From Candidatus Thorarchaeota archaeon (GTDB lineage Archaea; Asgardarchaeota; Thorarchaeia; Thorarchaeales; Thorarchaeaceae), in NCBI GenBank assembly GCA_013388835.1, contig JACAEL010000014.1, positions 161,528 to 225,527 of the forward strand: a stretch of 64,000 bases of DNA, read 5' to 3'. Position numbers and translations under genes: made by a program. A model generated the notes under the pieces. That model searched no databases. It saw nothing but the letters and a program-made list of their open reading frames with translations, and was not told the DNA's origin. Within the stretch, counting starts at the first letter, position 1. The number at the start of each line of letters is the position of its first letter. Positions 1 through 64,000 of this stretch are shown here, piece after piece.

Positions 1-173
1 CTGTGCACTGCGAGTTCTCTGCGTGAGTCCCACATGCTGCTTATGCGCTCCACGCGCTGTGGATCCCCCGGGAGTAGTACTACTGAGGCCACATCTCCTT
101 CTCTCAGTTCGAGGTGGTACTGCTTCCTGTCACCTGAAGTGGGCTTGGTCGCCGAGACCGTATCATCTGGCAT
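1..173 (-). CDS. nucleoside phosphorylase (PNP/UDP family), N-terminal fragment running off the left edge
   Basis: Not in the ORF track because there is no stop in the window. Manual reverse translation from ATG at 173-171 gives MPDDTVSATKPTSGDRKQYHLELREGDVASVVLLPGDPQRVERISSMWDSRRELAVH. The HL...VLLPGDPxRV pattern is the usual N-terminus of uridine/purine nucleoside phosphorylases. Confidence 0.6.
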   Translation of the reverse strand, partial: MPDDTVSATKPTSGDRKQYHLELREGDVASVVLLPGDPQRVERISSMWDSRRELAVH

Positions 174-282
174 ATGTGTTCTTCATTACTCTGGTCCTCC
201 TTGGATTTGTCGATTTCGCACGTACAGGGGAAAAGTATGATTAGGTACCTACTGCACAGCTTGTGGGCCTGGTGGTCCCATC

Positions 283-1170
283 ATGAGAGAGTTCGAAGAC
301 ATGGAGTATCTGAGCATGGGCAAGCGCGTGCGTCTTCATCGACTGATGTATGAGCATGGTCCCGGTAATGGACGCATGATTGTACTGCCGATTGACCAGG
401 GGTTGGAACATGGTCCCGGCGACTTCGTTCCGAATCCCGAGTCCGAAAACCCCGACTTCCAGTTCCGTCTGGCACGAGAGGTTGGATTCTCTGGGATAGC
501 TCTTCATCTGGGTCTGGCTGAGAAGTATGGTCCAGCTTACGCAGGTCAGGTCCCGATTGTGCTGAAGGTGAATGGTAAGACTCGGATTCCACCTGAAGAC
601 CATGCGTTCTCTCCTATGACTGGTTCCGTAGAGGACGCCGTCAGACTCGGAGCAGATGCTGTAGGTTACACTCTGTATGTGGGTAGCCCCAATCAGCATC
701 TAGACATCAACCAATTCCGCGTCATGAAGAGCGAGGCCGACAGGTTCGGCATCCCGGTCTTCATGTGGGCCTACCCTCGCGGAGAGGCCATCAACAAGAA
801 GGGCGGGCGTGATTCCCTATTCGCAATAGACTATGCGGCAAGAGTCGCGTGTGAGCTGGGCGCTGATGTTGTGAAGCTGAACATTCCCGTCGATGACCCC
901 AAGACAAGATCCTCACAGCCAACCCCCTATGACACCATGGAGTTGAGCCTAGACAGAATGGTTAAGAAAGTGGTGCGTTCTGCTGGCAGGACGAAGGTCC
1001 TCTTCTCCGGTGGAAGCAGGACCGATGACGATGTGCTCTTTGACCGTGCAAGGATATGCATGGAACAAGGGGCCGCTGGACTCATCTTCGGAAGAAATGT
1101 ATGGCAGAGACCATGGACCGAGGCCTTGAGAGTGGCGGCAGAGCTCAAGCGGATTGTTCAGTCTACGTGA
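283..1170 (+). CDS. class I fructose-bisphosphate aldolase (archaeal DhnA/FbaB type)
   Basis: 295 aa. Motifs IVLPIDQGLEHGP, GADAVGYTLYVGS and GADVVKLNIP (Schiff-base Lys context) fit the archaeal class I aldolase / ADH-synthase fold. Confidence 0.85.
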   Translation: MREFEDMEYLSMGKRVRLHRLMYEHGPGNGRMIVLPIDQGLEHGPGDFVPNPESENPDFQFRLAREVGFSGIALHLGLAEKYGPAYAGQVPIVLKVNGKTRIPPEDHAFSPMTGSVEDAVRLGADAVGYTLYVGSPNQHLDINQFRVMKSEADRFGIPVFMWAYPRGEAINKKGGRDSLFAIDYAARVACELGADVVKLNIPVDDPKTRSSQPTPYDTMELSLDRMVKKVVRSAGRTKVLFSGGSRTDDDVLFDRARICMEQGAAGLIFGRNVWQRPWTEALRVAAELKRIVQST

Positions 1171-1333
1171 GTTACTCATACCAAAAGCAAACTATTATAT
1201 GGGCGTAGAATGAATCGAGATTCCACGATACGGGCGCGAAGACACTCGGGTACACCTACGGGCCAATCATTACCCATCGGGTCCTCTGGGACGCCCTGTT
1301 CAGCGTCCTATCACGGTCTCAAGACTCATCTGG

Positions 1334-2506
1334 ATGAGGAGCACAGTAGCAATGGTGGAAACCACACTTTCAGTTATCAAAGCCGACATCGGCTCGCTTG
1401 CGGGCCATGTGATAGTGCCACCCTTCATCACGGAGCTCGCAAGGAAGAGGCTCAAGGAAGGGGTCGAGAAGAAGATCATAAACGACTTCTATGTTGCCAA
1501 TGCCGGTGATGACTTGGAGCTCATAATGACCCATCACAAGGGCGATGGTAATGCGGATGTTCATCAGTTGGCATGGGACACATTTGTCGACTGCGCGAAG
1601 GTTGGCCGCGAGAAGAAGATATACGCTGCTGGTCAAGACATCCTCGCGGACACTTTCAGTGGCAACGTGCGTGGCATGGGTCCCGGCTCAGCTGAGATGA
1701 CACTTGAAGAGCGGAAGTCAGAACCAATGGCAGTGTTCATGGCAGACAAGACGGAGCCCGGCGCATACAACCTGCCGATATTCCGCATGTTTGCTGACCC
1801 ATTCAACACTGCTGGCTTGGTCATTGATCCCAATCTACATGATGGTTTCAGGTTCATTGTTCAAGATGTCCAGAAAGAAGTCCCGTGTTATGTTGAAATG
1901 AAGTGCCCCGAGGAGACATATGACCTCTTGGCACTCATTGGTAGCACAGGCAAGTATGTCATCAAGAGAGTGTACCGAGCCGATGGAATGGTTGCAGCAT
2001 CTGTGAGCACTGACAAGCTGCACAACATAGCCGGCAAGTACGTCGGCAAGGACGACCCCGTGGCGATAGTCCGTGCACACTCGGGCCTTCCTGCGATGGG
2101 TGAGGTCCTCGAGGCCTTTACACTCCCTCACCTTGTTGCAGGCTGGATGAGGGGCTCTCACATTGGTCCACTTCTTCCAGTTGGGCTGAAGGACTCCCGT
2201 TGCACCAGATTTGACGGCCCCCCACGAGTCGTCGCTCTTGGTTTCCAGATTGCCAACGGGATGCTCGTAGGTCCGGTCGATTTGTTCGATGATGTCGCGT
2301 TTGACATATCCCGCCAGCGTGGCATGGAGATTTGCGACTTTCTGCGCAGACACGGTCCCTTCATGCCTCACCGGCTTCACGAGACGGACATGGAGTACAC
2401 GACGCTCCCGAGTGTGCTTACCAAGTGTGAGAACCGCTTCACTGAGGAAGAGATCTCTCCGGGGACGAAGACCAAGGCCAAGTCTGACTCCAAGTCAGTT
2501 GAGTAA
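1334..2506 (+). CDS. fbp: bifunctional fructose-1,6-bisphosphate aldolase/phosphatase (class V FBPase)
   Basis: 390 aa. The N-terminal TLSVIKADIGSLAGH motif and overall length are typical of the archaeal FBP aldolase/phosphatase. The true start may be the ATG at 1352 (MVETT). Confidence 0.9.
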   Translation: MRSTVAMVETTLSVIKADIGSLAGHVIVPPFITELARKRLKEGVEKKIINDFYVANAGDDLELIMTHHKGDGNADVHQLAWDTFVDCAKVGREKKIYAAGQDILADTFSGNVRGMGPGSAEMTLEERKSEPMAVFMADKTEPGAYNLPIFRMFADPFNTAGLVIDPNLHDGFRFIVQDVQKEVPCYVEMKCPEETYDLLALIGSTGKYVIKRVYRADGMVAASVSTDKLHNIAGKYVGKDDPVAIVRAHSGLPAMGEVLEAFTLPHLVAGWMRGSHIGPLLPVGLKDSRCTRFDGPPRVVALGFQIANGMLVGPVDLFDDVAFDISRQRGMEICDFLRRHGPFMPHRLHETDMEYTTLPSVLTKCENRFTEEEISPGTKTKAKSDSKSVE

Positions 2507-2718
2507 GGCACGAAACAACAAGCTTCGGAGCTCAGCTGATTCCGGCCTGACACCTCAAGATGCATCCCGCGGACAGCTGCGCTCCTCAACTGACCTCAGT
2601 CATTGAAAACAGTAGAGTTTCTGAGAGGACCGGGACCTTCGCATGAGTGTGTCCGGTTACGATTGGACGGCTTACCGAGAGAGATTGAAACATGGTGCTG
2701 TTTCGCTCTGCTGCTGTG

Positions 2719-3009
2719 CTATCCGGTCCTCTTTATCACATGATATCCGAACTTGGTCTTGACTGGCTCCGTGGTTATCTGGCCAACACTGAGCGCGAAT
2801 GTGGCTTTCTCGAACTCAGGGACCATCCTACCCTTTCCAAACCAGCCGAGGTCTCCACCTTTCTTCTTGGAGGGACAGGAACTGAATTGCCTTGCCAATT
2901 CTGCAAAGTCATCGCCCGCCTGCAGCTTGCGGATGATGTCTAGGGCTTGGCTGTGTTTTTCGACAAGTATGTGACTCGCTCGAGCTTCGCCGGGCTTTCC
3001 CTTTGACAT
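2719..3009 (-). CDS. parvulin-type peptidyl-prolyl cis-trans isomerase
   Basis: 96 aa. ASHILV..., GGDLGWFGKGRMVPEFEKA and GYHVIKR match the single-domain parvulin (PpiC/Par10) pattern. Confidence 0.85.
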   Translation of the reverse strand: MSKGKPGEARASHILVEKHSQALDIIRKLQAGDDFAELARQFSSCPSKKKGGDLGWFGKGRMVPEFEKATFALSVGQITTEPVKTKFGYHVIKRTG

Positions 3010-3122
3010 GGTGTATTCACCGACTTGGATTCGAGTCGTGCTGTGTGTTAAATGCTTCTGTAGTATCTCCCCCAGTGAGTATTACACTGAAGCTCATCCG
3101 GGCATGACACCATTTCTTTAGT

Positions 3123-3395
3123 GTGAGCGAGTCAAACCTCTCGATGACAATGAGAGTCGTGACGATTTGCCTTCCAGAGTCCTATGTAGATGGCATGGAC
3201 AAGCTCATAGAGCGGGAAATGTACCCGAATAGGTCCGAGGTAATCAGGATAGCAATCCGTGACCTACTGGTCTCCGAGCTATGGGGGGAGCGAAAGCAGT
3301 CAAAGTCCGCCTCTCTGGTTGCGCAGCTTGAAAGACCTATGGAGCAGCTACAGGCAATGAGGGCTTATCAGAAGCAGGAGCTACGGCCCAGCTAA
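3123..3395 (+). CDS. ribbon-helix-helix (CopG family) DNA-binding protein
   Basis: 90 aa with a GTG start. MRVVTICLPESYVDGMDKLIE...RSEVIRIAIRDLL fits a beta-strand plus two helices, as in RHH domains. Confidence 0.7.
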   Translation: MSESNLSMTMRVVTICLPESYVDGMDKLIEREMYPNRSEVIRIAIRDLLVSELWGERKQSKSASLVAQLERPMEQLQAMRAYQKQELRPS

Positions 3396-3396
3396 C

Positions 3397-3401
3397 TTTT
3401 T
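3397..3401 (+). terminator. T5 tract immediately after the RHH gene stop
   Basis: The sequence taa-c-ttttt follows the stop codon directly. Archaeal transcription terminates at oligo-T tracts. Confidence 0.3.
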
Positions 3402-3491
3402 CTGCACGTTACGTCTTTGTTCGTTACGAAGTGGGCGACTTGGGACTACGCCCCAAACACAGATTTCGTTGCCCAGCAAGGAGAAATTCGA

Positions 3492-4094
3492 ATGCGCAGA
3501 CTCTTCCGACGATTGAAGAAAGACGATGGGACTGAAGAAGAAGTGGAGGTACCAACAGAAGCAGAGGCGGAGCCAACGCCCGGAGCAGAGGCGGAGCCAA
3601 CCCCTGAAGCCGCTGGTCCTCCAGCAACAGCTGTGCCTACTCCCGTTGAGGAGTCCCCACCGGAACAGGAGGTAGTATTGAAACCGGCTTCTGGCACAAT
3701 CCCATATCACTCTAACCTCACTGACAGGCTTCTGTATCTCTTCAATGACTCAATGACTCAGAGTCAGATGGCGGGCCCTGACGAGTTCACAATCGAGTTC
3801 ATGGCTATGGGCGAGCGCTTCTGGATTAGAAAGAGTGCCAACGGTCCGATTGAGCACGGTGTGGGTGCCATCCCTGACGAGGATGTCTTTGTCAGGGTGT
3901 CAGACACTGTCACGCAAGAACTGCTATCCGCAGCGACCTTTGACGAGTTCATCAAGGTGTACATGGAGCACTACAAGAACCCCGGTCCAGGCAAGTTTGT
4001 CAAGGTCGAACTCAGAAAGGATGTCAGTAGTCTGAACCGCATGGGCTATGCCCGTGTTCAGCTTCTGAAGCTCATAATTGGCTCTGTCAGGTGA
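3492..4094 (+). CDS. hypothetical protein: acidic Pro/Glu/Ala-rich N-terminus plus SCP2 (sterol-carrier)-like C-terminal domain
   Basis: The ORF spans 3417-4094. ATG at 3492 is preceded by aaggag. The C-terminal part (FTIEFMAMGERFWIRKSANGPIEHGVGAIPDEDVFVRVSDTV...F) resembles the SCP2 fold pattern. The N-terminus contains a 24-nt tandem duplication at 3561-3608. Confidence 0.5.
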   Translation: MRRLFRRLKKDDGTEEEVEVPTEAEAEPTPGAEAEPTPEAAGPPATAVPTPVEESPPEQEVVLKPASGTIPYHSNLTDRLLYLFNDSMTQSQMAGPDEFTIEFMAMGERFWIRKSANGPIEHGVGAIPDEDVFVRVSDTVTQELLSAATFDEFIKVYMEHYKNPGPGKFVKVELRKDVSSLNRMGYARVQLLKLIIGSVR

Positions 4095-4360
4095 AACCAC
4101 CTCTCCTGACACATCCTCTTTCTCTATCTCTATGACTTTGTGACACAACGTTAATAGGTGTGCCCAGACTGGGCCGTCACCGTCAGTCAGAAAGAGTTGG
4201 ACACAGGAGTCCTCTCACTCCCAGGGACTGGCGCTGATCTCACCTCCTGAGGTTGACCGAGTGTCTAATGCGCCAATTTCCGTGTGCACACGTCTGGGCA
4301 GCTGTTGTGAACCCCTCTGTCCAACCATTCCAGTAAGAAGATGTCCCGGAGAAGTGCGTG

Positions 4361-5041
4361 ATGAAGATAGATTTGCCAGTCGTTGTGATCAACTTCAAGA
4401 CCTACCCCCAGGCAACAGGCGAGAGGGCGGTCCTGCTAGCTCAGCAGTGTGCAACCGTGGCCAAAGAGTATGGCGTGTCACTCATCGTGGCCCCACAGGC
4501 TACAGACCTTTACCAAGTAAGCCGTTCTGTGAGCGTGCCCGTGTTCGCTCAACACATGGATTCTGGCGAGCCGGGGCAGTACACTGGTCATCTGTTGGGC
4601 GATGCTCTTATTGAGGCTGGATGTTCGGGCACCCTCCTCAACCATTCCGAGAGACGACTGCTACTTGCTGACATAGAGGCTGCTGTGCGGAGGGCAGAGA
4701 AGCTCAACCTCTACACGATTGTATGCACTAACAACCCAATTACAAGTGCTGCGGCTGCGGCAATCAGACCGTCTGCCATTGCAGTTGAGCCTCCCGAACT
4801 CATCGGTTCAGGCATCTCTGTGTCCCAAGCGAAGCCGGAGGTGGTCTCCGACACAGTGGACATGATACGCAAGATAAACAAGGACGTAGTCATACTCTGT
4901 GGTGCGGGAATCTCGACCGGTGCTGACATCAAGTCCGCCCTCAAACTAGGAGCACAGGGTGTTCTGCTTGCCTCGGCTGTTGCAAAGTCCACTAAGCCTG
5001 GAGAGGCATTGAGATCGCTGATTGAGCCTCTGGTAAAGTGA
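4361..5041 (+). CDS. tpiA: triosephosphate isomerase (short archaeal type)
   Basis: About 226 aa. PVVVINFKTYPQATG, GTLLNHSERRL, AVEPPELIGSG and LCGAGIS are archaeal TIM motifs. The ORF opens with GTG at 4358 followed directly by ATG at 4361. Confidence 0.9.
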   Translation: MKIDLPVVVINFKTYPQATGERAVLLAQQCATVAKEYGVSLIVAPQATDLYQVSRSVSVPVFAQHMDSGEPGQYTGHLLGDALIEAGCSGTLLNHSERRLLLADIEAAVRRAEKLNLYTIVCTNNPITSAAAAAIRPSAIAVEPPELIGSGISVSQAKPEVVSDTVDMIRKINKDVVILCGAGISTGADIKSALKLGAQGVLLASAVAKSTKPGEALRSLIEPLVK

Positions 5042-5054
5042 ACAATCCGGATAG

Positions 5055-5059
5055 TTTTT
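5055..5059 (+). terminator. T5 tract 14 nt after the tpiA stop
   Basis: The sequence is tga acaatccggatag ttttt c. It is an oligo-T terminator candidate. Confidence 0.3.
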
Positions 5060-5096
5060 CACCACTTGGCATTGGTTCGATGTCAGCTGATGACCG

Positions 5097-5978
5097 TTGA
5101 AAGTCACGATACACTGTGCACACTGCCTGTTGAAGCGTGCTCTGAACCAAGCGTCTCTTGCCACTGACGACCCTGAGAAACAGATGCAGGTCATTGCCGC
5201 AATCACCTCCCTTCTCGGCGACCAACTGACCCCGGACTCGGTGCCCTCCCACATAGGTACTGAACGTGATCTGCTGGTACAGAGAATCACGGGCAAGGAT
5301 CCATATAGAGATCTGAAGCGGCAGTCAAACGAAGCCGCCCTGCTTCTTGTCCCGGAACTTGAGAGGATGCTCGCGTCAGTAGTTGAGGGCAGGAAGAGGT
5401 TCAGGACTGCAACACTTGTGGCTGCGGCTGCAAACTCTATCGAGTTCGATGTTTCGGGCCGTGACTTCTCGCTTGAAGACCTGAAGTGCCTGATTGACAG
5501 CGTAGAGGCTGACCTAGCTATCGACCAAGTCGATGAGTTCTATGACCTGTGCACTCGAGTCAAGGACGTACTCTATTTGCTCGACAACGCCGGAGAACTG
5601 GTCTTTGACATGTTTCTCATACGAGAGATACGACGAGCCGGTCCACGGGTCACAGCTGTGGTGAAGGGCGGGGCTGTTCTGAACGACGCCACAGTGGAGG
5701 ATGCTGAATCCGTCAAGCTGAGTTCATGTGCCGACTCGGTCATTTCCACGGGTGCTGCCGCGATTGGTGTCAATCTTGAGCGTAGCTCTGACGAGTTCAG
5801 GGAGGCATTCTACTCATCGCAACTCATTGTTGCAAAAGGAATGGGCAACTACGAGTCCCTAACCGAGTTTAGGCCGCCAAGTCCAACCGTTCACATAATG
5901 AGAACAAAGTGTCCACCAGTGGCAAGTCACGTTGGCGTGCCACTCAACAAGAACGTGGTTCTCATCAGGCTGCCCTAG
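5097..5978 (+). CDS. DUF89 family damage-control phosphatase (ARMT1-like)
   Basis: 293 aa with a TTG start. It has an N-terminal CxxC (IHCAHCLLKR), a DNAGELVFDMF motif and KGMGNYESL near the C-terminus, as in DUF89 proteins. Confidence 0.75.
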   Translation: MKVTIHCAHCLLKRALNQASLATDDPEKQMQVIAAITSLLGDQLTPDSVPSHIGTERDLLVQRITGKDPYRDLKRQSNEAALLLVPELERMLASVVEGRKRFRTATLVAAAANSIEFDVSGRDFSLEDLKCLIDSVEADLAIDQVDEFYDLCTRVKDVLYLLDNAGELVFDMFLIREIRRAGPRVTAVVKGGAVLNDATVEDAESVKLSSCADSVISTGAAAIGVNLERSSDEFREAFYSSQLIVAKGMGNYESLTEFRPPSPTVHIMRTKCPPVASHVGVPLNKNVVLIRLP

Positions 5979-6855
5979 AGTGCTCTCCGTAAGGACCCAG
6001 TATCCGTACATAGGAGGTTGGCGACTCGGTGAAGTCCACCGTCATCTCGGGAAACTCGAGGCTCAGCAGGTACTTGAGCTTCTGCATACCCGGTTCTTCT
6101 GTGACAAATGGACCAAGTTCAAGGACGTTGAGACCCGCCTCACTTGCAAGCAGTCGCATACTTGGACTGAGTTCCCCGGTGACGATGGTCTCTATGTCTC
6201 GTGACTTGGCTGCAAGGACCTCGTCGATGTCGAGCATCATGCCCGCTATGACCAGTACCTCTCTGACTTCGTCATCGAGGTCTCCGGTGAATGTGATGTT
6301 CTGAAGTCTCAACCTTGACGCAAGGAGGTTTGCGAATCCGGAGTGATTCAGAGTCCCCTCTAGTCTGCACACTCTGCCTACTGGTACCGTGTCCGAGTAG
6401 TCCCCTGCAATCTCAAACACGCTCTCCTGCTTCATTCCTAGAGCTTCGACCAGGGTGTCTGTCATTCCTCCCCTCGCTGATATCCATGGTGTTCCTAGGC
6501 AGTATGAGGATATGTAGTTCTTGCTTAGTAGACGAAGCCTGATTAGATTGACCCCCTCAATTCGGTCTACAGGGTGGTGGAACAGCGGTCGACTAGTTAT
6601 GATCAGGTTGGCCTTGTCTTGAGATGCCTTTGTGACAGCTCTTGACGATGGATAGGTGGTGACCAGCACCCTGCTCACGGTTGTGTGCGCCTGTTCAGTC
6701 TCATTCTGTGGTCCGACCTCGACTCGTGGTGTCTCGCCTCTCACTGTGTACTCCCTGGGGACAATCTCGTTGAGACGACATACGATGTCTCGTAGTGTGG
6801 TCATTCTCTTCACCTGTACGACCAGCTCAGTCGTATGTGAAGTGTATGGACTCAT
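5965..6855 (-). CDS. NIF3 (DUF34, YbgI)-like protein, divergent
   Basis: 296 aa. The likely start is ATG at 6804 (MTTLRDIV). LIITSRPLFHHPVDRIEG aligns with the NIF3 liitHHP..f motif, but the first metal-binding His pair is replaced. The 3' end overlaps DUF89 convergently by 14 nt. Confidence 0.55.
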   Translation of the reverse strand: MSPYTSHTTELVVQVKRMTTLRDIVCRLNEIVPREYTVRGETPRVEVGPQNETEQAHTTVSRVLVTTYPSSRAVTKASQDKANLIITSRPLFHHPVDRIEGVNLIRLRLLSKNYISSYCLGTPWISARGGMTDTLVEALGMKQESVFEIAGDYSDTVPVGRVCRLEGTLNHSGFANLLASRLRLQNITFTGDLDDEVREVLVIAGMMLDIDEVLAAKSRDIETIVTGELSPSMRLLASEAGLNVLELGPFVTEEPGMQKLKYLLSLEFPEMTVDFTESPTSYVRILGPYGEHSRAA

Positions 6856-6911
6856 TCCACCTAAAGTCTTGCTGATTGATTGGGCTCTCTCTTGAGAAGG
6901 TCTTGAGGTCC

Positions 6912-7196
6912 CTATGACTGCTCATCCTCTAGGTCGGACAGTTCCTCGTCGCCAAGGTCCTCTTCTTCGGTAATGGTTTCAAGCTCTGGCTCCGGCTCTT
7001 TCGCTTCCTTGACCTTCTTGTCCGGTGTTGAGGGCTCCCGAACCTCTCCCTCTACAGTGCCCCTCTTCTTCCTCAGCCCCCAGAATCTAGTCTTTGCATC
7101 TCGGAGTCTGCTGAGTCTTCTGAAGTCAGCCACAGAGGGGTTCTGCGGCCTGCGTAGACGCCTCAAGTCACGCTTCACGGCCTTTTCATCAGACAT
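6912..7196 (-). CDS. hypothetical small protein, basic N-half and acidic C-half
   Basis: Only the last 94 codons of ORF 6912-7676 look protein-like (MSDEKAVKRDLRRLRR...EEEDLGDEELSDLEDEQS). The upstream part overlaps a better + strand gene. Confidence 0.4.
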   Translation of the reverse strand: MSDEKAVKRDLRRLRRPQNPSVADFRRLSRLRDAKTRFWGLRKKRGTVEGEVREPSTPDKKVKEAKEPEPELETITEEEDLGDEELSDLEDEQS

Positions 7197-7439
7197 TCGG
7201 CTCTTCTCCAGTGGATTCTCCCGCGCCGACACACTTGTTGCTGTTATAACTGTAACGCCCTGGTGCAGGACTGACAATCGAGCTGCGCTCGGTGATTCGG
7301 GAAGCGTCTTCAAGTTGTAGGTCCCAGGTTGGCGTAGCACGTCGGTCAGGCAGTGTTCAACGACTGTCTGGCCTTGAAGGCGGTGTCTGCACATCGCCAG
7401 TAGTACAAGTGGGCAAGCAGAGGATATCTGAGAAGGTTT

Positions 7440-8015
7440 TTGTATGTCCTCGACTTGTCCTTTCATCTCAGGAATCTGAGAGCGATTGGAGTGATTGATG
7501 TGACCCACCATCGTGACGAGGTAAGCATTCGCGTTCGTCTTGAACAGGCCCTCCTCGATCGTGTTGACCGCCTTGTGGGTGAACGAGGCCGGACAAAATT
7601 CATCCGGGACGCTGTGCTCTGGAGGCTCGACCAAGACTATCCCCCAATCGTGAGAGAGCTGGAGCTGGAAGTGCAAGAGCTGAAGTCACGGGTAGAACAC
7701 CTTGAGGCCAGTCAAGCTACAAGCCTGTATTCTAGCTCTATCAGCGAGTCTGTGGAAGCAGATCTATGCAGAGATCACATAGACAAGGGGATTCTCGTCG
7801 AGCTGCTTCGTCGGGAAGGTGTCACAACCACTGAACTGGCCGAGCTGCTTCTTGGTAGCGCTTCAAGGAGGACCACTATCCTGAACAGGATGAATGCCAT
7901 CAACGAGCGAGCGCGCGCGAAGTTTGGAGTGGACGTGGCCCGCTTGGAGAAGGGCATTGTCAAGGGAAAGCGTGGTGCATGGTGGCTCACGGACAGAGCG
8001 CTGATCACCTCGTGA
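7440..8015 (+). CDS. RHH-domain protein with coiled coil and C-terminal wHTH-like region
   Basis: VSIRVRLEQALLDRVDRLVGERGRTKFIRDAVLWRL is a clear RHH pattern, followed by ELELEVQELKSRVEHLE and a helical DNA-binding-like tail. The exact start is uncertain (7440 or shortly downstream). Confidence 0.6.
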   Translation: MYVLDLSFHLRNLRAIGVIDVTHHRDEVSIRVRLEQALLDRVDRLVGERGRTKFIRDAVLWRLDQDYPPIVRELELEVQELKSRVEHLEASQATSLYSSSISESVEADLCRDHIDKGILVELLRREGVTTTELAELLLGSASRRTTILNRMNAINERARAKFGVDVARLEKGIVKGKRGAWWLTDRALITS

Positions 8016-8088
8016 CACGGCACCACAGACCTGTTCATTGGCACTCGCTGGCGTTGCGCGAGGGACATGGCATGGCACTCCGACCAAA

Positions 8089-8098
8089 CGTTTAAAGA
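8089..8098 (+). promoter_or_regulatory. TATA-like box for tRNA-Arg(CCG)
   Basis: cgtttaaaga is centred about 26 nt upstream of tRNA position 1 (8120). Confidence 0.5.
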
Positions 8099-8119
8099 AC
8101 TCAGATGGGCCGTGATTTC

Positions 8120-8230
8120 GGGGCCATAGTCTAGCCAGGTCTCGTGTTGCCAACTGGTGACACGGGTGGCATATTGGGCGCCTGCCTCCGGAGCAGGAGT
8201 TCGTGCGTTCGAATCGCACTGGCCCCGCCA
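8120..8230 (+). tRNA. tRNA-Arg (anticodon CCG) with a roughly 33-nt D-loop intron (about 8142-8174), CCA encoded
   Basis: Hand-folded. The acceptor stem is GGGGCCA/TGGCCCC and the D-stem is GTCT/GGGC. The anticodon arm is CCTGC-CTCCGGA-GCAGG and the T-arm is GTGCG-TTCGAAT-CGCAC, with discriminator G plus CCA. The D-loop is interrupted after AGCCAGGTC. Confidence 0.85.
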
Positions 8231-8568
8231 AGATCTCTCGGCGTCAGCTGCCAACTCGTTGGACCTTAAATTGCACTGTACTGCACTCCATAGTGTCTGA
8301 GGTCTCCCGAATGAGGTCGCATTCAGAACAGCCAAGTCTAGAGAGTGTTCCTGTCGTGCAGGAGTGGAGTAGGATGCTGAATGGTCCGCGAGGAAAGAGC
8401 GTGCTCGATACTCTTGACGAAGGAGAGAGTTTCATTCTGCAGACGTCTCGTCATGTACTCAGAGTCACGAAGTCCGGGGGCAAAGCTGTAGTAGAGCTCG
8501 TTTCCGTGTACTAGTGAGCCGACAACCATGTTCTCATGGCTTTTCTTGTTGAAGCCTTCAGCGAAGAC

Positions 8569-8578
8569 TCTATAAACG
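8569..8578 (+). promoter_or_regulatory. TATA box for tRNA-Arg(GCG)
   Basis: tctataaacg is centred about 25 nt upstream of tRNA position 1 (8599). Confidence 0.5.
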
Positions 8579-8598
8579 CAATGTGCGACCCGTCTACT

Positions 8599-8706
8599 GG
8601 GGCCGTAGTCTAGCCAGGTCTTGCGGGTACTTGACCCGTGAGTAGCAAACAAGGCACCAGCCTGCGGAGTTGGTTGTCCCCGGTTCGAATCCGGGCGGTC
8701 CCGCCA
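8599..8706 (+). tRNA. tRNA-Arg (anticodon GCG) with a roughly 30-nt D-loop intron (about 8621-8650), CCA encoded
   Basis: Hand-folded. The acceptor stem is GGGGCCG/CGGTCCC and the D-stem is GTCT/AGGC. The anticodon arm is CCAGC-CTGCGGA-GTTGG and the T-arm is CCCGG-TTCGAAT-CCGGG, with G plus CCA. The insertion follows AGCCAGGTC. Confidence 0.85.
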
Positions 8707-8817
8707 CTGTTTCTTCCTGTACGGTTTCGGCGCGACACTTAAAAGCCGTGATAATTCGGCGTTCGCTAGCTTGCCCACTCGGCATGGGCTTGCAATCTAG
8801 ACCCCGGGACATGACAC

Positions 8818-9948
8818 ATGCAGTTCATACCTCAGCGGCTCGATAGGGTCCATCGCGCCATGAACCGAGACTCATTGGATGCTGTGATACTCACCAGACG
8901 GTCGGACGTTCAGTACTTGACCGGCTATGGGTATCCCAACAAGAGTCTGCCTGCCTGCTGCATCTTGGCAGGTGTTAAGCAGCCTGTCCTCGTAGTATCT
9001 GAGCTGGAGTCGAAGGCCATCGAACACGAGAACACCGTGGCGCAAGTGTTTACGGTATCGAGTGACTTGGATGATGACTGGGGTGGTATTCGTGGGCCGG
9101 TCTTCTGGCAGACCGCTGCGAGGGCGCTGAAGGAGGCCGGTGTACAGACAGGGATGCTAGGACTGCAGCACAGTTCGCTCACAATAAAGGAGTTTGAAGT
9201 GCTCAAGTCGCTACTTCCAGACGCCGGATTCAGAGACTTCTCGGACAGTATGTGGCGGTTAAGACAGGTCAAGGAACCGGGTGAAGTCGATCTGATTCGG
9301 CAGGCGACCCGAGTGGCCGAGATAGGTCTCAGGACAGCCCTTGAGATAATCACCCCTGGTAAGACTGAGGTTGAGGCATCAATCGAGATTGCGGCGGCAA
9401 TGGGCGCTGCGGGCGGGGAACTCCGGGGCATAAGAGCTGCCGTCCTATCCCGTCACCCTCTGCGTCACACACTTGTCAATCCCAGTGTAGAGCGCATTCG
9501 TGCGGACAGTCTTGTTGTGGTTGACATAACTGCCAGTTACGAAGGCTACTTCGCTCAGGTGGCCCGAACGCTTCATACAGGTTCTCCTTCGGCCGAGGAG
9601 CGACGAGCCTATGAGACCGCACTCGAGATACAGAGTACACTTGAAGAGCACCTCCAGTCGGGTGTCGTGTTGGGCGAGGCGGTATCGGCCGCTGTGAGAG
9701 CTGCAGAAGCTGGCTCAGGTCCCCCATGCAGAGCGATTCTTCCCATGGGCAACTCGATTGGTCTTGAACTGAGAGAGCCACCGAGTCTTGTTTCCGGTTC
9801 TACGGAATATGCAAGAGAGGGAATGGTGTTTTCGCTGTGTCCACTCTGTATGTGCTCAGAGCGTATTGCAGCAAAGGTGGGTGACGAGGTACTGGTCACT
9901 TCTGCTGGATGTGAGACTCTCTCAAGTCTAGTGCGCGAAACGATGTAG
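8818..9948 (+). CDS. M24 family metallopeptidase (Xaa-Pro aminopeptidase/dipeptidase-like)
   Basis: 376 aa. It has a creatinase-like N-domain (DAVILTRRSDVQYLTGY) and a pita-bread C-domain (VVVDITASYEGYFAQVARTL, GNSIGLELREPP). Confidence 0.8.
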   Translation: MQFIPQRLDRVHRAMNRDSLDAVILTRRSDVQYLTGYGYPNKSLPACCILAGVKQPVLVVSELESKAIEHENTVAQVFTVSSDLDDDWGGIRGPVFWQTAARALKEAGVQTGMLGLQHSSLTIKEFEVLKSLLPDAGFRDFSDSMWRLRQVKEPGEVDLIRQATRVAEIGLRTALEIITPGKTEVEASIEIAAAMGAAGGELRGIRAAVLSRHPLRHTLVNPSVERIRADSLVVVDITASYEGYFAQVARTLHTGSPSAEERRAYETALEIQSTLEEHLQSGVVLGEAVSAAVRAAEAGSGPPCRAILPMGNSIGLELREPPSLVSGSTEYAREGMVFSLCPLCMCSERIAAKVGDEVLVTSAGCETLSSLVRETM

Positions 9949-9951
9949 GCA

Positions 9952-10494
9952 TCATACTGACTGCTGCCATCTGCGTAGCTTTTGGAAGACCATTGCCACA
10001 GTTTCGGCTTTCATCTCTTGGCGATTGACCTCTTCCCTCGTGACCTCACGTACCTGAACTGCAGGCACACCCGCATTCAGGCTCCTTGGAGGTATCACTA
10101 TGTTGGGTGGCACAATGCTTCCCGGAGCAAGAACTACCCCCTCACCAAGTGTGGCACCATCAAAGACCACGCATCCTTCGCCTATGTTGACCGCATCACC
10201 CACGTAGACACCGTGCAGTACTGCAGCAGTGCATACGGTGACATTGCTGCCTATTATCGCCGGGTTGTCCTTGGTGTGCGCATGTATGACTACGCTGTCC
10301 TGTATCGCCGTCCTCTCACCAATCTTCACAGATGACTGATCACCTCGGATTACTGCTCCCGGCCAAATGCTGACCTTGGCGGCTATTTCCACGTCCCCGA
10401 CAACCGTTGCCTGCGGGCTCACATAGGCCATGGGGTCCACCTTGGGTTTACTGTCACCAAACGGTATGATTGGCATGGACGATACCTCTCGCAT
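9952..10494 (-). CDS. gamma-class carbonic anhydrase family protein (left-handed beta-helix, hexapeptide repeats)
   Basis: VSIWPGAVIRGDQSSVKIGERTAIQDSVVIHA and repeated hexapeptide units. The start may be ATG at 10476. Confidence 0.85.
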   Translation of the reverse strand: MREVSSMPIIPFGDSKPKVDPMAYVSPQATVVGDVEIAAKVSIWPGAVIRGDQSSVKIGERTAIQDSVVIHAHTKDNPAIIGSNVTVCTAAVLHGVYVGDAVNIGEGCVVFDGATLGEGVVLAPGSIVPPNIVIPPRSLNAGVPAVQVREVTREEVNRQEMKAETVAMVFQKLRRWQQSV

Positions 10495-10538
10495 CCTGTA
10501 CCTCGCGTATACAATCTAATAAAGCAATCATGACTGTT

Positions 10539-10910
10539 TCATCCCAGTATCTGCTTGATGACATTCTCATAATCCCTGATTGGACGTACACCAATCAACC
10601 TGTCCGTTCGCTTCTCCTTCATCCCGTACCGAACTGGCTCGATGAACGAAGTGGGTTGGCCATTGTGGAAGAAGAGCACGCAGGGTATGGAGTAGATACG
10701 CATCTGGCTTGCATAGCTCTTGTGTGTGTCCGTGTTGAGCTTCACAAATGCGATGTTGCGATTACTGGAGTACTTCTGCTGAAGCTCTTCAAGTACTGGC
10801 AATAGGGCGTGACAGGGGCCGCACCAGGGAGCCCAACAGTCAACAATGACAAGCTTGGCCTGCTTGATGAGTTTCTCCAGCTCATCAGGGGTCACATCTT
10901 TGACCGTCAT
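10539..10910 (-). CDS. trxA: thioredoxin (WCGPC)
   Basis: The VIVDCWAPWCGPCHAL active site is present. The internal ATG at 10910 (MTVKDV) gives a normal ~123 aa thioredoxin; the ORF track extends to a GTG at 10985. Confidence 0.85.
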   Translation of the reverse strand: MTVKDVTPDELEKLIKQAKLVIVDCWAPWCGPCHALLPVLEELQQKYSSNRNIAFVKLNTDTHKSYASQMRIYSIPCVLFFHNGQPTSFIEPVRYGMKEKRTDRLIGVRPIRDYENVIKQILG

Positions 10911-11030
10911 TCTCACCCTCTTGCGAATATGCCCTTGAGACTCCCAATTAAGTAATCTCATGTATATACGACAGTGGGGCCACACGGGAGGCTCTGTTCA
11001 TTGAGCCCCTCGTCGATAGTTGCGGCCTGT

Positions 11031-11408
11031 CTAGGCTGCTTCAGAAGCAAGTAGGTCCTCGATTATCTGCACGTAGACATCCTCAGGCATTACTCCGACA
11101 AGCTTGTCCATCTTGCGGCCTGAGCCGTCGTCGAATGTGACACGTCTTCCATCACTGTACACCAGCACGCTAGGGACTCCGGTGATTCTGTTCTCTGTAC
11201 TGAACTGCCTGTTCTGATCAACATCTATCTTGACGACCTTGAAACCCTTGCCGGCATACTTCTCATCAAGACCCTCTAGGATTGGTCCAAGCACTCTGCA
11301 CGGGTGGCACCAGACTGCATAGCAGTCCACGAATACAACCTTGTTCTCTGCTATCACACGGTCCAATTCTTCTGCTTTGATATCGGTAACCATTGCTACT
11401 GTCTCCAC
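11031..11408 (-). CDS. thioredoxin-fold protein with CHPC active site
   Basis: VFVDCYAVWCHPCRVL..., followed by GVPSVLVY (cis-Pro loop). It lies in tandem with the CGPC thioredoxin. Confidence 0.8.
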   Translation of the reverse strand: METVAMVTDIKAEELDRVIAENKVVFVDCYAVWCHPCRVLGPILEGLDEKYAGKGFKVVKIDVDQNRQFSTENRITGVPSVLVYSDGRRVTFDDGSGRKMDKLVGVMPEDVYVQIIEDLLASEAA

Positions 11409-11553
11409 TATGTTTCATCGATTGTGCATGACAACTACACACCCGTGTCCATGAAACTGGCTAAAAGGCTTTCGTTGCAGGATGCGCTCCGCTTCAGTCT
11501 GCGCCCGTGCTAAACTTTGATAAGTCTCTCGGCTTGGGGTAATCTTATCGCCG

Positions 11554-14211
11554 GTGAATGCTGTGCCTGTTCTTCACTGTATAAAGTGTGGCTCTCGACT
11601 GGACATTCACAAGGGCGGCCACATCTGGACGGTACGATGCACTGGTTGTGGCTCTCAGCTCCTTGTGGATGGCCGGTCGAAGGACCTGTTTGACGCATAT
11701 GAGGAGTACAGTCTGAGTGTAAAGACACAGCTCTCTACGGCTCCTGCAAAGGCGCCCTCTGGACGGTCTAAGAAGACGGCAGTGTCCGCACCGCGTGCAA
11801 AGACCAGAAAGAAGCAGGCAACCGGATTGGATATGCGTGTGCAGTCCGAAGAGGAGGTCCGGAGGATTGTGGAGCGGGGTGGCGCCAAGCTCGAAACAAT
11901 GCCCCGTGAAATAGCCACACTTCTGATGAGCGGAAGAGACTACCTTGTCAGTTATCGTTACATGACCTCGACTGAGGCCGAGTATGGTTGTCGGCTCGAA
12001 CAGATAAAGATCCCAGCCCGACTGAGGGACAAGCTCATTGCGAAAGGCATCGAGTCGCTCTACAGGCATCAGGAAGAGGCTTACAATGCCATTCTCGCTG
12101 GGCGAAATGTAGTGATAGCTGCCCCCACTGCACAGGGAAAGACAGAGGCCTTTGTCCTTCCCATCATAAGGCAGCTGGTGGTGTCGGTTGGCGACGTCTT
12201 CGCTAACCCTGGCATCAGAGCGCTGCTCATCTATCCAACAAAGGCTCTGGCAAGAGACCAGTATGAGAAGATTGCGGAGATGTGTGAAGCCTCGGACCTC
12301 TCAGTCAAGGTGTTTGACGGGGACACACCCGAGAGAGAGCGTAATCAGATCTACGCGAAGCCCCCTGACATACTTCTCACAAACCCCGACGTGCTCCACT
12401 ACCACCTGGGTTGGGACCAGTCGCGGCTTGTTCCGCTCCTCCAGTCGGTCAAGTATGTCGTGCTGGATGAGATTCACCTGTACACAGGGTCTATGGGCAC
12501 CAATGTATACTACATTCTCAAGAGACTTGAGCTTGAATCGGGTTCGTTCCAGAAGATTGGTGCTTCTGCAACGATTGCCAACCCGAAGGAGTTCGCGGAG
12601 CAGCTCTTCGACACGGAGGTTGAACTGATAGAGTCAAAGACTGCCAGACGCGGTCCTGTTCACTTCATGATGTACTACCCGGGCGGCCGAAGTAAGTATA
12701 GCATGATTGTTGACCTAGTGGGCATGCTTCAGCGAGGGAAGTTCAAGACACTGGTTTTTGGCAATACGCATTCAGAGGCCGAGGTCCTGAATATGCTCAT
12801 CAAGGAACAGGGCTTCGCCTCAATGGTGCACCGTGCCGGACTCCCCAAGAGCTATCGAAACGAGGTCGAAGAGAAGTTCAAGACCGGTGAGCTACCTGTA
12901 ATCGTTTCCACTCCGACCCTCGAGCTAGGAATCGACATTGGCGATCTTGACAGCGTGGTCAGCATGATTGTTTCAATCACTCGACTTACCCAACGGATTG
13001 GTCGTGCGGGTCGGAAGGGTCAGGAGAGCGTTGCGGTCCTTGCTCTGCGGGAGAACGACCCAATCTCATCATTCTACCGCCACCGCCCGGACAAGTACTT
13101 CACGGATGTTGATGCGGCCTACATGGAGCCGGACAATGAGGTGGTAGGCTACTACCAGTTGATTGCTGCAGCCATGAGTGGTCGACTGAAGGCATCGGAC
13201 TTCAAACGACAGAAGAGGATTCTGGACAAGTTGTGCTCTGACGGTCTGCTGACGGTGCAGGAGAATGGGCTTGTGCGTGTGGTAGACGCTGACAGGGCTC
13301 GAAAGGAGTGGCGCGGATACAACATCCGGGGCATCGGTGACACGGTGGAGATCCGGAGCGGAAAGAAGGTCTTGGGTGAGCGTACGATGCCGATGGCTGC
13401 ACAGGAGCTTCATCCGGGGGCAGTATACCTTCATGGGGGACAGAACTACATCTCAATTGACTTCCAGTATGCTCCGGGTCTTGGCCGTGCAACCGTAGTC
13501 CAGAGTCCGGACCGCAGCATCCACACACGACCGCTCTACTCCACAATGCCCCGGATAATAGAGGTCCATGAGACCGCCCGCACTCTTGGGGTTGATGTCA
13601 TCTACTGCACGTTGGAGATGACTCAGACCGTATACGGATATGTCAAGAAGGAGACTCGCAGTGGTCGGGTTGTGGGAAAGGCAGACTTGCAGACTCCCCT
13701 TGATTATCGCTACTTGACAAGAGGCTTCGCCTTCAGAGTACCGGAACCGACCAAGGCGGTCAGTGACTACACGGGGGGTGTGCTCAAGGACGCAGGGGGC
13801 CCACATCTTGGTCCTCTCGAGCTCTTTGGAGGCGCATTTCATGCATTTGAGCATGTGTTGATCGAGTCGAGTGACATGCTAACTGGCGGCAGCACACGGG
13901 AGATAGGCGGTGTCTCAATGGGCGACTCGGGCATCATCTTCGTATATGACGGCAGTCCGGGAGGTAACGGCGCCTCCAAGCTGCTCTTCTCAAAGTTGGA
14001 TGAGGCATTCACAAGAATGGAGACAATACTGGCGACCTGTGACTGCAAGACTGTTGATGGCTGCCCGCTGTGCACGTACTCCTATCAGTGTGGCAATAAC
14101 AACAGACCCCTCTTCAAACTTGGTGCACTCGACAGTGTAAGACAGATTCTGGCAAGTACAGAGACTGTCATTGATACCAAGGAGTATCTGGGCTACCAGC
14201 CCCTTGTCTAG
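11554..14211 (+). CDS. DEAD/DEAH-box helicase with N-terminal zinc ribbon and C-terminal DUF1998 (MrfA/Hrq1-like)
   Basis: 885 aa with a GTG start. N-terminal CIKCGS...CTGCGS; Walker A APTAQGKTEAF; DEIH box (VVLDEIHLY); motif VI QRIGRAGRKG. The C-terminal Cys cluster CDCKTVDGCPLCTYSYQCGNNN is typical of DUF1998. Confidence 0.85.
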   Translation: MNAVPVLHCIKCGSRLDIHKGGHIWTVRCTGCGSQLLVDGRSKDLFDAYEEYSLSVKTQLSTAPAKAPSGRSKKTAVSAPRAKTRKKQATGLDMRVQSEEEVRRIVERGGAKLETMPREIATLLMSGRDYLVSYRYMTSTEAEYGCRLEQIKIPARLRDKLIAKGIESLYRHQEEAYNAILAGRNVVIAAPTAQGKTEAFVLPIIRQLVVSVGDVFANPGIRALLIYPTKALARDQYEKIAEMCEASDLSVKVFDGDTPERERNQIYAKPPDILLTNPDVLHYHLGWDQSRLVPLLQSVKYVVLDEIHLYTGSMGTNVYYILKRLELESGSFQKIGASATIANPKEFAEQLFDTEVELIESKTARRGPVHFMMYYPGGRSKYSMIVDLVGMLQRGKFKTLVFGNTHSEAEVLNMLIKEQGFASMVHRAGLPKSYRNEVEEKFKTGELPVIVSTPTLELGIDIGDLDSVVSMIVSITRLTQRIGRAGRKGQESVAVLALRENDPISSFYRHRPDKYFTDVDAAYMEPDNEVVGYYQLIAAAMSGRLKASDFKRQKRILDKLCSDGLLTVQENGLVRVVDADRARKEWRGYNIRGIGDTVEIRSGKKVLGERTMPMAAQELHPGAVYLHGGQNYISIDFQYAPGLGRATVVQSPDRSIHTRPLYSTMPRIIEVHETARTLGVDVIYCTLEMTQTVYGYVKKETRSGRVVGKADLQTPLDYRYLTRGFAFRVPEPTKAVSDYTGGVLKDAGGPHLGPLELFGGAFHAFEHVLIESSDMLTGGSTREIGGVSMGDSGIIFVYDGSPGGNGASKLLFSKLDEAFTRMETILATCDCKTVDGCPLCTYSYQCGNNNRPLFKLGALDSVRQILASTETVIDTKEYLGYQPLV

Positions 14212-14225
14212 GGGGTCCTTCATAG

Positions 14226-16166
14226 ATGACTCAGTTTCTGATTGGAAGAGGTCATGATGGTCCTGCACGGCAGGGCACCCTCCGTAGTGGGTCGGGAAAC
14301 TTCACAACTCCGCTGCTCATGGGGTCTTCCAATGCCCACATTCTGCCAGTTCGTTACTTCGCACTGGGTCGCGAGGAGCCGCCAGAGGGCTGCATGACCG
14401 TGGGAGCATTGCCCTCCGTCCTCTTTGAGGGTCTTCCAGACCTCTCCTCTCTTCCGGACCTTGTCCTTCTTCCCTCGATAACCGCATCCTCAATGCTGGG
14501 ACCTGAAGCAGCAGCGGACCTGCTACGGAGTCAGATAAGACTGGTCAGAAGCTTCTCAGTCCCGACTCTCTCCAGGCGAGCGGTCCTGCGAGTCCCGCCG
14601 GAGATTAGGGCTGCGGATGCACGAGAGCTCTTCTCTGACGCCTCCAGCGCCGGGTTGAGCGCTGCTGCTATCGCATTCGATGGTCGTCTTGGACCCGCTG
14701 ACCTTCGGTCACTGCGACTCAGAACACTCCTTCCGCGGAACTGGCTGGCCTTGGCGATTGGTTACATCGAGCCTGCTATGATTCCACTTCTCTACTACTT
14801 TGGGTTCGACATATTCGACGCCGGAATGGGAGAGTACTCTGCTGCGGCCTCTGTGCGACTCTGGGAGTCTTCAGCCGAGCACATCTGTGGCTGTAAAGAT
14901 GTGCCATCGAGATACTGCGTGTGTCCTGCCTGCAGCGACATCGACCTAACCCAAGTGGCCTATGACCAACTGAGTGTTCTCCTTGCCAAGCACAATCAGC
15001 ACGTCTACATTGGCGTTCTCTCCCGGTCCATACATGCCATGGGCCTTGGCCAGCTGCGGCCGCTTGTGGAGTCGATGACTCATCATTCTCCAGGAATGGC
15101 TGCGCTTCTGAGACATGTCGACCATAATGCGTATCCGTTTCTGGAGGAGTTCACACCCACCATCGGTTCCGGAGTGGTTCCTCTGATTGGCCCCGAGTCC
15201 TACAATTCGCCTGCCGTGAGGCGCTTCCGTGAACGAGTCGCTGATGTCTACATTCCCCCGCATGGAAAACGAGTTGTACTGCTGCTGCCGTGTTCCGCAA
15301 AGAAGCCCTACTCCGACTCCAAGTCTCACCGCCTGTTTCGTGCTGTCATCGAGTCCGCTCTCGTTGACAGTCGTCAGAGTCTAGCAGAGGCTATCCTGAC
15401 ATCCCCGCTAGGTCTTGTCCCAAGAGAGCTTGAACGCGTCTTTCCAGCGGCCAACTACGACATACCCGTGACTGGTGACTGGGATGCGGAAGAGACCCGT
15501 CTCGCCACTGAGGCTCTGGTTTCTTACCTCGCGAAGTTCGATGAGGAAGCAGTCGTTGTGGCTCATGTGCGCGAAGGCTATGCCTCGATTGTGAGAGATG
15601 CGGAGTCCCGAGTCAGACAGAGCATTGTCTACACTACAGAGGGCCATCCACCAGCGAGTCCTGACTCGTTGAGGCATCTGCGAGAGACCCTTGAGGACTT
15701 GAAGAGTGTGCTGTCTCTGAAAGGAGGCAGACCCGCAGACCTTGAGCAGACTCTTCGCGCAACAGCGGACTTCCAGTTTGGTCAGGGCGCCGGACTTGCT
15801 GTGATTCCTCCGGGGTCGCAGCTGAACGGCAAGCTCTACCGGACTGTGGTGTGCAGATACAACAAGGAGCAGACGTGTTCGTTCATTAGTGAGACCGGGA
15901 CACTCTCTCTGACAATTGTTGGTGGTGCCATGCTTGCTCCACTTGGTCGCAGGACGGTCCAGTTTGACGGGGAGTCTCTGTCGGGTGGCTCTCTGTTTGC
16001 TGTGGGTGTGAAGGACGCGGACCCAGAGATACGGCCCGGTGATGAGGTGATTGTAGTCAACCGTGACGGAGAGGTAGTCGGAGTGGGCAAGAGTGAGATG
16101 TCCGGTCGTGAGATGTGCGAGTTTGACAATGGACGAGCGGTCTCACTCAGGCATAAGAAGGTGTGA
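14226..16166 (+). CDS. arcS: archaeosine synthase alpha subunit ArcS (TGT-like N-domain, DUF5591, C-terminal PUA)
   Basis: 646 aa. It has the CGC...CVCPAC zinc-site pattern, a central VLLLPCSAKKPYSDSKSH motif (DUF5591), and a C-terminal PUA-like IRPGDEVIVVNRDGEVVGVGKSEMSGREM. It sits directly upstream of RaSEA. Confidence 0.8.
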   Translation: MTQFLIGRGHDGPARQGTLRSGSGNFTTPLLMGSSNAHILPVRYFALGREEPPEGCMTVGALPSVLFEGLPDLSSLPDLVLLPSITASSMLGPEAAADLLRSQIRLVRSFSVPTLSRRAVLRVPPEIRAADARELFSDASSAGLSAAAIAFDGRLGPADLRSLRLRTLLPRNWLALAIGYIEPAMIPLLYYFGFDIFDAGMGEYSAAASVRLWESSAEHICGCKDVPSRYCVCPACSDIDLTQVAYDQLSVLLAKHNQHVYIGVLSRSIHAMGLGQLRPLVESMTHHSPGMAALLRHVDHNAYPFLEEFTPTIGSGVVPLIGPESYNSPAVRRFRERVADVYIPPHGKRVVLLLPCSAKKPYSDSKSHRLFRAVIESALVDSRQSLAEAILTSPLGLVPRELERVFPAANYDIPVTGDWDAEETRLATEALVSYLAKFDEEAVVVAHVREGYASIVRDAESRVRQSIVYTTEGHPPASPDSLRHLRETLEDLKSVLSLKGGRPADLEQTLRATADFQFGQGAGLAVIPPGSQLNGKLYRTVVCRYNKEQTCSFISETGTLSLTIVGGAMLAPLGRRTVQFDGESLSGGSLFAVGVKDADPEIRPGDEVIVVNRDGEVVGVGKSEMSGREMCEFDNGRAVSLRHKKV

Positions 16167-17284
16167 TGGAGATGAGCTTCCTAGTTAACTCAGTAGTCAA
16201 TGCCACACTGAGAGCCCGGGGACAGTCCATTCAGAGAAGGAAGAAGCGCAATCCGACGCATCCTGCTGCCAAGTGGAAGTCCCCAATACAACTGGCTGGT
16301 GACAAGGGTACGGCACTCGCTGTGGTCCTCTCGACAGTGGGCTGCTCTCATGCCCGAGGGCCAGCCGGCGGATGTACGATGTGCAGCTATCTCCTTGATG
16401 GGAACAGCGTACCACCAAGCAGCGAGGACATTGTCACGCAGTTCAGGACTGCACTTCAAGACCTGCAGGGAGAACAACCACCTTTTGTGGTGAAGATCTA
16501 CACCAGTGGGAGTTTCCTTGACCCCTCAGAGGTCCCCGCTGATGCCCGTCGGCGAATACTTGAGATGATATCTGCTGAGCAAGACGTGCGACAGGTGGTG
16601 CTCGAGTCGCGCCCGGAGTATGTCACAGAGGCGTCACTTGTGGAGGTTCGCCATCTTCTCGGAGACCGTCTGGTCGAACTCGGAATGGGTCTTGAGACAA
16701 TCAACGACTCGATACGGTCGATGTGCATCAACAAGGGCTTCACGTATGCGCAGTTCGCGGATGCAGTACGGCTTGCACTTGACCATGGTGTGGGAACAAG
16801 GGCCTATGTGTTATTGAAGCCTCCATTTCTGACCGAACGAGATGCGCTACTCGATTCGACAGCGACCATTGAGGAGGCGATACGGTTAGGGGTGTCTTCA
16901 GTGTCAGTCAACCCCGTGGACATACAGAGGGACACTCTTGTGGAACGCCTCTGGTCCTCCGGGGAGTACAGACCTCCTTGGCTGTGGACCGTGGTGGAAG
17001 TGCTCAGGTTGAGTAGGTCCCGCCCGAGCAAGAGCACTCCTATCCTGTGTGAGCCGGCAGCGTCTGGAAAGATGAGAGGCCCACACAATTGTGGGGCGTG
17101 CGATACACAGTTCACCAGTGCTGTCCGGGCATTCTCTCTTGATCAGGACACGCGACACTTCGATGCCCTCGAGTGCTGGTGCAGAGAACTGTGGCGCAAT
17201 GCGCTACGCCACGAGGATGTCTCGTTAATCACGCAGCTGGACTTGCTCGGTACTAAATCGTTTCATAAACGCAAGGGTCCATAG
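16163..17284 (+). CDS. archaeosine biosynthesis radical SAM protein RaSEA
   Basis: 373 aa. LAVVLSTVGCSHARGPAGGCTMCSY is the cluster motif of this radical-SAM subfamily. Its start (GTG 16163 / ATG 16166) overlaps the arcS stop. Confidence 0.8.
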   Translation: MMEMSFLVNSVVNATLRARGQSIQRRKKRNPTHPAAKWKSPIQLAGDKGTALAVVLSTVGCSHARGPAGGCTMCSYLLDGNSVPPSSEDIVTQFRTALQDLQGEQPPFVVKIYTSGSFLDPSEVPADARRRILEMISAEQDVRQVVLESRPEYVTEASLVEVRHLLGDRLVELGMGLETINDSIRSMCINKGFTYAQFADAVRLALDHGVGTRAYVLLKPPFLTERDALLDSTATIEEAIRLGVSSVSVNPVDIQRDTLVERLWSSGEYRPPWLWTVVEVLRLSRSRPSKSTPILCEPAASGKMRGPHNCGACDTQFTSAVRAFSLDQDTRHFDALECWCRELWRNALRHEDVSLITQLDLLGTKSFHKRKGP

Positions 17285-17322
17285 ATTGACTATCTGAAGT
17301 GCAATCGGAGGTAAACATCAAC

Positions 17323-17694
17323 ATGCCCGGATACGTGACACGAGTCAGTGTGTGGTTCTATAGCGAGGGAGCATCTCCAGCAACCGTCATCAAGAAACTG
17401 ATGACCCTGGGTTTCACCCCTGTGCGTGGTGCCTACGACTTCATCTACAGGCACGGTGCAGCAGTCACAGATACAGACATTGGGAGCGCCATCCTTGAGA
17501 TATCCAGTGCACTGCACAAGACTCTGTCTGGTTTCAAGGTACTATACACTCTTGAGACATCCCTCGCTGATGCAGAGGACGATTACGTTCCGCTTGATGA
17601 CATCGACAGGGAACTAGCGCGTACAAGGCTCGAGATTCAGGAGGTGGAGCGGGAGCAGCACGAGCTGGAACGAGAACAACATACTGAGAATTAG
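17323..17694 (+). CDS. hypothetical protein (small alpha/beta domain plus EREQH-repeat tail)
   Basis: The ORF spans 17299-17694, with ATG at 17323 (MPGYVTRVSVWFYSEG). No family was recognised. Confidence 0.5.
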   Translation: MPGYVTRVSVWFYSEGASPATVIKKLMTLGFTPVRGAYDFIYRHGAAVTDTDIGSAILEISSALHKTLSGFKVLYTLETSLADAEDDYVPLDDIDRELARTRLEIQEVEREQHELEREQHTEN

Positions 17695-17701
17695 CATTGG
17701 T

Positions 17702-17730
17702 GGCGAGGGGGCTGAGCCACCCCACTCGCC
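17702..17730. terminator. GC-rich hairpin between convergent genes
   Basis: ggcgagggg-ctgagcca-ccccactcgcc is an imperfect inverted repeat. It lies in the 57-nt gap between the 17694 (+) and 17752 (-) gene ends. Confidence 0.3.
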
Positions 17731-17751
17731 TACGGGAGGTCTGTACAGAGC

Positions 17752-18777
17752 CTAGTCAGAGACAACCTCTGGTTCCCGGCGTTCGTATTCGCCACTGCCA
17801 CGGACCGTGACGGTCAGCCTCTTCGCTTCACCGGGATTCATCCTTGCCCAAGTCCATTCCATTATGGTGCCATCTGTCGCAGGTTTGCTCACAGGCTCTT
17901 CACCGACTGGTTCAGTAGACACGTAGCTGAAGGCAGCCGGCACCCAGTCAGTGACTCTGACGTTCTCAACAGTCACCTGTCCCTTGTTCTCAACAGCCAG
18001 CACTACATTGTACTCGCCTGCATTCGCGCCCTTGTTGATTCCTTTCTTGACCGAGATGGCACGCTTCTTGTACACAATCCCGAGTTTGTGGCCATCCTGT
18101 GCGCTTGCAGCCTCGGCATAAAGCCCTGCGGGGAACGTGTTGGCCTTGCAGTGTATCGGACTGGGATACTCCTTCTCAGGTCGGTTCCTCCACGCCATTA
18201 TCGCATAGTTGACCTTGACACTCTGTCCCGGTCGTAGTTCGCCGACAGAGTCCTTCAGGTCGGTCAGCCGGAACGTGAGCTTGTGAGGCTTTGTTGGGTC
18301 CTGGTCCTCCGGTTCTATCGTGATACCCACTGGACTCTTGTATTCCGTGCCAGCAACCCAGAATCTTATGTGCTCTCTCTTTGGAGGCATCACATCGTCA
18401 GGGAGATGGTCTTCGATTACGACCTCGTTCAACCGCGCGGACCCTGTGTTCTTCACCTCAATGGTCACTTCCACAGGCGTCTTGTCGAAGCTGTTGACTT
18501 CCGGTGGGTCAAAGGCCTTCACGTACTCTATACATGCGACCGGGATTGTCTGTGCGGTCTTCTTCACAACACCAAGCACTCTCTTGGTCACAGTCCGCAT
18601 TGGTGTGTAGACGACTTCATGTGTGCACTTTGGAGGCGTCTTGCTCGCAACTTGGAACTTCTCGCTCCATGTCGCTCCCGGTGCAAGCTCTGCGTGCGGA
18701 GCCGCGTCAATCATCTTCCTTCTTTCACCGCCGTCCTCGGGAGTCAGGAAGACCTCCGCTTTGTCCAGACGGACCAT
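17752..18777 (-). CDS. hypothetical cytoplasmic protein with two DUF11/CARDB-like beta-sandwich domains
   Basis: 341 aa with no signal peptide or TM segment. VEVTIEVKNTGSARLNEVVIEDHLPDDV...LRPGQSVKVNYAI and YNVVLAVENKGQVTVENVRVTDWVPAAF...MNPGEAKRLTVTV are the classic DUF11 repeat signature. Confidence 0.6.
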   Translation of the reverse strand: MVRLDKAEVFLTPEDGGERRKMIDAAPHAELAPGATWSEKFQVASKTPPKCTHEVVYTPMRTVTKRVLGVVKKTAQTIPVACIEYVKAFDPPEVNSFDKTPVEVTIEVKNTGSARLNEVVIEDHLPDDVMPPKREHIRFWVAGTEYKSPVGITIEPEDQDPTKPHKLTFRLTDLKDSVGELRPGQSVKVNYAIMAWRNRPEKEYPSPIHCKANTFPAGLYAEAASAQDGHKLGIVYKKRAISVKKGINKGANAGEYNVVLAVENKGQVTVENVRVTDWVPAAFSYVSTEPVGEEPVSKPATDGTIMEWTWARMNPGEAKRLTVTVRGSGEYERREPEVVSD

Positions 18778-18840
18778 CAGCGAGCTGTCATTGTGACACT
18801 CGAGTGTTGATTCCCACTGGTTTGGCTGTGTCTCTGCGTT

Positions 18841-19533
18841 CTAGATACCTGTCATGAAGTCAGTGAGGGCAGTCAGGTCCGGGTCAAGCGAGGATCTCTG
18901 AAGCGACTCTCCGCGATAGGTCACGGAGACCTCTCCTGCATTCTTTGGGTCCGTAGTGTCTACGGTGCCCGTGGCTGTCACTGTCAAGACAGAGTCCTCA
19001 TGAGGATAGATTATGAAGTCCTTCCACACAATTACTCGAAGGCTCTCGTCAAACGAGGCGTTACCAGACTGGACGTTCTCAATGCGTATGTTCGACAGTT
19101 CAGGGGGCACTGTCTTGTTGATGACCAGTGCATCGAGTTGCCCATCGCTCTCGTTCTTCACCCTGAGTGTAATCCGTACAGGATTCTCCTTTCCGTGTAC
19201 GTACGCCCAGTGTGCCTCTGGCGTGGAGACGCTACAGCATGTGTCGAAGGTCTCGGTCAATGTGAGTATGGGCCGGTCTATCTGTATCTGGTACTGGGTC
19301 TGCCATGTCCCGCCAGCATCGACCTCACCAACGCCTATGACATCCTCTGATATGCTCGTCTTGTCACGAGAACCCGCGACATGGACTCTCACATTCCATA
19401 TCCTGTTCTTGTCGGACACGTTCTTCACGCTCAGGACACCAGACGCTTCGACTGAAACTATCTCACTCAGTTCACCGGTCTGAGTCCTCTCCGACTCCTC
19501 TAGGTCTATTATGACTGTATTCTTGTCCGTCAA
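18841..19533 (-). CDS. hypothetical cytoplasmic beta-sandwich protein (DUF11-like)
   Basis: 230 aa. The TTG start is preceded by gggtgag (SD-like). VRITLRVKNESDGQLDALVINKTVPPEL...SVLTVTATG fits the repeat pattern, and there is no signal peptide. Confidence 0.55.
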   Translation of the reverse strand: MTDKNTVIIDLEESERTQTGELSEIVSVEASGVLSVKNVSDKNRIWNVRVHVAGSRDKTSISEDVIGVGEVDAGGTWQTQYQIQIDRPILTLTETFDTCCSVSTPEAHWAYVHGKENPVRITLRVKNESDGQLDALVINKTVPPELSNIRIENVQSGNASFDESLRVIVWKDFIIYPHEDSVLTVTATGTVDTTDPKNAGEVSVTYRGESLQRSSLDPDLTALTDFMTGI

Positions 19534-19553
19534 CTAGGCTCACCCTTTTTTCT

Positions 19554-19571
19554 GTCACCCTCCCGGGTGAC
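19554..19571. other. perfect 7-bp hairpin in the MBL / beta-sandwich intergenic spacer
   Basis: gtcaccc-tccc-gggtgac lies within the 64-nt spacer of a co-directional (minus strand) gene pair. Confidence 0.35.
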
Positions 19572-19597
19572 TCTGCTGCGTTCGACCGAGTGTAGAC

Positions 19598-20293
19598 TTA
19601 GGACATCTGGTACTTGAACTCATGTCCTGCGGCCCACTGTGCCTCGACGTACTGGCCCGCCTCCATCCTCAGAGGCGTGCAGCCCTCAACGAACTGCTCC
19701 ACGTAGCGTACGAACTTAGTGGGCTGATCTTCCGCACTCCACCTCATCGGTATTGCGAGCTTCGGCTTGGAGTCGGTACAGAGTGCGACAGCGTCCTTGA
19801 CCTGAAACACCTCACCGCCACCGATAGGCGTGATGAGGATGTCCAGTTCAAGCTGTCCAAACGGTCCACGAATCAACGTGTCTCCGAGGTATCCGACCCT
19901 CATGTGTCCCATCTCAATGTAGAAACCAAGGTTCTCGACCGTCTGTCCCGTTCCGGAGCCGCCCCTCTGGAGCGGATACGGTGTGAGTCTGAGTCCCGGT
20001 ATCTCATAGGGCGTTTCTGGTTTTAGCTCGTGCAAAAGCCATGCCTTTCCGCCTTGCTCCTTTGCCCTCTCGATGGTCTTGGTATTGCCGAGAATCCACG
20101 ACTTCGAGTTGGCCGCTATCGCTACGGCATTTCCCAGCGCATCATCCAAGTGGCTAGTCGCCATTATCAGCCTTACATCTAGGTTGTCAGGAACCGTCTT
20201 CGTTCCATCCCATATTCCCGGGTTGAGTAGCACTGAGGTCTCCTTCGACTCTAGGACGAAGGAGGTGTGACCGTAGTGAGTGATTTTGAGCAA
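19598..20293 (-). CDS. MBL-fold metal-dependent hydrolase (UPF0173-like)
   Basis: 231 aa. The MLKITHYGHTSFVLE... N-terminus and its length fit the small archaeal/bacterial beta-lactamase-fold hydrolases. Confidence 0.75.
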   Translation of the reverse strand: MLKITHYGHTSFVLESKETSVLLNPGIWDGTKTVPDNLDVRLIMATSHLDDALGNAVAIAANSKSWILGNTKTIERAKEQGGKAWLLHELKPETPYEIPGLRLTPYPLQRGGSGTGQTVENLGFYIEMGHMRVGYLGDTLIRGPFGQLELDILITPIGGGEVFQVKDAVALCTDSKPKLAIPMRWSAEDQPTKFVRYVEQFVEGCTPLRMEAGQYVEAQWAAGHEFKYQMS

Positions 20294-20515
20294 TGTACCA
20301 CTTCCCGCGTCCGGCTTGGTCCTCGCAGCCAGAGTTATCTGACTTGAGAGTATGCTGCCGACTTTTAAGTAATGTGCGCATAGGCACTCTTCTCACCTTG
20401 GGGAGCGCACTGCCCGTTACTCCGTGACCGACCAGATTGAGGATGTGGCGGTCTGCGGCATATCGATGTGCATCTTGTACGAGTCGATTCCAGTGACTCG
20501 AACTGGGGTGGTACG

Positions 20516-20525
20516 TTTTTATGAG
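20516..20525 (+). promoter_or_regulatory. TATA-like element upstream of nurA
   Basis: tttttatgag lies about 55 nt upstream of the ATG at 20577, inside a 283-nt non-coding gap. Confidence 0.35.
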
Positions 20526-20576
20526 CCTGTAATGACAAGTGCATAGAACACTCCTGTTCCGTTCCGGGGCCTCACA

Positions 20577-21872
20577 ATGCTTGACAAGATACTGACCGAC
20601 AGCTTCAGGACATGTCTGAAGAAGACCTTCGCAGACATCGAAGCACAACAGGACCGCAGGGACCTTCAGGAGTTCAAAGAGGACGAGCCAAGAATCAGGG
20701 ACAAGCTTCTCGCTGAAGTTCAACCATATCCACAGGACGTTGTACTAGATGAGGACTTTCTCGTAGCCGCAGTTGATGGTTCTGGCTCAGACAGCCTCTC
20801 AGTCCTCGACGATGTCCGTGTGCACTTGGTGAGTTCTGCGACAGTCATCCTCGACTCCAACACTCATGGCGAGTCACTCTTCAGGCCGCTCGATGCCAAT
20901 CACATTGAGTCGCTTGTCGGTCATAGTCAGCCCTTTCTGGACACCCACTGGCATTCCGGAGTAAGAAATGACGCACGAAAGAAGCTGGCTGAGACCCTCA
21001 TGGAGATCTATCCTCTAAAGGAGCTCAACCGGCTAGTATTGCCCTTCTTCACCGACTTCACGAGGGGCAAGATAACGTCGATGGCCGACCTCGAGGGTTC
21101 TGAATACGCTGGTTCAATCTCTGCCCTACTATCCATGGAGTCCCTCATCTCCAGGGCTCAGATTCTGACCGAGTCTGTGGTACATGAGCAGTTTCGAACA
21201 GTCGCCGAGTACGCCGCTGCACGAGCGGTCCTGACGAGCAGTGTCCATCCAAAGTATCTGCTTCTGGACGGTGCTCTCTCAATCTTCATGCATCCCACAC
21301 GCCAGTACCCCTCTATGCCAAGTGGGTTCATGCTTCGTGAGCTGTGTGCACTTGCCAGAAAGGAGGGCGTCATACTCTGTGCTGTGAGCAAGAATCACAC
21401 AATCCCCTTTGCTCACCGTATCGGGCGCCTTGCCCAGCAGAAGTATGGAAACGGAGCCAAGTGGTTCTGCCATCTCCCTGGTAGAGAAGACCCCGGAGGC
21501 GAACTCCGAATCTATTCCAATCGGCCGTACATCCCTCCGACACTGGCCGTGCCTTACCTGTATAGCTTCTCAAGGGACAACCGCCCCTCCAGAATCGACT
21601 TTGACAGGATCTGGTGGCTTCAGAACATCTATGTGAAAGACGACCCAGTTGCGACCAGAGAGAATGAGCAGGCGCTCTTTCGCGACATCGAGTTCATGTC
21701 AAGGGATGCAAGATGGTACGGGTATCCTGTAGCGTTGGCTCTTGCTCACGAACAATGCAAGCTGTCGTACGAGGACTTGCGCATAGCAAGAGAAGTGTGT
21801 CGGGATGTTCGCATGGAGATGGGCATAGACGAGCAGAGAGGAGACCCTCTCCGAGAGGACTTCAATTTGTGA
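20577..21872 (+). CDS. nurA: NurA 5'-3' nuclease
   Basis: 431 aa. It has the AAVDGSGS catalytic-Asp motif and sits directly upstream of herA-mre11-rad50. Confidence 0.75.
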   Translation: MLDKILTDSFRTCLKKTFADIEAQQDRRDLQEFKEDEPRIRDKLLAEVQPYPQDVVLDEDFLVAAVDGSGSDSLSVLDDVRVHLVSSATVILDSNTHGESLFRPLDANHIESLVGHSQPFLDTHWHSGVRNDARKKLAETLMEIYPLKELNRLVLPFFTDFTRGKITSMADLEGSEYAGSISALLSMESLISRAQILTESVVHEQFRTVAEYAAARAVLTSSVHPKYLLLDGALSIFMHPTRQYPSMPSGFMLRELCALARKEGVILCAVSKNHTIPFAHRIGRLAQQKYGNGAKWFCHLPGREDPGGELRIYSNRPYIPPTLAVPYLYSFSRDNRPSRIDFDRIWWLQNIYVKDDPVATRENEQALFRDIEFMSRDARWYGYPVALALAHEQCKLSYEDLRIAREVCRDVRMEMGIDEQRGDPLREDFNL

Positions 21873-21881
21873 GGTGAACGA

Positions 21882-23660
21882 ATGCCACTCGACAGAGACA
21901 GACTAGGCGAACCATATGGAAAGGTCGGAATTGGAAACCAGTCCATGCTGGGTATAATGGGCAACAACAGGGACGTGAGCGTCGGAGAGATCTTCATGAT
22001 CTACTCGAAGAGGGACGGGAGCGAGCGGGTCTTCTTCTTCAGAGTGCTTGACCTTGAGAACTACCTCCGGCATGTGGATGACATGTCAAGGGTAGCTGGC
22101 ACCCTGATGGTCGAAGGTGACGCGTATCTGTCTGGTATCGAGAGGAACATGCTCCTCGCTGTAGGTGGGAAGATGCTGGGCTATGCCGAGCTGAAGAAGG
22201 ACCCCAAGTCAGGGGATGACCAGTGGGAGTTCAGGTCTCCGCGTCGTCTGCCGGACCATCTGGCCGATGTGTACAGACCATTACGTGGGACCTCTGATGC
22301 AGTTGTGAGAGAGATGCTCGACACCCAGACGGGTGGCGAGATATACGTCGGGGACCTTCAGATAGGCGAGTCGACTCTGGATGTTCCAATCAGCATTCCT
22401 GCCAAGTATCTCCCAATGCATGTGGGAATCTTTGGTTCTACTGGAGCAGGCAAGAGCAACCTGATGATGGTCTTGGTCAAAGCAATGATTGACAACAACC
22501 TCCAAGCAGCCAGGAACAAAGATGCAAGTCTGAGGAGGGTCTCAGCGTTCTGCATTGACCCGCATGACGAGTTCGCTCAAGGCGTAGACCAGTACGGCAT
22601 TCAGGACATCGTCGAGGCGATGGACCCACAGACTAGGTCTGATGTGCTAGGTGACTTCTACTACCTGACTTCACATCTGGCTGCCACATCACGAGAAATC
22701 AGCAGGTATGGACGCGACATTCGCATATTGTGGGAAGAGATTCAGCCAAGAGACCTGTACTCCATCATGGACTTCACACCTCAGATGTCCTTCTTCATAG
22801 ACTCGATCTATGCACAAGAACGAGAGAACTGGGTCGCCGCGATACTCGATATGAGCGAGGACCCGAGTGGGACCCCAAGTGGGACTGTACATGCAGTACA
22901 GAGGCGTCTGGGCGTCTTAGAGCGCTCGTCAATCTTCGCCCGCAGTGGCAACTCCATTCTCAGTGATATCTATACAGCAATGGAGTCCGGGCGGGTACTG
23001 GTAGTCAACACAACGTTGTTGAGCGACATGGAGCAGTTCCTCCTCACCACGGTCGTGACGAGGACTGTTTCTGACCTGAGGCGGGCTGCAAAGAGCAGTG
23101 GCACTCTAGGTGACTTCGAGGCTCAGGGTCAGGTGCGACTTCCGAGGCCTTTCTTCGAAAGAGTGAAGGCCCAGGCCAAGAAGTTCTATAGTGCAGGCGG
23201 CGCCGACGATGCCGCTCCGATGAGAGACCTTAGGACACTGCCGGTGATCATGATTACAGTTGAAGAGGCGCCGTCAATACTCAACCCCCAGCTCATGCAG
23301 GGTCAGTCCGTGTTCAAAGACATCTCTAGGCAGGGACGGAAATTCAACATTGGTCTCCTGGTAGTGAGTCAACAGGTAAGTGTACTTGATAATGTCATCC
23401 TGAGCCAGATGAATACCGAGATCAACTTGCGACTTGGCAATGAGCGGGAGATAAAGGCCTGCATAGAGAATGCGAGCGTGAACATCTCTGGCTTTGAGGA
23501 CGAGTTCAGAGTGATGGCCAGAGGTGAGGCCATTCTGACTGCATCCTACCGCGAACTGCCTCTACCGCTAAAGATTCCCCTCTTCGATGACCTCTTCAAG
23601 CGCGACCGGAGCAAGTACAAGTCGCCCAAGGCAAGACCGGACGAGAAACACATGTTGTGA
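21882..23660 (+). CDS. herA: HerA hexameric DNA helicase/translocase (DUF87 ATPase)
   Basis: 592 aa. Walker A is GIFGSTGAGKSNLM, Walker B region is PVIMITVEEAPS, followed by GRKFNIGLLVVSQ. Confidence 0.85.
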   Translation: MPLDRDRLGEPYGKVGIGNQSMLGIMGNNRDVSVGEIFMIYSKRDGSERVFFFRVLDLENYLRHVDDMSRVAGTLMVEGDAYLSGIERNMLLAVGGKMLGYAELKKDPKSGDDQWEFRSPRRLPDHLADVYRPLRGTSDAVVREMLDTQTGGEIYVGDLQIGESTLDVPISIPAKYLPMHVGIFGSTGAGKSNLMMVLVKAMIDNNLQAARNKDASLRRVSAFCIDPHDEFAQGVDQYGIQDIVEAMDPQTRSDVLGDFYYLTSHLAATSREISRYGRDIRILWEEIQPRDLYSIMDFTPQMSFFIDSIYAQERENWVAAILDMSEDPSGTPSGTVHAVQRRLGVLERSSIFARSGNSILSDIYTAMESGRVLVVNTTLLSDMEQFLLTTVVTRTVSDLRRAAKSSGTLGDFEAQGQVRLPRPFFERVKAQAKKFYSAGGADDAAPMRDLRTLPVIMITVEEAPSILNPQLMQGQSVFKDISRQGRKFNIGLLVVSQQVSVLDNVILSQMNTEINLRLGNEREIKACIENASVNISGFEDEFRVMARGEAILTASYRELPLPLKIPLFDDLFKRDRSKYKSPKARPDEKHML

Positions 23661-23670
23661 GGTCTCACGT

Positions 23671-24981
23671 ATGAAGAAGCGCATTGCCCACATTTCCGAC
23701 ACACACCTTGGCGCTCGACCTCGTGAGGGGGTCCGACCGGGCGTATGGGGCGTAGAGATGCGAGCGAGGCTACTTGAGAACGACTTCTATGAACGCTTCG
23801 CGGAGATATTCGACAGAATCGCCGCTCTTGACCCACCAGTGGACCTTGTGATACACTCAGGAGACCTCTACGACTCCCCGTGGGACAAGAACCCTCAGAG
23901 TCCACCTCCTGTCGCCCTTGAGACTGCTCTGTTGGTGCTCAAGCAGTTCATCCAGAAGACCGGGATTCCCGTGCTTCTTATCGAAGGCAATCATGGTCTA
24001 TATCGTAATATGGAGGTGTCGCTGCTCGACTATCTGCGAATCTCTCTTGACGGAGTGAGTGTCGCCACTTATGTCGACTTCAAGCGAGCCCTCAGCGAGG
24101 GTCGTCCTCTCTTCTTCAGGTATGATGAACTTGATGTCTATTGCTTTCCTTACATCGAACCCGGGCTCTTGGAGTCCGCGGGTCTGGTTTCAGACTTCAA
24201 TGACTGGGTCACGATTCACCAGAAACCATCGAGGAGAGATGCGGTTTCTGTGGCGGTCGCACACGGCATGGATATTGACAAGACCTTGCATCACTCTATC
24301 TTCAGCAACAAGTATGACTATGTAGCTCTTGGACATGACCACCATCAGCACCAATACCGGGAGGATGCGTGGTATGCGGGCTCTCCGGAGCGCTGGAGGT
24401 TCGACGAGTCACGTCACGAGAAGGGATTCCTCTTGGTCGAGATTGAGAAGGGGCAGCCACCCGTTGTCACCCCACAGAAGATTGAGTTGGAGCGGCCCGT
24501 CCTCACCGACCAGATTGTGCTGAGACCTGATATGACCGTAGAGACCGCCATCGAAGTTATCGATGAGTGGTTTGAGTCAAAGGGACTGAAGACGGCGTGG
24601 AACCCCCGGACTGCTGCACGTGTCAGTCTGGCTCTGACTGATGACTCTCCCCAAGTGCGAGGCAATGAGTTGAACATAGCTCTTGAAGGGCTCAGGTCAA
24701 GAGTGTTCACTGAGGGTTCGGGCTACAACATCTCTCAGTTTGTGTGGTCGCTTAAGAGGTCTGATACCGAACACTATGCATCTGCGTTCCCAGAGATTGA
24801 ATCTGAGTACCTCATTGCAGACCCCGAGGCTGACTTCAAGGAGTTCTTGTCCTCGAAACAGCTGGACTCCGGTTATGATCCTGAAGTACTGACTCGTATT
24901 GCTGTGGGTGCTCTCAAGTTCGCTGTGACCCGACCCGACGAGAAACTGACCCTTGAAGGACTTGAGGAGGAGAGAGAGTGA
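23671..24981 (+). CDS. mre11: Mre11 DNA double-strand-break repair nuclease
   Basis: IAHISDTHLG, HSGDLYD, GNHG and GHDH are calcineurin-like phosphoesterase motifs. ATG at 23671 lies 10 nt after the herA stop; the ORF-track start at 23587 overlaps herA. Confidence 0.85.
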   Translation: MKKRIAHISDTHLGARPREGVRPGVWGVEMRARLLENDFYERFAEIFDRIAALDPPVDLVIHSGDLYDSPWDKNPQSPPPVALETALLVLKQFIQKTGIPVLLIEGNHGLYRNMEVSLLDYLRISLDGVSVATYVDFKRALSEGRPLFFRYDELDVYCFPYIEPGLLESAGLVSDFNDWVTIHQKPSRRDAVSVAVAHGMDIDKTLHHSIFSNKYDYVALGHDHHQHQYREDAWYAGSPERWRFDESRHEKGFLLVEIEKGQPPVVTPQKIELERPVLTDQIVLRPDMTVETAIEVIDEWFESKGLKTAWNPRTAARVSLALTDDSPQVRGNELNIALEGLRSRVFTEGSGYNISQFVWSLKRSDTEHYASAFPEIESEYLIADPEADFKEFLSSKQLDSGYDPEVLTRIAVGALKFAVTRPDEKLTLEGLEEERE

Positions 24982-27080
24982 AGATACTCACGCTTGATGT
25001 CAAGGACTTCAAACCCTACCGAAGGTTGACGCTTCCCGAAGAGGGCGAGTTGCCAGAGGGACTCATCCTTGTACGCGGTTCGAATTCCACTGGCAAGTCT
25101 TCCCTGTTCGAGGCCATTCTGTGGGCGCTCTGGGGGCCGAGGGCTGTTGGATCCGGAGTTGAGAATGACGACCTGGTCAGCTTCTCAGGAGTTCAGTGCC
25201 GTGTTCAGATGACCTTCGATGTTGATGGCAAGGTCTACAAGATAGAGCGTTCCTATGACTCGGCGGACGGAATGAAGGTAGTTCTCTATGAGAAGAAGAA
25301 CAACGCATGGAAGAGTGTCGGGGACAAATCTGGTACAGTCGAGAGGAACCTCCAGGAGATCTTGAATCTGGAATGGCAGCAAGCGACTAACACACTGCTA
25401 GTACGCCAGGGTGAGGTTGCACTGATTGCCAACTCGACACCATCAGCTCTTCGAGAGCTCCTGCTGAAGGTCTACAACATAGAACTCATCGAACAGATGG
25501 AAGGGCAGCTTAACCACTTGGAGAAGGACATCGAGGGCAAGCTGAAGGACAAACGCACAAGTTATGAGCGTCCTGAGACCGCCGAGGCCTATGCCTCGCA
25601 GATTCGCGAGAGTGTGAAGCAGCTTCAGCGTGCACATGACGGCAAGAATGAGGAGCTGAAGACAGTCCAATCGCAGCTTGCGAGTCTCCCGGCTCGAGCG
25701 GCGATTCGAGCTCTTCACGACCTGTCTGCTGCCATCGACCGGAAGTCCGCGGAGTTGGCCGAGCGCCAAGAGGTCCTCCAGAACGCGCTTGATGAGGCTG
25801 GTCTAATGGACACCGACCCTAGTCTCATAGAGGCTAGACAGCGCCAGCTGGAGCGGGAGATGGAACGTCTTAATTCATTACAGACAACGATAGACTCGCG
25901 GATATCGGAGATAGATCAGCAGACCGGGCACATCAACGGGGTCGCTCGTGACTTCGGTGCGAAGATTGCCGTCTTGGAATCAGCTGTCCGCGTGTCTGCC
26001 CGCGCCGACATGCTATGTCCAACATGCCAGAAACCTCTGACGTCTGACGAGTGCAATCACATTCTCAGTGAGTACAGGCAGTCAATCTCTCAGGGTGAGC
26101 TCACGCTCAAAGAGCTGAAGGCAGAGAGGTCACGTCTTGCAGGTGAATCTCGTGAGACCCGGGCCAGCATGGTTGTGGTGGAGGGAGCTCTGAAGGGACT
26201 GTCACGACTTAGGAGTCGCCAGTCCGAAGTAGAGGCCTCGAAGAAACAACTTGAGGAAAAGGAAGCGGAACTCCAAGCAGTCTTGAGGACGCTTGGGGTG
26301 AAAAGCATTGAGAGCCTTCTCAAGAAGCACGGAGTCGATGCCGTCGTTGACCTCCATACTCTCATAGAGCAGACATCAACTCGCTATGAGAGCTTGAAGG
26401 GGGAATTGGAGTCCTTCGAACAGCGACTCCAAGACGAACAGCGCGCGCTCGCTGAGCAGGAGGCCAAGGTGATTCTGATGCGTCAACTGCAAGCTGAGAT
26501 TGAGTCACTGGAGAAGATCCTTGAGCATACAAGGTACGTGCGAAGGAAGCTGGTCAAGAGTTTTGTTGCAGATTATGTCTTCCAGAAGCGACTCATTGGA
26601 ATTGTCCGCGGTGCAACGAATCGTTACGTGCGCGAGTTCACGTCAGGGCAGTATACTAGCATCGACCTCGTACCTACTTCTGCCTCAGGAATCGGGGGTC
26701 AAGGAGTGGCTCTGAAAGTACAGGATGCGCGCGACAATGCGCTCAAGAAGACCTCTCAGCTGAGCTACGGAGACAAGACTGCAGTGAGCATCGGTCTCAG
26801 ACTGGGGATCAGTCGGACCATGAGCAGCGTTCGTCCTCTCAGGGGTAGTCCTGCGGTCTCTCCGAGGGTGCGATGCGTGCTGCTCGATGAGCCTCTTGGG
26901 GGACTTGACAAGACACGACGTGCAGCAGTCATCGATGGCCTGACCCGGGACCATAGCTTCAAGCAGATATTCCTCATCACGCATACGGACGTGCAGGGTC
27001 ACGAGGATGTCCCGACAATTGATGTGACACGCACTGGTGCATCAAGCGAAGCCCGGCTCCACATCCCGTCTGATGAGTAG
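24978..27080 (+). CDS. rad50: Rad50 SMC-like ATPase (short, 700 aa)
   Basis: The GTG start overlaps the mre11 stop. Walker A is GSNSTGKSSLFEAI and the central zinc hook is CPTC, flanked by long coiled coils. The signature-like motif is QLSYGDK, Walker B is VLLDEPLGGLD, and there is a final ITHT. Confidence 0.85.
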   Translation: MKILTLDVKDFKPYRRLTLPEEGELPEGLILVRGSNSTGKSSLFEAILWALWGPRAVGSGVENDDLVSFSGVQCRVQMTFDVDGKVYKIERSYDSADGMKVVLYEKKNNAWKSVGDKSGTVERNLQEILNLEWQQATNTLLVRQGEVALIANSTPSALRELLLKVYNIELIEQMEGQLNHLEKDIEGKLKDKRTSYERPETAEAYASQIRESVKQLQRAHDGKNEELKTVQSQLASLPARAAIRALHDLSAAIDRKSAELAERQEVLQNALDEAGLMDTDPSLIEARQRQLEREMERLNSLQTTIDSRISEIDQQTGHINGVARDFGAKIAVLESAVRVSARADMLCPTCQKPLTSDECNHILSEYRQSISQGELTLKELKAERSRLAGESRETRASMVVVEGALKGLSRLRSRQSEVEASKKQLEEKEAELQAVLRTLGVKSIESLLKKHGVDAVVDLHTLIEQTSTRYESLKGELESFEQRLQDEQRALAEQEAKVILMRQLQAEIESLEKILEHTRYVRRKLVKSFVADYVFQKRLIGIVRGATNRYVREFTSGQYTSIDLVPTSASGIGGQGVALKVQDARDNALKKTSQLSYGDKTAVSIGLRLGISRTMSSVRPLRGSPAVSPRVRCVLLDEPLGGLDKTRRAAVIDGLTRDHSFKQIFLITHTDVQGHEDVPTIDVTRTGASSEARLHIPSDE

Positions 27081-27136
27081 CGAAGCCACAGGGAGAGAAC
27101 GGCAGAGATATCAACTGGAGTCTGTTCCTGACGGAC

Positions 27137-28774
27137 ATGGCACCCCGATGGGACGTGACCAAGGCTGCAAGGTTCCTGTACGAGTACAAGTTCCTGATAC
27201 TCGTTCTCTATGTTGGTGTCTTGGTGTGGAGTGCGGTCTTCAGTGCGGCAGTGGCCGACTACCTTGACACTTCATACTGGAACTCCCGTGGCGTGTGGCT
27301 TGGCAACGGAGACATCCAGGTGTTCGGCTTCACAGTGGAGTATATGTTCGAGGGGTATGGTGACTACTCCTTCTACTACGTCCACTGGGGACACAATATG
27401 CTCAGAGGTGTCATGCCATACAACAGTGACTTCGGATATCTTCGAATGAATGGCATTACCAATGAGAACGGTCTATTCGTCTTTCCCCCACTGACCGCCG
27501 TCCTCTATGCGATTGGAGTCCTGATCGCTCCAGACAACACAGGTATCGGGCTTCTCCTCGTCATCATGGGCTTCATCACAGTGTTTCCCGTGTATGGCAT
27601 TGCCAAGAATCTGTCGAACAACCGCCATGTGGGCGAAGCGGCAGCTCTGACCTATCTTCTCAATCCCGCAGTGCTCTATCACACCGTGTTTGCTTGGCTG
27701 AATCCCGCTCCGTTCATACTCTTCTTCTTCCTCGGCTTCTATGCTCTCACAGTAGGTAGACGACACACGGGCACACTGCTCATCGTGACTGCTGCACTGT
27801 TCAAGCAGACCGCATGGCTTCTCGGTATTCCATTGATTGTCTTCCTTCTGGTCAAGGAACGGGTCCCAGGCCACTCAACTGGCCATCAGGCCCAGGGTGA
27901 CAGCGACAAAGCGCCACTATCCGTTGAGCCCGACAATGTCAAGCGGCCTCAGCGTGGGATTGACCTTGTCAAGGCGGGTTTCCTCAGGCCCTCCAAATAC
28001 TTGGATATCAGAGGTTTCGTCACCAGCTGTGCTGTGGTCCTGGGTTTTGTGGGCGCCATAGTGTTCCCTTTCTACATCGCACAGCCTCAGATGCTGTACC
28101 ACTTGAGCCTCGCCAGCGGTGGCTTCTGGATCGAGTCGCTCACAGAGCTTCCGGACTATTCTTCGCCGATACGTCTGCAGCACCTTCCCGTTCTAGTAGG
28201 GTTGCCAGACCTTGCTGCAGGGTTGAACTACATCGTGTACTATGGCTTTCTTCTGACCTTCACATTGGCTGTCTCATTCGGCCTGATGATGTTCATTGAC
28301 AAGGACATGACTCGGAGACGTTACTACTTCCGCCATCTGCTATTCTTCACTATGATGATGATACTCCTCGTCAACATCACAGGACCCAGAGGGATTTACA
28401 AGTACTACCTCACCCTCCTTGCTCCCTTCTTCTCTATATTCTCATCCGTGAAGATGGTCACAAGTCAGGAAGAGCACATCCCGTTCTCGTTCTCAATGCT
28501 TTGGATGCCCATCGCCTTGACACTCCTCTACCTTGTACCCAATCGCAACGTGTACTTCGTTTCTCTCATACTGATTGCAGCCGCCTATGCTCTCGCACGT
28601 CAGATTGGTGTTCTCTGGGCTGCTATCACAACACCGGCGAGGCGCTTGTCTGCGCAGACTCGGAAGCTTCTGAGACCGATGCTCTCACACTATCTGATTG
28701 TCAGAGCGAACATCCACAGGGCTCTCTATGGTTCGTTCCAAGAGGCGACAGACAACAATGACGTATGCGCATAG
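27137..28774 (+). CDS. polytopic membrane protein, GT-C-like glycosyltransferase candidate (DUF2029/PMT-like), paralogue 1
   Basis: 545 aa with more than 10 hydrophobic segments. The first-loop motif is GYGDYSFYYVHWGHNMLRGVMPY. It shares many motifs with the next gene. Confidence 0.5.
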   Translation: MAPRWDVTKAARFLYEYKFLILVLYVGVLVWSAVFSAAVADYLDTSYWNSRGVWLGNGDIQVFGFTVEYMFEGYGDYSFYYVHWGHNMLRGVMPYNSDFGYLRMNGITNENGLFVFPPLTAVLYAIGVLIAPDNTGIGLLLVIMGFITVFPVYGIAKNLSNNRHVGEAAALTYLLNPAVLYHTVFAWLNPAPFILFFFLGFYALTVGRRHTGTLLIVTAALFKQTAWLLGIPLIVFLLVKERVPGHSTGHQAQGDSDKAPLSVEPDNVKRPQRGIDLVKAGFLRPSKYLDIRGFVTSCAVVLGFVGAIVFPFYIAQPQMLYHLSLASGGFWIESLTELPDYSSPIRLQHLPVLVGLPDLAAGLNYIVYYGFLLTFTLAVSFGLMMFIDKDMTRRRYYFRHLLFFTMMMILLVNITGPRGIYKYYLTLLAPFFSIFSSVKMVTSQEEHIPFSFSMLWMPIALTLLYLVPNRNVYFVSLILIAAAYALARQIGVLWAAITTPARRLSAQTRKLLRPMLSHYLIVRANIHRALYGSFQEATDNNDVCA

Positions 28775-30320
28775 TGTGCCTTCCCGTCTGGATAGGTCTC
28801 TCAGTAGTTTGGCGACGAGTCTTAGGACTTGGGTTGTCATGCATCCCGTCGAGTTAGTGGTCTTTGTGGGGAGTCTGCTTGTGTGGCTGATGGTACTTGG
28901 AAAAGCCATGGCATTGTTTAACGGCGATGCGCCATACCGTGGCGCTTGGAATGGTATGCTCTACTTGGCTCTTCCGGGTTTCACAGTTGCGTTCAACCTT
29001 GAGGGATGGGCCGACTATGATTACTATTACAATACGTGGGGTCACCAACTGCTGTCTGGCTACCTACCTTATACTGCTGAATTTGAGCATCCCACGACGC
29101 ACGGCACGGAGTATTATGCTCCATACTACTTTCCTCCACTCTTCGTCTATTTGTGTGGTCTTGGTCAGCTGCTGCCATTTGGCCCGTTCGGAATCGCCAT
29201 ACTACTAACAGCGTTTGGTTACATGACTGCTCTGCCGCTCTATGGTATTGCGCGCGAGCTCTCAGGGAGTGAAATGGTTGGGTTGTGTGTGGCGGCCACT
29301 TACCTGTTCAATCCATTGGTCCTGTTCTACACCGCATTCCAGTGGTTGAATCCCGCACCGTTCGTCTTCTTCTCTACGCTGTCGTTTTACCTAGTTGTGA
29401 AGGGGCGGACTGCTTCGGCAGTAGTGAGCATGGTATTTGGAGTGTTCTTCAAGCAGATCTGTCTCTTTCTCTCCTTACCATTGATTGCCTATGTCCTGAA
29501 GAAAAGCTATCTATCCTCCAAGAGGACTCCCGACAGGCATGGTACCATCGTCATCAGTACGTTGAAGGGCCTTGTCAGACATGCCATGGTGGCAGTGCTG
29601 ACCGCTATTGCTCTCTCTCTGCCATATGTGTACGACCTGCCGCACTACTTCTACTCCCTGTTTCAGCGTCTGAGTCCCTTGCATCTGAACAGCCTATCAA
29701 GTCCGCCACCATATGACCACCCGCTCACAGTGGTTGTGCCGTTCATCACTGTTGGGGCTCCGCTCTGGTTGAACCAGCTGCTCAACGCCCTCAGTGAGAC
29801 CTCAGCTGGACTTGTCGGTGGGAGTGTCCTGTTCTTCACATTGATGCTTAGTGAGACCCCGGACCAGAACGCAGACCACGGATACTGGCGAACGGTGCTT
29901 TACCTGACCTTACTTCTGTTTCTGTGGGTCCACTTGTTCGCGCCAAGGGGCGTCTACAAGTACTACTTCGTAGGAATCATGCCTCTCGTCTCTCTACTTT
30001 CAGCACCGAGTATGTGCAAACGTGGTTCCATCTCCATTAGACCATCGCCAGCTATGGTCCTCGGGCCTGTCACACTGAGTCTGCTTATTCTACTGCCCGA
30101 CCGGAACATCTACCTCGCATTCGTCGTCGTCATATTACTGCTATTCGCTGCAGGTCCGAGAGTGGAACACCTCTTCGACTTTGGCCCAGCGTCATCACAG
30201 AGCAACCTGCTGTCATCGCGTGGGACCGGCATTAGGCCAAAGTCTGACTCTTCGCCCTCTCCGCCTTCTTCTTCTCAATGGTCTTTGTCAGGCTGGCCAT
30301 CTTCTCATCGAGCTTCTTGA
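28758..30320 (+). CDS. polytopic membrane protein, GT-C-like glycosyltransferase candidate, paralogue 2
   Basis: ATG at 28758 (MTYAHS) overlaps paralogue 1 by 17 nt. It has GWADYDYYYNTWGHQLLSGYLPY, YLFNPLVLFYTAFQWLNPAPF, FFKQICLFLSLPLIAYVL and PRGVYKYYF, parallel to paralogue 1. Confidence 0.5.
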   Translation: MTYAHSVPSRLDRSLSSLATSLRTWVVMHPVELVVFVGSLLVWLMVLGKAMALFNGDAPYRGAWNGMLYLALPGFTVAFNLEGWADYDYYYNTWGHQLLSGYLPYTAEFEHPTTHGTEYYAPYYFPPLFVYLCGLGQLLPFGPFGIAILLTAFGYMTALPLYGIARELSGSEMVGLCVAATYLFNPLVLFYTAFQWLNPAPFVFFSTLSFYLVVKGRTASAVVSMVFGVFFKQICLFLSLPLIAYVLKKSYLSSKRTPDRHGTIVISTLKGLVRHAMVAVLTAIALSLPYVYDLPHYFYSLFQRLSPLHLNSLSSPPPYDHPLTVVVPFITVGAPLWLNQLLNALSETSAGLVGGSVLFFTLMLSETPDQNADHGYWRTVLYLTLLLFLWVHLFAPRGVYKYYFVGIMPLVSLLSAPSMCKRGSISIRPSPAMVLGPVTLSLLILLPDRNIYLAFVVVILLLFAAGPRVEHLFDFGPASSQSNLLSSRGTGIRPKSDSSPSPPSSSQWSLSGWPSSHRAS

Positions 30321-31419
30321 TCTGCTCCTCGTAGGTCTCCTGTGACATGGTCCCTGACGCGCGTTTCTTTTCAACATGGTCCCTCAGTTGCTGAACTGAA
30401 GAGATCTCCTTTTCGAGACCCTGTATCTCAGCACTTAATGCGGCGACTCTGTCCTCTTCTTCCGTCCGGAACTGCTTCGCTGGGACCATCAGTCCCAGCT
30501 GCTGTTGTGTCTTCTCTGCAAACTCTTGGAACTGGCTCCTCAATGCTTCAATCCGTTCACCGGATGACTCGATCTTCTTGGTGAGCTTTTCTATGTCCTT
30601 CTGCAGGTCAAAGACCGCATTGACGAGCCTCTTCAGAGTAAAGTCGATGTCGGCTGGAACCGTCGTCCGTTGCTCTACAGCCGCGACGGTTCCCGGAGTG
30701 GTCTTCCCCTCTTGTGCTGCTGCAACCTCACTGGGCTTCACAGAACGCGTTATTGCCGCCAGCCAGCGGAATGCATTGACCGCAAAGACTCTGTTGTCGT
30801 CTTTCTTCAGTCCTCCTCCCCTTCGAAAAACCTCGTAGCTGCCAATGCACATGACTCTCCCCTTGCCATGTTCTGCTATAGCTATTATTGGTGCGGCTGG
30901 TGGCTCGGCCTGAGATGAGGTTGATGCAATAGTCATTGCTCCCCCGCTGACTCTGAGCGTGCATGCGGCCGGTACTAGCAGTTCGCTGATGTTCTCGGTC
31001 ACCACATGACCAACTATGTTCGTGATGATGGGCATCGTAGGCATTCCATCATTATTCCTCTCGTCCTTGACTGCCGTGTTTTCGAACTCTATTCCGAATG
31101 TCTTCGAGAGCTGACTCATGTTGTTCATGAGCCCTCTATCGCCTCCGGAGAGTGACAGCAGCATCAGTCCTCCACCATCAAGGACATACTTCCTGAGCGC
31201 GTCCATCTCTGCTGGTCTCAGTTTTGAGCTGTTAGGACAGGCTAGCACGAACACGTCTGAACCCGCAAGTGTCTTGGGCAGAATCATAAAGTCCGTGTAT
31301 GGCTCCACATCGAAGTCATTGTCACGAAGGACCTGTGCAAGCTGCGAGTATGTGGAGTCAATCCTCCCACGGTCGTTCTGCGTCTGATCGAACAGGACTT
31401 TCTTTCTGCCAGCGCTCAA
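30232..31419 (-). CDS. GIFT-domain (GldG/IFT52 N-terminal-like, DUF4350) protein with long C-terminal coiled coil
   Basis: 395 aa with no TM segment. The N-terminal region is VLFDQTQNDRGRIDSTYSQLAQVLRDNDFDVEP...DVFVLACPNSSKLRPAEMDALRKYVLDGGGLMLLSLSGGD...LSKTFGIEFENTAVKDE. The C-terminal ~120 aa are heptad-rich. Confidence 0.55.
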   Translation of the reverse strand: MSAGRKKVLFDQTQNDRGRIDSTYSQLAQVLRDNDFDVEPYTDFMILPKTLAGSDVFVLACPNSSKLRPAEMDALRKYVLDGGGLMLLSLSGGDRGLMNNMSQLSKTFGIEFENTAVKDERNNDGMPTMPIITNIVGHVVTENISELLVPAACTLRVSGGAMTIASTSSQAEPPAAPIIAIAEHGKGRVMCIGSYEVFRRGGGLKKDDNRVFAVNAFRWLAAITRSVKPSEVAAAQEGKTTPGTVAAVEQRTTVPADIDFTLKRLVNAVFDLQKDIEKLTKKIESSGERIEALRSQFQEFAEKTQQQLGLMVPAKQFRTEEEDRVAALSAEIQGLEKEISSVQQLRDHVEKKRASGTMSQETYEEQIKKLDEKMASLTKTIEKKKAERAKSQTLA

Positions 31420-31526
31420 CTATACCACCTGTTTCAACTCATGTGAAGGTCTCTGAAGGCCCACTAATGAGACTTCCGTACTCGTCTGACCAAGCTTTTA
31501 TCATTCGGAACGATATAAGGTGTCAT

Positions 31527-31955
31527 ATGACACACACTGATGACTGCATATTCTGCAAGATTGTGAAACGACAGATTCCTGCATCAGTAGTCTTTGAAGA
31601 CGAGCACTGCATGGCGTTCATGGATATCTATCCGGTCAGCAGAGGCCACTGTCTGCTGATACCGAAGAAGCACTTTGTGAACCTGCTGGATGTAGACCTC
31701 GATGTTGTTGCGCACATGGCAAGGAGGCTCTGCGAACTGACTCGGAGAGTGAAAGCCGTTCTGTCCCCCGATGGTGTGCTCAGTGCAGTGGCAAATGGAG
31801 AAGGGGCTGGTCAGGAGGTCCCCCATCTTCACTTCCACGTGATACCCCGAAGTAAGGGTGACCCATTTGGGTTCCGTTTTCCTCCCAACTACCGTGAGAA
31901 GATGGCTGACAGGAGCGAGCTTGACAAGCTGGCCAAGGCTATCCGCGGCGTGTGA
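31527..31955 (+). CDS. HIT family hydrolase
   Basis: CIFCKIV..., VSRGHCLLIPKKH, and the histidine triad HLHFHVIPR. ATG at 31527 lies inside the longer ORF 31299-31955. Confidence 0.9.
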   Translation: MTHTDDCIFCKIVKRQIPASVVFEDEHCMAFMDIYPVSRGHCLLIPKKHFVNLLDVDLDVVAHMARRLCELTRRVKAVLSPDGVLSAVANGEGAGQEVPHLHFHVIPRSKGDPFGFRFPPNYREKMADRSELDKLAKAIRGV

Positions 31956-31961
31956 CTCTTC

Positions 31962-32450
31962 CTAGCGCCGCTTCAGGTCAAGGAGATTCAGTCCCGTGAC
32001 TTCATCTCTGGTGCGTACCAGCGGGTCCTGAAGTTCTGTCATGAAGAGCTCGGCAGTGACTGACACCTCGCAGCCTTGTAGTACATGTCCGCCCGTGCAT
32101 GACCCCAGCCCATCTGCCACCACTGCGTGAGCATGGACTATGACCTCCCCGTCTTCAAGCCGCGCTATGTTGCCAGTACATGAGGCCACCTCCAAGTCGC
32201 GTTCAATGTGAATCTCCGTGTACTGCTTGCCGTGCACATCGAAGTAGCCCAGTCTGGCCTTTCGAATCGCTCCTATGAGCATGAAGTACGCGGCCTTGAC
32301 ATCGTGTCTGCGTGCCACTTCCGCAATCGAGTTGAGAATGTCCTCCCCCGCCGAGAGCCTGCATACAAGTACTCTTGCGGGCTTGGATGCGGTTGCTTCT
32401 ACCATATGCCACCTTGACGCGAGTCTTCTAATGAATCTCACGCTCACCAC
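31962..32450 (-). CDS. PPC (DUF296) domain protein
   Basis: ARVLVCRLSAGEDILNSIAEVARRHDVKAAYFMLIGAIRKARLGYFD... and HAHAVVAD fit the PD1-like/PPC fold. The start may be ATG at 32405. Confidence 0.7.
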   Translation of the reverse strand: MVSVRFIRRLASRWHMVEATASKPARVLVCRLSAGEDILNSIAEVARRHDVKAAYFMLIGAIRKARLGYFDVHGKQYTEIHIERDLEVASCTGNIARLEDGEVIVHAHAVVADGLGSCTGGHVLQGCEVSVTAELFMTELQDPLVRTRDEVTGLNLLDLKRR

Positions 32451-32593
32451 TCGCTTTGGAAGGGCTTATCAGCCAGCCTTTGCCCACGATAGCTCGAGTG
32501 CAACTCGTGTACGAAGAGAGAGACGCCTCGGAAGAGAAACAGGGTTGTCTGGATGACTTCATTGACTGTGAGAGCACAGACGAAGGGAGAGAG

Positions 32594-35311
32594 ATGACAT
32601 CCTCGGGGCACCGGAGTACCCCTGCTAGCAAGGCTACTCGGTCGACGACTGATACGAACACTGACTATGTTCCCGATGATACTGGAGATGCAACTGATGT
32701 CGAGGAAGAAGAGGTCAGCACTGCTGAGCCTGAGGAAGTTGCAGCCGAGTTCATCATTGGTCCTCGGGACACTCCCGACAATCTGCCCGCTTCGTTCCTG
32801 CTCTCAGTTGACTACGACGGCCCGCGGAACAAGGCCATTGCCCGCCTCTACAGACCTGACACGAAGGAGGTGTTCTTCTGGTTCGACAATACCGGTCATC
32901 AACCATACTGCTACACGGACCTCTCAATCCAACAGGTCGAGGCCAAGATCAAGCGCAATCCGGGTTTTGTGAAGGCTGAGTCAGTACAGCTTAAGGACTT
33001 GCTTCGCGACAGAGTCATCACAATGACCAAGGTCGTTGGTAACAACCCGCTAGCTATAGGAGGCGGGACCGGTGCCATCAGGGACCTGCTTACCGACCCT
33101 GTCAGTGGGGCCAACAAGGCATGGGAAGCGAACATCCGCTATCGGAACTGCTACACCTACGACAGGGGTATCGTCGCAGGGATGATGTACAGCATCAAGG
33201 ATGGTGTCCTGACCCCAGCACCCCCGGTCATCGACCAGAAAACAATGGATGCACTCATGGAGACCGTCAAGGCTGAGAAGGGACTTGAGAGGATAGTCCA
33301 GACATACGCTCCCTTGTTCTTTGCAGAGGTTCCACACATCAAGAGGCTCGCAGTGGACATCGAGGTCTACTCTCCCCAGGTGAATCGTATTCCTGACCCG
33401 AACGTCGCTCAGAACGAGGTCACTGCCATCGGGCTCAGCGACAACGAAGGGCTCAACAAATGCCTAGTATTGAAGCGCAAGGGGGTCCCATGGGGCGAGA
33501 AGTCTGCAGGATTTCCCGCCGAGCTTGAAGTGGTGGCCTTCGATAGCGAGCGCGAGATGATTCTTGAGGCCTTCAGCATAATTGACAAGTACCCAGTAGT
33601 AATCACGTTCGTTGGCGACTCGTTCGACTTCAACTACCTGTATAATCGTGCCAAACGACTGAAGATTGACATAAAGACCCAGTGTCCCATATACCTAGGT
33701 AAGGATGTCGCTCTGCTGCGAAGGGGCGTCCACGTCGACCTCTACCGCTTCCTGAAGAACCCATCAATACGCCTCTATGCGCTGTCCGGAGCATATGAAC
33801 AGACCAACTTGGACTCTATAGCGAAGGGTCTCCTGAAGGTCGGGAAACTGAAGATCAGCTCTGAGATATCACTGATACATCTCTATGAGCTCGCGCACTA
33901 TTGTTGGCAGGACGCGAGCATCACCCTTCAGATAACGACGTACAAGAATGAACTGCTCTTCAGACTCATTGTTCTTCTGATGCGTATCTCAAGGCTCTCG
34001 ATGGAAGATGTCACGAGGCAGGGTATCTCCTCTTGGATTCAGTCGCTTTTCAGACAGGAGCACCGTTCGCGTGGCTGTCTGATCCCACGACAGGTCGACA
34101 TCGAGACCTTCAAGGCGTCTGAGGCCCAGACCGAGGCTACAATCAAGGACAAGCGGTTCAAGGGGGCAATCGTCATCGACCCCATCGCTGGTGTGCACTT
34201 CAATGCGACCGTGCTCGACTTTGCGAGTCTGTATCCGACCATAATGAAGCGTCACAACATCAGTTATGAGACCGTTGACTGTCCTCATGAAGAGTGTAAG
34301 GCCGCCACTGACAACCGTGTTCCTGAGACCGACCACTGGACCTGCAAGAAGAACAGAGGCATGATCAGCCAGACGATTGGCTTCTTCCGTGACATCCGAG
34401 TGGACTGGTTCAAGGCCAAGAGCAAGGACAAGTCACTCGATACCAAGACCCGTGACTGGTATTCCGTGGTGGAGAGGGCTCTGAAGGTGTTTGTCAACGC
34501 CTCATATGGCGTCACAGGCGCACAGCACTTTGAGCTCTTCTGTATGCCTGCGGCCGAGAGTGTCACTGCATTTGGTCGCGACGCCATAATGAAGGCGAAG
34601 CGAAAGGCAGAGTCAATGGGCATCCGCGTGCTGTATGGGGACACCGACTCTGTGTTCTTGGACAGTCCTACTCCTGAGCAGCAGAGCGAGTTGGTCCGCT
34701 GGTCTGCAGAGGAGCTCGGAATTGACTTGGAGGTAGACAAGACCTACAAGTATGTGGCTCTCTCAGAGCGAAAGAAGAACTACATCGGTGTATATGGTTC
34801 GGGGCAGGTGGAGGTCAAGGGTCTTAGCGGCAAGAAACGCAACACTCCTGACTTTGTCCAGGCCGCGTTCAAGGAGATGCTTCAGGTCCTCAGCCGAGTG
34901 GACAGCATTGAAGGCTTCGAAACGGCCAAAGGCCAGATTCGAGGGATAGTGAATACAGTCCTCGACCGTCTTGAGGGAAAGAGAGAGCCCTACTCGCCAG
35001 AGGAGCTTGCCTATCGGGTGCAGATGACAAAAGACCTCAGGTCGTACGGCCAGAGCAAACCACAGCATGTACGTGCCGCGGAGATGCTTGAAGCCAAGGG
35101 CTTCGACATTCAGGCAGGCACGCTTATCGAGTACATCAAGACGAAGGGTGATGGTGTGTTACCCGTCCAGCTAGCGCGGGACACGACCTACTGGATTGAC
35201 AAGGACAAGTATCTCGACACGCTAAGGTCCGTGTTCGAGCAGGTCTTGGACTCGGTAGGTATCGACTTCGATGAGCTGCTTGGTTTTACAACACTGGACC
35301 AGTTCTTCTGA
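32594..35311 (+). CDS. polB: family B DNA polymerase
   Basis: Exo motifs are VDIEVY and FVGDSFDFNYL; polymerase motifs are LDFASLYPTIM, KVFVNASYGV and VLYGDTDSVF. The ORF track opens at a TTG (32456), so ATG at 32594 is preferred. An acidic low-complexity N-terminal extension of about 60 aa precedes the conserved core. Confidence 0.9.
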   Translation: MTSSGHRSTPASKATRSTTDTNTDYVPDDTGDATDVEEEEVSTAEPEEVAAEFIIGPRDTPDNLPASFLLSVDYDGPRNKAIARLYRPDTKEVFFWFDNTGHQPYCYTDLSIQQVEAKIKRNPGFVKAESVQLKDLLRDRVITMTKVVGNNPLAIGGGTGAIRDLLTDPVSGANKAWEANIRYRNCYTYDRGIVAGMMYSIKDGVLTPAPPVIDQKTMDALMETVKAEKGLERIVQTYAPLFFAEVPHIKRLAVDIEVYSPQVNRIPDPNVAQNEVTAIGLSDNEGLNKCLVLKRKGVPWGEKSAGFPAELEVVAFDSEREMILEAFSIIDKYPVVITFVGDSFDFNYLYNRAKRLKIDIKTQCPIYLGKDVALLRRGVHVDLYRFLKNPSIRLYALSGAYEQTNLDSIAKGLLKVGKLKISSEISLIHLYELAHYCWQDASITLQITTYKNELLFRLIVLLMRISRLSMEDVTRQGISSWIQSLFRQEHRSRGCLIPRQVDIETFKASEAQTEATIKDKRFKGAIVIDPIAGVHFNATVLDFASLYPTIMKRHNISYETVDCPHEECKAATDNRVPETDHWTCKKNRGMISQTIGFFRDIRVDWFKAKSKDKSLDTKTRDWYSVVERALKVFVNASYGVTGAQHFELFCMPAAESVTAFGRDAIMKAKRKAESMGIRVLYGDTDSVFLDSPTPEQQSELVRWSAEELGIDLEVDKTYKYVALSERKKNYIGVYGSGQVEVKGLSGKKRNTPDFVQAAFKEMLQVLSRVDSIEGFETAKGQIRGIVNTVLDRLEGKREPYSPEELAYRVQMTKDLRSYGQSKPQHVRAAEMLEAKGFDIQAGTLIEYIKTKGDGVLPVQLARDTTYWIDKDKYLDTLRSVFEQVLDSVGIDFDELLGFTTLDQFF

Positions 35312-35413
35312 GTGTGTCTGCAGAGTCCGGTCAAGAAACTCTTTTATCGGACGTGATAGAGAATCCCCAATACAGCTCTAGTCTGCACGTTCTGCTCCGA
35401 TGGGGACAAAGAC

Positions 35414-36448
35414 ATGAAAGTCAATCTCAGAGAAATCTTCATGAAGAAGGTACTCGTTCTACTCCAGCCTGAGGACGTGGGGATGTCTGCCAAGGACTTC
35501 CTCTCCCAGTATGGATCGTACCTCACCGATGTTGGTATGGTGGCCAAGAGAACTAGTGGTCAGACGGTCTATCAGAGCAAGACTGCTCCAGTCGACCCTA
35601 AACACACCCAGTTCTTTGAGGACTGGGTCAAGTTGGCGAATGCACTAAGCATCAACTCTGTGGCTGGAATGGACTTCTACACAGATGGTTGGTTTGCTCG
35701 TGACCCGAAGTATCAGACGATGACATCGAAGGGGAAGGCCATGACCCACCAGATATGCCCGAACCGAGAGGAGTTCTGGCAGTATGGTGCAGAGATAGTA
35801 CGAGAGCTGGGCTGCTACCCGATCAATGAGATATTCCTCTTTGGCATTGGCTTCATTGGCGACCACTTCTGTTTCTGTGAGCGGTGCAAGAAGGAGTTTG
35901 CCCCGAAGGTGAACCAAGAGCCCAAGAGGCTCACGTATGAGTACGTCTCCGAGAACCCCGAGTACCACACCATGTGGCACAGATGGCGTGCAGAAAAAGT
36001 GGCCCAAGGCCTTGCGTATCTGCGAGACGCCGCTCGGGACGCAGATGCAAAGGTTGGAAGAGCTGATCCGCTACGGCTCAGTGTGGAGGTTCTGATTGAC
36101 CCCATAACAGGTCTCTCTGAGGGCGCGAAGGACCAGTACGGATATGACTATACCAAGTTCGGAGAAGTCACAGGCAACATTCTAATCAACCTGTTTCCGT
36201 GGTCCCCGCTTCTTCCACGGAAGGGATCCAAGGAATACAACGACCTCGTCGAGTCGCTCTACTTCACTGGTGAGTTCAAGCGCCGTGGGGGCCGTGTGTC
36301 ACTGTTCCGATGGGGCGTCACAAGCACCGAGCAGATTGATGAGCTCCGAGCCCTTGCAAAGGACTGCAATATCGACCGAATCGTGACCACTCTTCAATAC
36401 CCGGGTGACTACTCCACAAGGCGCGAGAGTGCCATTGGAAGCTATTAG
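35414..36448 (+). CDS. hypothetical protein, possibly a glycoside-hydrolase-like TIM barrel
   Basis: 344 aa (alternative ATG at 35441). It has an alternating beta/alpha pattern and a CFCERCKKEF cysteine motif. The family assignment is a guess. Confidence 0.4.
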   Translation: MKVNLREIFMKKVLVLLQPEDVGMSAKDFLSQYGSYLTDVGMVAKRTSGQTVYQSKTAPVDPKHTQFFEDWVKLANALSINSVAGMDFYTDGWFARDPKYQTMTSKGKAMTHQICPNREEFWQYGAEIVRELGCYPINEIFLFGIGFIGDHFCFCERCKKEFAPKVNQEPKRLTYEYVSENPEYHTMWHRWRAEKVAQGLAYLRDAARDADAKVGRADPLRLSVEVLIDPITGLSEGAKDQYGYDYTKFGEVTGNILINLFPWSPLLPRKGSKEYNDLVESLYFTGEFKRRGGRVSLFRWGVTSTEQIDELRALAKDCNIDRIVTTLQYPGDYSTRRESAIGSY

Positions 36449-36460
36449 ACCAATGACCCA

Positions 36461-37336
36461 CTACTGAGGAGTACCGCAGTACGGGCATTTTGAAACGCCC
36501 GCTTCAATGGTCTTTCCGCATGAGAAGCAGAACACGGTGCTCCTCTTGTCTTGTCGCGTATCGTCAACAAAGGGGCTCAGCTCACCCTGCATGAACAAGG
36601 CGCCGAGTCCTTCATGAGGCTCTCTTGATGACAACTGACATGTGGTCTTACTCACATCTGAGTCTAGGCCACGTCGCGAGCCGTGTGCAGTTCCGTCAGG
36701 ACCGCTCTCAGGGACGGGTCTCTCATACGCGCCCACCCCCCGACGGAAACCATCTCTGTTCCTTGTGACGTCCCTGCTGCCAGCGTTGTCGCAGTCTCGT
36801 GTAGTGGACCGTGCCCTCACGGCATAGTCAAGGCTATCGAAGTCGCGACGATAGTCCTCAGTGCCGAAACCTGGGTCTGTGGCCGAACCACTGGCTATCC
36901 GTCCTCGTCCTCTGCCGTACGTCCACTGATCTGGCGCCTCCTCTATGCCCCTGGAGTGGCCCAAGAATCGGTGATGCGAGTCACTCTTCATTCGTTCATA
37001 GTCGGTGGGCGTCAGGCCAAGCATCTCCAGTGCGCGGTCTCTCTCCACGCATCTCTTACCCAATGGACAGCAGTATGCCAGACTGCCATGGCATAGAGCA
37101 GCCATTGCTCGTTCCTGCACGGACTTGTAGACCGGAGTGATCCTTCTCCTGCCGAGAACAAGAGTGTCCCCCTCAGCTCTCAACTCGGCATAGCCACTCT
37201 GAGCCAGAGCCTCGACCAACTCTCTTGCAGGATATGCGCGGCCTTCGATGACCACAAAGCCCTCTGTCCTATCAAGCTTCACTGGACGCTCGCCTGCCCT
37301 GTCGTCATAGTCATCGTTGTATCTCGTGATGGCCAC
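36461..37336 (-). CDS. hypothetical protein: folded N-domain with Cys cluster, Arg/Gly/Asp-rich disordered middle, C-terminal zinc ribbon
   Basis: 291 aa. It has CHGSLAYCCPLGKRC, then RG/RD-rich low complexity, and ends with CFSCGKTIEAGVSKCPYCGTPQ. Confidence 0.5.
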   Translation of the reverse strand: MAITRYNDDYDDRAGERPVKLDRTEGFVVIEGRAYPARELVEALAQSGYAELRAEGDTLVLGRRRITPVYKSVQERAMAALCHGSLAYCCPLGKRCVERDRALEMLGLTPTDYERMKSDSHHRFLGHSRGIEEAPDQWTYGRGRGRIASGSATDPGFGTEDYRRDFDSLDYAVRARSTTRDCDNAGSRDVTRNRDGFRRGVGAYERPVPESGPDGTAHGSRRGLDSDVSKTTCQLSSREPHEGLGALFMQGELSPFVDDTRQDKRSTVFCFSCGKTIEAGVSKCPYCGTPQ

Positions 37337-37482
37337 CTCTAGGCTGTTGGCATACTGCCATTATGTCTTCTCAATACAATCCCGTGTATTACGCAGGTAA
37401 TCCGCCATGCCAGAAACTATTTGTGGTGGGTATGAAGTGCACAATTCGAAACGGGGCCTCGAGTCCCGAGAAGGTGTGACTC

Positions 37483-37851
37483 ATGGGTACAAAGGCTGAA
37501 GGCGCCGCTCAGGGCTACACAGTCCTCGGTGCAATCGTGCTAATCATACTGGGCCTTAACATGACGATTCAGGGCCTAAATGCTGCAGCTGGTAGCGACT
37601 TTAATGGCGTAGTGACAGCTGTACTGGGAATTGTGCTGATTGTTATGGCTGTCTTATCATTGGATGCCTGTGGATTCATCTACTGGAAGATAAGACGCAA
37701 CGGTCTTCTCCTTGCCATCTTCGGCTTCATATCAATCGTCATAGTCATACGTGGGCTTAGCTTTGACATCATCGGCTGGTTGATGAATGTGGGCACGCTC
37801 GCGGGACTGATGATAATGATTGCAGGCATTCTCATTATGACGAAGGGCTGA
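37483..37851 (+). CDS. small integral membrane protein (4 predicted TM)
   Basis: 122 aa, strongly hydrophobic. No family was recognised. Confidence 0.55.
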   Translation: MGTKAEGAAQGYTVLGAIVLIILGLNMTIQGLNAAAGSDFNGVVTAVLGIVLIVMAVLSLDACGFIYWKIRRNGLLLAIFGFISIVIVIRGLSFDIIGWLMNVGTLAGLMIMIAGILIMTKG

Positions 37852-38042
37852 ACTGCGCTTCTGTCATGTCTTGCTAGTGCTGATTCGTCAAGTCTCTATG
37901 AGTGTGTGGGACGCCTGGAGCGGAGTCCTCCCTCCAGCGTCCTGCAGGCTGCTTTGCCAACTGCTCCTCGTTCCTTTGAGATTTGGTTCCATCGCAGATT
38001 ATATAATGTGCATTCAGTTCAGGGCGGCTCGCCGAGTATGGG

Positions 38043-39404
38043 ATGGTGCGTCTTATGGAACAGAAACACATCGACATTCTCCGGGAACTTGGTTTTAGCA
38101 TCACTCCTGAGATGCTGAAGAACGAGTATTGGCAGAAGCGTGGAGCAGAGGCTCTGGCCATAACCACGCAAGAGCGTGAGATATACGGCTGTTTGGATCA
38201 CACACGAGGTCAAGGACTGCAGCTGTTCGACATCGAGGGCACAGAGTATCTTGACATGACAGGGGGGGTGGCTGTGCGTGCCTTCGGTCTGAGGTATCCC
38301 CCATTACTTGACTTTGAGATACGAATCAACGATCTTGAACGAGAGATGCCCGGGATGGACTTCGATGCCATTCCTCAGACTCTGCTTGCTGAGAAGCTGG
38401 CCAAGATGACTCCTGGCGACCACAAGAAGCGTGTCACCTTCACCACATCGGGTGGTCGTGCAGTTGAGGGATGCATGAAGTCTGCCATGGACTTGAGCGG
38501 CAAACAGAGATTCGTGGCCTTTCTGCCTGCCTTTCATGGGCGGACCGGATATGCTCTGTCGCTCACGGCATCGAACAGTCGTCACAAGAACGGCTATCCA
38601 CAGGGTGTTGATGTGACTCGGATATACTACCCGTACTGCTACAGGTGCCCCTATGGACAGGATGTTGAGGACTGCAACCTCCAGTGTGTTGAGGCCCTCA
38701 GATATGCTCTTCAGGTCGAGGGTAATGACATAGCGGCCACGGTCATGGAACCACTATGCGGCGAGGGAGGTCTCATTGTGCCTCCTGCAAAGGCCGTGAA
38801 GGGCATGTATGAGGTGACCAAGGAGGCAGGTGCGTATTTCATGTCCGACGAGGTGCAGGCCGGCATGGGCAGGACCGGCAAGTTCTGTGCAATCGAACAC
38901 CACGGTGTTGTACCGGACTTCATCTCTATGGCAAAGGCACTTGGTGGCGGTTATCCGATGGGCGCATCCATCGGGCCCGCTCCAATGTACACTGCTGCAA
39001 GCCGACACTCGGAGACATTCTCCGCAGAGCCCAAGATGGCAACTCTCTCTCTCTGGGTCCTGAAACATCTCGAGGACATGCAGTTCATGAAGAAGAATGC
39101 AGAGAATGGAGCATATCTGCTGAAGCGGCTTGGCGAACTCAAGGACAAGTACGAGGTCGTCGGGGACGTTCGTGGACTTGGCTTGATGGTGGGTGTCGAG
39201 TTCGTCAAGGACAAGAAGACCAAGACAAAGGCTGTGCAGTTCAGGAACCAGCTCGTCCACACGCTTGTGAAAAAGCAAAAGCTGTGGATTCTGGGCGCAG
39301 GTCAGAATTGCATCAGATTCACTCCAAGCTACGTCATAACCCGTGAGCAGATTGATGACGCGGTGAGTCGACTGGAAGAAGGCATTCAACAGACTCCGAA
39401 GTAG
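38043..39404 (+). CDS. class III (PLP-dependent) aminotransferase, acetylornithine/GABA aminotransferase family
   Basis: 453 aa. It has TTSGGRAVEG, FMSDEVQAGMGRTGK and ISMAKALGGGYPMG (PLP lysine context). Confidence 0.85.
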   Translation: MVRLMEQKHIDILRELGFSITPEMLKNEYWQKRGAEALAITTQEREIYGCLDHTRGQGLQLFDIEGTEYLDMTGGVAVRAFGLRYPPLLDFEIRINDLEREMPGMDFDAIPQTLLAEKLAKMTPGDHKKRVTFTTSGGRAVEGCMKSAMDLSGKQRFVAFLPAFHGRTGYALSLTASNSRHKNGYPQGVDVTRIYYPYCYRCPYGQDVEDCNLQCVEALRYALQVEGNDIAATVMEPLCGEGGLIVPPAKAVKGMYEVTKEAGAYFMSDEVQAGMGRTGKFCAIEHHGVVPDFISMAKALGGGYPMGASIGPAPMYTAASRHSETFSAEPKMATLSLWVLKHLEDMQFMKKNAENGAYLLKRLGELKDKYEVVGDVRGLGLMVGVEFVKDKKTKTKAVQFRNQLVHTLVKKQKLWILGAGQNCIRFTPSYVITREQIDDAVSRLEEGIQQTPK

Positions 39405-39466
39405 GCTCACCTGCCGGTGGTGACAAAGAACAGGTCGTGCATCTTCTGATGCACGGCCCATCTCGT

Positions 39467-39796
39467 CTATTTGAGCGCCATCAGTATGGCGCCGATGATG
39501 ACAATGATCCCTGCGAGCCCCGCTGGGAAGTAGAGGATAATGCCCAGTATGAGAAGGATGAGCCAGTTCTTCTGGAGCTTGAGGGACTTGATGTCAATCA
39601 CTCCACTGGTGGCCAGTATGATGAGCGATATCACGATGGCTACTATGCCCCATATGATGTTGCTCAGGAAACCCATGTTGAATGGGACCCAGAGCAAGAA
39701 GGGCGCGCCCACAATCCACAGTATTCCCAATAGGAGACCGATTATGCCGCCCAGTGTAACGAGCAGCTGACCGGCCTTCTGAAAGTCGTTTGCCAT
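39467..39796 (-). CDS. small integral membrane protein
   Basis: 109 aa with 3-4 hydrophobic helices. No family was recognised. Confidence 0.5.
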   Translation of the reverse strand: MANDFQKAGQLLVTLGGIIGLLLGILWIVGAPFLLWVPFNMGFLSNIIWGIVAIVISLIILATSGVIDIKSLKLQKNWLILLILGIILYFPAGLAGIIVIIGAILMALK

Positions 39797-40169
39797 TCTG
39801 TTTTCTTCTCCGGTTAACTTGTTCTTGCTTGCCTCGAGGCTCCGGACTCCACTGATAGACTCCTGACGACCGCGTCCTGGCCGCCGCGAGGTTGGTACGA
39901 ATGGGGTGTGGTTCTATTTAAGAGTGCGTGCAGTTCTCTCCGGCTTTCATTTCTGCCTCCTCCTCGACGCCGAGAGCTGATGTTCGTCACAGCACGAGTG
40001 AATGACAGACTACGAGGTGATATACCTCATCTGGAACCTCTCATCCAGCTGACCGGCACAAGCGCGCTGAAGCCAGTACTCGGTGACAGACTGTGTTGCT
40101 ATCACGGGCTAGCGTCTCCTAGATTGCCCGGGGCAACACGACCCGTGCTGAAGCCGAAGGGCGGATATG

Positions 40170-40440
40170 TGGGCTGAGCCCATGGATGCAGGGAGTACGC
40201 ACAGCCTCTCTGGTCGTACATGGAGAGCCCTGAGGTGTGGATGAGGCAGAACGACCACGGCATGAAGAGCATGGTCGAGTCGGGCCACTCGGCATTGAAG
40301 AGGCGATACGGTGGTACACTCAGGTCGAGAGTCGATTGATGACCCACGGTCTGCAGAGGTGCTCCTGAAGGTCATCGCCTACAACGCACAGCGACTACTG
40401 CATCTCTTCTGGGAATACAGCTGAATTATGCAACAGGCTC
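40170..40440 (+). pseudogene. decayed IS4/IS5-superfamily DDE transposase, C-terminal part with frameshifts
   Basis: Three frames must be joined: MDAGSTHSL..., then RQNDHGMKSMVESGHSALKRRYGGTLRSRVD* (stop 40337-40339), then a frame change to IDDPRSAEVLLKVIAYNAQRLLHLFWEYS* (stop 40422-40424). VES..SALKRR.GG.LRSR and the ..AYN..RL tail are typical of IS5-like transposase C-termini. No left end or inverted repeat was found. Confidence 0.6.
40389..40440 (+). repeat. IS right-end repeat, copy 1
   Basis: The 52-nt sequence cagcgactactgcatctcttctgggaatacagctgaattatgcaacaggctc matches 42102-42153 at 44 of 52 positions (manual alignment, no gaps). Confidence 0.7.
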
Positions 40441-40452
40441 CTGAAGGGCAGT

Positions 40453-41520
40453 ATGCTTATGAATAACTTGAGCATAGACACTGATAGCCCACAGGAGGTG
40501 AGTCGTATGGAAAGGGATACAAGACTAGCACTGCTAGCAGTGCTGCCACTGACTGTGGTAGTATCAATGAGTGTGGTTCCGCTGACACTGGTTCCGGTGG
40601 TCCACACTGTGATTGCACCTCTGAGTCACGACGCTGCGACCGACGCGGGTGTTTCTCAACTCGCCGAGTTCCTACCGGGTGCCATAGTCGTGAACCCGTT
40701 CAGCCTGCTTGGACGCCTTGTACTACTGAGAGCCATTGTCGATGTTGTGTGGGTATGCCACGGAAACCCTGACGGACTCCATACGCAGTCCGGACTTGTC
40801 ACTTGGGACTATTTCCGTGAGTTCATGGGTCTAACGCCGGCAACAAGGCAATACGTCATGTCCTGCCACTCTGCAGGACTCCTTGATCGTTTTCCAAGCC
40901 TTGAGCGCACAGTCCCAAGGAGCTCGGTCGTCGGCGGAGTGATTGATGCTGGACTCCTAGCTGGCTTGACTGCTATGCACATCCACCTCTTCCATGGTGA
41001 TGTCGATGCTGCTCGAATCGTTCTGATGGCATCGCTTGAGTCGACACTGGAGAGGGTGTGCAACAATCAGGTATTGCCGCTTGGTCTTGGGCCCAACGAG
41101 ATCTTCTGGGCGGCTGTCGGAGTCGCTTTCCTCGTCATCTCACTCCTTGCAGGCGCTGGAATGGGGTGGGCGCTGGAAGAGGAAACGATTCGAGCTGTCG
41201 GACTGATGCTGGCGGTAGGATATCTGGAGAACCTCACCAATATAGTTCTGCTATGCATTGGCTGGCTTTCCGGAGCGGTTTCATTTCTGGCGTTTCTCGC
41301 ATCCGTACTTCCAATATTCCCGGCACTATTATACTACGTCATCATCTCGGTGGCGTGGTATAATGCATGGAAGGCAGGTGTGTTGGTGACCAGTGCAAGC
41401 ACACCTTGGCTGACATGGCTAGCGAACATCGCGACAGCTCTTACAGTACTGGCACTGCTTCTAGGCATCCTGAGCGACCTGCAGGACAACGACGACCAAG
41501 CGACAACACTGTTCGGATGA
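40453..41520 (+). CDS. membrane protein: N-terminal anchor, ~190-aa soluble domain with a caspase/CHAT-like His-Cys dyad, C-terminal multi-TM bundle
   Basis: 355 aa. The soluble part contains VDVVWVCHGNPDGL...(35 aa)...RQYVMSCHSAGLL, a beta-strand-HG and beta-strand-C(H)S(A)G arrangement. The C-terminal ~160 aa have 4-5 TM helices. Confidence 0.45.
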   Translation: MLMNNLSIDTDSPQEVSRMERDTRLALLAVLPLTVVVSMSVVPLTLVPVVHTVIAPLSHDAATDAGVSQLAEFLPGAIVVNPFSLLGRLVLLRAIVDVVWVCHGNPDGLHTQSGLVTWDYFREFMGLTPATRQYVMSCHSAGLLDRFPSLERTVPRSSVVGGVIDAGLLAGLTAMHIHLFHGDVDAARIVLMASLESTLERVCNNQVLPLGLGPNEIFWAAVGVAFLVISLLAGAGMGWALEEETIRAVGLMLAVGYLENLTNIVLLCIGWLSGAVSFLAFLASVLPIFPALLYYVIISVAWYNAWKAGVLVTSASTPWLTWLANIATALTVLALLLGILSDLQDNDDQATTLFG

Positions 41521-41524
41521 GTGG

Positions 41525-41965
41525 GTGGATTCCATGAGCTTCGGGTACTCTCTATATCATTATCGAAAGGAACGCAATCCGGTCATACAGCATCTCCATG
41601 TTGTTGGCGCCACTAGCCCCGGCTCTGCGGTTGAGCTAGCAAGCATAGTCGAACGTGTGCATGTGCGCGAGTCATCGATAAGGCGTCTTGTACGCGGAGG
41701 CTGGTGGGTTTCCTCGACCGAAGACGGGCGTCTTTATCTGGACGTGGCCCTCGTCAAGCGGAGAGCCATACGGTCAGGAATAGGTCAGTTGGTCCTGATG
41801 GAATCCGTCATCGTGGTTGTAGTTCTTCTTACAGCGATTCAACCGGAAACCTACCTTCCGCCAGAAATCCTTCTTCTCATTCTGGGACTCCTCTCCGTGA
41901 TGGTTGTTGGCTTCGCGTATCTAGAAGCCTGGCCCTACTTCTATCTGAGGCGAAAGAGAGTCTGA
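41525..41965 (+). CDS. hypothetical protein, N-terminal wHTH-like domain plus two TM helices
   Basis: 146 aa, starting at GTG 41525 or ATG 41534. It begins 4 nt after the previous gene, so the two are probably co-transcribed. Confidence 0.45.
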   Translation: MDSMSFGYSLYHYRKERNPVIQHLHVVGATSPGSAVELASIVERVHVRESSIRRLVRGGWWVSSTEDGRLYLDVALVKRRAIRSGIGQLVLMESVIVVVVLLTAIQPETYLPPEILLLILGLLSVMVVGFAYLEAWPYFYLRRKRV

Positions 41966-41974
41966 TGCCGATGT

Positions 41975-42153
41975 GTCAAGCAGCCGGAGGTGTTGCAGCT
42001 GACTTGGGATTGGTTCAAGAGGCGATACATGGTGTCCCGAGGCCAAGGGGCGATGGCCGAAGGTAGGCGGAGATGCCCGTGAAAGTGGTGACCAAAACAA
42101 TCAGCGACTCCTGCAGCTCATCTGGGTGAACAGATGAATTATGCAACAGACTC
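41975..42153 (+). pseudogene. second, shorter remnant of the same IS family (extreme C-terminus plus right end)
   Basis: WFKRRYMVSRGQG... parallels ALKRRYGGTLRSR of copy 1. After a frame change it reads QRLLQLIWVNR*, against QRLLHLFWEYS*. It ends with the same gaattatgcaacag terminal sequence, in the same orientation as copy 1. Confidence 0.55.
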
Positions 42154-42249
42154 TCCCGGACACAAACACTTATCAGTTCACGCGAGTGCCCCGTCCTATT
42201 ACTAAAAGGAGGTAATATGCACAGATGGTGATGACCCAATGGGGGAATC

Positions 42250-42483
42250 ATGTTTGTCAGACGCTCTTTCTTAGCATTGCCTCCTTCCGCGAAACTCGTG
42301 TACGTTCTTCTTAAGTTCCATCGCCGGATGTCCCGGCAGGACTTGATTGAGCAGACCTTCTTACCACCTAGGACCGTGAACTATGGTCTCAGTAGACTGA
42401 AGGGACTAGGTCTAATAAGAGAAGAGCCGCACCGAGAGGACAGAAGGATGACGATGTACGTCTTGACGGGCACACCCGCGTGA
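42250..42483 (+). CDS. small winged-helix (MarR/ArsR-like) DNA-binding protein
   Basis: 77 aa. LPPSAKLVYVLLKFHRRMSRQDLIEQTFLPPRTVNYGLSRLKGLGLIRE fits an HTH plus wing pattern. Confidence 0.65.
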   Translation: MFVRRSFLALPPSAKLVYVLLKFHRRMSRQDLIEQTFLPPRTVNYGLSRLKGLGLIREEPHREDRRMTMYVLTGTPA

Positions 42484-42625
42484 TTCCCTTTCATCGGACC
42501 AAGGCACTCAGCATGAGCCGCCTTGGTCCTCCTATCTATCCGCACACGGGTCCGGGAGGTCCTCCATCCAAAAGCCTCTTATCGCTGGCGAAGTGGGACT
42601 GCCCTCAAGACAAGAGGCGCGACGC

Positions 42626-43984
42626 ATGGACTTCTACACCAGAGCAGGAGTTGAACCGTTAGGTAGTGAGACAAGGACGCACTTCACGAACGAAGTACGG
42701 CCTGAGCTTGCAGGAAAGAAGGTCGTCCTTGTAGGCTGGGTACACATACTCCGCGACAAGGGCAGGATCAAGTTCGTGATTCTGCGCGACGAGCATGGGA
42801 CAATACAGGTCACAGTTCCCGAGAAGAAAGTGCGGCCGGAGGTCTTTGAGACCATAGGGCGTCTTCGAAGTGAGTTTGTGATTGTGGTGCGTGGCACAGT
42901 GGTCGCCACTTCTCAGGTCGAGTCAGGTGTTGAGGTCATCCCCGATTCCGTTAGGATCATCAATAATGCTGACAGACTGCCAATAGACATTGTGGAGGGC
43001 AAGGTCGATGTTGACCTTGATACGCGTCTGAATCATCGAATCATAGATCTACGCAAGCCCAAGGTCAATGCGATTTTTCGCGTACAGCACTCACTCGTGA
43101 GGTTTGCTCGCGAGTTTCTGGAGAACAATGATTTCGTTGAGATTCATACGCCGAAGCTGGTAGCAGAGGCCACAGAAGGTGGTGCCAATCTCTTCGAGGT
43201 CAAGTACTTCGAGCGACGTGCCTACCTTGCCCAGAGTCCTCAGTTCTACAAGCAGCTGATGTTGCTCGCTGGTTTCGGAAGGGTGTTTGAGATTGCTCCG
43301 GTCTTCAGGGCGGAGAAACACAACACACGTCGCCACGTCAATGAGTACACCTCCTTCGACCTCGAGATGGCATGGATATCTGGAGTGGAGGATGTGATGA
43401 AGATGGAGGAACAGATGCTCCATCACGCATTCAAAAAGACCGCTAAGCATGCAGCCTCGGACCTAGAGCTACTGGGAGTGGACTTCCATGTCCCGAAGAT
43501 TCCATTCAAGAGAATCAAGTACGCGGATGCGATACAGATGCTAAGAGATGAGGGTAAGGAGGTCAAGATAGGAGATGACTTGGACCCCGAGTGCGAGCGC
43601 ATACTTGGTGAGCTGTTCCCTCAGCGTTTCGGTACAGACATGGTCTTCATCACTCACTACCCTTTGGAGTTGAGACCTGCATACACCATGCCAAGCCTCA
43701 CTGACGAGGGCATGACGGAGAGCTTTGACCTCACCTACAAGGGAATGGAGATAACCACCGGCAGTCAACGTATTCATCTCCACGACCTGCTTGTCGAGCG
43801 GTTCAAGGCCAAGGGCTACAACCCTGAGAACTTCAGCTTCTACATAGACCCATTCAGATACGGCGCACCTCCCCACGGAGGACTGGGTCTGGGTGTAGAG
43901 AGACTGACCATGCAGGTGTTGGGGATTGACAACATCCGTGAGGCAGTGTTGCTCCCACGCGACCGCGAGCGTCTGACACCATAG
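42626..43984 (+). CDS. aspS: aspartyl-tRNA synthetase (archaeal/eukaryotic type)
   Basis: It has an OB anticodon-binding domain (GWVHILRDKGRIKFVILRD). Class II motifs are FRAEKHNTRRHVNEYTSFDLEMAW and GGLGLGVERL. ATG at 42626 is preferred over the GTG at 42593. Confidence 0.9.
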   Translation: MDFYTRAGVEPLGSETRTHFTNEVRPELAGKKVVLVGWVHILRDKGRIKFVILRDEHGTIQVTVPEKKVRPEVFETIGRLRSEFVIVVRGTVVATSQVESGVEVIPDSVRIINNADRLPIDIVEGKVDVDLDTRLNHRIIDLRKPKVNAIFRVQHSLVRFAREFLENNDFVEIHTPKLVAEATEGGANLFEVKYFERRAYLAQSPQFYKQLMLLAGFGRVFEIAPVFRAEKHNTRRHVNEYTSFDLEMAWISGVEDVMKMEEQMLHHAFKKTAKHAASDLELLGVDFHVPKIPFKRIKYADAIQMLRDEGKEVKIGDDLDPECERILGELFPQRFGTDMVFITHYPLELRPAYTMPSLTDEGMTESFDLTYKGMEITTGSQRIHLHDLLVERFKAKGYNPENFSFYIDPFRYGAPPHGGLGLGVERLTMQVLGIDNIREAVLLPRDRERLTP

Positions 43985-44080
43985 TTGTACGAACTCCTTG
44001 GACCAAGGCATGTAATACTACCCCTTAAAGGACGCCTGACGCCTTCCCATACATCCTGTGAGAGGAAGGTACTGCTCCAG

Positions 44081-44821
44081 ATGAGTGACCGACTCCGTTC
44101 CAATCTCTACGCATCGATTGCCACACTTGACCAGCTCAAGAAGATGTACGAGATGGGCGTTGTGGATGTGTCCTCCTTCCGGCGGGAGTCGGAGGCACTC
44201 CTCCAAGACATTGCGGAGAGTATTGATGCCCTTCGCCGGGATGGTCTTGACGTCTCCTCCTTCTTTTGGGGTGAACGGATTCCCGAGTGCTTTCCCGAGG
44301 CCACAAGGCTGATCGAGGTCAGTTCGGGTCGGTCAGACACGGCCTCCCAGTCAGTTGACATGGAACGCTACTACGACCAGATAGGCCTTGCAGCACTTGA
44401 TGTTGCGACCGCCAACTCCTCAAAGGGGATTATGGGGCTTGCTGAGCTGATAGTCGAAGTGGTGAAGCGCCTCCCTCAGTACAAGAACGTCCGTTATGCC
44501 GACGTGATTGAGGCTGTCAATCGCGTGGCTGAACACGGGCTCATCCCAGGGATACGGACTCTCAGGGGTGGAGTGAAGGTGGTCCAACTGCGTCCCCTTG
44601 AACTGGGGCCGGACCAAGCTGAAGTCATCAACCTCGCTGCAACAAGAGGCTCTGTGACCATCGAAGAGGTCATGATGCAGCTCAAGTGGTCAGAGGACCA
44701 TGCTCGACAGGTTCTCACGAGCCTTGTAGATGCGGGGATGGCAGTCGCCAACGTGCGTCTCAGCACTGGGGGCCGATACCACTTCCCCGGACTCAAGGCG
44801 CGTGATGACACGACAACATGA
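44081..44821 (+). CDS. ESCRT-II Vps22/Vps36-like protein (tandem EAP30 winged helices) with a Vps28-core-like N-terminal domain
   Basis: The C-terminal 150 aa parallel SNF8/Vps22: [12 protein letters not shown]..., [78 protein letters not shown]...RYHFPGL. The N-terminal 80 aa ([26 protein letters not shown]...ALLQDI...[23 protein letters not shown]) resemble the Vps28 N-terminal core from memory of the family. ATG at 44081 lies inside ORF 43985-44821. Confidence 0.75.
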   Translation: [246 protein letters not shown]

Positions 44822-44901
44822 CTCAGCACACGCTGTTGACTGCCACTTGGTTGCAGAGTTGAGCATTAGGCGTCACTTTGTCGTGGCTCTCCAGACGCGG
44901 G

Positions 44902-45654
44902 TCAGTACCCGGCTCTTAATCTGACCGCGCCTCTCTTCTGGTCCACCCATTCAGCGCGCTTCGTGGACACAAGGATGTCCATCACGCGGTGCAGGTCTCT
45001 CTCAGGCAGCGTCCCGAACTCCTCATCGTACTCCTGTACTATCAGGGTCCCAACATCAATCAGGACTGAGCCGGTCCTGAGCGACCACGAATAGACCATG
45101 TCCGCCCAGTCCTCCAGAGGTCGCCAGTACACCCTGAGCTGTCTGTGTTTGTTGTCCCACCACTCCGCCATATCTTGGTCCACAAGCCTGTCACCCAGAA
45201 TCCTGAATGCATCTGACTTCCCTACGATGTCTTTGAACGGCATCTCTGCAAGAAAGACTGCGACTGACACTACGTGGAGCCTCCTGCTCTGGCTCCACTT
45301 CAGCAAGAAGTCCGCCCACTCCTCAGCCCACAGCTCGAGATCTTCTCTTCTAGAAGGAATTGTGTACATCCATTCGGAGTCCTTTGATGTCCCCCATGAT
45401 GGCAACAGCAGAGGTGGTTCAGGTTCAACCCGCGTCTGCACGGTGCGTGGTCTGACCTTCTGGCCGGTTGTTTCTGAGGTTGACGCCTCCTGTGTCTCAG
45501 AGGTCACTTCGGCGGTTCTAGTCCTTCTGACGACCACTTCTGGAGTGTGCTCGGTCTCTTCAAGAGTGACCTCGACCTCAGGCTCGAGTTCTGCCACGTC
45601 CTTCGACTCCGCCTTGACATCCTTCTTCGCTCGCGGTCTCTCTTTGACTGCCAA
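44902..45654 (-). CDS. vps25: ESCRT-II Vps25 (EAP20) homologue with a ~90-aa charged N-terminal extension
   Basis: PPLLLPSW..., LWAEEWADFLLKW, and AEWWDNKHRQLRVYWRPLEDWADMVYSW parallel the eukaryotic Vps25 pattern AEW.d......i.WR.peEWa..Iy.W. There is a second WH domain with FGTLPERDL...ILVSTKRAEWVD. The start lies 3 nt after the vps4 stop. Confidence 0.85.
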   Translation of the reverse strand: MAVKERPRAKKDVKAESKDVAELEPEVEVTLEETEHTPEVVVRRTRTAEVTSETQEASTSETTGQKVRPRTVQTRVEPEPPLLLPSWGTSKDSEWMYTIPSRREDLELWAEEWADFLLKWSQSRRLHVVSVAVFLAEMPFKDIVGKSDAFRILGDRLVDQDMAEWWDNKHRQLRVYWRPLEDWADMVYSWSLRTGSVLIDVGTLIVQEYDEEFGTLPERDLHRVMDILVSTKRAEWVDQKRGAVRLRAGY

Positions 45655-45657
45655 TGG

Positions 45658-46872
45658 CTATGCCCCCTCTGCCCAGTCCATGTATCTCTTGATGTCCTCG
45701 GGTGGCGTAGCAGGCCTGATGCTCTCAATGGCTGTAAGGAAGTCCTCCCTGTCGACAGGCCGGAGGTCAAGTATCTCGCTGTCGTCGTCCATCCGTCCGG
45801 ACCTCTGCAGCTCTCTTATAGGCTCCATGGCAGCCTCACGACAGACCACGCTGATATCCCTCCCACTGTAGCCCTCTGTGAGGTCTGCCAGTTCCGAGAA
45901 AGTGACGCTTGGTGACACTTCGATTTCCTCCATGTGTATCTCGAAGATGGCCTCCCTCGAGGCCTTGTCAGGAAGAGGAATGTAGATGCGCTTCTCGAAT
46001 CGTGACTTGAGGGCAAAGTCCAGCTCCCACGGCAGGTTTGTAGCGCCTATCACTGTGACTCTGTCCTCTGGCTTGCTCGCCACGCCTTGGAGCTCTGTGA
46101 GAAGCTGGGTCTTCATCCTGCGTTCGCCTCCCACATCGTCCCCTGACCTTGAACCACCAACAGAGTCGAGTTCATCTATGAACACGACAGAGGGCTGGTT
46201 CTTCCTTGCGAGTTCGAACAGTGTCATGACAAGTCTCTCTGACTCTCCCAACCACTTGCTGACAATGTTGGCAGCTGAGACGTTGAAGAAGGTCGCGTCC
46301 ACCTCGGATGCCACTGCCTTGGCGATGAGGGTCTTTCCGCATCCCGCAGGGCCATAGAACAGGATGCCTCTCCATGGCTGTCTGGCCTTACCCTTGAACA
46401 GCTCCGGATGCCTCATCGGTGTGACTATCGCATCTGCTATTGCCTGCTTGGCATGTTCCAGTCCTGCCACCTCTGACATCTTCACATCTGGTCGCTCGGT
46501 GATTATCGTGTCTGCAAGCATGTCTTGAAGCCGCTTGGACTCCTCATCCTCCTCCTCAACGCCCTTCCGTGCCGCCTCACGCCTTGCAGCTGGAGCCGCA
46601 CTCACAACATCCGGGGGACTGCTAAGCCCGTCCGGTGTAGTGCTGCTCTTCTTCTTGATCCCAGACAGGTACCTTACCCTGTCCACACACTCCTGTGCCC
46701 TGTCAAGGTAGTGTTTCTGAACACTTGGCAGTGATGCAGACTTGGACATCTTCGTAAGTATCCTGCTCGCCTTCAGGTAGTATGAGCAGGCCTCCTTCTT
46801 CATTCCCCTATTGTCAAGCTCCACTGCCTTCTCCAGCAAGGCCTTGAGACCCAAGTCCAATCTGTCAGACAT
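45658..46872 (-). CDS. vps4: Vps4 (CdvC) MIT-domain AAA+ ATPase
   Basis: 404 aa. It has an N-terminal MIT three-helix region (ACSYYLKASRIL...HYLDRAQECVDRVRYL). Walker A is GILFYGPAGCGKTLIAK, Walker B is VVFIDELDS, followed by GATNLPWELD. Confidence 0.9.
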   Translation of the reverse strand: MSDRLDLGLKALLEKAVELDNRGMKKEACSYYLKASRILTKMSKSASLPSVQKHYLDRAQECVDRVRYLSGIKKKSSTTPDGLSSPPDVVSAAPAARREAARKGVEEEDEESKRLQDMLADTIITERPDVKMSEVAGLEHAKQAIADAIVTPMRHPELFKGKARQPWRGILFYGPAGCGKTLIAKAVASEVDATFFNVSAANIVSKWLGESERLVMTLFELARKNQPSVVFIDELDSVGGSRSGDDVGGERRMKTQLLTELQGVASKPEDRVTVIGATNLPWELDFALKSRFEKRIYIPLPDKASREAIFEIHMEEIEVSPSVTFSELADLTEGYSGRDISVVCREAAMEPIRELQRSGRMDDDSEILDLRPVDREDFLTAIESIRPATPPEDIKRYMDWAEGA

Positions 46873-46964
46873 CAGAGTTCATCTCTAAGACTGAATGCAA
46901 TCTGTTAAGAACTTCGGTATGCTGTTCGAATCTCCCGTTTCCTCCCCCATCCCTAATCCACGAA

Positions 46965-46974
46965 GCTTTAAACG
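46965..46974 (+). promoter_or_regulatory. TATA-like box in the vps4 / ESCRT-III divergent spacer
   Basis: gctttaaacg lies about 55 nt upstream of the ESCRT-III start at 47025, in a 152-nt spacer. Confidence 0.35.
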
Positions 46975-47024
46975 TTTATCCGCAGTTGATGGTCTGTACT
47001 TGAGCAGCTGGAGATGGCGCAGTA

Positions 47025-47642
47025 TTGAAGTCCGTGAAGAAGGCGTTCACATGGGGAAGGAAACGACCCGATGCAGCAGAAGTCAGCAGCCAGCTCAGAG
47101 TCCTCGCAAAACAGCTTGAGCGGGAGAGGAATCGACTGGAGAAAGAGGAACGCGAAAACAAGGCCCGCGCAGTTAAGGCAAGGAAGGAGGGCCATATCGA
47201 GGCGTATCGCATGTACGCCGCCGAGATGGTTCGCTTCAGAAGATACGCACTTGGTGTGGACAGATCGCGTCTGCAGATGTTGAAGATCCTGGCGCATCTG
47301 ACTCGCGCACAGACGACTGCTCGTGCAACGATGGCGCTGGACCAAGTGGCAAGTATCTTGGGCATCATTGGAACCAGCACAGATGCCACCAAAGTGGTGG
47401 AGAACCTCGATGAGATCACTCGACGTCTTGAGGAGTTCGAGATAGAGAGCGGTATCACTGACGAAGCATTCGACATGGCCAGCGGGTCGCAGGTGTCTTC
47501 GGAAGACCTCTCCGCTGCAATGGCTGAGATAGATGCTGCCGCAGGAATGGGCGAGGCCGCACCGGTCGCGGCACGACCGGTTTCCGAAGCTGAGGAGCTC
47601 GAAGAGGCAATAAAGTCGCTCGAGCGAGAACTGGGTGTGTGA
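47025..47642 (+). CDS. ESCRT-III (Snf7 family, Vps2/24/46-like) protein
   Basis: 205 aa with a TTG start (GTG alternative at 47034). The basic helical hairpin is QLRVLAKQLERERNRLEKEERENKARAVKARKEGHIEAYRMYAAEMVRFRR. The C-terminus is acidic and ends in a MIM1-like EELEEAIKSLERELGV. Confidence 0.85.
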   Translation: MKSVKKAFTWGRKRPDAAEVSSQLRVLAKQLERERNRLEKEERENKARAVKARKEGHIEAYRMYAAEMVRFRRYALGVDRSRLQMLKILAHLTRAQTTARATMALDQVASILGIIGTSTDATKVVENLDEITRRLEEFEIESGITDEAFDMASGSQVSSEDLSAAMAEIDAAAGMGEAAPVAARPVSEAEELEEAIKSLERELGV

Positions 47643-47675
47643 TTGACACTACGTCCGAGTAAGACGTCCTGAGAG

Positions 47676-49244
47676 TCATGCGAAGTCCCTGGAACTGCGC
47701 GACAGGTACTCAAGCATACGCCTGTTGATGTAGGACTCCCGCATCAAGTCCCTGTATCTCCTGATGAACTCCTCCGTGACTACCCTTCCCCTCTTCAGAT
47801 CCTCCACCGTGTCTTGGAGGGCCCGACCAATCTCCTCGTGCTCGCGCCGCAGGCGTCTGATCTCCGGAGTGTCACGGCCGTCCCACCGACCCCCTCGGTT
47901 GTAGACCCGTCCGGGTTCCATGTCCTCTTCAGAGTCTGTTGCAAATGGTGGGGCTGCTGAAGTCCTCGGGACCTGTCCAGCCGCCGGATATATGTCCGAA
48001 CTACCTGTCCCGAGAGTATCTCTGTGTACTCCGCCAGTGCTTTTCGTCTGCTGCTGTCTTCTACCGGGCAACAGAAGCGAGTATACCAGCTCCTCAATCT
48101 TGAGCCTTGCGTCGCTCACACCCACATCGTTCTTCTCGAGCCTTCTCACCCTCTGCAGGTCGCTCTGAACGTACTTGTCAAACTTCTTGGCAATCTCGAT
48201 GTAGTCTGTGATAACTCTCTGAGTGTGTTCGTCACAGGCGATTCGTATCTCGCCTTGGCGCAGTTTCAGTACAAGCCGCTTCCTCAGACGGCCATCTTCT
48301 CCCATTGATGTGAGGTAGAGAAGGGGAAAGTCGAAGACAATCTCTCTCTTCTTTCGGATGGTCCCAGTCGCGGCAACAAACAGAATCCTCTTGTTCGTCA
48401 CATAGAGGCAACCGGTCGCCTTGTCTGTCTTCAGAAAGTCGCTACCCACTATCCTGATTTCAGGCAGTGCACACACAGGAAGCTCGTTCACCTGCAATTC
48501 CGAATACTCGTAGAAGCTCGCAAACTCCCTTCTATAGTAGTCTAGTCCTTCGAGCTGAGTCGTGAGTTCTGTGAGTTCACGTGAACAGCTCTCAAGTGCT
48601 TCGTCCACTGACTGTCTGTACTGATTGCCTATGTCTGCAAGACGGCTCACTATGCCTTCGATGAATGGAAACTGATCCACGCTCCACTCAGACTGGTTCA
48701 TCAGACCCTTGGTCTCTGCGGCCATGCGCCTTGCGGATGTGTCAGCTTGATTGACTATTCTGCTCTTGATGCCGGGCAGTTCCTGTTGAAGCTTCTCTGT
48801 TTTGTCTTCCAGCCAACGAAAAGCGAGGAAGTTCGCCATGCGCAGGGAGACAAGCATTCTCTTCGCCATGGTGAGTCTGTTGCTGAACTCCCTTAGCTTC
48901 ACATGACCGTATTGGATTGACATGAATCCCCGTTTCATGTCCTGCCCCAGCCTTCTCCGTTTCTCTTCTATCTCCAGCACCCTTGTGGAGTGGCACTGTG
49001 GGCAGGTCTCTTCGATGTGCTTTCCAGTACTGATGTTCTCAGAGTCGCACTCGGCACACTTTCGAGGTTTCTCGGCATTCTGAACAGTACCGAGACTGGC
49101 GTGGCAGTTTCCGCACACATAGAACTCGTTGGAGCGGGTTGTGAGACAGTCCAGACACAGAAGCTGGCCGCACTCCTCACACATGTGCGTTGCCTTTGTC
49201 GCCTTGCAGGACGCGCATACCTGTGAAGAAGGGTCCTGTCTCAC
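47676..49244 (-). CDS. multidomain protein: B-box-like cross-brace zinc finger, zinc ribbon, coiled coil, PH/GRAM-like domain, C-terminal steadiness-box-like helix pair (candidate ESCRT-I Vps23 analogue)
   Basis: 522 aa. The first zinc finger is C10-x2-C-x8-C-x2-C-x4-C-x2-C-x10-C-x2-C(H); the zinc ribbon is C63-x2-C...C81-x2-C. Residues 100-255 are helical. Residues ~258-356 read GCLYVTNKRILFVAATGTIRKKREIVFDFPLLYLTSMG...LVLKLRQGEIRIACD (PH/GRAM/bPH pattern). Residues ~462-515 read RRLRREHEEIGRALQDTVEDLKRGRVVTEEFIRRYRDLMRESYINRRMLEYL. Confidence 0.6.
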   Translation of the reverse strand: MRQDPSSQVCASCKATKATHMCEECGQLLCLDCLTTRSNEFYVCGNCHASLGTVQNAEKPRKCAECDSENISTGKHIEETCPQCHSTRVLEIEEKRRRLGQDMKRGFMSIQYGHVKLREFSNRLTMAKRMLVSLRMANFLAFRWLEDKTEKLQQELPGIKSRIVNQADTSARRMAAETKGLMNQSEWSVDQFPFIEGIVSRLADIGNQYRQSVDEALESCSRELTELTTQLEGLDYYRREFASFYEYSELQVNELPVCALPEIRIVGSDFLKTDKATGCLYVTNKRILFVAATGTIRKKREIVFDFPLLYLTSMGEDGRLRKRLVLKLRQGEIRIACDEHTQRVITDYIEIAKKFDKYVQSDLQRVRRLEKNDVGVSDARLKIEELVYSLLLPGRRQQQTKSTGGVHRDTLGTGSSDIYPAAGQVPRTSAAPPFATDSEEDMEPGRVYNRGGRWDGRDTPEIRRLRREHEEIGRALQDTVEDLKRGRVVTEEFIRRYRDLMRESYINRRMLEYLSRSSRDFA

Positions 49245-49423
49245 CTCATGTCCTCCCGGGCTGTTTCTGTTCAGTGGGTATCATTGTCCAAGAATGACCG
49301 TTCAATGCGAGATGGACAAGATTGGACACAGGAATCTTGTCACTCCCAAGAAACGGCATTGGGGTCACTCCTCGAGGCCTTTTGAAGTGTCGAGTTGACC
49401 TCAGTTGAGAGGCCTCTGCAAAG

Positions 49424-49434
49424 AAATATATAAA
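49424..49434. promoter_or_regulatory. strong TATA box in a 460-nt non-coding gap
   Basis: aaatatataaa lies 270 nt upstream of the tldD ATG and 180 nt upstream of the minus-strand gene start at 49244. Confidence 0.45.
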
Positions 49435-49706
49435 CCCCCATATGACAGGTCCGTGAATCTCTAGGCTCCTGTTGGCGTTGCCAGCTCACTCATAGCGTCA
49501 GAGCATCATTAGGTTGACAGAGGGAGATTCGATGCTCTCCCGTCCGTTCCACCCGTCTTCGCTGTCTGCACGCATGTCTGGGACTAATCAGTGTTCCCGG
49601 CATGGATGGACATGCGATTGAGTGGTCACTGTCCGCGTGGATGGTGGCTCTTGTCCGGTTCAAAGATGTTATAACTCACTCACGGCGTCCTCGAACTGTG
49701 AGGTCT

Positions 49707-51092
49707 ATGGAAGAGCTTGCGCGAGCTGCAGTGGAGTCTGCCCTCAATGCTGGTGCGGAGTTCGCTGACATAAGGATTGAAGACTCCACTTCCACAATGA
49801 TAGAGATAGTGGATGGAGTCACGAAACGATCTCTTGCATCCCACTTCAAGGGTGCGGGAGTCAGGGCCTTTGTTGAAGGGGCATGGGCCTTTGCTCAGAC
49901 CACAGAGCTCACACCTAGCGGCATGAGGGAGACCGGTGCTTCTGCGGCAAGACTGGCCTCCGTCACAAAGAAGCGTGCGTCGGAAAAGTTCCGGATTGAT
50001 GGGCCCTCCTTTAGGGGCCGTGTACACTATCGTGTCATGACCCACTTTGCGGACATCCCCATTGAGGACAGAGTGGCGTTTGCAAAGTTCATTGATGACC
50101 AAGCACGTGACTTCGACAGAAGGATAGTGACGACGCGCACAGTGTATAGCGACTTGTGGATGACGGTCTTTGTGGCCAATTCACTGGGCACAGAAGTCTA
50201 CTTTGAGAATGCGCTGCCTAGGGTCTCGTCCATTCCCACCGCCAAAGATGGCACTAGTCGACAGGGGGGTCACAAGACTCTTGGACTCCGTGGTGGTTTC
50301 GAGGTCATGCGTACACCGGAAGCACAGCATGTGGGTGAGGAAGCCGCACAGCTCGCAGTGGAGCTGCTATCCTCCAAAGTTGCAAAGGGTGGGATAAGTG
50401 ATGTGATTATGGACCCGGTACTGAATGGAGTGATGGTCCATGAGGCATTTGGACATGCGTGTGAGGCGGACAACTGGCCTGCGCATGCCACTGTACTTGA
50501 AGACCGGGTGGGTACACAAGTCGGTCCGGAAACCCTGTGTCTGAGTGACGATCCGACTCTGCCGGGTCGCCGTGGTTCTTTCGAGTATGACTGGGAGGGC
50601 ACGAAGACACGCAAGCGACATCTGGTCATGAATGGTGTGCTGACCGAGCTACTACACAGTCTTGAGACCTCATCTCGCCTTGGGATGGAGCCCAATGGAG
50701 CGGCCCGTGCTCAGTCATTCATGTCAGTTCCCATTCCACGGATGAGCAACACTTTCATGGAGCCCGGTGACTGGGATGTTGATGAACTGATTCAGGACAC
50801 CAAGAGCGGCATGATTCTATGCGACTTCAACTATGGCTACACAGACCCCTCCAAGGGTCAGTTCATGTTTCAAGCCTCGCATGGTTACCTCATAGAGAAC
50901 GGTGAGAGGGGGCAAATCATTCGGGACGTCTCCCTTGCTGGTCAAATCCTTGAGGTCCTGGCCAAGGTGGATGCGGTGGCGAAGGACTTTCATCTGGACG
51001 CGGGCTCCTGTGGAAAGAATGGTCAGACGGTACCAGACATGAGCGGTGGGCCACATGCCAGGATTCGGCAAGTGCCCGTCGGAGGTGTTTGA
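49707..51092 (+). CDS. tldD: TldD family metalloprotease subunit
   Basis: It starts ARAAVESALNAGAEFADIRIED and contains HEAFGHACEAD (HExxxH-type site) and GGPHARI near the end. ATG at 49707 is preferred to 49602. Confidence 0.85.
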   Translation: MEELARAAVESALNAGAEFADIRIEDSTSTMIEIVDGVTKRSLASHFKGAGVRAFVEGAWAFAQTTELTPSGMRETGASAARLASVTKKRASEKFRIDGPSFRGRVHYRVMTHFADIPIEDRVAFAKFIDDQARDFDRRIVTTRTVYSDLWMTVFVANSLGTEVYFENALPRVSSIPTAKDGTSRQGGHKTLGLRGGFEVMRTPEAQHVGEEAAQLAVELLSSKVAKGGISDVIMDPVLNGVMVHEAFGHACEADNWPAHATVLEDRVGTQVGPETLCLSDDPTLPGRRGSFEYDWEGTKTRKRHLVMNGVLTELLHSLETSSRLGMEPNGAARAQSFMSVPIPRMSNTFMEPGDWDVDELIQDTKSGMILCDFNYGYTDPSKGQFMFQASHGYLIENGERGQIIRDVSLAGQILEVLAKVDAVAKDFHLDAGSCGKNGQTVPDMSGGPHARIRQVPVGGV

Positions 51093-52443
51093 ATTGGCGA
51101 CGGATCTCTTTGCTGTTGGTGACTTGGCGCTGACTGAGGCCAACCGTCTGGGGGCAAACCAAGCTGAGGTCTATCTTGCGGCCTCTAGATCCTTCACGAT
51201 TGAGGTCGAGAACAACTCCATAAAGACTGCACTGGAGCGACGCGATGCCGGTGTGGGTGTCAGGACCGTGGCAGGAAAGGGCATCGGATTCGCATACGTC
51301 ACCACACTTCAGCGAGATGATGTTCTGGAGGCTGTTCGGACTTCCTATGCTCTTGCGCGGGCGTCTGTCGAAGATCCGCAGTTCGTGAGTCTTCCCTCAT
51401 ATGATGGCAAGTATCCCTCGGTCCCCGGTCTCTACGACAAGCGGATTGCTGAGCTCAGTTCCGAGGAGGCTGCAGACATCATCATTCGTATGGTGGATGC
51501 CACCAAGTCCGGTCTTGAAGGAAGGAACGTTGCGATAGAAGCACGGTTGAATGCGTCAAGCGGCACGGTAGCCATAGTCAACTCGGTTGGTGTGCGAGTG
51601 AGCGGCACAGACACCTCCATTTCGGTATTCAGTTCTCCAGTAATCAAGGAGGGCAATGACCAGACATCATCATTCGAGTTTCAGGTTGGACGGCAGCTGA
51701 AGGATGTGAACCCGGAGTGGGTTGGCTCATCAGCGGCTGAGAATGCGCTTCGGAATCTCGGAGCAAAGACGATCGAAGGCGGGGAAATGCCCGTTCTGTT
51801 CGACCCCATTGCGGTTGGTGCTGTTCTGGGCGACGGCTTTGGTGTGGCTGTCAATGCCGAGGAGGTGCAGTACGGACGTTCATACATTAGTGATGCATTC
51901 GGTCAGGAGATTGCCGCTCCTGAGCTTCATGTCGTTGACAACGGATTCCTTCCGGGCGCGTTGGGGTCCAGAGTATTCGATGCCGAGGGCTATCCGTCTC
52001 AGAAGACTGAGCTTCTGTCCTCTGGGGTCCTGAAGAGTCTACTCCACAACTCGTACACCGCTGCAAAGGACTCGGTGGAGAACACCGGAAATGCCAGCCG
52101 TGCTTCCTATGCAGGTGTGCCGGGAATCGCCCCCAGCAATCTTGTTGTGATGCAGGGGCGAGGCAGTCAGGAAGACCTCATCTCCGAGATACGTCGTGGT
52201 GTCCTCTGCCGCCAGACGGGTGACAGACCAAACATGACGACTGGCGACCTCAGTGCCATGATTATGGAGGGTGCCTACATAGAGGATGGAGAACTGAAGC
52301 ATGCTCTGAAGGGCACACTGATTGGAATCAACATGAGAGACCTTCTGATGCGTGTCACTCGTGTGGCTGCTGACACGAGATCGACGCCAGACGTAATATC
52401 GCCTTCAATAGTCATCGAGTCAGCGAAGGTCACATCGGGCTAG
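51046..52443 (+). CDS. pmbA: PmbA/TldE family protein (TldD partner)
   Basis: It has ANQAEVYLAASRSFTIEVENNSI, a Gly-rich core, and ends SPSIVIESAKVTSG. The true start is probably a TTG/GTG near 51095, just after the tldD stop. Confidence 0.8.
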   Translation: MGHMPGFGKCPSEVFELATDLFAVGDLALTEANRLGANQAEVYLAASRSFTIEVENNSIKTALERRDAGVGVRTVAGKGIGFAYVTTLQRDDVLEAVRTSYALARASVEDPQFVSLPSYDGKYPSVPGLYDKRIAELSSEEAADIIIRMVDATKSGLEGRNVAIEARLNASSGTVAIVNSVGVRVSGTDTSISVFSSPVIKEGNDQTSSFEFQVGRQLKDVNPEWVGSSAAENALRNLGAKTIEGGEMPVLFDPIAVGAVLGDGFGVAVNAEEVQYGRSYISDAFGQEIAAPELHVVDNGFLPGALGSRVFDAEGYPSQKTELLSSGVLKSLLHNSYTAAKDSVENTGNASRASYAGVPGIAPSNLVVMQGRGSQEDLISEIRRGVLCRQTGDRPNMTTGDLSAMIMEGAYIEDGELKHALKGTLIGINMRDLLMRVTRVAADTRSTPDVISPSIVIESAKVTSG

Positions 52444-52457
52444 CAGATGGTCGCTGT

Positions 52458-54407
52458 TCACATACGGTCTACTACCGGTATACCAAGGAGTGCCATGCAG
52501 TTCGCCATTGTTGTCTTGAATGCCTTGACCAGCTCAAGTCTGGCTGCTGCCACGTGAGGTTCTGCCTTGAGGACCGGGCAGGTGTCGTAGAACTTGCTGA
52601 AGAGTGTGGCGAGTCCGTTGCAATACGCCGCTATTCTGTTGGAAGTGAAAGACGTACCCCAGACACTCTGCCTCATTCCTCTGACGACCTCCAGCACCTC
52701 ATCCGGGAACCGCGCAATGGCCTTCACAAGGCTGAACTCGGCCTCGGAGCTGATAGCGCGAAAGTCCGGCATTGGCAGTGTTTCCCCCTCAGCTCTCTCC
52801 AATATCCTCTGCGCCCTAGCGTATGAGTACTGCAGATACGGCCCCGTGTCACCGTCAAAGTCAAGTACTTCTCCCCATCTGAAAGTGATTTTCCTCTCTG
52901 GTGATGCCTTCAGCATGAAGTAACGGAGGGCACCAACTGCGACTTCTCTTGCAACTCGGGCTTTGAACTCATCGTCCTCATCCGGGTTCCGCTTCGCGAC
53001 CTCTTCTCTGGCAAGCTCCTCGGCCTTGTCAAGCACCTCGTCACAGGTGTGGCCCAGCCACGTCCCCTTTCTGCCCGAGAATGCTGTTTCTTCGAGTCCG
53101 ACAAACTCGTATGCAATATGACGGGAGTTCTCACTCTGCTTCTTATACCCCATCAGTGCGAGAAGGGTATAGATCAGCTTCTGGGGGTGCGCCTGTCCAG
53201 AGGCTATGACGTTGAACACGTAGTCGAACTGACCGAGGTCGTGTCTCTCTCCTCGAAGTACTGAACGATAGACGGGCTTGCCATTCGGCTGCATCTCAAA
53301 GAGTTCGTACTGGAACGGGTCTTTGGTGATGCCAAACTTCCACATCTGAAATACGAGGTCTGCACCGGTATATGTCCTTGTGCCGTCAGAGCGAAAGAGT
53401 ATCTTCTGGGTCTCCTTCATCTCTCTGAACTCTTCAATTGTCTCTAGGTTGGCGACGATGCAGCCTGCCTTGTCCCCCTCTTGTGGCATGCTAATGAAGT
53501 CATGTCTTAGCAGTTCCTGCTTTGCTGACTCCAGAAGCCCACTGTGCGCTATGACACTCTCCCAGATCTGGTAGTCGTGGTATATTCCAAGCCGATACGA
53601 TGTCTGGTTCTGCGCTCTCACACATTCTGAGACCATCTTTTCTGCAAATGCGGACATCTCTGAGGAGGGGTCCTCGAGTTCTCTGGATATCTGACGTACT
53701 CCCTCCTCGACCGTCTTGTCCCCTTCGTATTCGGCCTGCACTTCAACATACAGCTTTCCGAGATAGTGGTCGTACTTCTGCTTCCCTTTCTTCTTCTTTG
53801 TCCTGCGAAGCTTCCAAGCGACTTGTGCTATCTGCAACCCCAGGTTGTTGATGTAGTCAATCCTGAGTACTTCATAGCCAGTGGCCTCCAGGATATTGGC
53901 AAGAGAGTCGCCGATGATGGCGTTGCGGGCATGACCTATGTGCCATGGCTTCGAAGGGTTGACTGCAGGTGACTCTATCAGCGCCCTATTGCCCTTGAAT
54001 GTGTCCGTGTGGCCATATCTGTTCTGGAGGGCAGTCACAGCACCTATTGTGAGTTCGGTCAGGACACCCCGGTCCACGAAGAGGTTGATGTAGGGTCCGC
54101 TTACCTCAACCCTGGAGAAGAGCGGCCTACTCACTAACAGCGACTGAAGCCTTGTGCCCACATCCTTGGCTATGACTGCAGGGTTCTTCTTCAGCTTCTT
54201 GGCCAACAGAAACGCAACGGTCGTGGCGATGTCACCAAGACTGGGGTCTGGTGGCACCTCCAATGCGCTCTCAACCGCCTCTGTCTCAAGTGATGTAGCC
54301 TCCGCTATCACATTGACCGCAGAGTTCACCACGTCTCTCCAAGGGTTGTTCGAACTTTCAGTCCGCACCGCTCTGGTCACCTTGCTGGCTGTCGTCTGCG
54401 ACTTCAC
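52458..54407 (-). CDS. argS: arginyl-tRNA synthetase
   Basis: 649 aa. It has an N-terminal Arg_tRNA_synt_N-like domain, the HIGH motif PWHIGHARNAIIGD, and a C-terminal DALR anticodon-binding domain (...LLGIPVVDRM). Confidence 0.9.
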   Translation of the reverse strand: MKSQTTASKVTRAVRTESSNNPWRDVVNSAVNVIAEATSLETEAVESALEVPPDPSLGDIATTVAFLLAKKLKKNPAVIAKDVGTRLQSLLVSRPLFSRVEVSGPYINLFVDRGVLTELTIGAVTALQNRYGHTDTFKGNRALIESPAVNPSKPWHIGHARNAIIGDSLANILEATGYEVLRIDYINNLGLQIAQVAWKLRRTKKKKGKQKYDHYLGKLYVEVQAEYEGDKTVEEGVRQISRELEDPSSEMSAFAEKMVSECVRAQNQTSYRLGIYHDYQIWESVIAHSGLLESAKQELLRHDFISMPQEGDKAGCIVANLETIEEFREMKETQKILFRSDGTRTYTGADLVFQMWKFGITKDPFQYELFEMQPNGKPVYRSVLRGERHDLGQFDYVFNVIASGQAHPQKLIYTLLALMGYKKQSENSRHIAYEFVGLEETAFSGRKGTWLGHTCDEVLDKAEELAREEVAKRNPDEDDEFKARVAREVAVGALRYFMLKASPERKITFRWGEVLDFDGDTGPYLQYSYARAQRILERAEGETLPMPDFRAISSEAEFSLVKAIARFPDEVLEVVRGMRQSVWGTSFTSNRIAAYCNGLATLFSKFYDTCPVLKAEPHVAAARLELVKAFKTTMANCMALLGIPVVDRM

Positions 54408-54582
54408 CGTTCATAAACGATGCGATGCTTGTTAGGAGTCTCTGGTCCAGACTCCGGCCCCTTCTGGACATGCTTGTTTCTGCTCGCTGCTCTCCGTTCC
54501 GCTTATCAAAAGGTGCTACGTTTGTCGTCTGTCTGTACGGAATCGTTAGCCCTATAATTCTCAATTGGCTTATTATCTATTG

Positions 54583-54590
54583 TATATAAA
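54583..54590 (+). promoter_or_regulatory. consensus TATA box in the AT-rich argS / tfb divergent region
   Basis: tatataaa lies within the AT-rich segment at about 54545-54625. A second TATA-like element (cctataattc, 54551-54560) may serve the minus strand. Confidence 0.55.
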
Positions 54591-54630
54591 CCGTGCAAAC
54601 CCTTATTTATGTTTGCTGATTGGGCATAGT

Positions 54631-54648
54631 GTTCTCTCATCAGAGAAC
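54631..54648 (+). promoter_or_regulatory. perfect 7-bp inverted repeat downstream of the TATA box (tfb leader/operator candidate)
   Basis: gttctct-catc-agagaac starts about 41 nt downstream of the TATA box and about 105 nt upstream of the tfb ATG. Confidence 0.35.
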
Positions 54649-54754
54649 TCTCCCCGCTTCCGCGTCACGAACGTTGTCCGCCATGCGCCGTGGTGGACAT
54701 CTCGCATAGGTTCCTAGACAGCTCTGATCGATCAGTGATCATCGACGGGCCTGC

Positions 54755-55729
54755 ATGGAGATGGTTGCACTGGCCAGCAGACAACAAAAACCACGAAGAA
54801 CCGTTGACAACAGCCTCAGTCCCCCCGGCTACGTCTGTCCTGCGTGTAACTCCACTGAAATCTTCATTGACGTATCCCGTGGCGAAGCAACATGTGCGAA
54901 TTGCGGTCTTGTTCTGTCCGACCACTCGATTGACATGGGTCCAGAGTGGCGTGCCTTCACTGCTGACGAGCAGAATGCAAGACAGCGAGTCGGAGGCCCG
55001 ACAGACTGGAGCAAGTTCGATCAAGGTCTGACGACCATAATCGGACGGCAGAACGTTGATGCATCAGGACGCAAACTGACATCAACTCGCAGAGCGCAGA
55101 TTCACCGTCTGCGCAAGTGGCAGATTCGAACAAAGGTGCACTCCTCTGACAAGCGCAATCTCGCTGTAGCCATGACCGAGCTTCACCGCATCAGCTCTCA
55201 GCTCAGTATACCCTACTCGATTCGTGAGACCTCCGCGGTGCTGTACAGAAAGGCGTTGAGGAAGCGCCTGACTCGTGGTCGTACTATCTTGGGAATGATT
55301 GCGGCATCACTGTACTTGGCATGTCGTATTCATCAGGTCCCCCGCCCACTGGAAGAGGTGGTTGATCAGATTCACATCACAAGGAAAGAGCTCAGCCTCT
55401 GTGTGAGACTGATCCTTCGCCATCTGAATCTGAAGATTCCCTTCTCCAACCCGATTGAGTTCGTTCATCGCTTTGGCACTGAGCTCAATCTGCCGGGGGA
55501 GGCCAAGAAGAAGGCCATCGACATACTGAACATGGCACGCGAAGAGCGGCTCACGATAGGGAAGGACCCAAAGGGCATGGCCGCTGCAGCGATATACATC
55601 TCAAGTATCCTCACAGGTGCCAGACGCACCCAGCTTGAGATAGCTCGCACAGCCAGAGTCACTGAGGTGACAGTGCGGAATCGCTACAAGGAAATCGTCC
55701 TGAAGCTTGGAATCACTACCAATGAGTAG
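54755..55729 (+). CDS. tfb: transcription initiation factor IIB (TFB)
   Basis: 324 aa. It has an N-terminal zinc ribbon CPACNS...CANCG, a B-reader/linker, and two cyclin-fold repeats (ILGMIAASLYLACR, PKGMAAAAIYISS). Confidence 0.9.
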   Translation: MEMVALASRQQKPRRTVDNSLSPPGYVCPACNSTEIFIDVSRGEATCANCGLVLSDHSIDMGPEWRAFTADEQNARQRVGGPTDWSKFDQGLTTIIGRQNVDASGRKLTSTRRAQIHRLRKWQIRTKVHSSDKRNLAVAMTELHRISSQLSIPYSIRETSAVLYRKALRKRLTRGRTILGMIAASLYLACRIHQVPRPLEEVVDQIHITRKELSLCVRLILRHLNLKIPFSNPIEFVHRFGTELNLPGEAKKKAIDILNMAREERLTIGKDPKGMAAAAIYISSILTGARRTQLEIARTARVTEVTVRNRYKEIVLKLGITTNE

Positions 55730-56081
55730 TACCAAAAAGGCGACCCGATACTGTTCGGGCCGCCCTCCATTTTCGTTGCATGGCTCAGAGTGATACTCAC
55801 GGGCATCCAGACCTGCGGACTGCCGATACAGTGACATGAGTCATGGCGCGCTTCGGAAGGGACACTGAGCAATACCAGTCCCGCAGTGGAATGACTGAGT
55901 GTGCTGAGCACGATTCAAAATGCCACCGTCAGCACATCACGGACCTATTCATGCCTCGATGACTCCAGCTGGCGTGCGCAAGACACGCACCCCAGTCCAG
56001 AATAGCCTTATCTTGTCTGGTGTGGACTTTGCACCCGGGTGTAGGCAGCTGTCCACAAAGCGTTCCATTCTGGGTGTCTGG

Positions 56082-56888
56082 TTGATTGATCGAACCAGAG
56101 GGATGGCGCTGGTTGCCCGCACCTATGAGAAAATAGAGATTGACATGGATCTGATAGCACCGTTTCTCAGTGCTACGCACACATTCATTGACAAGGCATC
56201 CAACGAGTCCCTTCGCACTATCGATACACAGACCAGTCGATACGTGTGGGATGAGACCGAGCAGCTTCTCTTCGTAATGGTCGTGTCCAAGCAGGCCCGG
56301 ACCGGGCACATCCGCTTCCTCCTGAAGTACGCAATGGATGAGTTTCAGAAGAACTTCATTCCCGAAGGGCAGACTGTAGACCATGTGCTCCGGGTCTGGC
56401 ACGGTGACCAGAATTCATTCACTGAGTTTGGCAGGTTTCTCGACGAGCTGGTGTCGCAGTATGAGGTCGCAGGTGACGCTCTGGTCATCGGCAAGTCCAT
56501 GGACTGTCTGGAGGTGTACAACCACCTATTCCGTGCTATCATGAAGGTCAAGACGGACAATAAGACTCGTCAAGAGCTTGTAAGACGGATTGAGGACTCG
56601 TTGCGGCCACTGGCTGAGACATACCCTTTCGTTGGAGGGGTGCCCATAGATGAAGCCGGGGTGGAAGTACTGTCCATTGACCCGGAAGCACAAAGAGTCC
56701 CATATCACGCATTGCGCGCGGCACTGGAGCACATTCTTCTATTAGTTGCCGATACGACCCGGAAGACAGTCGGACGGGATGCATTCCGCGACATGGTATT
56801 CGACAGCGTAATGCCATATGTCAAGCGTGACATGCAGCGGCTGCAGACCTACGCAATACTTGACGACGTGATTCGATACCTCTTCTAA
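56082..56888 (+). CDS. hypothetical protein with N-terminal longin/sigma-adaptin-like alpha-beta domain and ~170-aa helical C-domain
   Basis: ILGVWLIDRTRGMALVARTYEKIEIDMDLIAPFLSATHTFIDKA...SLRTIDTQTSRYVWDETEQLLFVMVVSKQARTGHIRFLLKYAMDEFQKNF follows the b-b-a-b-b-a order of longin folds. The first ATG (56103) would cut strand 1, so TTG at 56082 is proposed. The ORF-track start at 55920 looks too early. Confidence 0.45.
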   Translation: MIDRTRGMALVARTYEKIEIDMDLIAPFLSATHTFIDKASNESLRTIDTQTSRYVWDETEQLLFVMVVSKQARTGHIRFLLKYAMDEFQKNFIPEGQTVDHVLRVWHGDQNSFTEFGRFLDELVSQYEVAGDALVIGKSMDCLEVYNHLFRAIMKVKTDNKTRQELVRRIEDSLRPLAETYPFVGGVPIDEAGVEVLSIDPEAQRVPYHALRAALEHILLLVADTTRKTVGRDAFRDMVFDSVMPYVKRDMQRLQTYAILDDVIRYLF

Positions 56889-58222
56889 TCCAAGCCCAGC
56901 ATGAGGACCTCTCTTTGGACGATCTGTCCGCGTTTTCTCTCCGGGAGTCTTGTACGTTCTGGTCTTATAGCAACCTCCCTGTTCTTCACAGAGTCCGGAA
57001 AGACTTCGCGAGGCAGAAGTGTGTGTACTGTGAAGGCGGTGTTCTCCACCATCTTGTCAAGATTCACGAGGACCGGTCCCTGTTTGCTCACGACCACCGG
57101 GACAGTCATACCAACCCGGCCCCCTGGTCTGAGGACGGACTGCAGACTGACCAGACAGTCCCTATAGAGCTCGGTCAGTTGAGCAACGGAACTCTCGGCC
57201 TCCTCCCGACTTGGAGCCTCCTCGTAGACTGGTCCCAGGTCGGGTTCGAAGGCGACAGCATCAACCTGTTCTTTGACGGTTTCTGGCAACTTCCTGGCGT
57301 CGCCGTGTTCTATTCTGAAGACGAGTTGTTCACCCATCTCTTTTGCAAGCCACACCATGTTCCTCCGGGCGCCTTGTACCGCATCGTGCGAGTTGTCCAC
57401 ACCTATACACCTCATATCAAGGACAGCTGCCTCCATGAGGATGGTCCCTGTGCCGCAGAACGGGTCAAGTACAGTGCAGCCGGGCTTTGCCCCTGAGAGA
57501 GTGAGCAGTGTTCTGCAGAGCTTAGGGCTTGTACTTATCTGAGCTGAGATGTATGGCCGTGACTCATCCCGGTGCCGTTGAAACAACGAGTCATACACGG
57601 CAATGGTCCTTGCAAGATACATCCTCTCGGTTGTCAGGGCCGCCAGAATCTCTGCATTCGGAGGGACGAGCAGACTGTGAAGAGCGATGGTCTGAGGCCA
57701 GAGTGCAGTGCTTGGGCGCTCCGGTTTTCTCTTGTCCGGACCTTCATATGCATAGTATGAGGCCTTCTTGGCACCGAGTTGGGTCAGTCGCCTCTTGATG
57801 AACTCATCCAGTCCTAGGGTGAGCTTTCCAAGGTCGACTGGAGAGTCCTTGGCAGCGGGATATGTGCTGACGCCATACTTGATTCTTGCCCCTGCTGGTC
57901 GGGGCCAGACCTTTCCAAGCCATGAACACTCTTCTAACTTCTCTCGAGCTTCCTTCACGATTCTTCCTCTTCTCGGAAAAGCTCTGAGGATCAAGCCGAG
58001 TTCATAAGACGTGACTACTCTTCCTGTCTTGAAACAGCCGCCAAGCCCCGCTTGAATCTCCACAAGCTCTTCGTCTGTGAACTGGCGGTCTGTCTCTATG
58101 ACCACACTTGTTCGAGAGTAGTCCTTGACCTTGAAGTCGATACGGAGATCCCCAAGAGACACAAGCAGCTCAGCTATGGAGAGTGTCCAGTTCTTGCCGA
58201 GGATAAACAAGTAGTCTGTCAT
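56885..58222 (-). CDS. SAM-dependent RNA methyltransferase, Trm11/UPF0020-like with N-terminal THUMP-like region
   Basis: 445 aa. Motif I is TVLDPFCGTGTILMEAA. The position of the usual DPPYG motif IV reads FEPDLGP. Confidence 0.6.
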   Translation of the reverse strand: MTDYLFILGKNWTLSIAELLVSLGDLRIDFKVKDYSRTSVVIETDRQFTDEELVEIQAGLGGCFKTGRVVTSYELGLILRAFPRRGRIVKEAREKLEECSWLGKVWPRPAGARIKYGVSTYPAAKDSPVDLGKLTLGLDEFIKRRLTQLGAKKASYYAYEGPDKRKPERPSTALWPQTIALHSLLVPPNAEILAALTTERMYLARTIAVYDSLFQRHRDESRPYISAQISTSPKLCRTLLTLSGAKPGCTVLDPFCGTGTILMEAAVLDMRCIGVDNSHDAVQGARRNMVWLAKEMGEQLVFRIEHGDARKLPETVKEQVDAVAFEPDLGPVYEEAPSREEAESSVAQLTELYRDCLVSLQSVLRPGGRVGMTVPVVVSKQGPVLVNLDKMVENTAFTVHTLLPREVFPDSVKNREVAIRPERTRLPERKRGQIVQREVLMLGLD

Positions 58223-59055
58223 TGCTTAGACCTCTCCAGCTGGTCCACCAAGTGTTTGATGTATAGTGCGCCCTCGATAGGCTCAGGCGTCTCAGATATG
58301 AACGTCGGGTTGTAGCCGTTCTCCATGCACAACTGGATAAGCGGCAGTATGTCCGGTCCCCACTCTCCACCCAGCGGTCTGTGTTCTTTCTCGCCCTTCT
58401 CCCCATATACAATCCCGCTCACATGGAAGTGCATGTTCTTCAGGAACCTGTCTCCGAGGCTCTCCTCAAGTAACGAAAGGACCTCCCTGTAGCTGCGGCT
58501 GTCTCCCATCTCGCCCTTCGTCCTTGCATATAGATGTGCCCAGTCAACGGTGGGGATGCAATACTCTAGTTCAGAACAGAGTCTGATGACCTCCTCTATC
58601 GAGCCGAAGTTGTTTGTCTTGCCTGCAGTTTCAGGTGCAAGGAATGTCCCATGTGCAGACTTCCCCGCTGTGTGCCAGACCTCGCTCAGGGCATCTCTCA
58701 CCGTTACAAAGGCTGACTCCGCGTCTAGTCCTCCGTATGTACCGGGATGGAAGACGACTCGCTTCACGTTCATTAGGGGCGCAAACGTGAGCGCTTGAAC
58801 AAGCCTGTATTTCGACCTCTCTCTGATAGCAGGGTCCTTTGATGCAAGAGAGATGTAATATGCCGCGTGCATACTCATCTGAACGCCTGTGGCCTTGGAG
58901 AGATCACCGACCAACCTTGCCTTCTCCTCATTGATTCGCAACCCGTAGACCGCAGCATACTCGAGAGCGTTTAGCCCAGCGTCTCTCAGCAAGGCAAAGA
59001 CGGCGTCGGCACTGCCCTTTGCTTCCTCAGGGTATCCCGACGGACCGAAGTACAC
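58219..59055 (-). CDS. endonuclease IV-like / xylose-isomerase-like TIM-barrel protein (AP endonuclease family 2)
   Basis: 278 aa. The metal-ligand pattern is VFHPGTYGG, LAPETAGKTNNFGSIEEV, TVDWAHLYA and HFHVSG. There is a 4-nt overlap with the downstream methyltransferase gene. Confidence 0.65.
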   Translation of the reverse strand: MYFGPSGYPEEAKGSADAVFALLRDAGLNALEYAAVYGLRINEEKARLVGDLSKATGVQMSMHAAYYISLASKDPAIRERSKYRLVQALTFAPLMNVKRVVFHPGTYGGLDAESAFVTVRDALSEVWHTAGKSAHGTFLAPETAGKTNNFGSIEEVIRLCSELEYCIPTVDWAHLYARTKGEMGDSRSYREVLSLLEESLGDRFLKNMHFHVSGIVYGEKGEKEHRPLGGEWGPDILPLIQLCMENGYNPTFISETPEPIEGALYIKHLVDQLERSKQ

Positions 59056-59073
59056 CCACTGTCACCCCCTGAC

Positions 59074-59577
59074 TCACTGGAGTGTGAATTCCCATGAGCA
59101 GTACGCGTCATCGGGATGGTCGTCCGGTGGACAGAAGAGACATCTGGTCTTGATTCTGGGGTCCACTGCCTTGGCGAACTCCTCATACTCAATCATTCCG
59201 ACTGGTTTGCATGGATGGTCTGGCAGACCCTTCCTCTTTCTTGCAGTCTGAACTCTGCAGCCCTTCATGGTGAAGACTAGCGTCCTGTCATCTTTCCACT
59301 CGGTCGTCTGCTCGTTGAGCACGGCATAGACCCGCAGACCGAGCGCTCTCTCTAGTGCCTTGAGACCACCGTTCTCGGGTATCTCGAACTCCTTCATGAT
59401 CCTCTTTGCTTCTATGGGCGAGAAGATTCGCCATGCCGCCTTGTCCATCTCTATGGCGGCCTCCATCCCATATGCCTGCTCGATGCTCAGGAAGTATGCG
59501 CCATCCATGGCTTGCCATGCCTTTGCATACATGTCTACAAGTCTGAGCAGGTCTTCGCGAGTCATCTTCTCTATCAT
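59074..59577 (-). CDS. hypothetical protein (possibly DUF6125-like)
   Basis: 167 aa, helical N-half, with C-terminal Cys/His residues (GCRV...HPCKP...CLFCPPDDH...CSWEF). The family name is a weak recollection. Confidence 0.4.
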   Translation of the reverse strand: MIEKMTREDLLRLVDMYAKAWQAMDGAYFLSIEQAYGMEAAIEMDKAAWRIFSPIEAKRIMKEFEIPENGGLKALERALGLRVYAVLNEQTTEWKDDRTLVFTMKGCRVQTARKRKGLPDHPCKPVGMIEYEEFAKAVDPRIKTRCLFCPPDDHPDDAYCSWEFTLQ

Positions 59578-59690
59578 GAGTCATCCGAGTCTAGGCGGAG
59601 CTGTATTGCATATGAGTGCTTGGGTTCAATGCTTCGGCTCTCGAAACGCTTTAATCATGCGCAGAGAGGACTTGGACGGGTGTCACGACA

Positions 59691-60587
59691 GTGGATGCAC
59701 GAGCTCTGTTCAGCATAATCCGTCCTCAGAACTGCTTAATCGGCGGTCTGACGGTCATATCTGGAATCTCCATTGCATTCTACGTCAGCCCCGTTGGTGT
59801 ATATGCGGACTACTACTTGACCCTGCTTATCGCGTACCTCACCTACTTCTTCGTTGCTGCTGGCGGAAACGTCGTGAATGACATCTTTGACATCGAGGTT
59901 GACCGTATCAACCGCCCTCACAGAGTCCTTCCAAGCGGCCGTATGACCGTCAGACAGGCGTGGGCTTACGTAGTGGTTCTGGGCATACTGGGCATTGTCC
60001 TAGCCCTGCTGAATGGAGTACTAGGTGCACTGCTTGTCATCACCTTCATACTGGTCGGATACGCGTACGCGGCCAAGGTCAAGACGCTTGGGATTGCGGG
60101 CAACTTCATGGTTGCGTTTTCCTTTGCGTTCGGAGTGATATACGGCTCTTTCATATATGGAGAGCAGACTGGCGTGCTGTCAATACCTCTCCCGACTTGG
60201 CTCTTCTTTGTCACCGCTTTCATGATACTTCAGGCCAGAGAGACCATCAAAGGAGCAGAGGACGTGGAGGGTGACACGCTTCGAGACGTACGCACCATTG
60301 CTAGAGTCCATGGCCACCGTGTCGCAGCAGCAGTTGCGGCGCTGTTCAACGTCATTGGCGTCGTATGCTATGCACTCGTCTGGTTCTTGGGTTTCGCCAG
60401 TTGGGACCTGTGGCTGCTTATGGTAGTCGGGTCCGTGGTTGTGATTGGTGCAGCAGTCTCTCCCATGACTGGCCCCGCGGACAAGAAACGACTACTCATC
60501 GGCAGTACGCTGGACAAGGTCGGAGCACTGGTTGGGCTCATCGCGTTCGTCGTGATTCCGCTCTACGGTATCTTCTTCGCACCGTGA
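59691..60587 (+). CDS. UbiA-family prenyltransferase, digeranylgeranylglyceryl phosphate synthase-like
   Basis: 298 aa with a GTG start and 8-9 TM helices. It has NVVNDIFDIEVDRINRPHRVLPSG and a second Asp-rich motif KGAEDVEGD. Confidence 0.8.
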   Translation: MDARALFSIIRPQNCLIGGLTVISGISIAFYVSPVGVYADYYLTLLIAYLTYFFVAAGGNVVNDIFDIEVDRINRPHRVLPSGRMTVRQAWAYVVVLGILGIVLALLNGVLGALLVITFILVGYAYAAKVKTLGIAGNFMVAFSFAFGVIYGSFIYGEQTGVLSIPLPTWLFFVTAFMILQARETIKGAEDVEGDTLRDVRTIARVHGHRVAAAVAALFNVIGVVCYALVWFLGFASWDLWLLMVVGSVVVIGAAVSPMTGPADKKRLLIGSTLDKVGALVGLIAFVVIPLYGIFFAP

Positions 60588-60590
60588 GAC

Positions 60591-61394
60591 CTAGTGTGCT
60601 TGCCAGAAGGTCCAGATGAGTACAATCATACAGAGTGCGGACACCACCATGGCCCAGAGTGTCGAGGTGTCATGTGCCTCCCGTATCCCAAAGATGAGGA
60701 CAAAGCCGACCCAGAAGAACGCTGCAGTTGTCATGTAGTCGACTATCACCCACACGCTCGATGTGTATATGCTCTCCACTATCTGCGACCATGCGTTCAG
60801 GCTAGTTATGTTCTGTCCTGGCATTGCCGCGGCGATGACGACTACTGCGAGTAACCGAACAACAATCACGGGGACCATGCTATAGCCCACTATAGACCCG
60901 GTCTTTCGAAAGTTGCCGGTTCCTCCAGTGATTTTGAACGCAAGATGAGCAAACATGGATCCGAAGACAAGGTAGATGATACCGAGCAGCATGTTGGGAA
61001 TGATTGAGACAAGGGCTGTTCCCCAAAATGGTGTTGAGTATCCGCTCAGCAAGACGTTGGTTTCGACAATGGTGCCATTCACGTTGACGTTGACTGTGAA
61101 CTTGGAGGACACAGTAAGAAAGACTAGGGCCATGAGTGCTGCATTGACCATGATTATCATCATGGGTCCTGTCATCTCAGGCCTTCTTCCGATGTCGCGA
61201 TAGGTTGTCGCGGGTCTCCTTATGACCCCCCATATCCTGCTGATTGGAGTCATCGCACGCATTTCCGGTGCTTCGGGCCTCTTGAGTATGGGGAGTATCC
61301 GCTCTAGCGTCTCTTCGGCGATGCTCTCCTTACAGACGGGACAGACTGTTGCATCTGCAGGTACGGGACTGTCACAGAAGACACATCTACGCAC
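60591..61394 (-). CDS. Yip1-domain membrane protein with N-terminal zinc ribbon
   Basis: 267 aa. It starts CVFCDS...CPVCK, followed by five TM helices with a Yip1/DUF1282-like layout. Confidence 0.6.
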   Translation of the reverse strand: MRRCVFCDSPVPADATVCPVCKESIAEETLERILPILKRPEAPEMRAMTPISRIWGVIRRPATTYRDIGRRPEMTGPMMIIMVNAALMALVFLTVSSKFTVNVNVNGTIVETNVLLSGYSTPFWGTALVSIIPNMLLGIIYLVFGSMFAHLAFKITGGTGNFRKTGSIVGYSMVPVIVVRLLAVVVIAAAMPGQNITSLNAWSQIVESIYTSSVWVIVDYMTTAAFFWVGFVLIFGIREAHDTSTLWAMVVSALCMIVLIWTFWQAH

Positions 61395-61507
61395 TGTCTA
61401 TCAACTCGGGCATTGGTGATGCAATGCCAAACTACTTGTTGCCTGCGTTTGTATTTAAGCCATTTCTGACTGTTGCGTGTCCCCCTCCTGCCTTCAACAG
61501 ACGCGCT

Positions 61508-62155
61508 CTACCACATCCTGAAGTTCTCGAACAGCGGTGTTCTGTGAACGACCACGAATGGGACTATGGCGTCGAATATGCTCGTTGTGGTGTTGATAAT
61601 CAGCACGTACTCGATGATATAGACCTCCCAGCCTGGGTTGACTGTCAGGAATGGCATCAATATGGGTATGATAAGCAGGTTGAGCGGAATCATGATTGCG
61701 AGTCTGATCAGATAACCGGCAATCATGGCCACACCATAAAGCTCTGGTCTTGAGAGTGCCCGGCCTTCTGAGGGCTTCTTGGTCTTAACCGCAAGATATG
61801 CCATCACCATCAATGGCAGCGTAGCCAGGAACTTGAACATGGGTCCTATCCCTGTTGGATCGAAAAAGAAGAGCCCCAGTGTGCCTGCGGTTATGCAGAT
61901 TGCGCCAACATACGGTCCACCGAGAAGTAGGCCGATGATCCAGAATATGGAGACCGGATCGAAGAAGGCAATACCCCATCCCGGGATTCTTGGGATTAGA
62001 GCTGCTATCGGGCTGACTGCTATTGAGAGTCCGGCGAGCAGCGCCCCTGAAACCAGTCTCTGTGTTCTGATGTCGTTCAGCAACTTCTCGTTCGGTGAGA
62101 GATGGGACTCCTCCGAATCCATGGGTTGAGCCTCTTCAACCTTCTCGATTGTCAT
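61508..62155 (-). CDS. integral membrane protein, ECF-transporter S-component-like
   Basis: 215 aa with 5-6 TM helices and Gly-rich helices (GLLLGGPYVGAICITAGTLG). Confidence 0.45.
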   Translation of the reverse strand: MTIEKVEEAQPMDSEESHLSPNEKLLNDIRTQRLVSGALLAGLSIAVSPIAALIPRIPGWGIAFFDPVSIFWIIGLLLGGPYVGAICITAGTLGLFFFDPTGIGPMFKFLATLPLMVMAYLAVKTKKPSEGRALSRPELYGVAMIAGYLIRLAIMIPLNLLIIPILMPFLTVNPGWEVYIIEYVLIINTTTSIFDAIVPFVVVHRTPLFENFRMW

Positions 62156-62206
62156 GGAGTCGGGGTCACCAAGCCTCCCTTTTAAAGCTTACTCACAGAA
62201 CACTAC

Positions 62207-62590
62207 TTACTCAGAATTGGGTAGACCTTTGGAGTCAAATGCATCCACAAATCGTTTCGGTCCCGGTTGTGACTCACCACCCAGCTCCGTCTGCGCTCTG
62301 GTACGTGCGATCATCTGGAGCAATTTCCTTGTCGGATTGAGTAGCTCCGGGTTGATTCTCCATTCGGCCCAGTCGAAGCCAGATGACAGAGAGGACCTGC
62401 TCAGTATGAGTCTTGAGGCTACCAGTTCGTTGAGACCGTTTAGAATCGTGCCGACAGTGACTGCGCCAACTATTGGACGTACCTGTCTGGCTACCCGCAA
62501 CAAGTCCGCGGTGGTGACCCATCCTCCATCCTCTATCAAGAGCCGCAGTACTTTTGAGCGAACCGGGTCCGATTCAAGCACGCCCTTCAA
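62207..62590 (-). CDS. winged-helix DNA-binding protein (start uncertain)
   Basis: Only the C-terminal ~127 codons of ORF 62207-63058 look real: DPVRSKVLRLLIEDGGWVTTADLLRVARQVRPIVGAVTVGTILNGLNELVASRLI. A TTG at 62590 or GTG at 62581 is proposed as the start. The upstream part overlaps the better + strand gene. Confidence 0.45.
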   Translation of the reverse strand: MKGVLESDPVRSKVLRLLIEDGGWVTTADLLRVARQVRPIVGAVTVGTILNGLNELVASRLILSRSSLSSGFDWAEWRINPELLNPTRKLLQMIARTRAQTELGGESQPGPKRFVDAFDSKGLPNSE

Positions 62591-62806
62591 GGGGGCTAGA
62601 TTCAGATATTGAGACCTGGGCTGTGATTCGGGCCCCGTCCATGGTCCAGTCGGTGCGCCTTCGTGTCCTCTGAATGTCACTTGGCATCTCCAGTATACAG
62701 ACAGCGGACAATGACTCATGAACTGAAGTATTACTTGGACGAGTGTGCATGGACTTTGCACAACCCTTAATACAGATGCAAGCCACTGCATGTGATGGGC
62801 GTAAAG

Positions 62807-63202
62807 ATGACACAGGACGGATTGAGTGGTCTCTTTAAGAAGGAGTTCAACAAGCCATCCGACCTCTTGTGCTGCGCCTTTGGTCTCAGGAGCAGCGAGA
62901 TTGACACCTATTTCGCTCTCCTCTCGGGCGAAAAGACCGTGGAGGAGCTCACTGCTGTGGTCAGACGGGATCGGAGCACGGTGCAGAGGATTCTGACCCA
63001 GCTCTACAGCAAGGGTCTTGTCGAGCGTGAGACACGCTACTTTGAGAGAGGCGGACACTACTACGTGTATCGAGGAGTCTCTACTGAGAGAGTCCGGAAG
63101 GAGATTCTTGACCAGCTTGAACAGTGGTACCGGAACACCAGAACCTTCTTATTGAAATCGTGGCCCGGGAGCAGCCAGCCCGCACGGGAGATGACGACCT
63201 GA
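62807..63202 (+). CDS. TrmB/ArsR-like winged-helix transcriptional regulator
   Basis: GLRSSEIDTYFALLSGEKTVEELTAVVRRDRSTVQRILTQLYSKGLVERE is an HTH plus wing pattern. The ORF spans 62792-63202, with the preferred ATG at 62807. Confidence 0.65.
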   Translation: MTQDGLSGLFKKEFNKPSDLLCCAFGLRSSEIDTYFALLSGEKTVEELTAVVRRDRSTVQRILTQLYSKGLVERETRYFERGGHYYVYRGVSTERVRKEILDQLEQWYRNTRTFLLKSWPGSSQPAREMTT

Positions 63203-63775
63203 TTGTCCATGTTCAAGACCGAGAGAGTCGTGACTATTACTGTACTGGCCATGATTGCAGCGATTGGTATTGTTGTGAGGATGTTCGTAAAGATTGCAGT
63301 CGTGCCCGGACTTGTGGAACTCACACCGGGTTTCATGTTCTCGTTGTTAGGTGGTGTCGTAGGTGGTATACCTGGAGGTGTGCTCGTAGGTACCATCGTG
63401 GGCATTGGTGGTGCTCTTGCAGGGGGTGAGCCCCCTCTTCTGCCGATGATAGGCAACATCTGCCTCGGCATCGGTACAGGCATCGCGTGGTATGCTTCCA
63501 AGGACCGCAACACTTACCGCTTCTGGGTTGCCGCCATCGTCGGCGGCGCAGTGATTGGCGGCTTTATCCCAAGCATGACTATCTTTGCCTCTTTCACAGA
63601 GTCACTCACTGGGGCAGTGGCCGTTGCACTCATTGATGCAGCTCAAGCCTGCTTGTGGGCAATAGTCGCGCTGTTGGTTGACAGACTAATCATAAAGCCT
63701 ATAGCAGGTCCCTACCTCCACCCGGACACGTATAGAGAAGAGCACCGGGAAGAGGAAAGGACCGAGTCATCATGA
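63203..63775 (+). CDS. integral membrane protein, ECF S-component-like, translationally coupled to hypB
   Basis: 190 aa with Gly-rich TM helices. Its stop overlaps the hypB ATG (ATGA at 63772-63775). Confidence 0.5.
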   Translation: MSMFKTERVVTITVLAMIAAIGIVVRMFVKIAVVPGLVELTPGFMFSLLGGVVGGIPGGVLVGTIVGIGGALAGGEPPLLPMIGNICLGIGTGIAWYASKDRNTYRFWVAAIVGGAVIGGFIPSMTIFASFTESLTGAVAVALIDAAQACLWAIVALLVDRLIIKPIAGPYLHPDTYREEHREEERTESS

Positions 63776-64000
63776 GTGGACGGACGATTTCTATCGATGT
63801 CAAGAAGGACCTCTTTGGGGCCAACGATGAGGCAGCCTCACAGAACGCTCAGGCATTCAGAAAGCATGGCATAAAGGCCATTGACATAATGGGGTCCGTG
63901 GGTACTGGCAAGACTCTGTTGATTGAGGGACTATGCGAGAGACTGCGTACCAAGTACCGCGTTCTCATGGTGGCCGGAGACCTTGCGACGACCATCGATG
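63772..64000 (+). CDS. hypB: HypB hydrogenase nickel-insertion GTPase, N-terminal fragment running off the right edge
   Basis: Manual translation gives MSGRTISIDVKKDLFGANDEAASQNAQAFRKHGIKAIDIMGSVGTGKTLLIEGLCERLRTKYRVLMVAGDLATTID. It shows a P-loop GSVGTGKT and the GD..T motif of HypB/UreG. Confidence 0.75.
   Translation, partial: MSGRTISIDVKKDLFGANDEAASQNAQAFRKHGIKAIDIMGSVGTGKTLLIEGLCERLRTKYRVLMVAGDLATTID

Follow-up and report, generated by a model that had tools for sequence, protein, structure and literature searches.

Targeting of the ESCRT machinery in Asgard archaea stands at the centre of models for the origin of eukaryotic endomembranes. It poses the sharpest question in Loki- and Thorarchaeia, where UEV-Vps23 is missing, and in Thorarchaeota, where ubiquitin is missing as well; both absences have been reported for Thorarchaeota (UEV-Vps23, bioRxiv 10.1101/2023.07.25.550441; ubiquitin, PMC9192718). 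In the window, the whole 64,000-nucleotide stretch analysed here, the first-pass annotation had described a gene convergent with ESCRT-III and neighbouring a Vps22 fusion, at a locus with no ubiquitin genes, whose zinc fingers and PH-like module would replace the UEV domain. The neighbours were as it stated, a Vps22-Vps25-Vps4-ESCRT-III cluster; no ubiquitin or E2 was found within the window by phmmer, and Pfam gave no UEV or UQ_con match in the window protein or in 31 homologues, residues 1-91 being made up of zinc modules. What could act upstream of such a machinery? The reading that we favour, with a probability of about 0.6, is that the 522-aa product of the convergent gene would be a UEV-less, ESCRT-I-like adaptor on the membrane, coupled to ESCRT-II via the hairpin of Vps22.

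The protein is encoded by an ORF with a GTG start, a start position common to more than 160 Thorarchaeota homologues at ~50% identity, and its architecture is kept both in more than 160 Thorarchaeota homologues and, over Asgard as a whole, in 124 clusters formed at 50% identity. Taken singly, it fell below all Pfam gathering thresholds, and none of the NCBIfam families matched it. The AlphaFold2 model of the whole protein had a mean pLDDT of 80.5. Five parts had been proposed for it, namely a zinc-binding cysteine pattern, a ribbon, a run of helices, a PH-like sandwich, and a linker with a C-terminal hairpin, and each was found. The features of the gene and of its neighbours are as follows.

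47676..49244 (-): whole gene, protein of the Znr_CC_PH_SB family, 522 aa, stop included
49101..49217 (-): four CxxC pairs (C10/13, C22/25, C30/33, C44/47, plus H48), residues 10-48, two predicted zinc sites (sequence, invariant Cys)
48990..49058 (-): zinc ribbon CxxC-x14-CxxC(H), residues 63-85, third predicted zinc site (sequence, AlphaFold2, Foldseek)
48504..48971 (-): family-specific helical region, residues 92-247 (AlphaFold2, pLDDT mostly >90)
48186..48479 (-): PH-like domain, residues 256-353, with conserved basic loops (AlphaFold2, Foldseek, Pfam)
48072..48182 (-): conserved helices after the PH domain, residues 355-391 (alignment, AlphaFold2)
47880..48059 (-): disordered linker, residues 396-455 (pLDDT <50; sequence and length variable across the family)
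47682..47867 (-): steadiness-box (Vps23_core-type) helical hairpin, residues 460-521 (AlphaFold2, profiles, Pfam)
47025..47642 (+): ESCRT-III (Snf7 family), convergent neighbour, closest to CHMP1/CHMP2, the IIIA class
45658..46872 (-): Vps4 (MIT, AAA and Vps4_C)
44902..45654 (-): Vps25 (ESCRT-II) with an N-terminal extension
44081..44821 (+): Vps22/EAP30, true start ATG 44081
44081-44260 (+): marginally Vps28-N-like steadiness-box hairpin, Vps22 residues 1-60, proposed partner of the tail (profiles, Makarova Table S3)

This architecture was named Znr_CC_PH_SB (asCOG cog.011556) by Makarova et al. 2024 (mBio, PMC10936438), who regarded it as a likely ESCRT-I component and proposed PH-mediated membrane association; cog.011556 was also used as a 'Steadiness/Vps23 box' asCOG (bioRxiv 10.1101/2023.07.25.550441). 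The Thorarchaeota protein has six CxxC pairs, helices leading up to a PH domain, and a C-terminal steadiness-box (SB) hairpin, as members of that family do. A Thorarchaeota profile retrieved the protein P0134 with E=2.1e-46, and the P0134 locus (L35Ae-X-MetE-hyp-Snf7) corresponds to the published Lokiarchaeum locus (GC14_75 As_004-p_01543), so that homology to the Lokiarchaeum member was supported indirectly, via P0134. Homologues bearing organism names, a minority of the matches, were all from Asgard archaea, and there was no bacterial member among them. On these sequence comparisons, the 522-aa protein is a Thorarchaeota orthologue of Znr_CC_PH_SB, a family specific to Asgard archaea. Since both the architecture and the ESCRT-I reading were already in print, it is a member of a known family and not a discovery, contrary to the novelty implied on the first pass; the adaptor idea having been published before, the value of the present analysis is confirmation with a few added details.

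The C-terminal part had been compared with the Vps23 steadiness box over positions 47700-47861, corresponding to residues 462-515. AlphaFold2 placed two helices there, at residues 460-484 and 490-521. When a hairpin profile (A4) built from 39 diverse family members was compared with the PDB, Vps23, TSG101 and VPS37B were the top natural proteins, with alignments covering both helices (yeast Vps23 core, E=5.8e-7, 1.2e-6 and 6.2e-6; TSG101, 2.1e-4; VPS37B, 5.4e-3). The family-wide profile was decisive, as a Thorarchaeota-only hairpin profile reached Vps23 only at E=0.03, and the window protein itself matched Pfam Vps23_core below threshold (E=0.17 at full length, 0.0073 for the tail alone). Among the 39 members, Vps23_core was found in 27 (best 3.8e-7) and SHOCT (PF09851) in two (best E=0.0097). 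The SHOCT domain, which the earlier annotation had itself named as the outcome that would count against a steadiness box, was thus not what these counts returned, and the SHOCT reading of the helix pair was rejected in favour of a Vps23-type hairpin. The TSG101 sequence given for the comparison on the first pass was almost right; PDB 6vme_B reads ...EALRRGVIDLDVFLKHVRLLSRKQFQLRALMQKAR.

The proposed partner of this hairpin is the N-terminus of the neighbouring Vps22. A Vps28-like SB was recorded there by HHpred at 99% for the Thorarchaeota Vps22 KXH75178.1 (Makarova Table S3, PMC10936438), which agrees with the earlier claim, while the searches made here supported it only marginally: the Vps22 N-terminus matched Pfam VPS28 at E=0.062, and yeast Vps28 appeared at ranks 3-6 in the PDB search with E ~0.1. 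It can therefore be described as marginally Vps28-N-like. An hhalign comparison of the tail and Vps22 hairpin profiles gave a probability of 73% and E=3e-5.

The same gene cluster was found on four other Thorarchaeota contigs. This synteny reaches into housekeeping genes and is therefore not independent evidence of functional linkage. Outside Thorarchaeota, family members were found beside a Snf7 gene in three settings that otherwise differ, one of which reproduces the Lokiarchaeum cog.011556 locus of Makarova Table S2, so that linkage of the family to ESCRT genes was borne out in other Asgard lineages for ESCRT-III. Since the conserved neighbour in those lineages is ESCRT-III and not Vps22 or Vps25, the linkage lends no specific support to an interaction with Vps22. 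The idea that the adjacent ESCRT-III is always the same paralogue was rejected: it is CHMP1/2-like in the window and Vps20/32/60-like in locus L005.

In Crenarchaeota, CdvB is recruited by CdvA. A corresponding role for the Thorarchaeota protein, with the PH domain as a membrane anchor and ESCRT-III recruited directly for division or scission, bypassing ESCRT-II, appears unlikely, although it is the alternative that survives best. It would fit the observation that a Snf7-family gene is the sole ESCRT neighbour conserved across lineages, lying convergent with and directly beside the gene in the window and in locus L008, and Pfam CdvA was indeed matched by three of the 39 hairpins; SB and CdvA hairpins have also been linked in the literature (PMC10936438; bioRxiv 10.1101/2023.07.25.550441). 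However, nine times as many hairpins matched Vps23_core (27/39 vs 3/39), both a PRC barrel and a recognisable E3B-like ESCRT-III-binding peptide are absent, and a matching SB hairpin is carried by Vps22 in Thorarchaeota and other Asgard archaea. The change of adjoining ESCRT-III, from IIIA in Thorarchaeota to IIIB in Loki-type loci, also means that no single paralogue stands out as the conserved partner.

At the N-terminus, the cysteine spacing given on the first pass was exact, both for the eight-Cys pattern (C10-x2-C13-x8-C22-x2-C25-x4-C30-x2-C33-x10-C44-x2-C47-H48) and for the CxxC-x14-CxxC ribbon (C63-x2-C66-x14-C81-x2-C84). All 12 cysteines were invariant in the Thorarchaeota alignment, enough for three zinc sites, and 157 of the 205 N-termini compared across the family carried the 12-Cys pattern; most of the others appear to be truncated at the N-terminus or to have a miscalled start codon. 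Pfam DZR matched 20 of 31 members. For the further claim that the first eight cysteines form a B-box or RING-like module, the observations point both ways. The spacing holds, and in one subfamily (P0183 and P0189) Cys pairs 1 and 3 were both lost while pairs 2 and 4 were kept, which hints at interleaved (cross-brace) ligation, although the co-loss was probably one evolutionary event because the two proteins are 35% identical. On the other hand, zf-B_box (PF00643) matched the window protein at E=1e-3 with 19.7 bits, under the Pfam cutoff of 24.1. The AlphaFold2 model of residues 1-95 lacks the B-box helix and has a strand in place of a helix after Cys pair 3, and Foldseek returned zinc-ribbon types only for this segment (MCM N-terminal domain, PF0610, ribosomal proteins and Pirh2 C-terminal domain), with E>=0.08.

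If the module were a true cross-brace taking part in ubiquitin-like conjugation or recognition, the protein might act like an E3 or as a receptor for a modifier. Besides the subfamily lacking Cys pairs 1 and 3, this idea draws on zf-B_box matches at E<=1 in 16 of 31 homologues (best 7.9e-6), on the precomputed PF00643 match or B-box annotation carried by a few homologues, and on weak matches of the zinc-module profile to the RNF4 RING and ZFYVE19 FYVE domains. We consider it improbable, given the subthreshold B-box score of the window protein, the ribbon-like model, the probably single origin of the co-loss, and a locus where ubiquitin and E2 genes were not found, in a lineage reported to be without ubiquitin. 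Under the adaptor reading, the zinc module would most likely be the head by which cargo or a partner is recognised, in a lineage lacking both ubiquitin and UEV-Vps23.

The PH/GRAM/GLUE-like sandwich that had been read at 48177-48473 (residues 258-356) was recovered by structure, profile and Pfam searches alike. The AlphaFold2 fold has seven strands at residues 256-336 and a helix at 339-353, and Foldseek assigned a probability of 1.0 to many PH domains, including those of Vps36 GLUE (2cay, TMt 0.55), Lam6 and Sec3. Foldseek matches to DH-PH and BAR-PH proteins were rejected as whole-protein likenesses; with TM 0.1-0.25 and an rmsd of ~20 Å, they were taken as PH matches plus incidental helices. 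A Thorarchaeota-only PH profile did not find PH domains in the PDB and a more diverse one was required; with a diverse-family profile, all five sequence matches were PH-like (bacterial PH, Vps36 GLUE and GRAM). By Pfam, bPH_3 was matched by 17 of 24 members, the Vps36 GLUE family by nine and GRAM by six, and the domain belongs to the bPH/GRAM/GLUE class. The conserved basic residues of its loops include K275, R286, R297, R319, R321 and K322.

That bPH_3 is the commonest of these matches and that the Thorarchaeota synteny includes housekeeping genes would suit a generic prokaryotic membrane-associated protein (a bacterial PH domain with a SHOCT-like helix pair) lying near ESCRT genes by chance, but this is very improbable given two SHOCT against 27 Vps23_core matches among the 39 hairpins, Vps23, TSG101 and VPS37B as the top natural PDB matches, a Snf7 linkage recurring in three unrelated contexts, and named homologues, a minority of the matches, that are all Asgard and never bacterial.

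Between the zinc modules and the PH domain, AlphaFold2 helices were found at residues 92-136, 143-177 and 189-247 (~155 helical residues). Searches with region 92-247 gave generic coiled-coil or viral-fusion-protein matches and scattered Pfam noise only. The layout suggested earlier, a stalk followed by a steadiness box, does not hold, as the helices and the hairpin lie on either side of the PH domain and of a disordered linker of 60 aa; in the model, the helical region does not continue into the hairpin as a Vps23-type stalk would.

Taken as an ESCRT-I-like adaptor, the protein would be held on the membrane by its PH domain, via the conserved basic loops, and the flexible linker would let the C-terminal hairpin pack on other SB hairpins, in a manner resembling the ESCRT-I headpiece of eukaryotes. 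Its partner would most likely be the Vps28-like hairpin that forms the N-terminal end of the adjoining Vps22, and a membrane or cargo sensor could thereby be coupled directly to ESCRT-II (Vps22/Vps25), and then to ESCRT-III and Vps4. A fuller version, which we offer tentatively, would make the protein the sole Thorarchaeota equivalent of ESCRT-I. It would form a minimal headpiece with the Vps28-type hairpin of Vps22, to which the GIFT-domain protein at 30232-31419 might add a third hairpin, merging ESCRT-I and ESCRT-II, while an interleaved B-box/RING-like head and the PH domain would select membrane or cargo by a non-ubiquitin signal. If true, this would represent a pre-ubiquitin mode of ESCRT targeting. 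Znr_CC_PH_SB is the best candidate upstream adaptor in lineages without UEV-Vps23, and the Thorarchaeota version, being compact, located inside a complete ESCRT cluster and well ordered in its predicted structure, lends itself well to binding and liposome work.

Compared with the published Znr_CC_PH_SB members, the Thorarchaeota protein has the same domain order (three zinc modules, helical region, PH and SB), the same restriction to Asgard and an adjoining ESCRT-III gene. Unlike the other members, the Thorarchaeota proteins are ~520 aa long instead of 600-900 aa because their disordered linker is shorter, have a distinct SB consensus (GRLVxEDFIRRYRxLMRDSY) and are encoded within a full Vps22-Vps25-Vps4-ESCRT-III cluster.

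With crenarchaeal CdvA it shares a membrane-binding domain, a coiled coil, an SB-like hairpin and a gene adjoining ESCRT-III. It differs in having a PH domain in place of the PRC barrel (for which Pfam gave no match in the window protein), a family hairpin much closer to Vps23_core, and no E3B peptide.

Yeast Vps36 has NZF fingers inserted in its PH domain and C-terminal winged-helix domains. The Thorarchaeota protein resembles its GLUE domain in that zinc fingers accompany a PH-like fold (GRAM/GLUE class) within an adaptor of the ESCRT system, but its zinc modules are N-terminal ribbons or knuckles, its PH domain is uninterrupted (256-353), and winged-helix domains are absent according to Pfam and AlphaFold2.

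Unlike Vps23/TSG101, it has no UEV domain, no P(S/T)AP-binding function and no continuous stalk helix leading into the headpiece, and carries zinc modules and a PH domain instead. Like Vps23/TSG101, it ends in a steadiness-box hairpin that can be aligned over both helices, and it would act as an upstream adaptor docking on a Vps28-type hairpin.

The gene at 47676-49244 lies among ESCRT genes, and the neighbouring genes and the Vps22 start codon were as the first-pass annotation had given them:

44081-44821, plus strand: Vps22/EAP30, ATG start at 44081 (listed mechanically as 43985-44821)
44902-45654, minus strand: Vps25, with an acidic, low-complexity N-terminal extension of ~95 aa and a Pfam ESCRT-II match at residues 96-196
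45658-46872, minus strand: Vps4
47025-47642, plus strand: Snf7/ESCRT-III, convergent with the gene under study across a 33-nt gap
47676-49244, minus strand: the gene under study, 522 aa, GTG start

The Vps22 start was placed at ATG 44081 and not at TTG 43985, which falls directly after the AspRS stop, because homologues begin with MxxRLxSELYASIATLDQLKK. Neither ubiquitin nor E2 was detected in the window by phmmer, and Thorarchaeota have been described as lacking ubiquitin (Hatano et al. 2022, PMC9192718).

Over 160 homologues share ~50% identity with the 522-aa protein. Nearly all are annotated as hypothetical proteins of Thorarchaeota, and in their alignment the N-termini and all domain boundaries are in register with it. 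About 25 database homologues (e.g. P0012, P0014 and P0060) start with MCEDCG and lack the first Cys pair; the probable cause is a start codon miscalled at an internal Met, not true truncation. An exhaustive profile search extended the family beyond Thorarchaeota to 124 clusters at 50% identity, with Promethearchaeota and Sigynarchaeum among the named sources, full-length proteins of roughly 460-910 aa and a C-terminal hairpin alignable throughout. The locus of the Loki-type member P0134 (L35Ae - X - MetE - hypothetical - Snf7) has the context tabulated for the Lokiarchaeum member of Znr_CC_PH_SB, asCOG cog.011556, between L35Ae and MetE and beside a Vps20-type ESCRT-III (Makarova et al. 2024, Table S2, PMC10936438), which ties our protein to that family. 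It is a new orthologue of a known family, and the published computational annotation was re-derived here. The family has been regarded as a likely ESCRT-I component, probably ancestral in Asgard, with a PH domain that, like that of Vps36, is expected to associate with membranes (Makarova et al., PMC10936438); Loki- and Thorarchaeia are reported to lack UEV-Vps23, and cog.011556 has served as a "Steadiness/Vps23 box" asCOG (bioRxiv 10.1101/2023.07.25.550441, 2023). Our literature search found no experimental work on Znr_CC_PH_SB. The first-pass annotation, which proposed a UEV-less Vps23 analogue, is confirmed in its observation and largely right in its interpretation.

The block TldD/PmbA - target - Snf7 - Vps4 - Vps25 - Vps22 - AspRS was identical in four other Thorarchaeota contigs, but says little on its own about functional linkage, since the flanking housekeeping genes are also syntenic. 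Outside Thorarchaeota, besides the P0134 locus, a Snf7 gene lies 4.3 kb downstream of P0161, and P0124 (30% identity) faces a pair of adjacent, convergent Snf7 genes amid entirely different flanking genes, indicating that the conserved neighbour of the family is an ESCRT-III gene; the P0146 contig stops before any Snf7 gene. The Snf7 in the window is closest to CHMP1B/CHMP2A (class IIIA), whereas the ESCRT-III of the P0134 locus (at 8763-9401 of that locus) is Vps20/32/60-like (class IIIB), so that the linkage is to an ESCRT-III and not to one paralogue. The main rival to an ESCRT-I-like role, a CdvA-like one in which the protein recruits ESCRT-III directly, is favoured by this pattern, since ESCRT-III is the only conserved neighbour outside Thorarchaeota.

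All five proposed parts were present in the AlphaFold2 model of the protein, built on the Thorarchaeota alignment (mean pLDDT 80.5):

residues 1-91: Zn modules
residues 92-136, 143-177 and 189-247: three long helices
residues 256-336 and 339-353: seven-stranded sandwich and capping helix
as far as residue 391: two more helices after the PH domain
residues 396-455: disordered stretch
residues 460-484/490-521: C-terminal helical hairpin

The Pfam Vps23_core match of the single protein was weak (E=0.17), and a Thorarchaeota-only tail profile placed yeast Vps23 in the top three PDB matches, yet at E=0.03. A profile of 39 diverse family hairpins gave the following matches, each covering both helices:

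PDB matches of the family hairpin profile (E-value)
2f66_A, yeast Vps23 core: 5.8e-7
2p22_A, yeast Vps23 core: 1.2e-6
2caz_A, yeast Vps23 core: 6.2e-6
6vme_B, human TSG101: 2.1e-4
6vme_C, VPS37B: 5.4e-3

Scanned singly, 27 of the 39 hairpins matched Vps23_core (best 3.8e-7), and the other Pfam matches were to CdvA (3), Mod_r (3) and SHOCT (2). By these profile matches the tail is a Vps23-type steadiness box, as the first-pass annotation had suspected, and a SHOCT domain was rejected on the counts of 2/39 against 27/39. The outcome that the first-pass annotation had named as refuting, a SHOCT match in the absence of any Vps23_core signal, did not arise.

A partner hairpin had been proposed at the Vps22 N-terminus. 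Published HHpred assigned residues 1-70 of a Thorarchaeota Vps22 (KXH75178.1) to PF03997 at 99%, and Asgard Vps22 was described as fused to a steadiness box (Makarova et al., Table S3, PMC10936438). In our tests a Vps28-N-like hairpin at residues 1-60 (ELYASIATLDQLKKMYDxGxVD...) was marginal (Pfam VPS28, E=0.062; yeast Vps28 core chains at PDB ranks 3-6, E about 0.1, with the headpiece hairpin in register), and hhalign paired it with the target hairpin at 73% probability (E=3e-5).

A second steadiness-box-type protein (30232-31419, minus strand, 395 aa) is encoded 16 kb away from the ESCRT cluster. It has an IFT52 GIFT domain at the N-terminus (PF23355, E=4.2e-16; 59 bits, cutoff 27) and a coiled coil, and the hairpin at its C-terminus (residues 329-390) matches the family-wide steadiness box profile at E=1.3e-7 among window ORF segments; the protein could be a further headpiece partner. 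Elsewhere in the window, 27137-28774 and 28698-30320 (both plus strand) encode adjacent paralogous multi-pass membrane proteins of ~540 aa sharing the motifs YYYxxWGHxxLxGxxPY and NPAPF, which looks like a tandem duplication. The 700-aa product of 24978-27080 (plus strand) is an SMC/Rad50-like ATPase: a P-loop (GSNSTGKSS) lies at its N-terminus and a signature region at its C-terminus, and the CPTC motif at the centre of its long coiled coil may be a zinc hook.

The sandwich has a PH fold, as had been claimed: Foldseek with the full model returned PH domains at probability 1.0, first DH-PH proteins (E about 2e-4), followed by the Lam6 PH-like, Sec3 PH and Vps36 GLUE (2cay; TMt 0.55, rmsd 4.4 Å, 117 columns) domains. 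A diverse PH profile gave only five PDB matches at E<=10, all PH-like (two bacterial PH domains, Vps36 twice and one GRAM protein), and the PH regions of 24 members matched bPH_3 (17), Vps36_ESCRT-II (9, best 2.7e-5) and GRAM (6), which supports a bPH/GRAM/GLUE-class PH domain and no closer assignment. Near-invariant basic residues in the strand-connecting loops of Thorarchaeota homologues (K275, R286, R297, R319, R321 and K322) would fit binding to an acidic membrane surface.

The previously quoted Cys spacings were exact. All 12 Cys are invariant in a 40-sequence Thorarchaeota alignment, and their conservation makes three Zn sites certain. On the suggested B-box-like cross-brace of the first eight Cys the evidence points both ways. 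The x4 spacing of pairs 2 and 3 is short, as is typical for interleaved fingers; zf-B_box matched 16 of 31 Thorarchaeota members (best 7.9e-6), with the target at 19.7 bits, under the Pfam cutoff of 24.1. Subfamily members P0183 and P0189 lack pairs 1 and 3 together and keep pairs 2, 4, 5 and 6 at canonical spacing, which makes sense only if the sites are 1+3 and 2+4, although at 35% identity the co-loss is probably one event; in P0236 a Cys of pair 3 is replaced by Asp. Both observations hint at interleaved ligation. Against it, pair 3 is followed by a long strand and no helix in the AlphaFold2 model for residues 1-95 (pLDDT 78), the Foldseek matches of this model were all weak Zn-ribbon types (E 0.08 or more: MCM N-terminal Zn motif, PF0610, ribosomal Zn ribbons, Pirh2 C-terminal domain) with no B-box, RING or PHD among the top 50, and the Pfam double zinc ribbon DZR matched 20 of the 31 members. 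In print the family is described as having "three Zn ribbons" (Makarova et al. 2024, PMC10936438).

In an ESCRT-I-like role, the PH domain would sit on the membrane, perhaps together with the helical bundle, and the flexible linker would allow the hairpin to enter a headpiece like that of ESCRT-I, where its most plausible partner would be the Vps28-type hairpin on Vps22. This headpiece would bring in Vps22/Vps25, then ESCRT-III and Vps4, and the Zn head would recognise cargo or a partner.

Two likenesses to eukaryotic ESCRT proteins drawn in the first-pass annotation did not hold. One was to the Vps36 GLUE domain with inserted fingers; the other was a stalk followed by a steadiness box. In Vps23 the stalk continues into the hairpin, whereas here the helical region and the hairpin lie apart, with the PH domain and 60 aa of flexible linker in between.
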